This document shows, piece by piece, positions 1 through 36,296 of a stretch of DNA of 36,296 bases. The stretch is from contig JWZX01001705.1 in assembly GCA_001275005.1 (NCBI GenBank), positions 1-36,296 of the forward strand. The letters run 5' to 3'. Source of the DNA: Chrysochromulina tobinii (Eukaryota). The first letter of the stretch is position 1. Every line of letters begins with the position of its first letter. A model generated the notes under the pieces. The model made no database searches, was not told the origin of the DNA, and saw only the letters and a program-made list of their open reading frames with translations. The translations under genes and the position numbers were made by a program.

Positions 1-672
1 AGCGACAACATCTCGTCGGTGGCGTTTTCGCCCGATGGCACGAAGATTGTCTCAGGATCGTACGACAAGACGATCAAAGTCTGGGATTCGGGTGTGCCGG
101 AGCCCTCAAATCGCGCCTCCTTGGCCAAAACTGATGCCTGCTGGCTTGTCTGGCAGACAAACTTGAGATGCTGAGCGAGAAGACGAACGCCCACAGCCAC
201 TGGGTCATGTCGGTGGCGTTTTCCCCGGACGGGACCAAGATTGTGTCTGGATCGGGTGACAAGACGATCAAAGTTTGGGATTCGGGTGCGCCGCTAGCCC
301 TCAAATACGCCCCTCCTTGGCCAAACTGACGCCTGCTGACTTGTCTGGCAGGCAAACTGGAGCTGCTGAGCGAGAAAACGAACGCTCACAACAGCGTGGT
401 CACGTCAGTGGCGTTTTCCCCGGACGGGACCAAAATTGTGTCAGGATCGAACGACCCGACGATCAAAGTCTGGGATTCGGGTGCGCCAAAGCCCTCAAAA
501 TCGCCCCTCCTTGGCCAAACTGACGCCTGCTGGCTTGTCTGGCAGCCAAACTGGAGCTCCTGAGCAAGAAGACGAGTGCGCACAGCGACTACATCAACTC
601 GGTCGCGTTTTCCCCGGACGGGACCAGGATTGTCTCTGGATCGGACGACTGGACGATCAAAGTCTGGGATTT
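1..672 (+). repeat. Tandem ~194-195 bp exon+intron unit, about 3.5 copies
   Basis: Each unit is a 129-nt exon plus a 65-66-nt intron. All three introns share gccctcaaa..cctccttggccaaa(a)ctga(c/t)gcctgctg(g/a)cttgtctggcag. Confidence 0.95.
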
Positions 673-820
673 GGTCAAGTGGTCTCGCAAAGATCATTTG
701 ATGTTCAACGTCACCACACAGCGATTTGTCTTGCTGGTGCTGTGGCTGAACAAATACAGCATGAAGTTTCATGATGATGTGCTTGATCTGCTCATTGAAG
801 CTTGCTTGCAAAGCAGGTGA
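1..820 (+). CDS. 3' part of a WD40-repeat protein with highly conserved repeats; exons <1-91, 157-285, 352-480, 546-820
   Basis: Manual splicing at GT..AG introns 92-156, 286-351 and 481-545 gives continuous repeats of the form (K)[40 protein letters not shown]. These are followed by the tail [48 protein letters not shown] and TGA at 818-820. The ORF track misses it because of the introns. Confidence 0.9.
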
Positions 821-2190
821 GGCGGGGTGACGGCAACCGGGGGTGTCGCCATCTGATTTCAGCACAGTCTTTTGCTCGTGCGGCACGCCGAGGACAGGAT
901 GATAGACAGGACATGTTGGTAGGGAAGGAAGAGCCACTCTGCACATTCTGTGTGTGGCCCTGGCCGTCGTGTGTCTGTGTCTGTGTGGGCGACGTGCCGC
1001 ACACCGGCGCTGTCCACCTTCGACCTTGTGTGTTGAAAGACTTGTTGCGTAGCCCGGTGGACGCGTGCGAACTAGTGCGTTCACCGTTCTCACATTCTCA
1101 GAGTCTTCTCTCTTCCGTGCGGTGCCATTGGATTTGCGAGTCAACAACACTCCCTCCGGTTGACGTCGGCATGCAACATGCATACACAGCACGTCTGGTC
1201 ACGTCACGAGCCAGGTCCCGGGAGTGTCAGTGTGTAATATAACAATAAATAACGCTTGTAACGGTATTACGGTACATACACGTGCGGTCCGTAGACGGTA
1301 ACTAGAAGTACTTCCTTTATTGCTGTACCCACGAGCTGTATAAACCCCGACTACTGCGCATGCCATATCTTCTGGTGCCGAACGTTCTATTACAACAATT
1401 TTGGCATTTTCCATCATATCATGTAGTACATGTAATTCAAGACTTTACATTGAATTACATAGTCCACTGCTCCGCCTGCTTTGTTTCTCAGAGAAGTCCC
1501 AGGATTAAAACCACACACATGAAATGCTGACAGATGGAATCGATGCTGGCTGGACGTATGCGCTGTCGCCTACACGCCGGTATCCCCCCCAGCCCCACAC
1601 AGCCACACTACCCCGCGCGGCCCTCGCGCTGATGAGAAGGCAATGAAGAGAAACGCACTCAAATGATGGGAATGGTAACCTTCAGCAGGTTTAACTGAGG
1701 TGGGATGCATCAGTGGGATGCATGGCGGGTGAGTTTGTTTCTTGCAGCAGGTATAGTACCCGGGTACCACAAAAACACGTTCAAGAAGTCGAGCTCGTCG
1801 CAGAGCACGATCTCGTGCGAGGTCGCAAGCGTCGCAATCTTTGCGCCATCCGTGCCGTAGGAATTCCTGCGGGACGGTCAAGACTCAAGTTCTACATGCC
1901 ACGTTGCCCCACAGAGCGATTCACGATGCTAGCGGGATGAGGCCAACCCGGTACAAGGCAACCGAGAACGCTGAACGGGTATACATGAACATGTAGGCTC
2001 ACGGTCCAAACACCGTAAAGGATGAATAATTGTCAGATTTGTCAGTAGCACGTCGCGTAGCAGTAATAGAACAGAAACGCGACTACGGGGCGGGGGTAGC
2101 AGTGATAGAACAGAAACGTGGCGGGGGTCGGGGCGCAGACAGCCGTGCCAGAGCGCGGGGCCCCGCGATACGATCGCTAAGGGATACGCT

Positions 2191-3255
2191 CTACGCGCCG
2201 ACTGCGGTTACAGTCGTGCTCCGGCTCACGTCTTCTACTGAGCTGGTCAGGCGGCTCGCCGATGGGCTCACCTCGCTGCTGCTATTCCCGCACTCGGCAC
2301 GCCACGATGCCACCATCGATCGCATGACCTTCTTCTTCTTCATGCTATCCGTGACGCAGTTAAAGTGGTGCGTCACTCGCTGACACAAGGGCACGTATGC
2401 CACCCGCTTGGGCAGTGGTATACTGTTGTCACGCCCCTTTCGTAATACTCGTTTCGGCAAACTCCAGCAGTAAGATGCAAAGTGTGCAGGCAACGCGCAG
2501 GACCTGAAGCCATTGGTGCGATTCCTTAGAATGTTCTCCACAAAGTCTTGATCGAGGCGATGGAAGTTTGTCAGATTGCGCGGTCGCGCCGCGTAGATCT
2601 GTGCTGCAAGCCGATAATTGCTCATCACCAGCTGCCCGCCGTTGACGTTGGCGCACTTGGCTTGCAATTCTTCGAACTGTATCGCTGCGCAAGGATCCTC
2701 AGACTGGTGGCGGAAGTCAAAGGCACCCACCTTGCGCGGATCAAGCAAGTCGAGGGCGACCCAGGGATTTCGCAGCAAGAGAACGTCCGCATCGAGCCAC
2801 ATGGCTACCCGGGCGACCGTCAGAGCGTCTGCCATGATTCGCCACTTGGCCCAGATGAGGGCGGCATAGTTGCTTCTGCGGAAATCTGATGGTGGCACCT
2901 TGTGTGACGAGTTGACGCACAGACCGAACCGATCGACGACGCCGTAGCAGACGCTGACCATGCGTCGCATGAAGCACGTCTGGCCTTCCAGCAGCGCAAA
3001 CTGCTCCGGCCGCAGCCAGGCATGGTGACTGTTGGTCACGGAAAGCGTCACACCGCCTTCGGCAACGCAGCTGGAAGGCTCGAGCAGGACGCGAGCGACC
3101 GCTGCCGAGACGTTTGGCAATACGAGCTGTGGACGAACCTTGACACGCCAATTAAGCACATCTTGCCTCGCCATCGGCCGGCTCGGTGCTAGCCAGCACG
3201 CAGCGAGCACGAGGCGAAGCAGTATTCTTACGCTGAGTCCCATGCGCCATTGCAT
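2191..3255 (-). CDS. Nucleotide-diphospho-sugar transferase (GT77-like) with an N-terminal signal/anchor
   Basis: Motifs WLDADVLLLRNPW (DxD), NVNGGQLVM, DQD and HFNC are present. The hydrophobic leader MGLSVRILLRLVLAACWLAP points to a start at 3255 or 3243. The upstream part of the 559-aa ORF is mostly intergenic or antisense to the APR gene. Confidence 0.75.
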   Translation of the reverse strand: MQWRMGLSVRILLRLVLAACWLAPSRPMARQDVLNWRVKVRPQLVLPNVSAAVARVLLEPSSCVAEGGVTLSVTNSHHAWLRPEQFALLEGQTCFMRRMVSVCYGVVDRFGLCVNSSHKVPPSDFRRSNYAALIWAKWRIMADALTVARVAMWLDADVLLLRNPWVALDLLDPRKVGAFDFRHQSEDPCAAIQFEELQAKCANVNGGQLVMSNYRLAAQIYAARPRNLTNFHRLDQDFVENILRNRTNGFRSCALPAHFASYCWSLPKRVLRKGRDNSIPLPKRVAYVPLCQRVTHHFNCVTDSMKKKKVMRSMVASWRAECGNSSSEVSPSASRLTSSVEDVSRSTTVTAVGA

Positions 3256-3481
3256 GTGACGGTGCGCGACACAACGCGACTCGCGATGCGTGCGTACCGG
3301 TAAAAATTGTGCCTTTGTGCGCCCGCTTGTCCCGCGTGTGTCCCGTGTGTGTCCCGGCTCCCCCCGGTGTTTTTGAACCTCACGTACTTCGCGTACGTTC
3401 TTTTCATGTTCACGCAAGTTCACTTCCGTGAACGTCGGCATTTGAGACGACATCTCCGCTTCCGCAGCCTCGACCAGGATC

Positions 3482-4933
3482 ATGTTCCTCATCGCGGCTG
3501 CAGCGCTTTCATATGCTCCGGGCCTCACCCCGCCGGCGGTTTCCTCCCGCGTCTCCGCCGTCTCTATGAAGGGCTTTGACCAGGAGGTGCGAGACGTTGC
3601 CTTCGCAGCCGTGTCCTGGCAACTTTGAACAATCTCCAAATCTGTGCTGCAACTCCAGCCGGCATCGCATGCGCGCAAGCGTGCGTCAGTGCCCAACGCT
3701 GAGCCTCCATCGTCCGTGCCCCCCGCTCCGCAGCAATTCATCCAGCAGTCCAAGGATATGCGCCTCAAGCACCTTGAGGAGCAGGCGATGTTTGCCCTCA
3801 AGACCTCGTGTGAGAACTTCAACAAGGCCGTCTTCCCGAACGCGATGATTGCTGGCGACGTCGTCATCACGGACTTGCTCAGCCGTCTCGGCTACCTCGA
3901 GAACGGCAAGTGCACCATCATGTGCGTAGACACGTTCCACCTCTTCCCAGAGACGATGCCCTTCCTTGCAACCCTTGAGAAGAAGTACAAATTCAAGGCA
4001 GTGATCTTCGGCCCGGAGGGCGTGCCCGCGGGCGACAAGGCCGCTTTCGACAAGAAGTACGGTGAGAACCTGTGGCGCGAGGACATTGAGCAGTACGACA
4101 AGGTGTGCAAGGTCGAGCCCTTCGGCCGCGGCCTCAAGACGCTTGGTACGGACTGCATGATCAACGGGCGCACGCGCTGGCAGGGCTTCGAGCGCGCGTG
4201 GATCGACCAGTTCGAGAACGCGCCCGTCAACGGCGGCCTCGCCAAGTGCAACCCGCTCGCCTACTGGACGCTCGAGGACGTCTTCGACTACATCGCCAAG
4301 TACAAGGTGCCGTACCACCCGAGCCACGAGAACGGCTACCCGTCGCATGGCGATCTGAAGGACACGATCCCTGTGCCCTCCATGGACGAGCGCGCGAAGA
4401 AGCAGGAGGAGGGCTTCACGGCCTTCAAGGACTACAAGTGGGTGGGCGACAAGACCAAGTGGCTTGACTACGCGACGGAGCGGGTCGGCCGCTTCGTCGG
4501 CCTCAAAAACAAAGATGGCTCGACTAAGACGGAGTGCGGCATCCACGTTGCGGGCGCGGAGAAGACGTTTGACCGCGACCTGTGGGATAAGGCAGACAAC
4601 GTGAAGAACCTGATGACACCCGATGAGGTCGCCAAGGTGAGGGCCGCGGGCGAGGAGGCCATGCTTGTCGTCTACGCACCCTGGTGCAAGTTCTGCATGG
4701 CGATGGAGTCGGAGTACTCGAAGCTGTCGGCCGCGTCAGGCATCCCGACCTACAAGTTCCGTGGCGATGAGCAACGTGCGTACGTCGAGGAGAACCTGAA
4801 CACCAAATCCTTCCCCACGGTGAACTTCATTTCTGCCGACGGCACCGTCACCAAATACGAGTCAGAGAAGCGCTCGGTTGAGGACTTCAAGGCATTCATC
4901 AAGTCGAAGTCCAAGAGCAAGGTGTCCGCCTAA
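3482..4933 (+). CDS. APR: Plastid-targeted APS/PAPS reductase-family enzyme (APR-B-like, no FeS ligands) with a C-terminal thioredoxin-like domain; exons 3482-3586, 3734-4933
   Basis: Motifs VDTFHLFPET, KVEP, NPLAYWT, GYPSHG, ERVGRF and KTECGIH are present, then the Trx-like VVYAPWCKFC...SFPT. Exon 1 (MFLIAAAALSYAPGLTPPAVSSRVSAVSM) looks like a signal plus transit peptide. Intron GTGCGA..CCGCAG at 3587-3733 joins the exons in frame. Confidence 0.9.
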
Positions 4934-5503
4934 GCGTACCAGTAAGGGACGCTTCTAGTGCGCGCGCGCGGCAGCGGGCGCGCGCGGCGGCGGCGGCGGG
5001 CGCGCGCGCGGCGTCGCTGCAGGTGCACGGGGAAGAGATGGCGGTTGTTACAGCGCCTGAAGAAGCAACCAAACGAAATTATGCTTTGGCCGTTCCCGGG
5101 ACGGTGGACCCGGGTCCGGCCCCCGCCGCGCCACACGTCGCACATCGCATGACCGGACGCATGGACCGGACTCTCCCGCGACTGTTCTTCAAACTTCATG
5201 CCGTCGGTTCTTGAACGAACAACGATGAACGTGACCGGACGTTCGGTTCACTTGCCCGGGACGGTTGCCCGCGGGAGCGGGTCAGCGGGACGGCGGCCCG
5301 GGACGCGGGAGTGACCGCGTGTGTAACTTTCCGCTACTTACGATAAACGTGATCTGTGCGATCGCACGGCAACTACGCGCGAAAGCCTCTTTCGTCTTTC
5401 CGCCCGCGCGCTGCCGCTTCGGTTGAGGTCTCTCGGCGCACCGGCTCTGGCTTTGATTTGGGGACGCGCTACCCGCGCTTCCGGCGCTCAGACCTACAGT
5501 AAG

Positions 5504-8500
5504 TCAGTCGAGCGTCGATTGGGCCCGACCTAGGGCCCGACCGAACGCGCCCGGTTCGGACCGGAACTCCCGGGGCTGTGTACGCGGTAGGTGCTGCGGC
5601 GTGTCAAGCACCGCTTCCATGCGGCCCTGGGTCGTGTACGGCCGCGGTGCGACGATGTCCTCGCCTTCCACCACGAGGGGTGCGGGGCGGAAAGAGGGAA
5701 GCCGGTGCCCACAGTCGAGGGTCGCCGCCGAAGCGGAGTGGTTCAGTCCTATCCGCTTGGGTGGCTCGAGATCTCTCTCGTCGCTCTCGTCTTGCTCGGC
5801 ACCCGTGCTCACTGCGCGTCCCCCGCACAAGCCGAAGCTCTCGGCGCTGTCTCGGCGCTGTCTCCCTGAGCAGCTCGCCACGCTTGGGCGGCGCGCCATC
5901 GCGAGCGGCGCACCGCCATTTTGTAGGGCGAGCTCGACGCCCGCCTCGATGAGCAGCGCGCGTCCGAGAGGCGGCACGTAGTGGCCCAGATCTGACGTCT
6001 CTCGAAACGTCTCAGTGGGCATCCAGCGGCGACCACTCGCCTGGCCTGCTCCGCCGTCCTCCTTGAGGTCGAGAAACCACTCGCGGAAGGTCTTCAACCG
6101 GTTTTCGGGCACGATGCCGATGCGTTGGCCACCCGCACGCGTGCTGTGCTCGCGGAGCAGAAAGTAGAGAATGGGCGGTGCGCTCAGTCCGATGGCGACG
6201 CATGCGAGGGTTGAGGCGGTTGACCAGCCCGTCGCCCGGGTTTCGTCAACGGCGCGGAAGAGGAGGAAGGCCATGACCGTATGGAGCAGCACGGTGATGG
6301 GCACGATGACACGTGTGACGATGGCAATGAGACGATTCGAGGTGGGCGGCGGCGGCGCCCACACGCGCAGGAAGTTGGTGCGGTCCACCAGCGAACCGAT
6401 GCAGTAGGTGGCGAAGCAGATCAGGTAGAGGATTGGGAAGGCCGTCGAGTAGAGCAGCCCGCACACGAAGAACTTGCACATGAGCTGGAGCCGGAAGGAG
6501 AGGTAGATGTCGGCGTCGCGCTTGTACAGCGCGTTCATGCGCCGCTGCGTCTTCGCTCGCGGCGCAAGCACCTTCCGAAAGAACCACACATCAATCCGGA
6601 AGTAGTCGACGCCCATGTTGACCAGCACGAGGTCCACTGCGAGTGAGTTGATGATGGTTCCGCCGCCCCGCAGGTACCATGCGGCGGCCATCTGGTAGTC
6701 GTTGAGTACGGCGAAGAGGGTGATGGAGGCGGTCGGGATGAGAATTTGGAAGAGGGCCAGGCGCATCATGATGTTCACCTCACGGTTCTGGAACTGCTGC
6801 CACTTTTCGAAGTGGTACCTGGAAAGTAGGGAAGCGGCGCTGCGGTGAGCACTTGCATGCCAGTCAGGTCATCAGAGGTCATCAGAGGTCATCGGTGGTC
6901 ATCGGAGGTCATCGGAGGTCATCAGAGGTCAAGAGTGGCAAGCGACGCGCACGCGACTAAGGGGACGGAGGCAAGCATCGATATGTAGCCGAAGAGAAGG
7001 ACACCCAGCGCGACTCCAGTAACGGCAGCGAGCGCGAGAAAGTCGGGCGCGCCGGGCCCGCCAGAGCTGAAGCGCTCGACCGTTTGCTGCTGCCACACCT
7101 GAGTCACCGAGATTGCCGCCGTGTTGAAGATCACCAGTGCGGTGAGGAGCGCCGACGTGAGCACATAGCGGGTCATGCGCGAGGCGAGCGAGTACTGCAG
7201 ATTCTCCCAGATGATGTCCTCAGGCTCGGGCGCCATGCGGAGGAGCAGCGGACCCGCGCCGGAGAAGAAGCGCTTCTCGTCATTGTCCGCGATGCACGCC
7301 ACCGCCGAATCGACCGTGTCGAACGTGACAAAGACATGGCCTGTCGGCTGAGGATCCACTGACGCGACGCTCCGCACAGCCGCATGGGCGCGCGCGAGGC
7401 GTCGTTTGGCACGCGCGACCTTGTCCACACAGCGCATGAGCTTGGAGTGCGGGTACGAGTTCGTCTTGGCAAGGTGCCACTCGACGTGCGCCGCGTGGAG
7501 TGCTTCCCGTGCGGCGGATCGCTCGCGTGCTGCCAGGATGAGATCGCGGTAGTGACAGACCACGTGCACGTGCACCACGTCGCCCCAACGCGCAAAGTAG
7601 CCGGCGATCTCGGCATGCGGCACGCGGCGCGTGGGCATGCGCGAGACCATCACCGTGTAGTTGGCCGAGGTCGTGTCGACGTGCGTGATGCGCTGTGAAA
7701 GATTCGTCACCTGGTTGGACTGCCAGTACGTGAACCAGGTGAGCAGGAGAGCCACGAGCACCTCGACGGCGCCAAAGGAGGCCGGTAGCGGCTCCATCTG
7801 CTGCGGGAAGCCAGGTGAGGCGTCGCCGCTGCTATTCTCATCGTTGAGGCGCCGGCCAACGCCGCCGAACGTAGTCGCGCCGGTGAATGGCATGATGAGC
7901 CAGACCTCAAAGACAGCACTTCGATTCAGATCTAGGTAGGTGCCCCAGTTGCCGAGGGCATGGATGGTGTATAAGTTGCGGGTACCGGGACTCATGCCCG
8001 CGCCCTCGCAGTACAGGAAGAGCAGCGACGACGTGATGATCGCCAGCGCGAAGAAGAGGGCCGACCACCAGTGCAGCACGTACATGTAGAGCGCCACGCC
8101 ACAACCCATCGAATGGAACGACTTGAAAGGCGTCCAGATAGGGTAGAGCTGCCCGTGCCGGTCCTTGGGCAAAAAGGAGATCGCGTGCCGGCGCGCCTTG
8201 TCGAGTGACGGCTTGAAGTGCTCGCGTCGCAGCTTCTCGATGTACATCGTGTGTGACACTGTCTCGCGCCAAAATCGTTGCACGTATCGTGCCGCATCGG
8301 CCACACGCTCTTGCCCTGCGGAGTCCATCGCCTCGAAGCGGCGATCGCACGCCGCCACGATCTCGGCTTCACGCCGTGACATCCGCTTCTTGCGAGCGGG
8401 CGCGGGTGGCACGGGATGTAGGTCACCTGAAAGCTGCGACGATATTCGCTGGGGCTGGCCGTGGGCAGCAGCAGGGGCGCCGTAGTTGCCGATGGCGTTG

Positions 8501-8991
8501 ACCTGTGGCGGCAGTGGCGGCTCCAGCGCAATGTCTGGTGCCGCAGTGGCCAAGTGAACCGTGAGGCCGCTGCTGTTTGCGACCAGCTCGGGAGAAAACT
8601 CCGCCGTCTCCGGCAGGATCCCCGTGCTGCGCGGCTGCTGCCCATGGCTTGTGCCTGTCGATGCGGTCGACGCCGCAGTCGTGCGCTCGACACTCGGCAT
8701 CGGCTTCATCGCAGGCTCCGACGGCGACACCAGCTCCATACCGGCGTTTTCCGTGAGAGCAGGTGGCGGTGCGGTCGCTTGCTTTGCTGGCTGCTTCTCG
8801 GCGGCATCAGCAGGCGGCGGACGATCGGACTCGCTGATCGGCACGACGGCAGGCAGTGCCGACTGAAAGCTGGAAGGCATAGGCGGCGCGGCCCGCGCTG
8901 CCATGAGTGTCGCGTGCATCTTGACCGGCGGCAAACGCCGCACGGCCACCGGCTGCGGCACGAAGACCGCCGATCTGTGTTCTGACATCAT
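5504..8991 (-). CDS. OSCA/TMEM63(CSC1)-like multi-pass ion channel; exons ~8991-6953, 6818-5504
   Basis: Contains GCGVALYMY at the start of TM0/1, an RRM-like cytosolic domain (YTVMVSRMP; GHVFVTFDT) and the hallmark APEPEDIIWENL. Multiple TM helices follow, with YSTAFPILY..DRTNFLRVWAPPP. A phase-2 intron at 6819-6952 joins the two ORFs in frame. The start codon is uncertain. Confidence 0.8.
6867..6931. repeat. Intronic 10-nt tandem repeat (GGTCATCAGA/GGTCATCGGA, about 6 copies)
   Basis: Directly visible inside intron 6819-6952. Confidence 0.9.
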
Positions 8992-9376
8992 TGGACGTTG
9001 GTCAGGGCGCCTATTCCGCACTTCACACCAAAACGCACGTAGCTCTTCACAGTGATGACGAACGTCGCCGCCCGATTGAAGTTTTTCCTGCCATGCCGTT
9101 ACGCCAGCTAAGGTCCGCCGCCCCGGCGTGCACATGCAACTGTGAATGCGCGGGAGGCTGACACGCCAACGCCGACGTGGCTCTCGATAAACGCGCGCTC
9201 GCAAAAGACCATGACCGCCCCAATGGACGACGAGCGGTGAGCACTCCTCTCGCTGCTGCCACCCCCAACCCGTCCATGGCCACCAGCGCGCGCGCGCGTG
9301 CATTTATTCGCGCGCCAGTGCAATCTGACACCTCACCCCTCACTGGCGCCTTCTCTCCGTTCTCAGCTTTGACGGC

Positions 9377-10339
9377 ATGTTCCTGCAGCTCGCTCAGCAG
9401 CTGGGCGGCATCGACCCGCTGCTCGATTCCTTCTTCGGCTTCATGCGCCGCAAGACGGACTTTTTCACCGGCGCGGTGAGCGAGGGCGCGGCCGAGGAGA
9501 CGGTCGTAAAGGCGTTCCGGAAGAACAAGGCCCGCGCGGACGAGGAGAAGCGTGAAAAGGAGGCCAAAGAGAAGAAGCGCAAGGCAGAGGAGGAGAAGCG
9601 CAAGGCGCGCGTCCAAGAGGAGAAAGCTAAGCAGCAGAAGATGGAGGCCTCGCCCATGGAGGACGAGCGGATCGTCGACATCACTGACGCGCCGCCTGCG
9701 GCTGCGGCAGCCAGCACAAGTGCAGCGGCGTCCTCGCTGAGTGACGAGCAGAAATCCGCAATACTCACGGAGGCGAAGAAGGAGGAGGAGGACGAGAGCG
9801 AGGGAAAGGGCATAACGCCCATCAACAATGGCGCGGTGCACGACCGTTACCGGTGGACGCAGTCGCTCGACACCCTGATGGTCTATGTGCCGGTTCCGCT
9901 CGACACCAAGACCAAGCAACTGGTCATCGACATCAAGAAGAAGCATCTGACGGTAAAGTTGGCGGGGCAGGATCCCGTGCTCATGGGAGACATGCCCAAT
10001 GCGGTCAAAATGGAGGACTGCTTCTGGTCCATCGAGGACGACCCGAAGGTGGGTAAGCGGATCATCTCGATCACGCTGACGAAACTCAATCAGATGGAGT
10101 GGTGGAAGCATGTGATTACAACCGAGCCAGAGATCAACACGCAGAAGGTGGAGCCCGAGAACTCGAAGCTCTCTGACCTCGACGGCGACACGCGCCAGAC
10201 CGTCGAGAAGATGATGTACGACCAGCGCCAGAAGGCAGCCGGCTTGCCCACCGCCGACGAGCAGAGCAAGCAGGACATGCTCAAAAAGTTCATGGAGCAG
10301 CACCCCGAGATGGACTTCTCGAAGGCTAAGATCTGCTGA
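9377..10339 (+). CDS. NUDC: Nuclear migration protein NudC / BOBBER-like co-chaperone (NudC-N, CS/p23 domain, NudC-C)
   Basis: Motifs LDSFFGFMRRKTDFF, YRWTQSL, WWKHVI..EPEINTQKVEPENSKLSDLDGDTRQTVEKMMYDQRQK and FMEQHPEMDFSKAKI. Confidence 0.95.
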   Translation: MFLQLAQQLGGIDPLLDSFFGFMRRKTDFFTGAVSEGAAEETVVKAFRKNKARADEEKREKEAKEKKRKAEEEKRKARVQEEKAKQQKMEASPMEDERIVDITDAPPAAAAASTSAAASSLSDEQKSAILTEAKKEEEDESEGKGITPINNGAVHDRYRWTQSLDTLMVYVPVPLDTKTKQLVIDIKKKHLTVKLAGQDPVLMGDMPNAVKMEDCFWSIEDDPKVGKRIISITLTKLNQMEWWKHVITTEPEINTQKVEPENSKLSDLDGDTRQTVEKMMYDQRQKAAGLPTADEQSKQDMLKKFMEQHPEMDFSKAKIC

Positions 10340-11195
10340 GGCGGCGGCGAGCGAGCGAGCGAACCAGGCGGTGCAGATGACGCCATCCCGTTTGTTGGAG
10401 CAGACGGTGGCGGCAGTGGCGCCGTTCCTTGAGGACAAGGTGACTCCACGACACCTCGAGACGGGCGGAGAGAACGATTAGCGCCATTTCCGAGCTTCGC
10501 GACGTGCCTGTGCGCGGCATTGGCCTCGGAACGATCTCCCGACGGCGGGCGGCGTGATCCACGTGCTACCTGTGGATAGACCTCTCGCGGTATCTGCAAT
10601 CTCGAATCTGGGCGTGAACATAGATGTCCACGGTACGTATAGCAACGAAACGGACTCGCTCTCCGCCTCTTCGGTTTATCGTGTCGAGACGCGGATTTGT
10701 TCGTTTGGAGCTCTTTGAGTTAAACAGTCGATCAGACTTTAGCGTATGGCCGCTCGCCGCCGGCGCGACCCAGCGACACCCTCTACGATGCGCGACCGAG
10801 CAGCGAGACCCGCCACCTCTGACACGACACCTCGACCCGCTCCGCGCTCGGGCCTCGCCGTTCTGCCAAGATGTGGACCGCTTGGTGCGCACTTCGGCGC
10901 AGTTCCGCTAAAGTGTCCATCGTCGTCACGACGACCGGCGCGCCTCCGCTCATGCGTATAGAGACGTAAGCCTGCTTCGTAGGTGCCACTGCCTGAGCAG
11001 CAGCACATGCCAAATGGTGTACCACACATGCTCCACCCGCCCGAGACGCCTGAGCATGCATCCTGTCGCTCCTTGCTATCATAGCCTGACGCCAGCCGCC
11101 ATCCCGCAGCACGTCGTCCGCCCCATACGGGTGCAGCTCCTCCACCCCATGCTCGCTGCTGCCTGCTGCGAGCTCTGCGCACACGTGCAGACGAC

Positions 11196-12632
11196 TCAGC
11201 GGCAGGTATGCCCTGGGCTGCTGCTACGGAACGGACTTAATCCTCCGAAGCCGCGTGTTCGCCGGCCGGCGGGAACTGGCGAGCGGCTGCTCTGGCCGAG
11301 GTGCGGGGCGCCGTGTGCGTCAGCACCGTGCGCGCCCGCGCCCACACTGGCGAGCGAGACGGATGAGGGCGAGCGGCTCGACGGTGGCCCGAGCACCACG
11401 AGAGCGCGTGCAGTTGGCGTGCTCACAGCGAGGTCGAGGCCCAGCTCACTTGTGCCACCGGCGCTGGTGCCGGCGTCGGTGCCGGCGCTGGTGCCGGCAC
11501 CATCCATGCCGGGGCTCGGGCCGGTGGTGGCCGCAGATGCGGTCGAAACGCCCGTGACCGCGCACGGTGAGGGCAGTGTGGACACCGAGCGTCGGTGGAC
11601 GGGGAGGACGGCGCTCTCCCACTCCTTCAGAGCGCACCAATAGGACAGGTTGGGGTCACAGCAGCGGCGCAGCTGGCGCAGCTCCTCGAAGACGTCCTCG
11701 GCCGGCCGTTGGTGCGCCCAGATGAGGTAGGCCATCGCTAGTGTGCATGAGCGTGAAATTCCGCGCTGGCAGTGCACGAGGACAGTGCCGCCCGACTGCA
11801 CGGCGGAGTGGATGAACTCGACACCCACCTTGAGCGCGTGCGGCAGGTGCGGCGCGTCCTGCGTCGAGTCGAGCAGCCCGAGCATACGGTGCATCGGCGC
11901 GCCCAGTGCACCCGCGAGCGGCGAGGGCTGGTCGGTACAGTTGAGGACGTGCGTGATGCCGCGGGCCTTGAGGCGCGAGAGCGAGGCAGCTGCGTGCTCG
12001 TCTCCCACCCAGAGCCCCGGCGTGATGAGCGTCATCGAGGGCACGCCGCTGCGCGATCGCACGCCACTCGAGGGTGTCCCGCTAGAGGGCGGCCCGGGAG
12101 CAAGGGGCAGCAATGTGGCCGCGCCCGACATCGCGGGCGCGGGCGCGGGCGCGGCCGTGGCAGCGACGACGCTCGATGTGACCGTCGAGCCCGTCGAGAT
12201 GCCAGTCAGCAGCGATGTTCCACTCCAGCCCGTATGTAGGCCACGATTGCTGTTGCGGCCAAAGTCGATGTCCGCCGGTTCGAAGGATGAGACGGTCGCA
12301 ATTGGCGGCGGCCGTGCTCCACGCGGCGAGGCAATGTGGTTGCTCATCACAGCGCACGAGCGCGCGAGCGGCGAAGTGAGGCGCGGCGGCGCGCCGCGGC
12401 ACGGGTGGTGTTGCTCCGTGCGGCGGCGGCGCTTGCCGAGCGCGCAGGCGCCGCGCGGTGACGGCTGCGCCAGGGAAGGGCTGCTGCTGCTACTGCGGCT
12501 CGCGAGCGCCTCCTCAAGCTCGGACGGGCTGCGCGAGCCGGGCGATGCGACGACAGGCGGAGGCGGCTCGACAGTAGTAGCGGCTGCGCACGTGGCGGTG
12601 TTTGAGCGGCGCGGCGAGCAGGGCGAGAGCAT
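11196..12632 (-). CDS. Dual-specificity protein phosphatase (MKP/DSP-like) with low-complexity flanks
   Basis: Motifs ITPGLWVG, GITHVLNC, the catalytic VLVHCQRGISRSCTLAMAYL and R..CDPN. Confidence 0.9.
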   Translation of the reverse strand: MLSPCSPRRSNTATCAAATTVEPPPPVVASPGSRSPSELEEALASRSSSSSPSLAQPSPRGACALGKRRRRTEQHHPCRGAPPRLTSPLARSCAVMSNHIASPRGARPPPIATVSSFEPADIDFGRNSNRGLHTGWSGTSLLTGISTGSTVTSSVVAATAAPAPAPAMSGAATLLPLAPGPPSSGTPSSGVRSRSGVPSMTLITPGLWVGDEHAAASLSRLKARGITHVLNCTDQPSPLAGALGAPMHRMLGLLDSTQDAPHLPHALKVGVEFIHSAVQSGGTVLVHCQRGISRSCTLAMAYLIWAHQRPAEDVFEELRQLRRCCDPNLSYWCALKEWESAVLPVHRRSVSTLPSPCAVTGVSTASAATTGPSPGMDGAGTSAGTDAGTSAGGTSELGLDLAVSTPTARALVVLGPPSSRSPSSVSLASVGAGAHGADAHGAPHLGQSSRSPVPAGRRTRGFGGLSPFRSSSPGHTCR

Positions 12633-12949
12633 TTTGATGGGGGGGTCCGAATTTGGTGGTAAATGGAACAGGCGTTCGGGCTCGGCGAAACTCGGCGTCG
12701 ATCGGCCACTTTCGCTGACCTATTCCGCTGTGAAGTCTGTAAAACCGTACGCTCCGGAGGCCAGCAGTGGTGGAAGGTTGTGGGCGGAGATGACGAAGGG
12801 GTTCCATCTAGACTTATCATCTTCCTTGACTTGTCTTGTCCTCACATCTGTGAACGTTGTGGCGCGAACGAAAGGCGCCGCGTATCAGACCGGAAGGCAG
12901 CTAGTCCTACCTGGCAGAGCGCCCCTCGGCGGGCCCGCCACGCGTCAGC

Positions 12950-15900
12950 ATGGCCGAGTCCATCACGACGGTCATCGAGCTGCTCCGCTCCAAGGACAAG
13001 GCGGAGCAGCTGCGCGGCTTCGGCGAGGCCGAGCGCTACCTAGACTCAGCGCTTGTCGACGCAGAGGCGATTCCAGAACTCGTCGATGCGATCGTGCCAG
13101 CGCTGTCCAACTCCAACCCAAAGTTCGTGCAAGAGGCGCTGGGACTGCTGATCGCACTTGTCGAGGTTATGGGCGAGGACCTTGCGCCCTACACCGGCGG
13201 CGTGTGGTCCCCGCTCGTCGATAAGCTCGGCGACAGCAAGAATGCCATCCGCGAGCGTGCCGTCGACCTGGCGGTCGCGCTGGCGACACTGGTGGTGCCC
13301 GCAGCCCAGGCGCTCGAGCGCATCCGCCCGGCGTGGGAGCACAAGAACTGGCGCGCGAGAGAGTCGTCGCTGCTCTGGCTCGGGCGCGTGCTCGCGTCGC
13401 AGGACTCGCCGAGCGCCGTTGGCTTCCCACTCAAGGGGCTGCTTCCGCACCTGGTGAAGCCGCTCGAGGATCGCGAGCCGCCCGTGCGCGAGGCGGCGAC
13501 GCTCGCCATCGAGCAGATGCTGCGCCACCAGGGCGACCCGCTCATCAACGAGCTCAACCGCTCGCAGGTGCGCCCGAATGTGCTGAAGCCTCTGCTCGTG
13601 CGCCTCGGCGCCGAGACGCCCGCGGCGGCGCCCCAGAGCGGCGGTTTCTCGGCGCGTAACGGCGGGCTGCACTCGAGCTCGGGCCTCTCGCACGGCTCGG
13701 CCGACGGCGGCTCCTCCCCTGCTCAGTCCCCGGGCCGGCGCTCGTGTGTGTCCGACCCAGCCGCGGCCCCCCATCGACCTGCGTCGGCGCGCAGCCACGA
13801 CGCGGCCGCCGTAGGTGGAGGCGGCGCGAGCAGCCGGCGGCCCGCGAGCCCGGCGCAACGGGCGCCGAGCTCAGCGCGCGGCCCGCCCCCCGGCGCCTTC
13901 GGCACCTCGGGAGCGGAAGCGCTCGTAGAGATAGAGGAGGTGCCGCCCGTGGCCGTCTACTCGGATCGAGAGCTCGGCGTCGAGATGACGGCGATCCACG
14001 AGCAGCTCAAGCACGCCGACGATTGGGCGGTGCGCTCGACCGCGCTGCGCCGCCTCCACTCGCTCGTCCTCGGCGGCGCGTGCGACTTTGACTCCTTCGC
14101 AGGCCACCTGAAGACGATGAAGGATGCCCTCGTCGCACAGCTGGCCGAGTTGCGCTCGTCGCTCGTGCGCGACGCGTGCGCGGCACTCGGTGCGGCGGCC
14201 GAGAAAATGCGCGAGAGCTTCGAACCCTTTTGCATCGACTTCGTGCCCCCGATGCTCAAGCAGACCACCGTCACCATCCAGGTGATTCGCGAGGCCTCGA
14301 ACCTGGGCCTGCGCACGCTGCTTGTGTACGCGACGCCAGCCAAAGTCACACCAAGGCTGCTTGTGGCGCTCGCGGACCGCTCGTCCTCGCTCCGCAAGAA
14401 TGCGATCGAGTACGTGCGCCTGCTGCTCGAGGCCACGCCCGTGCACTCCGAGGGCGAGCGCTGCCCACTCGAGAAGCACGCGGACGCTCTCGCGACAGCA
14501 CTCAAAGCCGCACTGACGGATGCCATCGCCGAAGTGCGTGCGACGGCGCGCCTCTCTTTTTGGGCGTACCACCGTCACTTCCCGTCGCGCACGGCGCGCC
14601 TGTTGCCCACCCTCGACGCCTCGACGCACAAGCTTGTCCTCGAGGAGCAGGCCAGCTATGCGGCGCGCGTCGAGCGCGGCGAGATCGCGCAGATCTCCGG
14701 CAACGTGCACGGTGGCTCGCGCGGCGCCGTCGGCGGCGCGGCGCCTGAACGGCCGCCATCGCGCCCGGGCTCGACAGCTCCCACTCGCGCGCCGCCGCCG
14801 CCGCCGCGTGCGCCCGCGGCGCCCGCCGAGGTCGCTGTCGCAAGCAGCGGCGGCGGTGGCTTTGGCGCGAGCGCCGTCGAGACGGGCAAGGGGCCGCAGC
14901 GCGCTCGATCACACACGCCGACGACGGGCGGCGCGCGGCGCGTGGCAGTCGGCTGTACGAGCACCTCGGGATCCGCGACCAACGCGCCGCCGCCCCCGGC
15001 GCAGCATCCGGCGTACCCAGTGCCCCCCACGGCGCGTCCTTCGTCGTCGTACGCTTCGGCCTCTTACGGCACGGCCGACGAGGCGCCCGGAATGGCGCCT
15101 CCTCCGCGTGCGCCTCCGAGGGGCTCTGACGACGTGCCGGTGCGGAGTACCGCCAGGGGCGCTGTGTCGGCCATGGAGGACGAGCCATCGGCGATGGCGG
15201 CGAGCGAGCGTGCAGCGGCGCTCCCCACCCCACGCGTCGCTCGCGAGGCGATGGCAGAGCGCGAGACGAGGCATGCCGAGCCGCCGGCACTATTGCCGGC
15301 ACGCAAGCTGGTCCTTGAGCGCTCCAACTCGTATGAGCGACGAGGCGTAGGCGGCTCTTCGGCCCCTTCGGGCTCTAGGTCTGTTGCTGTGGACGACGCG
15401 GAGCCGGCCGAAGCTGGGTTGCCGTATGAAGATGCGGCGGCGGTGCTGAACAAGGCAAACTCGCCCGTGTGGTCCGTGCGCGTCACAGCGCTCGGCGAGC
15501 TCGTGGCGCTCATGAAGGCGCCCGAGCGACGCGCCGAGGTGGGCGCGCACGCGGACAAGACAGTGGCACTGGTGCTCGAGAGGCTGAGTGACGCGCACTA
15601 CCGCGTCGTGCATGCGGCCCTGACGTGCACGTGCACGCTCGCCGCGACCTTTCCGAACGCCCTCGAGCCTTCGCTTGAGAGGCTGCTTCCGCAGCTCCTC
15701 ATCCGCACCCAGGAGACGCGCGACACAGTGCGCGCCGTGGCGCACGCGGCGCTCCAAGCGGTGCAGGCCGCCTTTAGCCCCGAGACGCTGCTGCCAGTGC
15801 TGCTGCGCATCGTCGACGTGCCCACGCCGCGCGTGCGCGCAAGTGCCCTCCAGCTCCTGGCGGCCGCTGCGGCGAGCGCGCAGCCGTACCTGTCGACGCC

Positions 15901-17290
15901 CTCGCACATGCGCGCGTGCGTGGCCAAGACGCACCCGCACCTGGCCGACAAGAATGCGGATCTGCGGCGCGCGACGCTTGCGGCGCTGCACGCGCTGCAC
16001 GAGACGGCGCCCGCGGTCTTCGTCACTCAGGTGAGCTTTCTCGCGCCGCCCGCGCAGAACCAGATTCGCACGCATATGTCGCAGCGTTCAGCCACGATCG
16101 AGGCCGAGCTCGCCGCCGCAACCAAGCAGCGCAAGGCGATGGGCGCAGGCGCCGCCGGCCCGCCCTCGCCTTCCGCCGCCGCACCGCCGACGCCCACCGT
16201 CGCCGCCCCTCCGCCCGCGCCGCCGCCTAGCCTGCCGCCGGTACCCAGCCATGCTGTCGGTGCGAGCGCCGCCGCACCCCCGATGCCGCCCCGCCCGTCG
16301 GCGCGCGCGCTGCCCGCCGCCGTCGACAGCAGTAGCAGCGCCGGCAGCACGAGCGCGGCGGGCTGCTCCGAGGTGCCGCCAGCTCGCGCCCAACATCAGC
16401 CCTTGGCGCAGCAGCCCTTGACGCAGCTCTCGACGAACCAGCAGTCGCCGAGCTTGGTAACGCTCGCCACGGCGCTCCACACAGCCGCCGAGGACTGGCT
16501 GGCGCTCATGCCGCAGCTGCTTCGCCAGCTGGCAGGCACCCAGGTCGGTGCGAACCACCGCGACGCGTTGCTCAAGCTGCAGAAGATGGCTTTGTGCGCC
16601 CCCGCGGACGCGGCGGTGTGGGTGGCACACTTCGAACACGCGCTCGAGGCGATCCTTCGCGCCATGCAGGCCACGGATGAGAAGATCCGCGAGCTCTCGA
16701 TGGCGTGCATGAAGGACCTGCTTCGCTCGCAGGCGAAGCGCTTCAAGGCATTCACTGAGCACGTACTGCTCCGTCTCCTTGCCGCGGGGCGTGACGCGTC
16801 GCGCGACGTCGCCGCGGCGGCCGAGGACGCACTTGAGCTCCTCCTCTCCCTCTCGGACGCGCATCGGTGCATGGCCGTCCTCGTCCCAGTCGTGATGAAG
16901 GAGGCGACACCCACCCTGCAGATGGCAGTCCGCCTCCAATCCAAGCTCGTGCCGCGCTTCTCGCAGCTGCAGCTGCTTGCCATCCTGCCGCAGGTGCTGC
17001 CGCCGCTCTTCGAGGCCTTCAAGAACCCGAACGCCGACGTGCGCAAGGCCGTCGTCTTTTGCCTCGTGGACATGTACATGGTCCTCGGCGAGCAGCTCAC
17101 GCCTCATCTGGCGGTGCTCTCGACTTCGCAGCTCAAGCTGGTGACCATCTACATCAACCGCACCGCAAAGGCCCGCGCCGACCGCGATGCGAGCTCACCT
17201 GAGGGCGCCGCCTCCGCCCTCGCGTATAGCAATGGGTCGCCCAAGCCATCCCAGCCGAACGGAATGTTGCTACGCAATGAGGTGTGCTGA
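12950..17290 (+). CDS. CLASP: CLIP-associating protein (CLASP), TOG/HEAT-repeat microtubule regulator
   Basis: TOG1 (LVDKLGDSKNAIRERA, WEHKNWRARE), TOG2 (DDWAVR..LRSSLVRDAC), a third HEAT block, and the C-terminal CLIP-interacting domain LPPLFEAFKNPNADVRKAVVFCLVDMY..QLKLVTIYINR. Confidence 0.93.
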   Translation: MAESITTVIELLRSKDKAEQLRGFGEAERYLDSALVDAEAIPELVDAIVPALSNSNPKFVQEALGLLIALVEVMGEDLAPYTGGVWSPLVDKLGDSKNAIRERAVDLAVALATLVVPAAQALERIRPAWEHKNWRARESSLLWLGRVLASQDSPSAVGFPLKGLLPHLVKPLEDREPPVREAATLAIEQMLRHQGDPLINELNRSQVRPNVLKPLLVRLGAETPAAAPQSGGFSARNGGLHSSSGLSHGSADGGSSPAQSPGRRSCVSDPAAAPHRPASARSHDAAAVGGGGASSRRPASPAQRAPSSARGPPPGAFGTSGAEALVEIEEVPPVAVYSDRELGVEMTAIHEQLKHADDWAVRSTALRRLHSLVLGGACDFDSFAGHLKTMKDALVAQLAELRSSLVRDACAALGAAAEKMRESFEPFCIDFVPPMLKQTTVTIQVIREASNLGLRTLLVYATPAKVTPRLLVALADRSSSLRKNAIEYVRLLLEATPVHSEGERCPLEKHADALATALKAALTDAIAEVRATARLSFWAYHRHFPSRTARLLPTLDASTHKLVLEEQASYAARVERGEIAQISGNVHGGSRGAVGGAAPERPPSRPGSTAPTRAPPPPPRAPAAPAEVAVASSGGGGFGASAVETGKGPQRARSHTPTTGGARRVAVGCTSTSGSATNAPPPPAQHPAYPVPPTARPSSSYASASYGTADEAPGMAPPPRAPPRGSDDVPVRSTARGAVSAMEDEPSAMAASERAAALPTPRVAREAMAERETRHAEPPALLPARKLVLERSNSYERRGVGGSSAPSGSRSVAVDDAEPAEAGLPYEDAAAVLNKANSPVWSVRVTALGELVALMKAPERRAEVGAHADKTVALVLERLSDAHYRVVHAALTCTCTLAATFPNALEPSLERLLPQLLIRTQETRDTVRAVAHAALQAVQAAFSPETLLPVLLRIVDVPTPRVRASALQLLAAAAASAQPYLSTPSHMRACVAKTHPHLADKNADLRRATLAALHALHETAPAVFVTQVSFLAPPAQNQIRTHMSQRSATIEAELAAATKQRKAMGAGAAGPPSPSAAAPPTPTVAAPPPAPPPSLPPVPSHAVGASAAAPPMPPRPSARALPAAVDSSSSAGSTSAAGCSEVPPARAQHQPLAQQPLTQLSTNQQSPSLVTLATALHTAAEDWLALMPQLLRQLAGTQVGANHRDALLKLQKMALCAPADAAVWVAHFEHALEAILRAMQATDEKIRELSMACMKDLLRSQAKRFKAFTEHVLLRLLAAGRDASRDVAAAAEDALELLLSLSDAHRCMAVLVPVVMKEATPTLQMAVRLQSKLVPRFSQLQLLAILPQVLPPLFEAFKNPNADVRKAVVFCLVDMYMVLGEQLTPHLAVLSTSQLKLVTIYINRTAKARADRDASSPEGAASALAYSNGSPKPSQPNGMLLRNEVC

Positions 17291-18169
17291 GCACGCGGCC
17301 TCGCCGCACGCCACGACGCCCGCCGATGGGCTTGCAGTGCGTCCGACACGACGCCACACCGAGGGCGGACGACACCGTCGAGTGGGGTAGAGGCCAATGT
17401 GAACGTGACGAGGGCGTGTGGCGGTGTGAGTCAGGAGCTGGGCTGGTGCGTCAGAGGGACTTGCATATGACTAGGCACGGTGGCTGCCAGGAAAGCGCGG
17501 CGCGCATACGACGTCGCGAGCATGCGCATGTGTGCTGTCTGCATTGTGCTGTGGATGGCCCCGGGAGCATGTGCGCACATCACATGCACTTCGATGATCG
17601 AACGTGGCGTGGTACGGTAGCTCAGAGCCTCTTGTACTACGCAATCACCCCCCCCGCGCGCGCGCGCCCCACTGCGACGACTCCGACGGAGTGTGCGGGA
17701 CTCGAGGTGCGAGGTGTGGCTGTAGAGACCCAGTCGGCTGTAGTACATTTTGGCGTGTGTCACGCTCGCGCATGGGGCAGCGATGTGGCGTGGACTAGCG
17801 CCGGTCGGGTAGGGGCGCGGCATGTGCCGATGTGGCGTCGCGGGCGACCACGGCGTTCAGCGTCGACGACGCATCGGTGCGCCGGTTCATTAGCACGTGT
17901 CTACGAGCGGACGTGCAGCGCATCTCAGCCGTCTATCGAGAAACGTTCGAATCTAGAATCTTCCTCGCACTTCATCAATAGCGTGATCCGCGCTGGAGCA
18001 TCATGTTTTCGCTTGGCTACTTTATTGCGTCCGTACCGTACCGTGTACTAGCACCGACGGTGTCTTGAGTGTCTACGAACTACGCTGCCGTGCGGGGCGG
18101 CCACGCTCCATTGAACCCCCGGGCTCGTGTGATGACTGTGATCGAAGATCGTATTGCTCACCGGCGGGG

Positions 18170-19171
18170 TCATGCGTGCGGAAACGGCCCTACAAGGAAC
18201 GGATCGCCCTCTGCAACGCCATCGGGGACCACCACATCAAATTCGCGCCCGTCCTCGAGTTGGACCCGCAACGCTCGACCCTCGCCAAGCTCTGCCGGGC
18301 AGACAACCTGCAGCAGGCCGGCGCTCGCCTCGGGCATCTCCTCGGGCTTCGCGTCGAGCATCTCGATCTCGTCACTGCGCCCAGCCGGCGGCGGCAAGAT
18401 GACGGAGTCGATGATGTGGATGACGCCGTTGGTGCACTCGATGTCGGTCGTCACGACCTTAGCGCCGTCGACCATGACGCCGTCCTTGCCGACCTTGATG
18501 GTGATCTCGGCGCCGTTGACAGTGGCCACTTTCTTGCCGTCCATGGTGACGACAGTGCTGGCCATGACCTTACCAGAGACCACGTGGTACGTGAGGATAC
18601 TCGCGAGCTTCGCCTTGTTCTCGGGCTTGAGGAGCGCCTCGACGGTCCCTAAAGGCAGGTTGGCAAAGGCAGCATCCGTCGGCGCGAAGACGGTGAATGG
18701 CCCTGCACTCTTCATGGTGCCGACGAGACCGGCAGCACCAAGAGCTGAGGCGAGGGTCTTGAAAGCGCCAGCGCCAACTGCTGTGTCAACGATGTCGATC
18801 CTCTTCGGAGCCGCGGCCGCAGGCGCCGCAGCGATCGTCTCTGCAGGAGGAGCACTCGCAGTGGCGGCCTCCTGCATCATTTGACGTAGCTTAATGATTC
18901 GCTTTCTCGCAAACTCTTCCTCGTTCCGGTTGATCATCTTGATCAGATTCCTTTTGTTGTCGATTTGGGCCCACAAGTCGTCGTCCATGCCCCATTCGCG
19001 CAGCTTTGCCGGTACTTTGGAGCCCTTCAATAGCGTGGAGCCACGTGGTAGCGGCGGAGAAGCGGAGGTGATCGATTCTTGCATCGACGCTAAGAGTGAC
19101 CGTTTTACGCTGTGTTGAAAAGTGGCGGCGTGCAGCCAGCCATTCACCAGCAGCAGCGTGGAGAGCAGCAT
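18170..19171 (-). CDS. Fasciclin (FAS1) domain protein with an N-terminal targeting peptide
   Basis: Contains [35 protein letters not shown] and [19 protein letters not shown]. The likely start is [15 protein letters not shown] at 19171. Confidence 0.9.
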
Positions 19172-19259
19172 GGTGAGAATCGCGGCGTGAAAAGGCCTTC
19201 TGTGAAGCACAAGAAGTCGACCCTCGGTTTCATACACATACACTCTCCCAGCCGAACTG

Positions 19260-19931
19260 TCATACGACCCTCATATTGTATGTGGAAGACTCCACCGCAA
19301 CCGCATGCTTCCCGCCTGCAGCATGATCCTCCTCCGGCTCGTCCACAGCCATGGAAGAATACCCAGGGCTGCGGTTGAAGCAGCACAAGCACCGTCGATA
19401 GAGTGATGGACGCTTGGCACTACATGTAGCGTCCTCATCGGCCGCTCGAACTTGCAGCACGGATGATTCAGGAAAAAGCTCACTTGCATGGGCTGCCCAG
19501 CGCGCGGCTGGGCTTCTGTCCTCCTCCTCAACACCAGGCTCTGGTTCAGCAAAGAGCTCACGCGCACGATCGACCCAGCGTGCGGCATCGCTGACCTCGG
19601 TTGGTTCTGTAGACGCCTTAGCTGGCGGCAACAGCACCGGTCTAGGAGAATCGTCCGCAAGCGTGAGGCGGGATGAGGCGGGTCCCGATGTGACGGGCCC
19701 CGACAGAGCTTCGATCTTCCTTCGCCAAGCCGCAACCTCATCGTCTTCGTCCAAGGAAACTGCACTCCAAGATGCTGGATCCTCGTCCACACTCTTCTGA
19801 ATCTGCTCGATTCGTTCCATGGATGACTTGATATTTAATGCTAGTGCATTCTGCATCGCCGATACTTCAGCCATGGCGGCCATTGCTTGCAGGCGTTCGC
19901 GCACAGAGGCAAGATGCGAGTCAGCATCCAT
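19260..19931 (-). CDS. Hypothetical protein (coiled N-terminus, internal AARW..ELF repeat, Cys cluster)
   Basis: Open frame from MDADSHLAS with plausible composition. No recognisable family. Confidence 0.5.
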
Positions 19932-20558
19932 CGAGGAAGGTGAGGACAGAGTGTGCTGACGAGACTCTCTCCATTTCTCCGTTTGAAACGCGTCCCTTTT
20001 TCGTTCTTCAAGTTGCATGCCAAACTTTCGTGAAGCAAATTGGTTTCAAACCCGTCGGCGCACCTGGCACACACGGAGCCGTTGCGCCTGCCGCCCTTCA
20101 CGTTGTTCGCCCCTGAAGGCAACCAGTCTAGCGCTCTCGCGCTATAACCCACCTATCTCTATCTCCGCTTCTCGGCCGCATTCGGATCTATGTGGCAGGA
20201 CACGCAGGATTAATCAGGATTAATAGGTACGTGAGGAGGGGCGTGGGCCTCCAGTGGGATGGGATTTGGGGTTTCGTTGAGGTAGTCGTCGACGGAAAGA
20301 GTGTGATTGAGGTTGTCTCACCGGCTCCGGCTTCGCAGTGTGAGGTGCTGACTGCTGACTGCTGTACTACACCGGGCCGTAGTAGTGTACGGTACAACGG
20401 TGTAGACCGTACACGCTACACCCGCACCGTTCGACGTTAGGGGTTAGGACGTTGATCGAGATATGTAGTATTGTGACAAAGAATTATACCTTCTAGCTTC
20501 TTTGACCTAATTCCTAAACGTAGTAACATGTGTGTCCAACTCGGCTCATCACCGATGA

Positions 20559-21377
20559 CTATGTCTCCACGCTCCTGAAGATCTGAGTGAAAGTTCCCTT
20601 GGGCGCGCGGTAGCCCTCGGGCAGCAGGCGCTGCTGCAGCCAGTTGAAGGCATATTGGCCGAGGGCCCCCATGTTCTTGCGCATGTTGAGCCAGCGCACG
20701 CCGTGCGAGCGCATCGCGTCGAGCAGCTCATTGGCCTCAGCCTCCGAGACGGCGTGCCGCTCGTGCAGCAGCCGCGCCTGCTCCGCGGTCACCGCCATGC
20801 TCGTGCGATCCTTGCCCGACTTGCAAGAGGTGATCCGTCCGCCACCAAGCTCGCGCACGAGCCGCTCAGTGAGCGCGATCACCTCGGTGTCCTTGTTGAC
20901 GAGCTCAACGGAGCGCAGGATGGTCGCCTCGACAGCATGCATCAGCTCGCGCAGTCGGCGCCGCTCGAGCTCCAAGTCGAACTTGGCGGTGCTCGAGATG
21001 CCATCTCGGTTGGAGATGCCATCTCGGTCGGCGATGCCATCTCGGGTGGCGGTGCTCGAGATTCCAACCGAGATGCCAACCCCCCGCCCACTGACCTCGC
21101 CCGAGCCTAAGGCCGTTGTCGTGTTGGACGCGGTGGAGGAGGCAAAGCTGATGTAAGCCTCGTGGTAGCGTCGCAGCAGCTCGAGTGCACGGCAGTTGAT
21201 GATCTCCTGCAGCTCCGCGTGCCCGACCGCGTTGGCCATGCTTTGCTGCGCGTTGATGCCCTGCGAGATCAGCGCGACGATACAGCGGATGAGCTGCCCT
21301 TGCTTGAGCTCTTCGGGCAGCTCGGCCCACCGCGCAGGCGGCATGAAGATCTCGAGCACGAGATTGCGGCTGCCGGG
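20559..21377 (-). CDS. C-terminal catalytic part of an inositol polyphosphate 4-phosphatase (INPP4-like); 5' part not found
   Basis: Contains the CX5R motif ITSCKSGKDRTSMAVT(AEQ), QGINAQQSMA, MRSHGVRWLNMRKN and YAFN..Q..LLPEGYRAP.GT. A candidate acceptor (ccggcag) ends at 21378. The Gly-rich N-terminus in the ORF track is the antisense of the SPPPP repeat. Confidence 0.85.
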   Translation of the reverse strand, partial: PGSRNLVLEIFMPPARWAELPEELKQGQLIRCIVALISQGINAQQSMANAVGHAELQEIINCRALELLRRYHEAYISFASSTASNTTTALGSGEVSGRGVGISVGISSTATRDGIADRDGISNRDGISSTAKFDLELERRRLRELMHAVEATILRSVELVNKDTEVIALTERLVRELGGGRITSCKSGKDRTSMAVTAEQARLLHERHAVSEAEANELLDAMRSHGVRWLNMRKNMGALGQYAFNWLQQRLLPEGYRAPKGTFTQIFRSVET

Positions 21378-21399
21378 CTGCCGGCCACGCGCACGTGCG

Positions 21400-21576
21400 C
21401 CACCGCCGCCCTCGCCGCCGCCGCCCTCGCCGCCGCCGCCTTCGCCGCCGCCGCCTTCGCCGCCGCCGCCCTCGCCGCCACCGCCCTCACCGCCGCCGCC
21501 CTCGCCACCGCCGCCCTCGCCACCGCCGCCCTCGCCACCGCCCTTGCCGCCGCCGCCCTCGCCACCGCCGCCCTCG
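21400..21576 (+). repeat. 15-nt tandem repeat encoding (SPPPP)n extensin-like linker
   Basis: About 11-12 copies of tcgcc(g/a)ccgccgccc. Confidence 0.95.
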
Positions 21577-24500
21577 ATGCCGCCCACGCAAATGGTGCGC
21601 GCGCTCGCGCTCCTCTACGAATCCTCGGGCGGCAACGCGTGGCGCAACAACTTCAAATGGATGTCCGGCGAGCCGTGTGTCGACGGCTGGTTTGGCGTGC
21701 ACTGCTGCCCCCAGGCGCTGCCGGTCCTGCGCGGGGACGACGAGTGCACCGCCGACGGCGTCGGAGCCACCGGCGTGCTCACGACGCAGGGCAGCGCCGC
21801 CTGCCACTCGGGCTCCGTCACGGGCACCGCCCTCGACCTCGCCACCTGCGTCGTCGTCAAGGTGCTGCTGCCGTCCAACAACCTGATCGGCTCACTCGAC
21901 GGCGCGCTCTGCGGGCTGCAAAACCTGCAGCACCTCGACCTCTCGGGCAACGCGCTGATCGGTGCGCTGCCGTCGACAGCAGACTGCCTGCCGCAGCTCA
22001 CGTCTCTTGACTTAACGGTACGACGGGGATGGGAAGATCCGGGCGGCTTTTCTGGCCACGTGCCCGAGTGGCTCCTCGATCGCCTCGACTTTATGGCGCC
22101 GCTGCGCCTCGCCAACAACGCCTTCCACGACCCGACGGCCGCCGAGTCCGCCGTAGCGATCAGCCGGCTCTGGCAGCGCTGCTCGACGCTCGGCGCGGAG
22201 CAGTGCTCGGGCGTCCCGCCGACTGGCTGCAGCGCTTTCAACCGCCAGGGCCAGCGCTACGAGGTGGAGCTCAACGGCCTCGGATGCGTGCGCTGCCCGA
22301 CGCCGCTCGAGGTTTTTGGCATCGCCGGTGGCGTTGCGGGCGGGGTGCTGCTCTTTGCGCTGCTCGTGGGCATGTACACGCGCTTCGTGCGCAGGCACCC
22401 GGAGTACGCCAAGACCCACGTCGCCTCGGGCATGATCCTCGTGGGCCACCTGCAGACGCTCTCCATCATCGGCAGCTTGCAGCTTGGCTGGCCGCTCATC
22501 ATCCAGGAGATCCTCGCGAGCATCAGCCTGCAGCTCATGGGCTACATCCCGTTGCCGTGCATCCTGACCGACCCGGTGCTCAAGGCGCTGCTGAGCTACG
22601 CGGAATCCGCCGTTGTGATGCTGCTGCTCGTGGGCGCCTGGCTCGTCGCGCGGCGCCGGCGCGACACGGACGGCCTGCTGCGCGAGAGCGAGGCGTGGGC
22701 CGAATACTTTCTGAGCGTGCTCTTCAGCCTGCTCTTTACTGTCGGCCTCCGTGCGAGCGCGACCCTCTTCGCGCGCTACGACGAGGACCAGTCTCGGCAG
22801 GTGACCTCCCGCTTTGTGGCGACGCTCCTCTGGTTCTTCTGGCTCTTCCTGTTCTGGCGCTTCCGCCGGCTGCTGCGCGAGGCCCAGGAGGCGGCGAGGG
22901 AGGCGGCGATGGAGGCTGCGAGAGATGTGCGGCTGCGGCGACGGGCGCGTCGCGCGGCAGAGGCGGTGCGCTACCTGACCGAGCGGTACGCGAGCGACGA
23001 CGGCCCTAGTCATGGTGACTTCCTGCTTTGGGCGGAAAAGCATATCGATGAACCCGTTCGCGATCTGCTGGCCAATGGCACCATCCGGCTGTTGCGCTGT
23101 GCGTGGTTGCTCTCAGCGGACTCGGACAAGTACCTGGGTCGCGATGCGTCCGGTAGGGTGATCATGCGCCGGCGGCAGGAGCTGCCCGAGGAGGCCTTCT
23201 TTACGAATGAAGAAGCGGTCGCGTTGCTCGATCGCGCCGACCGCTCGATTCTCGCCCTCTCCTATCGATGGCTGACCGCATTACATCCGGATCCGCACGG
23301 CATGGCGCTCCTCGCCGTGCGCCGCTTCCTCCGCAGCGAAGCCGGCCTCGACAAGTGCGGAATGTTTTGGGACTTCACCTCGCTTCCGCAGAAGGACATC
23401 ACCAATGGCCAACGTACGGACGATGAGAAAGACACCATGAAGCGCGGGCTTGCTGGTATGGGCAACTTTTACGCGAGCACGTGCGGCACGGCTGTCGTGC
23501 AGCTCAAGGACATCCCGCCGCGTCCGTCCGAGTACGACGGGCGGATGATCGTCTTCGATCAGGCGTTCTCCGAGTCGACGAGCGAGAAGGATGTGAAAGC
23601 CCTCCGAAGCGATCTCGAGCGCTCTGGAGGGAAGATCACCAAGATCGCCATCAAGGCGGGCGAAGCGCACGTGACCTTAGCAACTCACGAGCAGGCGAAA
23701 AACTGCATCGCTGCACTGCACAAGGTCGGCCGTGGTGCGGACACTGTGTACAACGAGACCGCCTATAGCCGCGGCGACGGGCGCATGATCGTCTTCGATG
23801 GCGAGTACTCCGAGAAGACGAGCGAGAAGGATGTGATCGCCGATCTCGAACGCTTCGGAGGGAAGATCGCTCTCAAGGCGGGCGAGGCGCAAGTGACCGC
23901 CATCAAGGCGGGCGAGGCGCAAGTGACCTTTGCAACGCACGAGCAAGCAGAGCGCTGCATCGCTGCACTGCGCAAGGTCGGCCGTCGTGCGGACACTGTG
24001 TACAACGAGCCGTTTACCTTTAGCGGCTGGTGCACTTTCGAGCAGGGCGTCTCGAAGATGGTGGCGGCGCACTTGAACAAGGCATCCCGCCAGGCCAAGG
24101 AGCGCTCGGCCGTGCTGCCGGAGCCCCTTTTGCGCGCCAATGCCAGCCGAGCCAAGGTCATTGACATTAGCGATGAGAAGGTGCGCAAAGTCGAAGTGAC
24201 GGAGTCTCCAGACGCACTCCTCAAGCAGACGAACGATGACCTCGGGAACGCAAAGTTTGTCGGCAAGGGCGAGGCCGTGACGGTCAAGCAGCAGCTCGCC
24301 AACTTCGAGTGGTCGATGAACATGGCCATGGAGCAGGCCACCGCCGAGCACGTTAGGAGGGAGCAGCTCGCTCGTGCACAGTGGCCACTCCGCTCGCAGT
24401 GGCAGCTCGTCGTGTGGACGCGGCAGGGGCTCCTCTTCCTCTTGTCCTTCGCCATGGACTGTGTGATGTGGCTATCGCCGTACGAGGCGCACCGGACCAC

Positions 24501-27500
24501 ACGCTACGTCTTTGCCGCGCTCGCGATCGCCGTCCTCGGCGGCTTCTGGCGGCTGCAGGCCCAGCGTCAGCCGTACGCGATGCGTCGGCAGCATAGGCTC
24601 GAAGTTTTCCTCTACGTGGTCGACATCCTCGTCATCTTCCTCGCCTGCCTGTACGGCGCACTCACGAACGACGGTGCGGTGCAGGACGCGTCCGGGCGGC
24701 TAGCGCTCGAGCTGGGCCTTGGCGCGCTGCTCATCGTCTCCGTGGTCGGTGCGGTGCTGGTCGTCGTGCGCGACGTCGTGCGCGAGCGCAGGTACATCCG
24801 GCAGCGGTACCTAAAGGCGACGCAGTTTTTCGACGTGCCGATCGTGGCCGCCATCCGCGACGGCGCAGTGCGCCTCATCGACTATGCCTGGTTGTTAGAT
24901 CCTGCGCGCTTGCGCTTGGATGATGGGCAGTTGCCGCGCGTCACTAAGGTGGAGGCACGCCTCCCTTCCAACGAGCCGACGAGCGCGCTGATTCGAAGGT
25001 TGGCGACGCACTGCGGGACCTCGTCCATCTGCATCACGGTGGGGACGGTTAAGGTGGCCTCGGCAGCCTCGCTACCCCCCTCGCCGCCTCCCTCTCCTCC
25101 GGAGGTGGCTGCCTCGGATAGAGAGCTCGAGGATTGGTCTTTCCCTGGGCTCAAGACTCGCTTCAAAAACGAGCTGGCCGAAGCGGACCTTGCGCAGCTC
25201 GCGCCCGCGATCATTGAGAAGCTTGGCATCCGATCTGTGGAAAAGCTCCGCGAGTTCAAATTCGACGAGCTCAAGGACAAACTCAAGGCCGCGGCCGGCG
25301 TGACACTCAGACCGGGGCATACCAAGAAGCTCAAGGCGTTTCTCGCCAAGCCTAGTGGCACGGAACTCGTCTCCATTCGGACGATCGTGAGCGAGCGCAC
25401 GAAAGGTTCGCCCGCTCAAAGCTCGACGGCGCTTGCACCGCGCAGCGGCGCGTACCTAGCAAGCCAGCCACTCTACCACAACGACTCGTATCCGTTGCAT
25501 GAGTCGCCGCTGCAGCCACAAAGATCACGATCGGCCGAGCACGACAGCGAGCGCAACGAGTCGGCCCACGACCACGCCAAGTCAATGCCGGGGCGCGCCA
25601 CTTGGAACGGCTCGCCACCTCCATCCAAGGTCACAACCAGCGCTCTGCCGAATACAGTAGACATAACCTTCCACCTCAGCACGTTTGACGAGGCCGCCCC
25701 GCTCACCGCAGCCGGCCTGCGCCGCAAGGCCGTGGAGGTTCGCGACAGGCTAGTTGAGCTTGGGGCCACGGACGTCCACATTGTCACGGGCGCGCTTTTT
25801 CTCCCACGCTGCCAGGATATGCCGTCGAAAGCCTTCCTGCCACCCGAGCGCGCCGCGGACCTCTTTGCGCGGGGGTGCCGCAGAGTTGACGTCGTCAGCT
25901 ATTGCCGGCGCAGCCCTGGCGTGCCCGACCACGATGGCCGCACGCTCGAAACGATCCTCAACCACGCGAAGAATGTGAAGGGCGCAGACGGTGACCGCGG
26001 TCTGTTCGTGGACTTTGCGTGCATCCCGCAGACCTTTGCATGGCCGTCGTGGCACGCCCCGGAGACGGTCCCGCTGCGCTTCGGCGCCGAGGTGGACCAG
26101 GGCGCCGAGGTGGACCAGGGAAAGCTCAAAGTGCTCAAGTTTGAATTGGAGCACGTCGCCACGGAGGACGAGGCGCAGGTTTGCGTCGACAAGCTCGTCT
26201 CCGTATGCGAGGAGCAAAAGTGGGCGCTGGCCTCCATTGCGGACTTGGAGGGCGTCGGCCTGCGCTCACGCCGTGCGCTCTTCCACGGACGTTACATCTC
26301 CGGCGCGTACCGCTTCGACGAGGGAGCCGATGCCGAAGGCTTCGTGCGTTTCAGCGAGGAGAAGGACGCGGAGAAGGCACGGCGCCATCCCGAGCTCGTG
26401 CGCATGTGCCGCGGCAAGGAGCCAAAGCTGATGGGCGAGCGCGTCTTCGAGAATGAGCTCAAGTCTCGCCGCGCCCTCTCCGTCATGGGCAGCCTCTACG
26501 CGTCCGCCACAGGCACCTGTGTGCTGCAGCTCACGGACCCGCCGGTGCTGCAGCTCACGGACCCGCCGGGCGAGCTCGGGGACGACAACGAGCTCGTCTC
26601 CGAGCACACGGGGACCGTCTTCGTCGTGGAGCTTGAGAAGCTGCAGAAGCTGCAGAAGCTGCAGAAGACGCTCAAGGAGCTGCAGAAGGCGCTGCAGAAC
26701 GAGCTGGGTGACAAGTCGCTCGAGGAGCTGCAGAAGGAGCTGCAGAAGGAGCTGCAGAAGGAGCTGCAGAAGCTGCAGAAGGAGCAGAAGACGCTCAAGG
26801 AGCTGCAGGAGAAGCTGGTCGGCGAGTTGCGCAGCTTCTTTGGCAGCTTCTTCTGCGGCAAGTCGCTCAAGGAGCTACAGAAGGCGCCTAAGGAGCTGCA
26901 GAAGGAGCAGAAGGAGCAGAAGGAGCAGCAACTGCAGCAGCTGCAGAAGCTGCAGAAGCTGCAGAAGTCGCTCGAAAAGCTGCAGAAAGAGCTGGTCGGC
27001 GAGTTGCGCAGCTTCTTTGGCAGCTTCTTCTGCAGCAAGTCGCTCAAGGAGCTACAGAAGGCGCTGCAGAAGGCGCTGCAGAACGAGCTGGGTGACAAGC
27101 CGCTCGAGGAGCTGCAGAAGGCGCTGCAGAAGGAGCTGGGCGACGGCGGCGTGCTGGCTTGCGAGAAGAAGGGGTCGGCGGGTGTAGTAGTGGTGCGTGT
27201 CCTCGGGGAGAAGGCGGCGCGCGCCGCGCGCTCACTGAGCGAGGGCGGCTATCCACTTCGTCGTAAGGATCGCGTGGTGTACCCAATGCGCAACTTGGGG
27301 CCGTACGGCTCGTGCGGGTGGCCGACCTTTGAGACGGCCGCCGCCTCGATTGTGCTCGCGCACCTCACGCAGCACAAGCGGGGGGATGGGGCGCTTCCGC
27401 CTGCCGTCGCGCAGGCGGAGAAGAGCAGTCCAAAGCTCATCAACATCGACACCATCGACCGGAAGGTGGTCGCGCAGTCGCCAGAGCGCCTCCTCCGCGA

Positions 27501-28215
27501 GTGCGAAAAGGGTCTGTGCGCGTCTCCCTTCGGACGCTGGCGACCTCCTCCATGCGCGTTTGTGTGTGCGGAGGAGGCGCAGTCGGCAGAGCGCCTCCTC
27601 CGCGAGTGCAAGTTGAAATTGCGCTCCAAGCGGATCTTTTTCACCGGGGAAGCCGAGCGGAAGCAGGTCGTCCAGCTGCTCTCCGACTTTGAGGACTTGA
27701 TCGCGCTCGAGTTTGACCAGAAGCGCCCCGAGCACCTCAAGCTCAGGACGGAGGACCTCGAGCACGCGCACACCGCGGAGCTGCGCGAGGCGCGCAGGAG
27801 GCGATCCCGCAAGGAGCAGGAGAGCCTCCGAAGACACGTGGAGGATGAGCCGACGCACACAAGCTACGCCAAGACCGAGGTCGCCACTAAGGATCCGTTG
27901 CGCAAATCGGCGCGACTGTCTGCGACTCCATCTCTTCACCTGCTTCCACAGAAGTTGCCAGCGCCCCAGCGCTACCCCATCGCCAGCAGAGTGTTTGTGA
28001 CACGCAACAACGGAGCGGAGACTCTCGCCTATGTCAAAGCGTACGATGCCGTGCAGCAAAAATACACGGTGGAGCTCGAACAGCTTGACTCTAAGAAGTT
28101 CAAGAAGTGCGACGAAACATCGCTGCGAGAGTTCAACGTATTAGGGGTTATCCTTATCTCTGCACGCGATATGTTCCGCCCTGCACGCGTCGACGATGAC
28201 CTCTTCGATGCATAG
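21400..28215 (+). CDS. Giant receptor-like membrane protein: SPPPP linker - LRRNT/LRR - ~9 TM with an inserted HET-like module - second HET-like module with SAM-like, RRM-like and coiled-coil inserts - C-terminal SH3/Tudor-like barrel; 5' end uncertain
   Basis: LRRNT (ALALLYESSGGNAW..W..GEPC..WFGVHC) and plant-type LRRs (LPSNNLIGSL, LDLSGNALIGALP) are present, with hydrophobic helices at 22312-22860 and 24400-24780. HET-like motifs occur twice: SYRWL..HPDP/FWDFTSLPQ/MGNFYA/GWCTFE and SYC../FVDFACIPQ/MGSLYA/GWPTFE. The frame is uninterrupted for 6.8 kb. Confidence 0.8.
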   Translation, partial: PPPPSPPPPSPPPPSPPPPSPPPPSPPPPSPPPPSPPPPSPPPPSPPPLPPPPSPPPPSMPPTQMVRALALLYESSGGNAWRNNFKWMSGEPCVDGWFGVHCCPQALPVLRGDDECTADGVGATGVLTTQGSAACHSGSVTGTALDLATCVVVKVLLPSNNLIGSLDGALCGLQNLQHLDLSGNALIGALPSTADCLPQLTSLDLTVRRGWEDPGGFSGHVPEWLLDRLDFMAPLRLANNAFHDPTAAESAVAISRLWQRCSTLGAEQCSGVPPTGCSAFNRQGQRYEVELNGLGCVRCPTPLEVFGIAGGVAGGVLLFALLVGMYTRFVRRHPEYAKTHVASGMILVGHLQTLSIIGSLQLGWPLIIQEILASISLQLMGYIPLPCILTDPVLKALLSYAESAVVMLLLVGAWLVARRRRDTDGLLRESEAWAEYFLSVLFSLLFTVGLRASATLFARYDEDQSRQVTSRFVATLLWFFWLFLFWRFRRLLREAQEAAREAAMEAARDVRLRRRARRAAEAVRYLTERYASDDGPSHGDFLLWAEKHIDEPVRDLLANGTIRLLRCAWLLSADSDKYLGRDASGRVIMRRRQELPEEAFFTNEEAVALLDRADRSILALSYRWLTALHPDPHGMALLAVRRFLRSEAGLDKCGMFWDFTSLPQKDITNGQRTDDEKDTMKRGLAGMGNFYASTCGTAVVQLKDIPPRPSEYDGRMIVFDQAFSESTSEKDVKALRSDLERSGGKITKIAIKAGEAHVTLATHEQAKNCIAALHKVGRGADTVYNETAYSRGDGRMIVFDGEYSEKTSEKDVIADLERFGGKIALKAGEAQVTAIKAGEAQVTFATHEQAERCIAALRKVGRRADTVYNEPFTFSGWCTFEQGVSKMVAAHLNKASRQAKERSAVLPEPLLRANASRAKVIDISDEKVRKVEVTESPDALLKQTNDDLGNAKFVGKGEAVTVKQQLANFEWSMNMAMEQATAEHVRREQLARAQWPLRSQWQLVVWTRQGLLFLLSFAMDCVMWLSPYEAHRTTRYVFAALAIAVLGGFWRLQAQRQPYAMRRQHRLEVFLYVVDILVIFLACLYGALTNDGAVQDASGRLALELGLGALLIVSVVGAVLVVVRDVVRERRYIRQRYLKATQFFDVPIVAAIRDGAVRLIDYAWLLDPARLRLDDGQLPRVTKVEARLPSNEPTSALIRRLATHCGTSSICITVGTVKVASAASLPPSPPPSPPEVAASDRELEDWSFPGLKTRFKNELAEADLAQLAPAIIEKLGIRSVEKLREFKFDELKDKLKAAAGVTLRPGHTKKLKAFLAKPSGTELVSIRTIVSERTKGSPAQSSTALAPRSGAYLASQPLYHNDSYPLHESPLQPQRSRSAEHDSERNESAHDHAKSMPGRATWNGSPPPSKVTTSALPNTVDITFHLSTFDEAAPLTAAGLRRKAVEVRDRLVELGATDVHIVTGALFLPRCQDMPSKAFLPPERAADLFARGCRRVDVVSYCRRSPGVPDHDGRTLETILNHAKNVKGADGDRGLFVDFACIPQTFAWPSWHAPETVPLRFGAEVDQGAEVDQGKLKVLKFELEHVATEDEAQVCVDKLVSVCEEQKWALASIADLEGVGLRSRRALFHGRYISGAYRFDEGADAEGFVRFSEEKDAEKARRHPELVRMCRGKEPKLMGERVFENELKSRRALSVMGSLYASATGTCVLQLTDPPVLQLTDPPGELGDDNELVSEHTGTVFVVELEKLQKLQKLQKTLKELQKALQNELGDKSLEELQKELQKELQKELQKLQKEQKTLKELQEKLVGELRSFFGSFFCGKSLKELQKAPKELQKEQKEQKEQQLQQLQKLQKLQKSLEKLQKELVGELRSFFGSFFCSKSLKELQKALQKALQNELGDKPLEELQKALQKELGDGGVLACEKKGSAGVVVVRVLGEKAARAARSLSEGGYPLRRKDRVVYPMRNLGPYGSCGWPTFETAAASIVLAHLTQHKRGDGALPPAVAQAEKSSPKLINIDTIDRKVVAQSPERLLRECEKGLCASPFGRWRPPPCAFVCAEEAQSAERLLRECKLKLRSKRIFFTGEAERKQVVQLLSDFEDLIALEFDQKRPEHLKLRTEDLEHAHTAELREARRRRSRKEQESLRRHVEDEPTHTSYAKTEVATKDPLRKSARLSATPSLHLLPQKLPAPQRYPIASRVFVTRNNGAETLAYVKAYDAVQQKYTVELEQLDSKKFKKCDETSLREFNVLGVILISARDMFRPARVDDDLFDA
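26630..27140 (+). repeat. Coding 9/12-nt microrepeats (LQK/ELQK) with a nested ~177-nt duplication
   Basis: ctgcagaag and gagctgcagaag arrays. The block ggcgagttgcgcagcttctttggcagcttcttctgc occurs at 26821 and 26998. Confidence 0.9.
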
Positions 28216-28523
28216 AATGGTTCTGGGCGGCATGTGCACAAAGAGTTTCACTACCTGCTTCCATGCAGACCGCAACCCAGACCCAGTAACCTGCCGCCTG
28301 TACAGAACTCGACTGTCTCCTGTAATACATGTAATAGTTGTACGAAGCTGTGTCTCGTGTGGCGTGGCCTGAATTTGTCGCCGTACAATACAAACGAGCG
28401 CAGTAGACATTCAATTCTTTGTAGCAAATCAATACCGCCGACTGTGGGCCGGGCTCACGAGGATTCGCGTGACGAAACCGCCGTGCTGAGCGCTAGGGTT
28501 TTTTGCGCTGTCGGTGGTCCCGC

Positions 28524-30480
28524 ATGACTCCACACACGATCCTCTGCGGCGACGTGGTATCAGCACTAATATTCCAGGGCGCGTTGTGGGTTTTCACCAT
28601 TGCTATCAGCTTGGTCGTCATTGGCATCCCACGCAGGAAATTTGCACAGCAGGTCGAACAGTTGGCGAGCCAAAACCCGCTCGCCTTCATTGCGCCCGAC
28701 CTTGATAAGTTCCGGCACTCGTTTCAAATCAAGCTGCCCAAGTGCGGCGTGGTGATGCCAGTGAAAGGCGTGCACGATCAGTCGTACGCCAACTGGCGAG
28801 CTCAGATAACATCCATGTACGGCGGCCCCCTCGAGTTTTTCTTCTGCCTGGAGTCAGCTGATGACCCAGCCTTCCGACATGTCCAGCGGCTGATCGAGGA
28901 CAATCCGGACGTGCAGATCAACCTCCTCGTGGCGGGCCTCTCCTGGCACTGCTCGCAGAAGATCCACAACCAGATACATGGCTTCGAGCGCGCCATGCGC
29001 TCGTGCGAGTACGTGATTGTCATCGATGATGACATCAAGTTGCATCCGGGCACGATCCGCGCGTGGGTGGAAGAGATGGAGACGGACCCGCAAGTGCTCG
29101 CCGCCACAGGTTACGCCTTTGAGTACGTGGCACCGGGCGAAATCGGCTGGCCCTCGTTCTTTGCGATGCTCTGGCGCCTTTGCGCGTCCACAGGCTTCAA
29201 CTCCCCAACCGACCGACCGCCCAACGCCTGGGGCGGCGCTATGATGTTTCGAGCGAGTGAGCTGCGAGCGAACCTCTACGGGCTGCTAGATGCGTGGCGC
29301 GACGGCGGCTACTCAGAAGACTTCATAACCCTCTCCATGGCAAGGTGAGCGCGTCCCTGTCGCGTCCCTGTCGGGTTGCATGCGGCACGAGGTTGCACGA
29401 GGTTGCACGAGGTTGCATGCAGCCCTCGCACGTGATGAGGGGACGCTTCCGCTCATCATGGGACGCTTCCACTCCCCACGCAGGTACCAGGGACGGACGC
29501 TCGCGGTGCCCAAGGCGGCGATGTTCCCGAACCAAATCGGCGACGTGAAGTTCGACCGCTTCTGGAACTTTCTGTGCCGGCAAATCTACGTGCTCACGCA
29601 GACGTATGCCACCGACACGCAGCGTGCGATCGCCATCCCGCAATACGCGATGAACGGCGCGGCGCACGCATGCATCGCGATCGGTGGCGTGTGCGCCTCG
29701 CTGCTCACTATGTACCTGCTGGTTGCCATGACGGCGGGGGCGCTCGCGGAGCCGTGGCACAGCCCCCAGCCAGCACCGCTGGGTGCTCATGGGCAGTGCA
29801 ACTTCGCCGCCGGTGCGCAGAGCATGCCCAACGAGTGGCCGACGTGGCGATCCGCATTCACATTCACACTCACTCTCACATTCACATTCACACGAGTGGC
29901 CGACGTGGCGATCCGCACTGCTCTCACATTGCCGCTTGGTCCTCTCACACCCATCCGATGCTTCCATACCTGCCGTTTGGTCTTCTCACATTGCCCGTTT
30001 GGTCCTCTGGCCGGAATGGCAGGTATGGCAATGGTATATTGGGTGGCGCTGCTCTTCTTTGGGTCATCCGCCATCTTCACCCTTCGCTCCTTCGCCTCAT
30101 TGTGCAATGTGCTCTCGCCTCATGGTTTTGGCGGCACGCCCATCGACGTGAGCCACATCGGTGCCCTGCGCGTCGGCCACTGATGATGGCAACTGATTTG
30201 CGTCGATTGCTTTCCTCATCAGGTGAGCCACATCGGTGCCCTGCGCGTCGGCGTCGCGTACCTGCTCTACGCAGCGCTGATCCCAGCTGCGACGATCGCG
30301 ACGCTGTGGAACTCTGCGATTGTGTGGTCGGGCGTGCGCTTCCACATAACACGAGGGCGTGTCTCGGCGATGCACCGCAAGGATGCCAAGGGAAACTGGT
30401 TCACGGTGCCAGCTGCGGAGTCGATTGAGAACGCTATGAAAGAGCTCGCGCGCTTCCAGCAAGCTTCACCCTGCAGGTGA
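28524..30480 (+). CDS. GCS: Plant-type ceramide glucosyltransferase (glucosylceramide synthase, GT21/GT2 fold); exons 28524-29344, 29484-29812, 30023-30147, 30223-30480
   Basis: N-terminal TM, then VVMPVKGV, CSQKIHNQ, IDDDIKLHPG, WGGAMM, GGYSED and RQIYVL, with C-terminal TMs and IVWSGVRF. Three GT..AG introns join in frame. The 3' end is less certain. Confidence 0.85.
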
Positions 30481-31069
30481 GGTGTGGAGCTGCCGCTGGA
30501 GTCTCGCAAGCGCAGCGCGAGGTGCAGCCCCAGCGGTCCGGCAGCTGCCCGATGGGGTCCACGAGCTACTCGGCACGCCGCCGCATAGCCTCGGCCAGTG
30601 CCTATCGGCACCCACACCGTCCCTTAGAGACGTATAGCCTGGACTCAACCCTGGACGTGCCCAGCCGCCGTCGACGTTCGCGACGGCGATAGAGGCAGTG
30701 GACGGGCGCAAGTCGAATTGGCCAGCTCAAGGCCAGCTTTGCTCGGGAGCCCGTTCGGCATCGTGAGCGCACTGTTCCTGGTGGTGGTCTGGTGGTGCAG
30801 AGAGCTGCTCACTGTGACGTCACGTCACACCCGCCGGGGCTCCCTGATGCGACACGTGCACGCTGGTCCGGCACCGGCTGCACGACCACCGGGACGTCTT
30901 ACAAGCCGTAACGCTCCGACGCTAGCCTCCTGCTGTCGACATGTGCGTCACGTGATTCGGGTCAGAACATTGATAACTATTCTAAGTCGGAAGTCGCGCG
31001 CACGCCCGCAGGGGCCTATTGCGCATCCCATCCGCATCTCTTCTGCCCGATCTTGCTAGCTTGTTCTCG

Positions 31070-31759
31070 TCACTGTGCCTTCTTCCAAAGCCCATGCTGG
31101 GTGCGAATCTGGCGGACTCTTTCTTCGGGGAGAAACCTCTCCGCCTCAGCATCCCACGGTTTGTACCCAACCGCCTTGAGTGCAGCCAGCTCATCCGCCG
31201 TGAAGATCGCCTCAATCGCCTTCCTCTCATTCGTAAACACCGGGTAGCCTGGGAGGATAAACGGTTGAAACCCTTGCCCATCGTGCGTGTCCAGCTGAAT
31301 CTGCGTGCCCGGCGCAAGCACCGTCTGAGGCCCGAGCGGGCGCCCGTCTTTATCGCGCACATCGGGCGGTCTCCGTGAAACTGTTTGTTGCGTTCCGGCA
31401 CCGTGGCCCTCGCGCCCAAAGACGAAAGGCTCGAAAGCGTCCCAAAGGGCTTCATGACCAATACCCATGACTTTGGACAGTAGCAGGGTGCCGAGTCCAA
31501 TTTTCCACCAGCTTTCCCAACTGTCGTCCACAATCGTCCAAAAGGTGGCGTAGAGGTGTAGCAGGCCAACTAAGGGAATGGAATCGGGCAGCCCGCAAAA
31601 CAGGCGGCCTTCAGTGACCACAATCGAAACGGGCAGCCACCAGAAAAACGTATAGAGAGGGAGGAAGCACGCCCAGAGTGCAACGAATGGCGCTGCTGAC
31701 AAAGAGCAGAAAATGAACGAGGGCGGCGACGACGGCGGCGGCATGGCCGCGTCGTGCAT
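31070..31759 (-). CDS. Hypothetical membrane protein
   Basis: 229-aa ORF with 2-3 hydrophobic, Trp-rich N-terminal segments and a soluble C-terminus. No family recognised. Confidence 0.55.
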   Translation of the reverse strand: MHDAAMPPPSSPPSFIFCSLSAAPFVALWACFLPLYTFFWWLPVSIVVTEGRLFCGLPDSIPLVGLLHLYATFWTIVDDSWESWWKIGLGTLLLSKVMGIGHEALWDAFEPFVFGREGHGAGTQQTVSRRPPDVRDKDGRPLGPQTVLAPGTQIQLDTHDGQGFQPFILPGYPVFTNERKAIEAIFTADELAALKAVGYKPWDAEAERFLPEERVRQIRTQHGLWKKAQ

Positions 31760-31923
31760 CGGCGTCGCACGAGTTCGTCAAGCACGTGGCTAAAAGGTCA
31801 GTCAGTCAAGCAGTTTCGTCGCGGCTACCAGGTGTGAACTGTTTGTTAATCTCGGCAAAACACCCATACGCTCGTTATCCGAGTACGCCGGTACTTGCGT
31901 GGCCCTCGTGCTTGGGGGTCCGG

Positions 31924-32011
31924 AGTGTGTGCGCGCGTTGTGTTGAACAGCAGCAGCAGTACAGTGTGTGTGCGCGTTGTGTTGAGCAGCAGCAGCAGCA
32001 GCAGTACAGTG
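31924..32011. repeat. Tandem duplication containing (CAG)n microsatellites
   Basis: agtgtgtg(c/t)gcgcgttgtgttga..(cag)n-tacagtg occurs twice. Confidence 0.85.
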
Positions 32012-32229
32012 CAAAGCTGGCACACATTGGAGGACAGATCCCAACCACGCCTGAGGGAGGGCTTCGGGTGCACATGGAACACGCTCTGTCATGTAGGGTA
32101 CAGGCGAGCTGGTCATTGCAGCCGCTCGCGCTCTGTCGATTGATACAAGAAAATGTTCAGCGAGCGCTGTCCGTAGAGAAACTGTACATCTCGAGGACGG
32201 TCGTGTGATCTTGTCCTCGTTGGTATTGC

Positions 32230-32296
32230 CATGGTGAGCGCGTCATGGTGAGCGCGTCATGGTGAGCGCGTCATGGTGAGCGCGTCATGGTGAGCG
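32230..32296. repeat. 14-nt tandem repeat CATGGTGAGCGCGT, ~4.8 copies
   Basis: Directly visible just 3' of the minus-strand gene ending at 32328. Confidence 0.95.
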
Positions 32297-32327
32297 GGAG
32301 GTGCATGCACAGCAAGAGGTGAGATCC

Positions 32328-33831
32328 TTAGGCCATGGCGAGGCGCTTGCAAATGTAGACGTCATGGTTGTACAGGGCCGAAAACTCTGGGCAGAGTCGG
32401 CACACGCCGTGCTCGGGCGACACCTCGGCGAAACCATCGGCCTTGGGCTCGGCCTTGAGCTCGGGCATGAGCTCGGGCCGCTCGATGGGCCATGGGCCGC
32501 CCACGAGAGAGGCCTTCGGGAAGGCGAGGACAGCCCCGCCCATGCTCACGTCCGCGGAGGTCGGGTGCGCGCGGATCCAGCACTCGACGAGGCCGTCGGA
32601 GCTCACGCGCCACGCCTCCTCCAGGATGCGCTCGAGAGTGGGCAGCTCGAAGTGGGCAGTCTCCGGCGTCACCCAAGGCGCCTCCCGCAATCTCGCCTCG
32701 AGCTCCTCGTAGCCCGCGAGGAGCTTGCGCTCGAGCTCAACTGGTCTCGCCTGAAGGATGCGTCGTTCGAGCATGTACGGGCGGGCTTGGGCGAGCTTGC
32801 GCGCGTGCATCGCCCACGCCTCGGTGTACAAGGCCCGTACACGGCTGCCCACTTTGACGAAGAGCTCGTCGAGCTGACCCTTACGCTCCGTGTGCGGGCG
32901 CAGCTTGTCATGGGCGTTGTCCTGGGCACTCTTCTCCATGGGCGTTGTCCTGGGCACCGGCCCGGCGGAGCGCTCGGCCTTGAGCTCGGCCTTGAGCTCG
33001 GCCTTGAGCTCGGCCTCCGCATCCCACGTCGAGAGCCCGAGCACCCGGCGCAGCGCCTCGTCGTGCGTGACGCTGCCGTGTGCAGCCTTGGAGGCCTTCG
33101 ACTTGGCGCCGCGCCTCGACTTTTCAGTCATCATCGATCGAAGCTGGGCAAAGAGGCGACGCGAGCCGCGCGCCTCACCCGAACGCTGCGCCTCCTCGCG
33201 CTCGGCCAGGGAGCTGTACGGGGTGGTGTCCCAAGGGAGCACACCGGCGAGGTCGGCGACCCAGAGGAGGCCGTAGAGGTTCATGAGGACGAATGCGGCG
33301 TCACGCACCTTTGCACGATTCTGCGCACGGGAGGGTGACGAAACGCCGTCGGTCCGACGCTCGGGGAGAGGCGATCGCGCTCGCAGTGCACGTGCGGCGT
33401 CTGGAGGTGGCATGCAGATGCGTCTCGCGCACCTCATCCATGGGCAGCACCTCGAAGGGCATTGAACCGTCTTCACCAGTCGCGTCCAAGGTCAGAAGGG
33501 GAAGCTCTTCATCGCGCATCATGCAGGCGAAGCGGTGGCCCACTCTGTCCGTGGCGATGACGGTATCGTGCTGGACCGCGATCTGGAGAGTGGCGATCTG
33601 GCCGGTGCGCGCTTGCTCGACCAGCTCGTCGTATGTCAGCATGCCCACAACGGGCGGCTTGGCGAGGCCGAAGAAGGCGCTCTTAGTCGTGAAGTCGACG
33701 GCAGGCGTCTCTGCGGCAGCAGGCGGACTGGTGGCGACGAAGGCGGCGGCTGCTGCACCGAGCACGGCACGGCGATTCAGAGTGGGGCCGCTAGACATGG
33801 CGGCGGCAAGCGTCACCAACGGCAGCATCAT
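32328..33831 (-). CDS. Putative plastid/thylakoid membrane protein with an FtsH-lumenal-domain-like N-terminus; exons 33831-33433, 33320-32328
   Basis: The leader MMLPLVTLAAA..LNRRAVLGAAAAAFVA..AAA looks like a signal plus twin-Arg peptide. It is followed by LTYDELVEQARTGQIATLQI and the TM AAFVLMNLYGLLWVADLAGVLPW. A phase-0 intron at 33321-33432 (GTGCGC..GCGCAG) joins the two ORFs. Confidence 0.65.
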
Positions 33832-34257
33832 GAGGGGGTGCAGCGCGGCTTTCGGACCAGGACGGACGGTCGCGTTCGACGAATTGCCGATTCAGTCCAT
33901 TTCCAGAAAGTTCTCGATGCGTTCCGTCAAACCCCTAATCTCCCCTTTCTCTGGCTAAGGGGTGTGTCGGACGAAGCCGGCGGAGGCGCCTGTAGTGAGC
34001 GCGAATGAGGGGAGATTTGTGCGAGCTGATTGCAGAGTATCGACCTGCGATTTCGCATTTCACACACCCGGTCGGTCCTTATCGGCTCAACAGTCGTTCC
34101 AGGTGAGAGGTGTACAGCTGTACTTTGCACTCTGCTCCTTTGGACCTTAGCCGTTTGCGGGCGTGTCTGAGCGTTGTCTATTATGCATGTGAAAACTTGC
34201 CCCTATGAATTTGGCGCAATGATTTGGCGTTCATACGAGGCTCATCGCAAGAACCTC

Positions 34258-34905
34258 TCACACCGAGTCCCTCTCGCCGTTGCGCCTCACGAGCGGTATA
34301 AGCGCCCACGAGCCATCAGCCGGGCTCTTGAGCAGCGTTGCCGGCTGCCAAGCAGGAGCGACGGCATGCGCATGGCTGATCACCTCGACGCGTTCCGGAG
34401 CAAACTCCCACACAACCGACGGCCCATACGGCCCACCGGCGTGAAAATAGGACCACGACGGCTTCCAATGGCGCTCGCGCTCCGTGGCGCTCGTCAACTC
34501 GCGAACTCCGCCGTACAGCACCGCGTAGCCGTTCTCGCCGGCCGCACGTGGGTCGTGAAATGCAAGGGAGCACTGCTTGGTCTCGCGGAGTGCTGTTGCC
34601 TTCCGCGTCCAGTCTCGAGTGATCAGCCAACAGCGCAGCGAGCCGTCCGTGGAGACGTTCAAATCCATGACGCGGCACGTGGGCGGAGAGCCGTCTTTTG
34701 AGGCGATGCAGCAAAATCCGTATCGAGCAGCTGCAATCACCGACGCGGTAGCATCCAAGCACTGCTGCGGCGTCACATTCATTCCCTCCTTGCCATGTGG
34801 CAAAGAACGCCGCGAGCCACCTTCGCCCTTTACGCGGTACGCATATATAGCGGCCGCACCACCGCCCACGACTGCGGCTTGAGCGGCCAGGGCCCGACGA
34901 AGCAT
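34258..34905 (-). CDS. Pyridoxamine 5'-phosphate oxidase-like FMN-binding split-barrel protein (general stress protein 26-like)
   Basis: Contains DGSPPTCRVMD, WLITRDWTRKATAL, LAFHDP..GYAVLYG, HWKPSWSYF..GP and FAPERVEV. The likely start is MLRRALAAQ at 34905. Confidence 0.75.
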   Translation of the reverse strand: MLRRALAAQAAVVGGGAAAIYAYRVKGEGGSRRSLPHGKEGMNVTPQQCLDATASVIAAARYGFCCIASKDGSPPTCRVMDLNVSTDGSLRCWLITRDWTRKATALRETKQCSLAFHDPRAAGENGYAVLYGGVRELTSATERERHWKPSWSYFHAGGPYGPSVVWEFAPERVEVISHAHAVAPAWQPATLLKSPADGSWALIPLVRRNGERDSV

Positions 34906-35056
34906 GACGGCCTTCGGGATGACACTTCTCGCTTCGCGCGTCCTGTATCCAACAAGCCCCTGTAAAGTGCAAGTTTCCGTTTCCTGGACTCGGTTGTACA
35001 TGCACCTGCCGATTTCATGGAACTTCTTGATTGAAACGCCTCTGCACACGCCCGCA

Positions 35057-36296
35057 ATGAACCTCGTGTTCCTCGCGCTGTCCGCCTCTGGATCGGCGTT
35101 GATTCCGACGTCACCGCTCGCGCTCGCACCGGCCGCGCCTCTCGTGCACGCGCAGCGTCTTGGACGGGCCGAGCTTTGCGCGACAGCCAAAGAGCCAAAG
35201 CGCCTGGGCCGAGCTTTAGACAGCTCGGGCCGAGCATTGGACACCCAAAGAGACCTCGTAAGCAGCCTGCTCCGAGTGGTTGATGGCACGGACAGGGGCG
35301 TGGCGGCATCAGATAAACAGCGCGCCGAGGCAGCCTCCATCATCTCCGCGCTCGAGGAATCGCAACGTGGCATGAGCGCACTCGCCCGACCGAATGCTCT
35401 CTTCCGCTTCGCCGAGGTGGCTTACGTCGGCCAGACCTCGTCGCGAACTGCCAACGCCGCCGGCGGCAAGTATCGAGGCGCTCTCGGCCGATTTGTGTGC
35501 CCGACGGACGCGCTCTTCCAGCACGTGCTCGCTGACGGCGCCTTCAATGTCGTCCACTTCCGGTTCTTCGGGCTCATCCCCGCCGCAGCCATCCTGCGCG
35601 GCCGGTGGCGGCGCGCGTCCTCGGCCACCCTCGAAGCCCTGCGCGAACGCGCCCGCGCCGCCACGCCGCCACGCAGCGTGACCAACAATCTCGTAAGCAT
35701 CGACTTCGACGCGCCGCTGCTCGCCATCGGTCGTACTGGGAAGCCGCTCTGCCTGCGCATCGGGCCGCGATCCACGGTGCAGCTGGACACGACGTACCTT
35801 GACGAGCGTATCCGTATCGCCCGCGGCGGCACCTCGGGCACGCCATTCGTGCTGCGCATGGACTCGTGCGCGGACGGGCGTGCCCTCGCCGAGCAGGCGC
35901 GCCTGTACGAGCAAGTCCTCGAGCGACGGCCCCTTGGCAAGCGCTCGATTGTGCCGGTGCTCCTCGCCGCCGCTGCCGCCATCTGGCGCCTCGGCAGCCG
36001 CGGCGCCGGTGTCGGCCGGCTGCCTCTGGGTCTGACGCTGGGAAAGCTGGCCGCCGTGCTGCTCGCGGCGGTGGCGGCGGCGGTGCTGCGTTCCACTGGC
36101 GGTATTGACGTCGCTGCGGACGCTGCCGGAATCGACGCCGCCGCCGCTGGCACCGGGCCGCTGGCGCCCGGGATGGCGCCTGACCCGCCGAGTGCAGCGT
36201 CACCGCCACGCCTGACGAAGGAAGGCGAGGCCCTGTGGCTCGCCCAGGCACTGCAAGAACAGTCCAAGGCCAGGACCATGCGCAGAGTGCCACCAG
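35057..36296 (+). CDS. PAP/fibrillin-family plastid lipid-associated protein, 3' end beyond the window
   Basis: From ATG 35057: leader MNLVFLALSASGSALIP, then LLRVVDGTDRGVAASDKQRAEAASIISALE and QLDTTYLDERIRIARGGTSGTPFVL. I read no in-frame stop before the window end, which explains its absence from the ORF track. Confidence 0.8.
   Translation, partial: MNLVFLALSASGSALIPTSPLALAPAAPLVHAQRLGRAELCATAKEPKRLGRALDSSGRALDTQRDLVSSLLRVVDGTDRGVAASDKQRAEAASIISALEESQRGMSALARPNALFRFAEVAYVGQTSSRTANAAGGKYRGALGRFVCPTDALFQHVLADGAFNVVHFRFFGLIPAAAILRGRWRRASSATLEALRERARAATPPRSVTNNLVSIDFDAPLLAIGRTGKPLCLRIGPRSTVQLDTTYLDERIRIARGGTSGTPFVLRMDSCADGRALAEQARLYEQVLERRPLGKRSIVPVLLAAAAAIWRLGSRGAGVGRLPLGLTLGKLAAVLLAAVAAAVLRSTGGIDVAADAAGIDAAAAGTGPLAPGMAPDPPSAASPPRLTKEGEALWLAQALQEQSKARTMRRVPP

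Follow-up and report, generated by a model that had tools for sequence, protein, structure and literature searches.

A seven-blade WD40 gene of Chrysochromulina tobinii with a cassette pool common to NACHT-WD40 genes and a likely role in recognition

The DNA analyzed here (the window, 36,296 nt in all) opens with an array of WD40 repeats separated by similar short introns, which raises the question of what gene the array belongs to and whether its repeats form a recognition module that diversifies by exchange, as a sequence-only reading had proposed. We favor, with a probability of roughly 0.7, the interpretation that the array is part of a seven-blade WD40 gene drawing on a cassette pool common with NACHT-WD40 genes, that the cassettes are swapped by recombination, and that codons of the predicted binding face diversify, likely in the service of recognizing foreign proteins that themselves change.

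Gene structure and splicing at the locus

Positions 1–820 of the window form the 3' end of a gene that is expressed and spliced and contains seven WD40 exons and a conserved 48-residue helical tail. Tandem Repeats Finder reports a 194-nt period in 3.4 copies (score 914) at 1–672. The introns at 92–156, 286–351 and 481–545 (65, 66 and 65 nt; all on the forward strand, as are the exons) run from GT to AG and are all in phase 1, as had been proposed; their removal leaves a single open frame of four WD40 repeats, tail and stop. Pairwise identity is 88–91% between introns and 79–85% between exon units, and the earlier description of the introns as nearly identical is thus apt in substance and somewhat strong in wording. 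No second copy of the cassette was found elsewhere in the 36,296 nt.

The upstream part of the gene was read from L118, a metagenome stretch identical to the window over 829/829 nt (L-numbers denote stretches recovered with the intron motif, unless another source is given). L118 adds three upstream units, giving seven WD exons in total, and puts the ATG some 630 nt upstream of window position 1, where it opens the first WD exon. Upstream of the ATG, genes of this class carry UTR exons, with about 400–550 nt common to relatives; transcript L046 identifies this shared stretch as spliced UTR. Because the ATG sits in the first WD exon, after the UTR exons, the window gene has no coding sequence before that exon and contains no NACHT, NB-ARC, HET or kinase domain. 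The upstream domain of this kind that had been suggested is therefore absent, NACHT being found in a sister class only.

Unit 4 of seven is represented by the last 91 of its 129 nt at 1–91, with variable codons at 4, 7, 13, 61 and 67 encoding D, N, S, Y and K. Units 5 (157–285; codons at 198, 201, 207, 255 and 261, encoding H, W, M, G and K) and 6 (352–480; codons at 393, 396, 402, 450 and 456, encoding S, V, T, N and P) are exons of 129 nt each. Unit 7 is the WD40 part of the terminal exon (546–673; codons at 587, 590, 596, 644 and 650, encoding D, Y, N, D and W; Pfam WD40, E 1.1e-12). The rule of one 129-nt exon per repeat accordingly holds for the two full exons in the window; the first is truncated by the window start and is 129 nt long in L118, and the last is not a cassette, since it lacks a donor and extends into 48 codons of tail and the TGA at 818–820. 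This tail (674–820 with the stop), predicted to form three helices, marks the stand-alone seven-blade class. Compared with long proteins, the last exon matched nothing but WD40 proteins of a generic bacterial or fungal kind; no Rfam match was obtained in the window, and no stable RNA fold of the introns was found (z 0.0–1.5). In exon codons 36–41 (e.g. 70–88) synonymous sites are unusually invariant (pS 0.02–0.10), possibly as a splicing signal or a preferred crossover zone.

Transcript data support the view that the cassette introns are spliced, as the sequence-only reading had assumed, and that the gene family is expressed. At 80% likeness, 190–393 contigs per RNA run fall on window positions 1–1300, and in 4/4 runs intron 1 corresponds to a GT..AG joint of 65 nt, although this may come from paralogues because its short sides measure only 18–25 nt. 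At 98% likeness on L118, two of three RNA runs contain contigs identical to window 545–606 whose upstream continuation is an exon end. Both runs also show a canonical 65-nt joint that connects unit 2 to unit 3, and a link of the first coding exon with the sequence before it; none of the contig joints listed at this likeness in the three runs is a junction of window intron 1 or 2. The RNA contigs L046, L075 and L079 show 129/132-nt spacing, consecutive units and some retained introns, the retention being selected for because these contigs were found via the intron motif. Among the matches listed, 196 of 206 distinct introns contain a branch-point-like CTRAY, and retention would break the frame or add a stop in 193.

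The neighborhood of the array is ordinary. An adenylylsulfate reductase ORF lies at 3629–4933; it is 100% identical over the query to a protein whose 90% cluster includes KOO32680.1 of Chrysochromulina tobinii, and we accordingly take the host to be this species or a very close relative. The other neighbors in 3629–35421 include an OSCA/TMEM63-like channel, NudC, a dual-specificity phosphatase, CLASP, a fasciclin, a glycosyltransferase and a pyridoxamine-oxidase-like protein; no defence cluster surrounds the array in this interval. A 2,348-codon ORF at 21169–28215 (+) has weak LRR matches and proline-rich and coiled-coil tandem repeats.

Two gene classes and a conserved tail

Scanning metagenome contigs with the intron motif, a genome-wide check that the sequence-only reading had called for, recovered at least 129 stretches, and the cassette is therefore multi-locus. 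The runs that hold the window stretch are freshwater and mixed-culture metagenomes, and all arrays are short-read assemblies. One set of assemblies that have identical arrays in common contains at least 34 array groups, a few of these being pieces of a single gene, and we put the family at about thirty arrays as a lower bound. The motif is absent from the viral and prokaryote collections. The family is easily missed, because prokaryote-style gene callers break its genes into 90-residue fragments. A mobile element was considered and rejected, since the homologous stretches lack fixed ends, with homology fading 0–150 nt past the stop and 10–700 nt upstream.

Two classes of gene carry the cassettes. 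Class B, that of the window gene, comprises stand-alone WD40 genes with the tail and without NACHT, whose flanks are mutually unrelated. The 21 non-redundant complete class B genes listed have seven units in 14 cases, six in three, five in two, and eight and three in one each, counted with an anchor that misses some divergent units and so undercounts. In class A, an exon of 1,000–1,300 codons is spliced via the same intron into 2–10 cassettes and a different tail. Eight class A long ORFs were compared with Pfam at its cut-offs, which were passed by NPHP3_N in 7/8, NACHT in 4/8 and APAF1_C in 7/8.

Seven of the NACHT-WD40 genes (L004:142-3903 (+), and also L011, L014, L015, L033, L050 and L069), which have variable N-termini, carry a RelA/SpoT-like insert within the NTPase module, where it separates the P-loop domain from the winged-helix/APAF1-like helical region. 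The insert matches the alarmone synthetase Tas1 (6ox6; E 1.2e-4, 107 residues) and no Pfam family; its single-sequence AlphaFold model (pLDDT 38) is unusable. The putative catalytic motifs of the synthetase are kept in the insert of all seven genes. A second, unrelated and weakly scoring NACHT-type gene, L040:2776-6720 (+), is built with the same cassettes. Its N-terminal region carries putative HET/TIR-like motifs that searches did not confirm; the N-terminal domain has no PDB match, and its Atlas leads stay under 0.9. In L015:2214-6791 (+), the winged-helix/helical region is duplicated internally and an extra unassigned domain is present; 1.3 kb before its array, L015 also has an intron of the cassette family.

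The class B tail is conserved (pN 0.057 against pS 0.221 in 33 tails) and is modeled as three helices (pLDDT 81.5). It is present in 576 protein clusters (E up to 1), and divergent tails, down to 38% identity, likewise come after a WD40 repeat. Tail codon 33 (770–772) encodes His here, in a column that is a nearly invariant Pro in 16 of 17 other aligned copies; close to it, at L118 position 59, one poly(A) RNA run and one lake DNA run have a different base. Only one helix follows the Pro. Searches assigned the tail to no family in Pfam (18 members) or NCBIfam and gave no meaningful sequence match in the PDB, no match in the ESM Atlas and no Foldseek match in PDB and viral libraries, a 48-residue module being too small for profile or fold searches to decide a box family. 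A VIA fold search reached at best Z 4.9, and the best 50 matches listed include neither F-box nor SOCS entries; all 17 matches among 1.84 billion representatives were family-like fragments except one spurious repeat protein.

In WSB-type WD40-SOCS box proteins and in poxviral ANK-PRANC/F-box proteins, which are E3-ligase adaptors, repeats are followed by a C-terminal box. In the window gene, too, a short, conserved module of C-terminal helices comes after the repeats, and its last helix (F/L-P-D/E-D/E-V/I/L-L-D-L-L-I) is reminiscent of the first F-box helix, a likeness that we treat as a lead only. Inspection by eye revealed no BC-box motif in the tail, and a complex predicted with a stand-in Skp1, taken from a viral-collection contig, scored 0.11 against a mark of 0.34, which speaks neither for nor against binding. 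Five viral-collection records (L128–L132) hold Skp1 genes, four of them apparently interrupted near the 3' end. The tail could act as a constant docking module coupling binding to an output. A bolder version, which we regard as speculative, is a two-armed immune repertoire diversified by recombination and supplied from one pool. Seven-blade proteins whose tail recruits a ubiquitin ligase to the target of the variable face, and NACHT receptors whose internal RelA/SpoT-like domain makes a nucleotide alarm, would pass specificities to each other by conversion.

Variable codons and exchange of cassettes

Our preferred reading, that of a shared and recombining cassette pool with diversifying binding-face codons, depends in the first place on where the units vary. 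The two variable spots noticed in the sequence-only reading resolve into five hypervariable exon codons, 14, 15, 17, 33 and 35 (His = 12), with entropies of 2.4–3.9 bits in the 278 distinct exon cores listed; next come codon 42 (1.9 bits, confounded by terminal exons) and the linker codons 1, 3 and 4 (1.2–1.6 bits). The same listed cores contain 239 distinct five-residue combinations, and none of 332 listed cores has a stop in codons 13–42. Passages of two papers on the fungal repeats give the HNWD variable positions as 11, 12, 14, 30 and 32 (PMC12222747) and map the selected HET-E pairs 7/9 and 25/27 to the top of the propeller (PMC1805685). The spacing of our five codons equals that of both sets, which bears out the proposed correspondence with HET-E, and the predicted location of these codons is the binding face of the propeller.

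Diversifying selection at these codons is likely but not proven, as a dN/dS above 1 depends on the method and emerges from two of three analyses. The first is parsimony on a tree, in which dN over framework dS is 2.2–3.0 at the five codons and 0–0.92 at the other 36 of 41, with counts that recombination inflates. The second compares close exon pairs, in which the hotspot nonsynonymous/synonymous rate is 0.8–1.2 for the closest (28 edges, p 0.34, not significant), 0.9–1.3 for 50 edges (p 0.08, not significant) and 1.2–1.8 in the wider set of 149 edges (p 1e-15). The third, a codon model on the hotspots alone with their own branch lengths, gives an omega of 0.61–0.65 against 0.14 for the framework, in a saturated partition. 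Pairwise rates are pN 0.47–0.62 and pS 0.28–0.40 at the hotspots, and pS 0.09–0.37 and pN 0.01–0.10 in the framework. Local hypermutation was rejected as a source of the variation: the parsimony dS of hotspot and framework are close (31 and 26), and codon 16, between the hotspots, has a low dS.

Neutral drift, in which the repeats would be young and homogenised and five surface codons simply unconstrained, with no diversifying selection or recognition role, is the strongest of the opposing explanations and in our judgment an unlikely one. It would accommodate the hotspot-only omega, the ratio near 1 in close pairs and the youth of the family (pS 0.22 for the tail and 0.10 for NACHT). It sits poorly with parsimony ratios that rise at precisely these five codons while other exposed linker codons remain below 1, with the wider close-pair test, with 85 multi-nucleotide changes in the five codons against 23 in the other 36, and with a codon spacing that is that of the sites selected in fungi.

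Returning to the shared pool, we compared 153 units from 25 arrays (18 class B and seven class A). Framework distance is 0.108 within a gene, 0.105 at the same position, 0.106 at other positions and 0.111 across classes (range 0.105–0.115), and units do not cluster by gene, position or class (permutation p 0.26, 0.76 and 0.15). The nearest neighbor of a unit lies in the other class for 69 units, at another position for 60, in the same gene for 14 and at the same position for 10. Window unit 4 and the intron before it, 193 nt in total, match cassette 1 of the NACHT gene L033 at every position, a cassette that recurs unchanged in L119 and L123 (three records in all); about ten further identical tracts of 190–230 nt link different genes, and L013 and L045 have two common units in opposite order. 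These comparisons make exchange of cassettes between genes likely.

Five likely allele pairs have tails that are 96–100% identical and last exons that are 83–88% identical. In four of the five the stretch next to the tail is 98–99.6% identical, and matching flanks are 90–99% identical over 0.5–3 kb, a level at which some pairs may be recent paralogues. The likely alleles L024 and L037 have none of their seven hotspot combinations in common; Two pairs are counter-examples to this divergence: L049 and L101, with unchanged hotspots, and L020 and L041, which are 99% identical (4 mismatches in 989 nt) apart from one whole cassette that is missing from L041, the break falling inside an intron. The latter case agrees with the whole-repeat swapping envisaged in the sequence-only reading, but exchange is not confined to whole exons, because the two variable patches reassort within an exon: among pairs sharing the 12-nt first patch the second differs in 152/185, both being shared in 33 against 5.6 expected, segment distances within exons correlate weakly (Mantel r ≤0.12), and multi-nucleotide changes gather in the five codons. 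The companion claim that the introns are specially conserved was rejected: array introns diverge by 0.12–0.13 whatever the exon distance, the single-copy UTR intron having a median of 0.128, and they are therefore best regarded as homologous substrate.

Mis-joining of near-identical repeats by assemblers, the true arrays being stable, is slightly less probable still than drift. Identical tracts of 193 nt are longer than usual reads and k-mers, L061 and L107 differ in unit order, and parts of PMC12222747 describe short-read assembly as unreliable for HNWD-type repeats. Against this, 14 of 18 replicate array pairs agree fully in all units compared and in their order (four do not, one of them with a changed order), which indicates reproducible assembly, even though assemblers can repeat one error, and which also argues against rapid programmed rearrangement at the consensus level. 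Likewise, the window equals L118 over its 829 nt, transcript contig L046 keeps the unit order of genomic L042, and the 576 tail-bearing clusters yielded, from 120 fetched, 107 parsed terminal exons with 94 hotspot combinations. Improbable, finally, is diversity created mainly at the RNA level by skipping of symmetric exons: a frame bounded throughout by phase-1 introns would survive a skip, RNA contig joints skip 260 and 649 nt, and brown-algal ROCO genes do so according to sections of PMC11378527, but those joints have a 24–30-nt short side common to all units and are explained by paralogues (contigs cannot phase exon ends common to all units), one skip would leave six blades where exactly seven units are found in 14/21 genes listed, and in the three contigs that are partly spliced the units follow one another and introns are retained.

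For the favored interpretation we propose the following mechanism. Similar cassettes of a germ-line repeat pool would undergo homologous recombination within and between unlinked genes, through gene conversion and unequal crossing-over, in tracts as short as a few codons and as long as one cassette. Thanks to the symmetric phase-1 introns, whole cassettes could move without frameshift, and shorter tracts would reassort the two variable patches. Selection for a closed propeller may hold the unit count near seven and keep the scaffold, while selection by viruses or other antagonists may favor new binding-face residues. In proteins of the NACHT class, binding would act as a switch for the NTPase and the RelA/SpoT-like insert within it.

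Comparison with known repeat systems

The fungal HNWD/NWD genes are the closest parallel. Very similar WD40 repeats of one pool occur in the unlinked genes het-d, het-e, het-r and nwd of Podospora anserina, as set out in portions of PMC1805685, PMC12222747 and PMC13449251. Internally conserved repeats (framework distance here about 0.11), hypervariable codons spaced as in HET-E, some repeats that are identical between genes, and repeat exchange (here from short-read assemblies) are common to both; the NACHT-WD40 architecture is matched by class A only. The fungal repeat is 126 bp of coding sequence, whereas here the exon comes with its own 65-nt intron. Moreover, neither NACHT nor HET is present in the window gene or in most of the family, where the 48-residue tail forms the end, the unit number here centres on seven, and a haptophyte is compared with a fungus.

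The brown-algal ROCO-LRR and NB-ARC-TPR genes of Ectocarpus and Saccharina have single-repeat symmetric exons, exon turnover and a selected presumed binding face, as reported in parts of PMC3341825 and PMC11378527. The haptophyte cassette likewise has one repeat per symmetric exon. However, (i) the brown-algal proteins form LRR or TPR solenoids, and a closed WD40 propeller is expected here; (ii) ROC-COR and NB-ARC are absent here, where the NTPase is of NACHT type or missing; (iii) the short intron here belongs to the homologous unit, and exchange also cuts within exons; and (iv) alternative splicing of repeat exons is a feature of the brown-algal genes. Fungal NLRs that combine RelA_SpoT, NACHT and WD40, listed in table rows of PMC4986451, resemble class A with its Tas1-like domain, NACHT and WD40, although the RelA/SpoT-like domain serves as N-terminal effector in the fungi, lies inside the NTPase module in class A and is absent from the window gene.

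The cassette system thus resembles HNWD repeats combined with brown-algal one-repeat-per-exon genes and is a member of neither. New here is that, in a unicellular alga, NACHT genes and genes without any NTPase have intron-bearing WD40 cassettes in common. Searches of the open literature found no account of the cassette family in haptophytes, although a brief earlier mention may exist. By analogy with the fungal and brown-algal genes, and given the cassettes shared with NACHT genes, we infer a role in defence.

Little is known of how unicellular algae defend themselves inside the cell against giant viruses and other antagonists. The family is a concrete and expressed candidate repertoire from a haptophyte that can be cultured; its variable residues are defined, and natural alleles occur in lakes. 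It also brings to light a conserved tail that had gone unannotated and a RelA/SpoT-like domain lying inside the NTPase. It joins two strategies so far described apart, the WD40 repeat exchange of fungi and the one-repeat-per-exon organization of brown algae, and places recognition cassettes in NLR-like and NTPase-less genes alike. If the cassettes are indeed swapped between genes, the alga would possess a self-diversifying set of recognition proteins with a likely use in defence.

What the first reader, a model, noticed from the sequence alone, without database searches (positions are those of the whole stretch)
21400..28215. Candidate algal immune receptor: LRR ectodomain + multi-pass membrane core + two HET(TIR-like) effector modules
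Seen: one reading frame joins a Pro-rich stalk, LRRNT + LRRs, a Cys-rich juxtamembrane segment and about 9 TM helices. It also carries two ~450-aa paralogous modules with the same motif order: IRLL..AWLL, R.Q++P..AF, SY...P..PD..G, F.DF..+PQ, MG..YAS..GT.V+QL, GW..FE, K+I+I, F.G..E...V.Q.L.+FE. Established: SY.W / W.D..CI.Q / M..IY / RGW..QE-type motifs define the fungal HET domain, a TIR-related cell-death effector, and LRR ectodomains are ligand sensors. Inference: this is a Toll-like-receptor-style sensor-effector protein built on a polytopic membrane scaffold, an architecture I do not recognise as described, possibly acting in virus, pathogen or allorecognition-triggered death.
Basis: partly seen in the sequence, partly recalled or inferred. 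Interest (0 to 1): 0.85.

Follow-up and report, generated by a model that had tools for sequence, protein, structure and literature searches.

The report
Algal multi-pass receptor, twin TIR-like modules
A freshwater-alga gene family joins a short leucine-rich-repeat region and about nine predicted membrane helices to two copies of an unnamed domain that likely resembles the TIR/HET immune enzymes, one copy inserted into a loop from another gene, so it is likely a modular surface receptor of a layout not found in our literature searches.

Summary
The frame is real (21169-28215, no stop). It belongs to a multi-copy family whose named paralogs are from Chrysochromulina. Layout: Pro-rich stalk, 3-4 LRRs, Cys cap, nine predicted TM helices, two likely cytoplasmic modules.

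The modules belong to a large unnamed domain family (6,963 clusters). No Pfam HET hit. Motif order and predicted secondary structure run colinear with TIR, and the Glu (182 of 186 relatives) aligns with TIR's conserved Glu. Profile support is weak (HH probability 3%) and fold searches returned only RRMs.

New here:
- Module 1 is an inserted cassette: a paralog lacks it, and it is 79-84% identical in DNA to another subfamily's C-terminal module. Tandem duplication is rejected (AU p=0.0006).
- RRM-fold domains sit just before the Glu helix.
- Module 2 is diverged and about 970 aa.
- The window's 5' end is probably mis-joined through the Pro repeat; two other assemblies continue into a SEA-like domain.

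Lake RNA contigs cover the gene in pieces. Enzyme activity and immune role are untested.

The parts
20559..21345 (-). 3' part of an INPP4-like phosphatase gene (CKSGKDRT motif), not part of the receptor; probably joined to it by the assembler through the shared repeat
   Evidence: phmmer hit to the P-Rex2 C-terminal region E=1.1e-6; the INPP4 name is recalled from the motif; a DNA contig of X1 covers 19590-21427 with no difference and ends in the repeat
21398..21584 (+). Pro/Ser stalk, (CCGCCGCCCT)n-type repeat; the true gene probably extends 5' through a SEA-like segment and further Pro repeats
   Evidence: L001 and L003 diverge from the window 5' of 21400 and stay in frame
21592..22296 (+). 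LRR N-cap-like Cys-rich segment, 3-4 LRRs, Cys-rich juxtamembrane cap
   Evidence: LRR_8 E=1.4e-6 at 21862-22017; LRR motifs; relatives' LRRs score best against plant receptor-kinase LRRs; dN/dS 0.41
22312..22860 (+). predicted TM1-5 of a nine-helix scaffold, weakly like PF06011 (fungal TRP/Flc type)
   Evidence: hydropathy, flanking charges; PF06011 E=0.089, 12 bits against a cut-off of 28.5
23005..24380 (+). module 1: HET/TIR-like cassette inserted in the loop between TM5 and TM6; intact motifs; Glu at 24040-24042
   Evidence: joint 23004/5 to 24381 in DNA and RNA contigs; L066 has a 21-aa loop here; 79-84% DNA identity to the C-terminal module of L008; AF2 pLDDT 90.8
23521..24003 (+). two tandem RRM-fold inserts between the third core strand and the Glu helix of module 1
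24406..24771 (+). predicted TM6-9
   Evidence: an RNA contig of X12 bridges module 1 to TM6 (L003 3487-3712 = window about 24304-24529, 2 differences)
24820..27726 (+). module 2: diverged C-terminal HET/TIR-like module (SY.W to SY.R, FWD to FVD; Glu kept at 27331-27333) with several inserts
   Evidence: dN/dS 0.50-0.91 by block
25135..25362 (+). SAM-like insert in module 2 (weak)
   Evidence: PF22931 E=0.027, below cut-off; no PDB hit
26636..27138 (+). QKEL-type tandem repeat, coiled-coil-like insert in module 2
   Evidence: dN/dS 0.91
27964..28215 (+). C-terminal tail with a small SH3/Tudor-like segment (resemblance recalled, no significant Pfam hit); paralogs carry a kinase or PDZ in this region

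Best explanation
This is an expressed member of a haptophyte family of likely cell-surface receptors: a Pro-rich stalk and short LRR/Cys ectodomain on a predicted nine-helix membrane scaffold, with two predicted cytoplasmic modules that likely adopt a TIR/HET-type fold and would signal, most likely by cleaving NAD+, when ligand binding clusters the receptor. Shown: the frame, the motifs, the family, and that module 1 is an insertion related to the C-terminal module of another subfamily. Inferred: topology, TIR-type fold, catalysis. In my reading module 1 (intact motifs) is the active unit. Module 2 (diverged motifs, relaxed selection, SAM-like, coil and tail additions) acts more as scaffold or second output. 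The likeliest use is recognition of non-self at the surface (virus, parasite, bacterium).
For: Relatives from other algae show LRR or other ectodomain + the same TM scaffold + one C-terminal module (P0013, P0027, P0030, P0034, P0035 from Haptolina brevifila, P0075, P0079). The same module is also found N-terminal to NACHT(-ANK) (P0014, P0105, P0141, P0173, P0180, P0190) and to LRRs (P0072, P0073), the positions where TIR and HET occur. AF2 model (47 sequences, pLDDT 90.8, pTM 0.85) gives strand-helix-strand-helix-strand, inserts, then the Glu helix, in TIR order. A forced hhalign with 49 bacterial TIR_2 domains lines up LSY/ISY, FWD/WFD, YAS/SD, VLQ/lfil and GWC.fE/S.wc..E over 83-86 columns; the only locally significant piece is the Glu helix (score 18.4, P=0.015; 30 shuffles at most 16.3). 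Glu is present in 182 of the 186 proteins that have the GW motif, of 202 held. Dyrka 2014 (PMC4986451, passages) reports HET homologs in Haptophyceae and a three-block HET-TIR likeness ending at helix C. RNA contigs of four lake studies cover the gene in pieces, while the intergenic bins 19500-19833 and 20168-20501 have depth 0 in the three RNA runs. Six paralogous frames of 6.6-9.2 kb have no stop, with dN/dS 0.41-0.65 outside module 2.
Against: No Pfam HET hit, and no TIR hit on the module, in the window or in the rows shown for 201 relatives. The HH probability against TIR is only 3%, no better than TIR against an unrelated receiver-domain control (score 18.1), and in global mode the score (7.0) lies inside the block-shuffle range (up to 10.8). 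dN/dS is only mildly below 1 and near 1 in parts of module 2; the 15 pairs are not independent. The LRR region is the most conserved part (87% identity), not a hypervariable sensor. No infection data. Reviews state that HET structure and biochemistry are not determined (PMC10890737, PMC12881547; passages).
Confidence: 0.45

Rival explanations
1. Same receptor layout, but used for non-immune surface sensing such as prey capture, adhesion or mate or kin recognition in a mixotrophic alga.
For: N-terminal tips differ among paralog loci: SEA-like (L001, L003, L004, L006, L009, L013), Cys-rich repeats (L005), PMP-like repeats (L011), an unidentified beta-rich segment (L066). Some paralogs end in a kinase or PDZ. 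The LRR part is conserved.
Against: The module also sits on NACHT-ANK proteins, a conflict-system context; copy expansion and module swapping are typical of immune families (general knowledge). Tip variety may partly be mis-assembly across the Pro repeats.
Confidence: 0.22
2. The modules are non-catalytic adaptors, as in animal Toll-like receptors, that recruit soluble modules or kinases.
For: Many soluble module proteins exist in the same kind of contigs (L030-L080), one about 2 kb downstream of a receptor gene (L066). Module 2 has lost conserved Trp residues.
Against: Near-invariant D, S, Q, Y, GW and E across a very divergent family look like an active site; module 2 keeps the Glu.
Confidence: 0.15
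3. A receptor-channel: the TRP/Flc-like scaffold conducts ions and the attached modules make an ADP-ribose-type gating ligand or are gated with it.
For: Two colinear weak PF06011 matches: TM1-2 of the window (E=0.089) and the last helices of P0046 (E=0.013).
Against: Both are far below the cut-off; a 440-aa domain is tolerated inside the scaffold; no pore was modelled.
Confidence: 0.08
4. A decaying, recombining multi-copy family that piles up domains without a selected function, or an assembly mosaic of paralogs.
For: Repeat-rich, many in-frame inserts, dN/dS 0.8-0.9 in parts of module 2; the 5' join in this window looks wrong; short contigs fit several paralogs.
Against: Three other assemblies match 21400/21551-32324 at 99.8% or more; at least six distinct paralogs keep the same two-module frame without a stop at dS 0.2-0.3; an RNA contig bridges module 1 to TM6.
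Confidence: 0.1

Closest known systems
Fungal HET domain (PF06985; HET-E, TOL, BH)
   Same: Motif series RLL / SY.W / W.D...Q / M..+Y / GW..E (HET consensus recalled, not from a call); conserved Glu; large lineage-specific expansion; use on NACHT proteins; homologs reported in Haptophyceae (PMC4986451, passages).
   Different: Does not score on PF06985; has RRM-fold inserts before the Glu helix; here attached to a polytopic membrane protein with an ectodomain, which the HET passages I read do not describe.
TIR domains (PF13676/PF01582), Toll-like receptors, SARM1
   Same: LRR outside and a TIR-like unit inside (predicted); colinear secondary structure; Glu in the equivalent helix; a weak SAM-like insert recalls SARM1.
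   Different: Nine predicted helices instead of one; 3-4 LRRs; two modules, one in an internal loop; profile similarity to TIR is not significant.
Gephyrocapsa (Emiliania) huxleyi membrane TIR proteins induced in viral infection (PMC12489294, section 20 read)
   Same: Haptophyte; extracellular region or several TM helices followed by an intracellular TIR with a conserved Glu; proposed receptor role.
   Different: Those were defined by Pfam TIR profiles (HHsuite probability 50% or more) and stated to lack LRRs; this family has LRRs and no Pfam TIR hit by hmmscan. Their Table S9 was not seen, so overlap is not excluded.
Fungal Flc/Pkd2 'TRP' family (PF06011)
   Same: Ectodomain plus about nine helices; weak colinear HMM matches.
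   Different: Scores 12-15 bits against a cut-off of 28.5; LRR ectodomain; enzyme-like cytoplasmic modules.

Membership tests
HET (PF06985) | Score above the Pfam gathering cut-off | tested here: not met
   No hit at E<=1 for the ORF or either module; none in the rows shown for 201 relatives at E<=0.01-0.5 (only the best 5 families are shown for long lists)
HET (PF06985) | Three conserved blocks alignable with fungal HET sequences | tested here: inconclusive
   Motifs are present in order, but no HET sequence could be obtained; the consensus is recalled
HET (PF06985) | Cell-death activity on expression | not testable with these tools
   needs an experiment
TIR | Five-stranded parallel alpha/beta fold | tested here: inconclusive
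   Order of strands and helices fits; fold searches were filled by the RRM inserts, so the core was barely tested
TIR | Profile similarity to TIR | tested here: inconclusive
   Colinear over 83-86 columns when forced, probability 3%, P=0.015, equal to the TIR-receiver control
TIR | Conserved Glu in helix C | tested here: met
   GW..E aligns with the 97%-conserved TIR Glu; Glu in 182 of 186 proteins with the motif; kept in both modules
TIR | NAD+ cleavage | not testable with these tools
   needs an assay
Toll-like receptor | Single TM helix, long LRR solenoid, canonical TIR | tested here: not met
   about 9 TM, 3-4 LRRs, no Pfam TIR hit
Flc/Pkd2 TRP (PF06011) | Score above cut-off over the TM domain | tested here: not met
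   12 bits and 14.8 bits for P0046 against 28.5; the TM region was not folded
RRM (inserts) | RRM fold | tested here: met
RRM (inserts) | RNP1 aromatic residues at positions 3 and 5 | tested here: not met
   E and H/Q in the window; no aromatic among the five commonest residues at position 3 or 5 in 69 pattern matches, a few of them spurious

The most novel reading that the evidence does not exclude
Haptophytes have an undescribed repertoire of enzyme-coupled, multi-pass immune receptors: exchangeable extracellular tips on Pro stalks, a TRP/Flc-like membrane core, and a new NAD-cleaving HET/TIR-type domain that moves as a cassette between genes and carries RRM-fold regulators plugged in beside its catalytic helix. 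It would be a Toll-like-receptor logic evolved on a different scaffold in a single-celled alga.
Probability: 0.3. Interest if true: 0.85.

Novelty: new variant of a known kind. Interest (0 to 1): 0.62.

Why it matters
Algal antiviral receptors are largely unknown and HET biochemistry is an open question. This gives a large unannotated domain family (6,963 clusters at 50% identity) with a testable Glu, a receptor context for it, and a clear case of an effector module inserted into a membrane-protein loop. Natural pairs with and without module 1 (window against L066) make the function directly testable.

Tried and rejected
Single-sequence fold: pLDDT 43, not used. No module hit in NCBIfam (9 proteins) or PADLOC (1 weak hit among 49 members). 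No relative by pattern scan in prokaryote genomes or viral contigs. Profile A4 gave 1 weak hit in 201 cyanobacterial-phylum genomes, in an unrelated aldolase-like frame. Plasmid tblastn gave chance hits only. HET reference sequences were not found: 0 of 401 and 0 of 401 genomes, with no positive control ringing, and 0 matches to two recalled motifs in viral contigs. ESM Atlas gave unnamed haptophyte clusters under 0.9, leads only. Complex prediction of module 1 with module 2 of paralog P0008: no answer, score 0.00, alignment not used; no evidence either way. The third homolog search covered only 1267-3615 aa and gave 1 hit. Tandem duplication as the origin of the two modules is rejected (AU p=0.0006 on 34 of the 75 rows, 132 columns, LG+G4; the group was set after the tree had been seen, and one row of that tree, P0008_m1, had a mis-picked block). 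No GT..AG joint among the joints shown (15 of 103; the 9 listed), so no intron is shown; NCBI models P0009 and P0012 lack internal parts, perhaps through predicted introns. Literature searches found no description of this architecture; the library lacks most subscription papers, and supplements (Table S9 of PMC12489294) and the Fig. 6 alignment of PMC4986451 were not seen.

Full report
Observation. The + frame 21169-28215 is open for 2348 codons (translation). It holds a Pro/Ser repeat at 21398-21584, an LRR_8 match (E=1.4e-6) of 3-4 repeats, a Cys-rich cap, and hydrophobic segments that I read as nine TM helices, five before and four after module 1. Lys/Arg counts after helices 1, 3, 5, 7 and 9 are 4, 5, 4, 4 and 6, against 0, 3, 2 and 1 after helices 2, 4, 6 and 8. 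That fits N-out, C-in with both modules inside; it is a simple estimate, not DeepTMHMM.

Source and family. No genome is held. Two close paralogs are named Chrysochromulina tobinii by NCBI (P0009, P0012), and the RNA runs that hold the stretch are lake samples. Of the best 80 of 161 metagenome loci, 12 have the LRR-TM-module-TM-module order and fall into six distinct paralogs; L066, L072, L076 and L078 have the scaffold with module 2 only. A profile of the module finds 6,963 clusters at E<=0.001 among 1.84 billion representatives. Among the 202 proteins held, the module occurs after this TM scaffold, before NACHT, LRR, MORN or ankyrin repeats, and alone.

The 5' end. L001, L002 and L003 match the window at 99.8% or more from 21400 or 21551 to 32324. 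L001 and L003 then run on in frame through more Pro repeats and a segment with a GSVV motif that I read as SEA-like (recalled; no significant Pfam hit), as do L004, L006, L009, L011 and L013. The window instead joins the last 260 codons of an INPP4-like gene on the minus strand, which lacks its own 5' part here. A mis-join through the repeat is the simplest reading; contigs cannot bridge the repeat, so it is not proven. The true start, signal peptide and tip are therefore outside the window. Tips differ among loci, but mis-joins could cause that too.

Module 1 is an inserted cassette. Contigs of one DNA run and three RNA runs join 23004/5 to 24381 with 13-14 other bases. L066 reads through this loop in 21 residues, other algal relatives in 11-12, and the two-module proteins in 397-476. 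Window 23023-24359 is 84% and 79% identical in DNA to the C-terminal module of L008, whose scaffold is different. In trees, internal modules group with the C-terminal modules of single-module proteins (100/96; 99), and module 2 forms a separate long clade. Holding modules 1 and 2 together is rejected (AU p=0.0006; caveats under Tried and rejected). As the outgroups carry this module type at the C-terminus, I infer capture into the loop.

What the module is. AF2 with 47 sequences gives pLDDT 90.8 and pTM 0.85: strands at 78-83, 115-117 and 158-163 alternate with helices, two RRM-fold domains follow, then the helix with GWCTFE, a strand and further helices. This is the TIR order, with the inserts just before the Glu helix. 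Against 49 bacterial TIR_2 domains, hhalign picks the Glu helix locally (score 18.4, P=0.015, above all 30 shuffles) and, when forced, aligns all blocks colinearly. But the probability is 3%, a TIR-versus-receiver control scores the same, and global mode is within shuffles. Pfam HET does not hit, and no HET sequence could be fetched; the HET motif likeness is recalled. PMC4986451 (passages) reports HET homologs in Haptophyceae and a three-block likeness to TIR. PMC9815663 (passages) notes the shared Glu. PMC10890737, PMC12881547 and PMC10197012 (passages) say the HET mechanism is unknown. I put a TIR/HET-type fold at about 80% and catalysis at about 55%. The RRM inserts lack the RNP1 aromatics, so RNA binding is not supported; 0, 1 or 2 copies occur across the family.

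Expression and selection. RNA contigs from four lake studies cover the gene in pieces; two intergenic bins have depth 0 in the three RNA runs. One RNA contig bridges module 1 to TM6; none spans the gene. Six paralogous frames have no stop. Pairwise dN/dS is 0.41 for the LRR region, 0.50-0.65 for the TM parts, 0.51-0.57 for module 1 and 0.50-0.91 for module 2 blocks (simple counting, GC-rich DNA, non-independent pairs). Module 2 has lost two conserved Trp residues but keeps the Glu.

Mechanism. Most likely a surface receptor in which ligand-driven clustering activates TIR-like modules, with module 1 the intact enzyme and module 2 a diverged scaffold or second output (0.45). Rivals: non-immune sensing (0.22), non-catalytic adaptor (0.15), decaying family or mosaic (0.10), receptor-channel (0.08).

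Novelty. Multi-TM proteins with a canonical TIR were reported in G. huxleyi, without LRRs (PMC12489294, section 20 and passages). PMC9503650 (one passage) mentions only a viral TIR. Ten searches found no account of LRR + nine TM + HET-like modules. Verdict: new variant of a known kind, interest 0.62.

Noticed in passing
window 20559-21614 (-): 3' part of an INPP4-like phosphatase gene whose frame runs into the (GGGGE)n reading of the Pro repeat; covered by RNA contigs. Its 5' part is missing here, which points to an assembly mis-join at about 21400-21580.
   Followed up: partly
L030-L080, e.g. L066:7017-8720: A large group of loci with a more distant module (34-38% identity). In the seven inspected, an apparent GT-AG intron splits the GW motif inside the Trp codon, and the next exon supplies CCCED with the Glu. 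In L066 one lies about 2 kb downstream of a receptor gene.
   Followed up: partly
L011:2115-13514: The 3800-codon open frame begins with what look like fragments of unrelated genes (one resembles acetyl-CoA carboxylase, recalled) before a signal-peptide-like stretch and PMP-like repeats; possible mosaic or mis-assembly.
   Followed up: no
L004:1802-1990 and P0002, P0004, P0006, P0009, L066: A small Tudor/SH3-like insert (PF18359 E=0.008) sits in the same TM5-TM6 loop in some paralogs, so this loop takes up domains repeatedly.
   Followed up: partly
L008:355-5860: Single-module receptor with about 15 near-identical tandem LRRs and an apparent intron before the last TM helices; probable donor type of module 1.
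   Followed up: partly
P0105, P0141, P0014, P0173, P0180, P0190: The same module N-terminal to NACHT-type ATPases (with ANK, PH, NUDIX or TCAD9): NLR-like proteins with this domain.
   Followed up: no
window 1-675: Tandem repeat of about 195 bases with a related array in L030 (80-88% identity).
   Followed up: no
window 18170-19270 (-), 28497-29348 (+): Neighbours are a fasciclin-domain gene and a GT2/GT21-type glycosyltransferase; no sign of a defence cluster.
   Followed up: no
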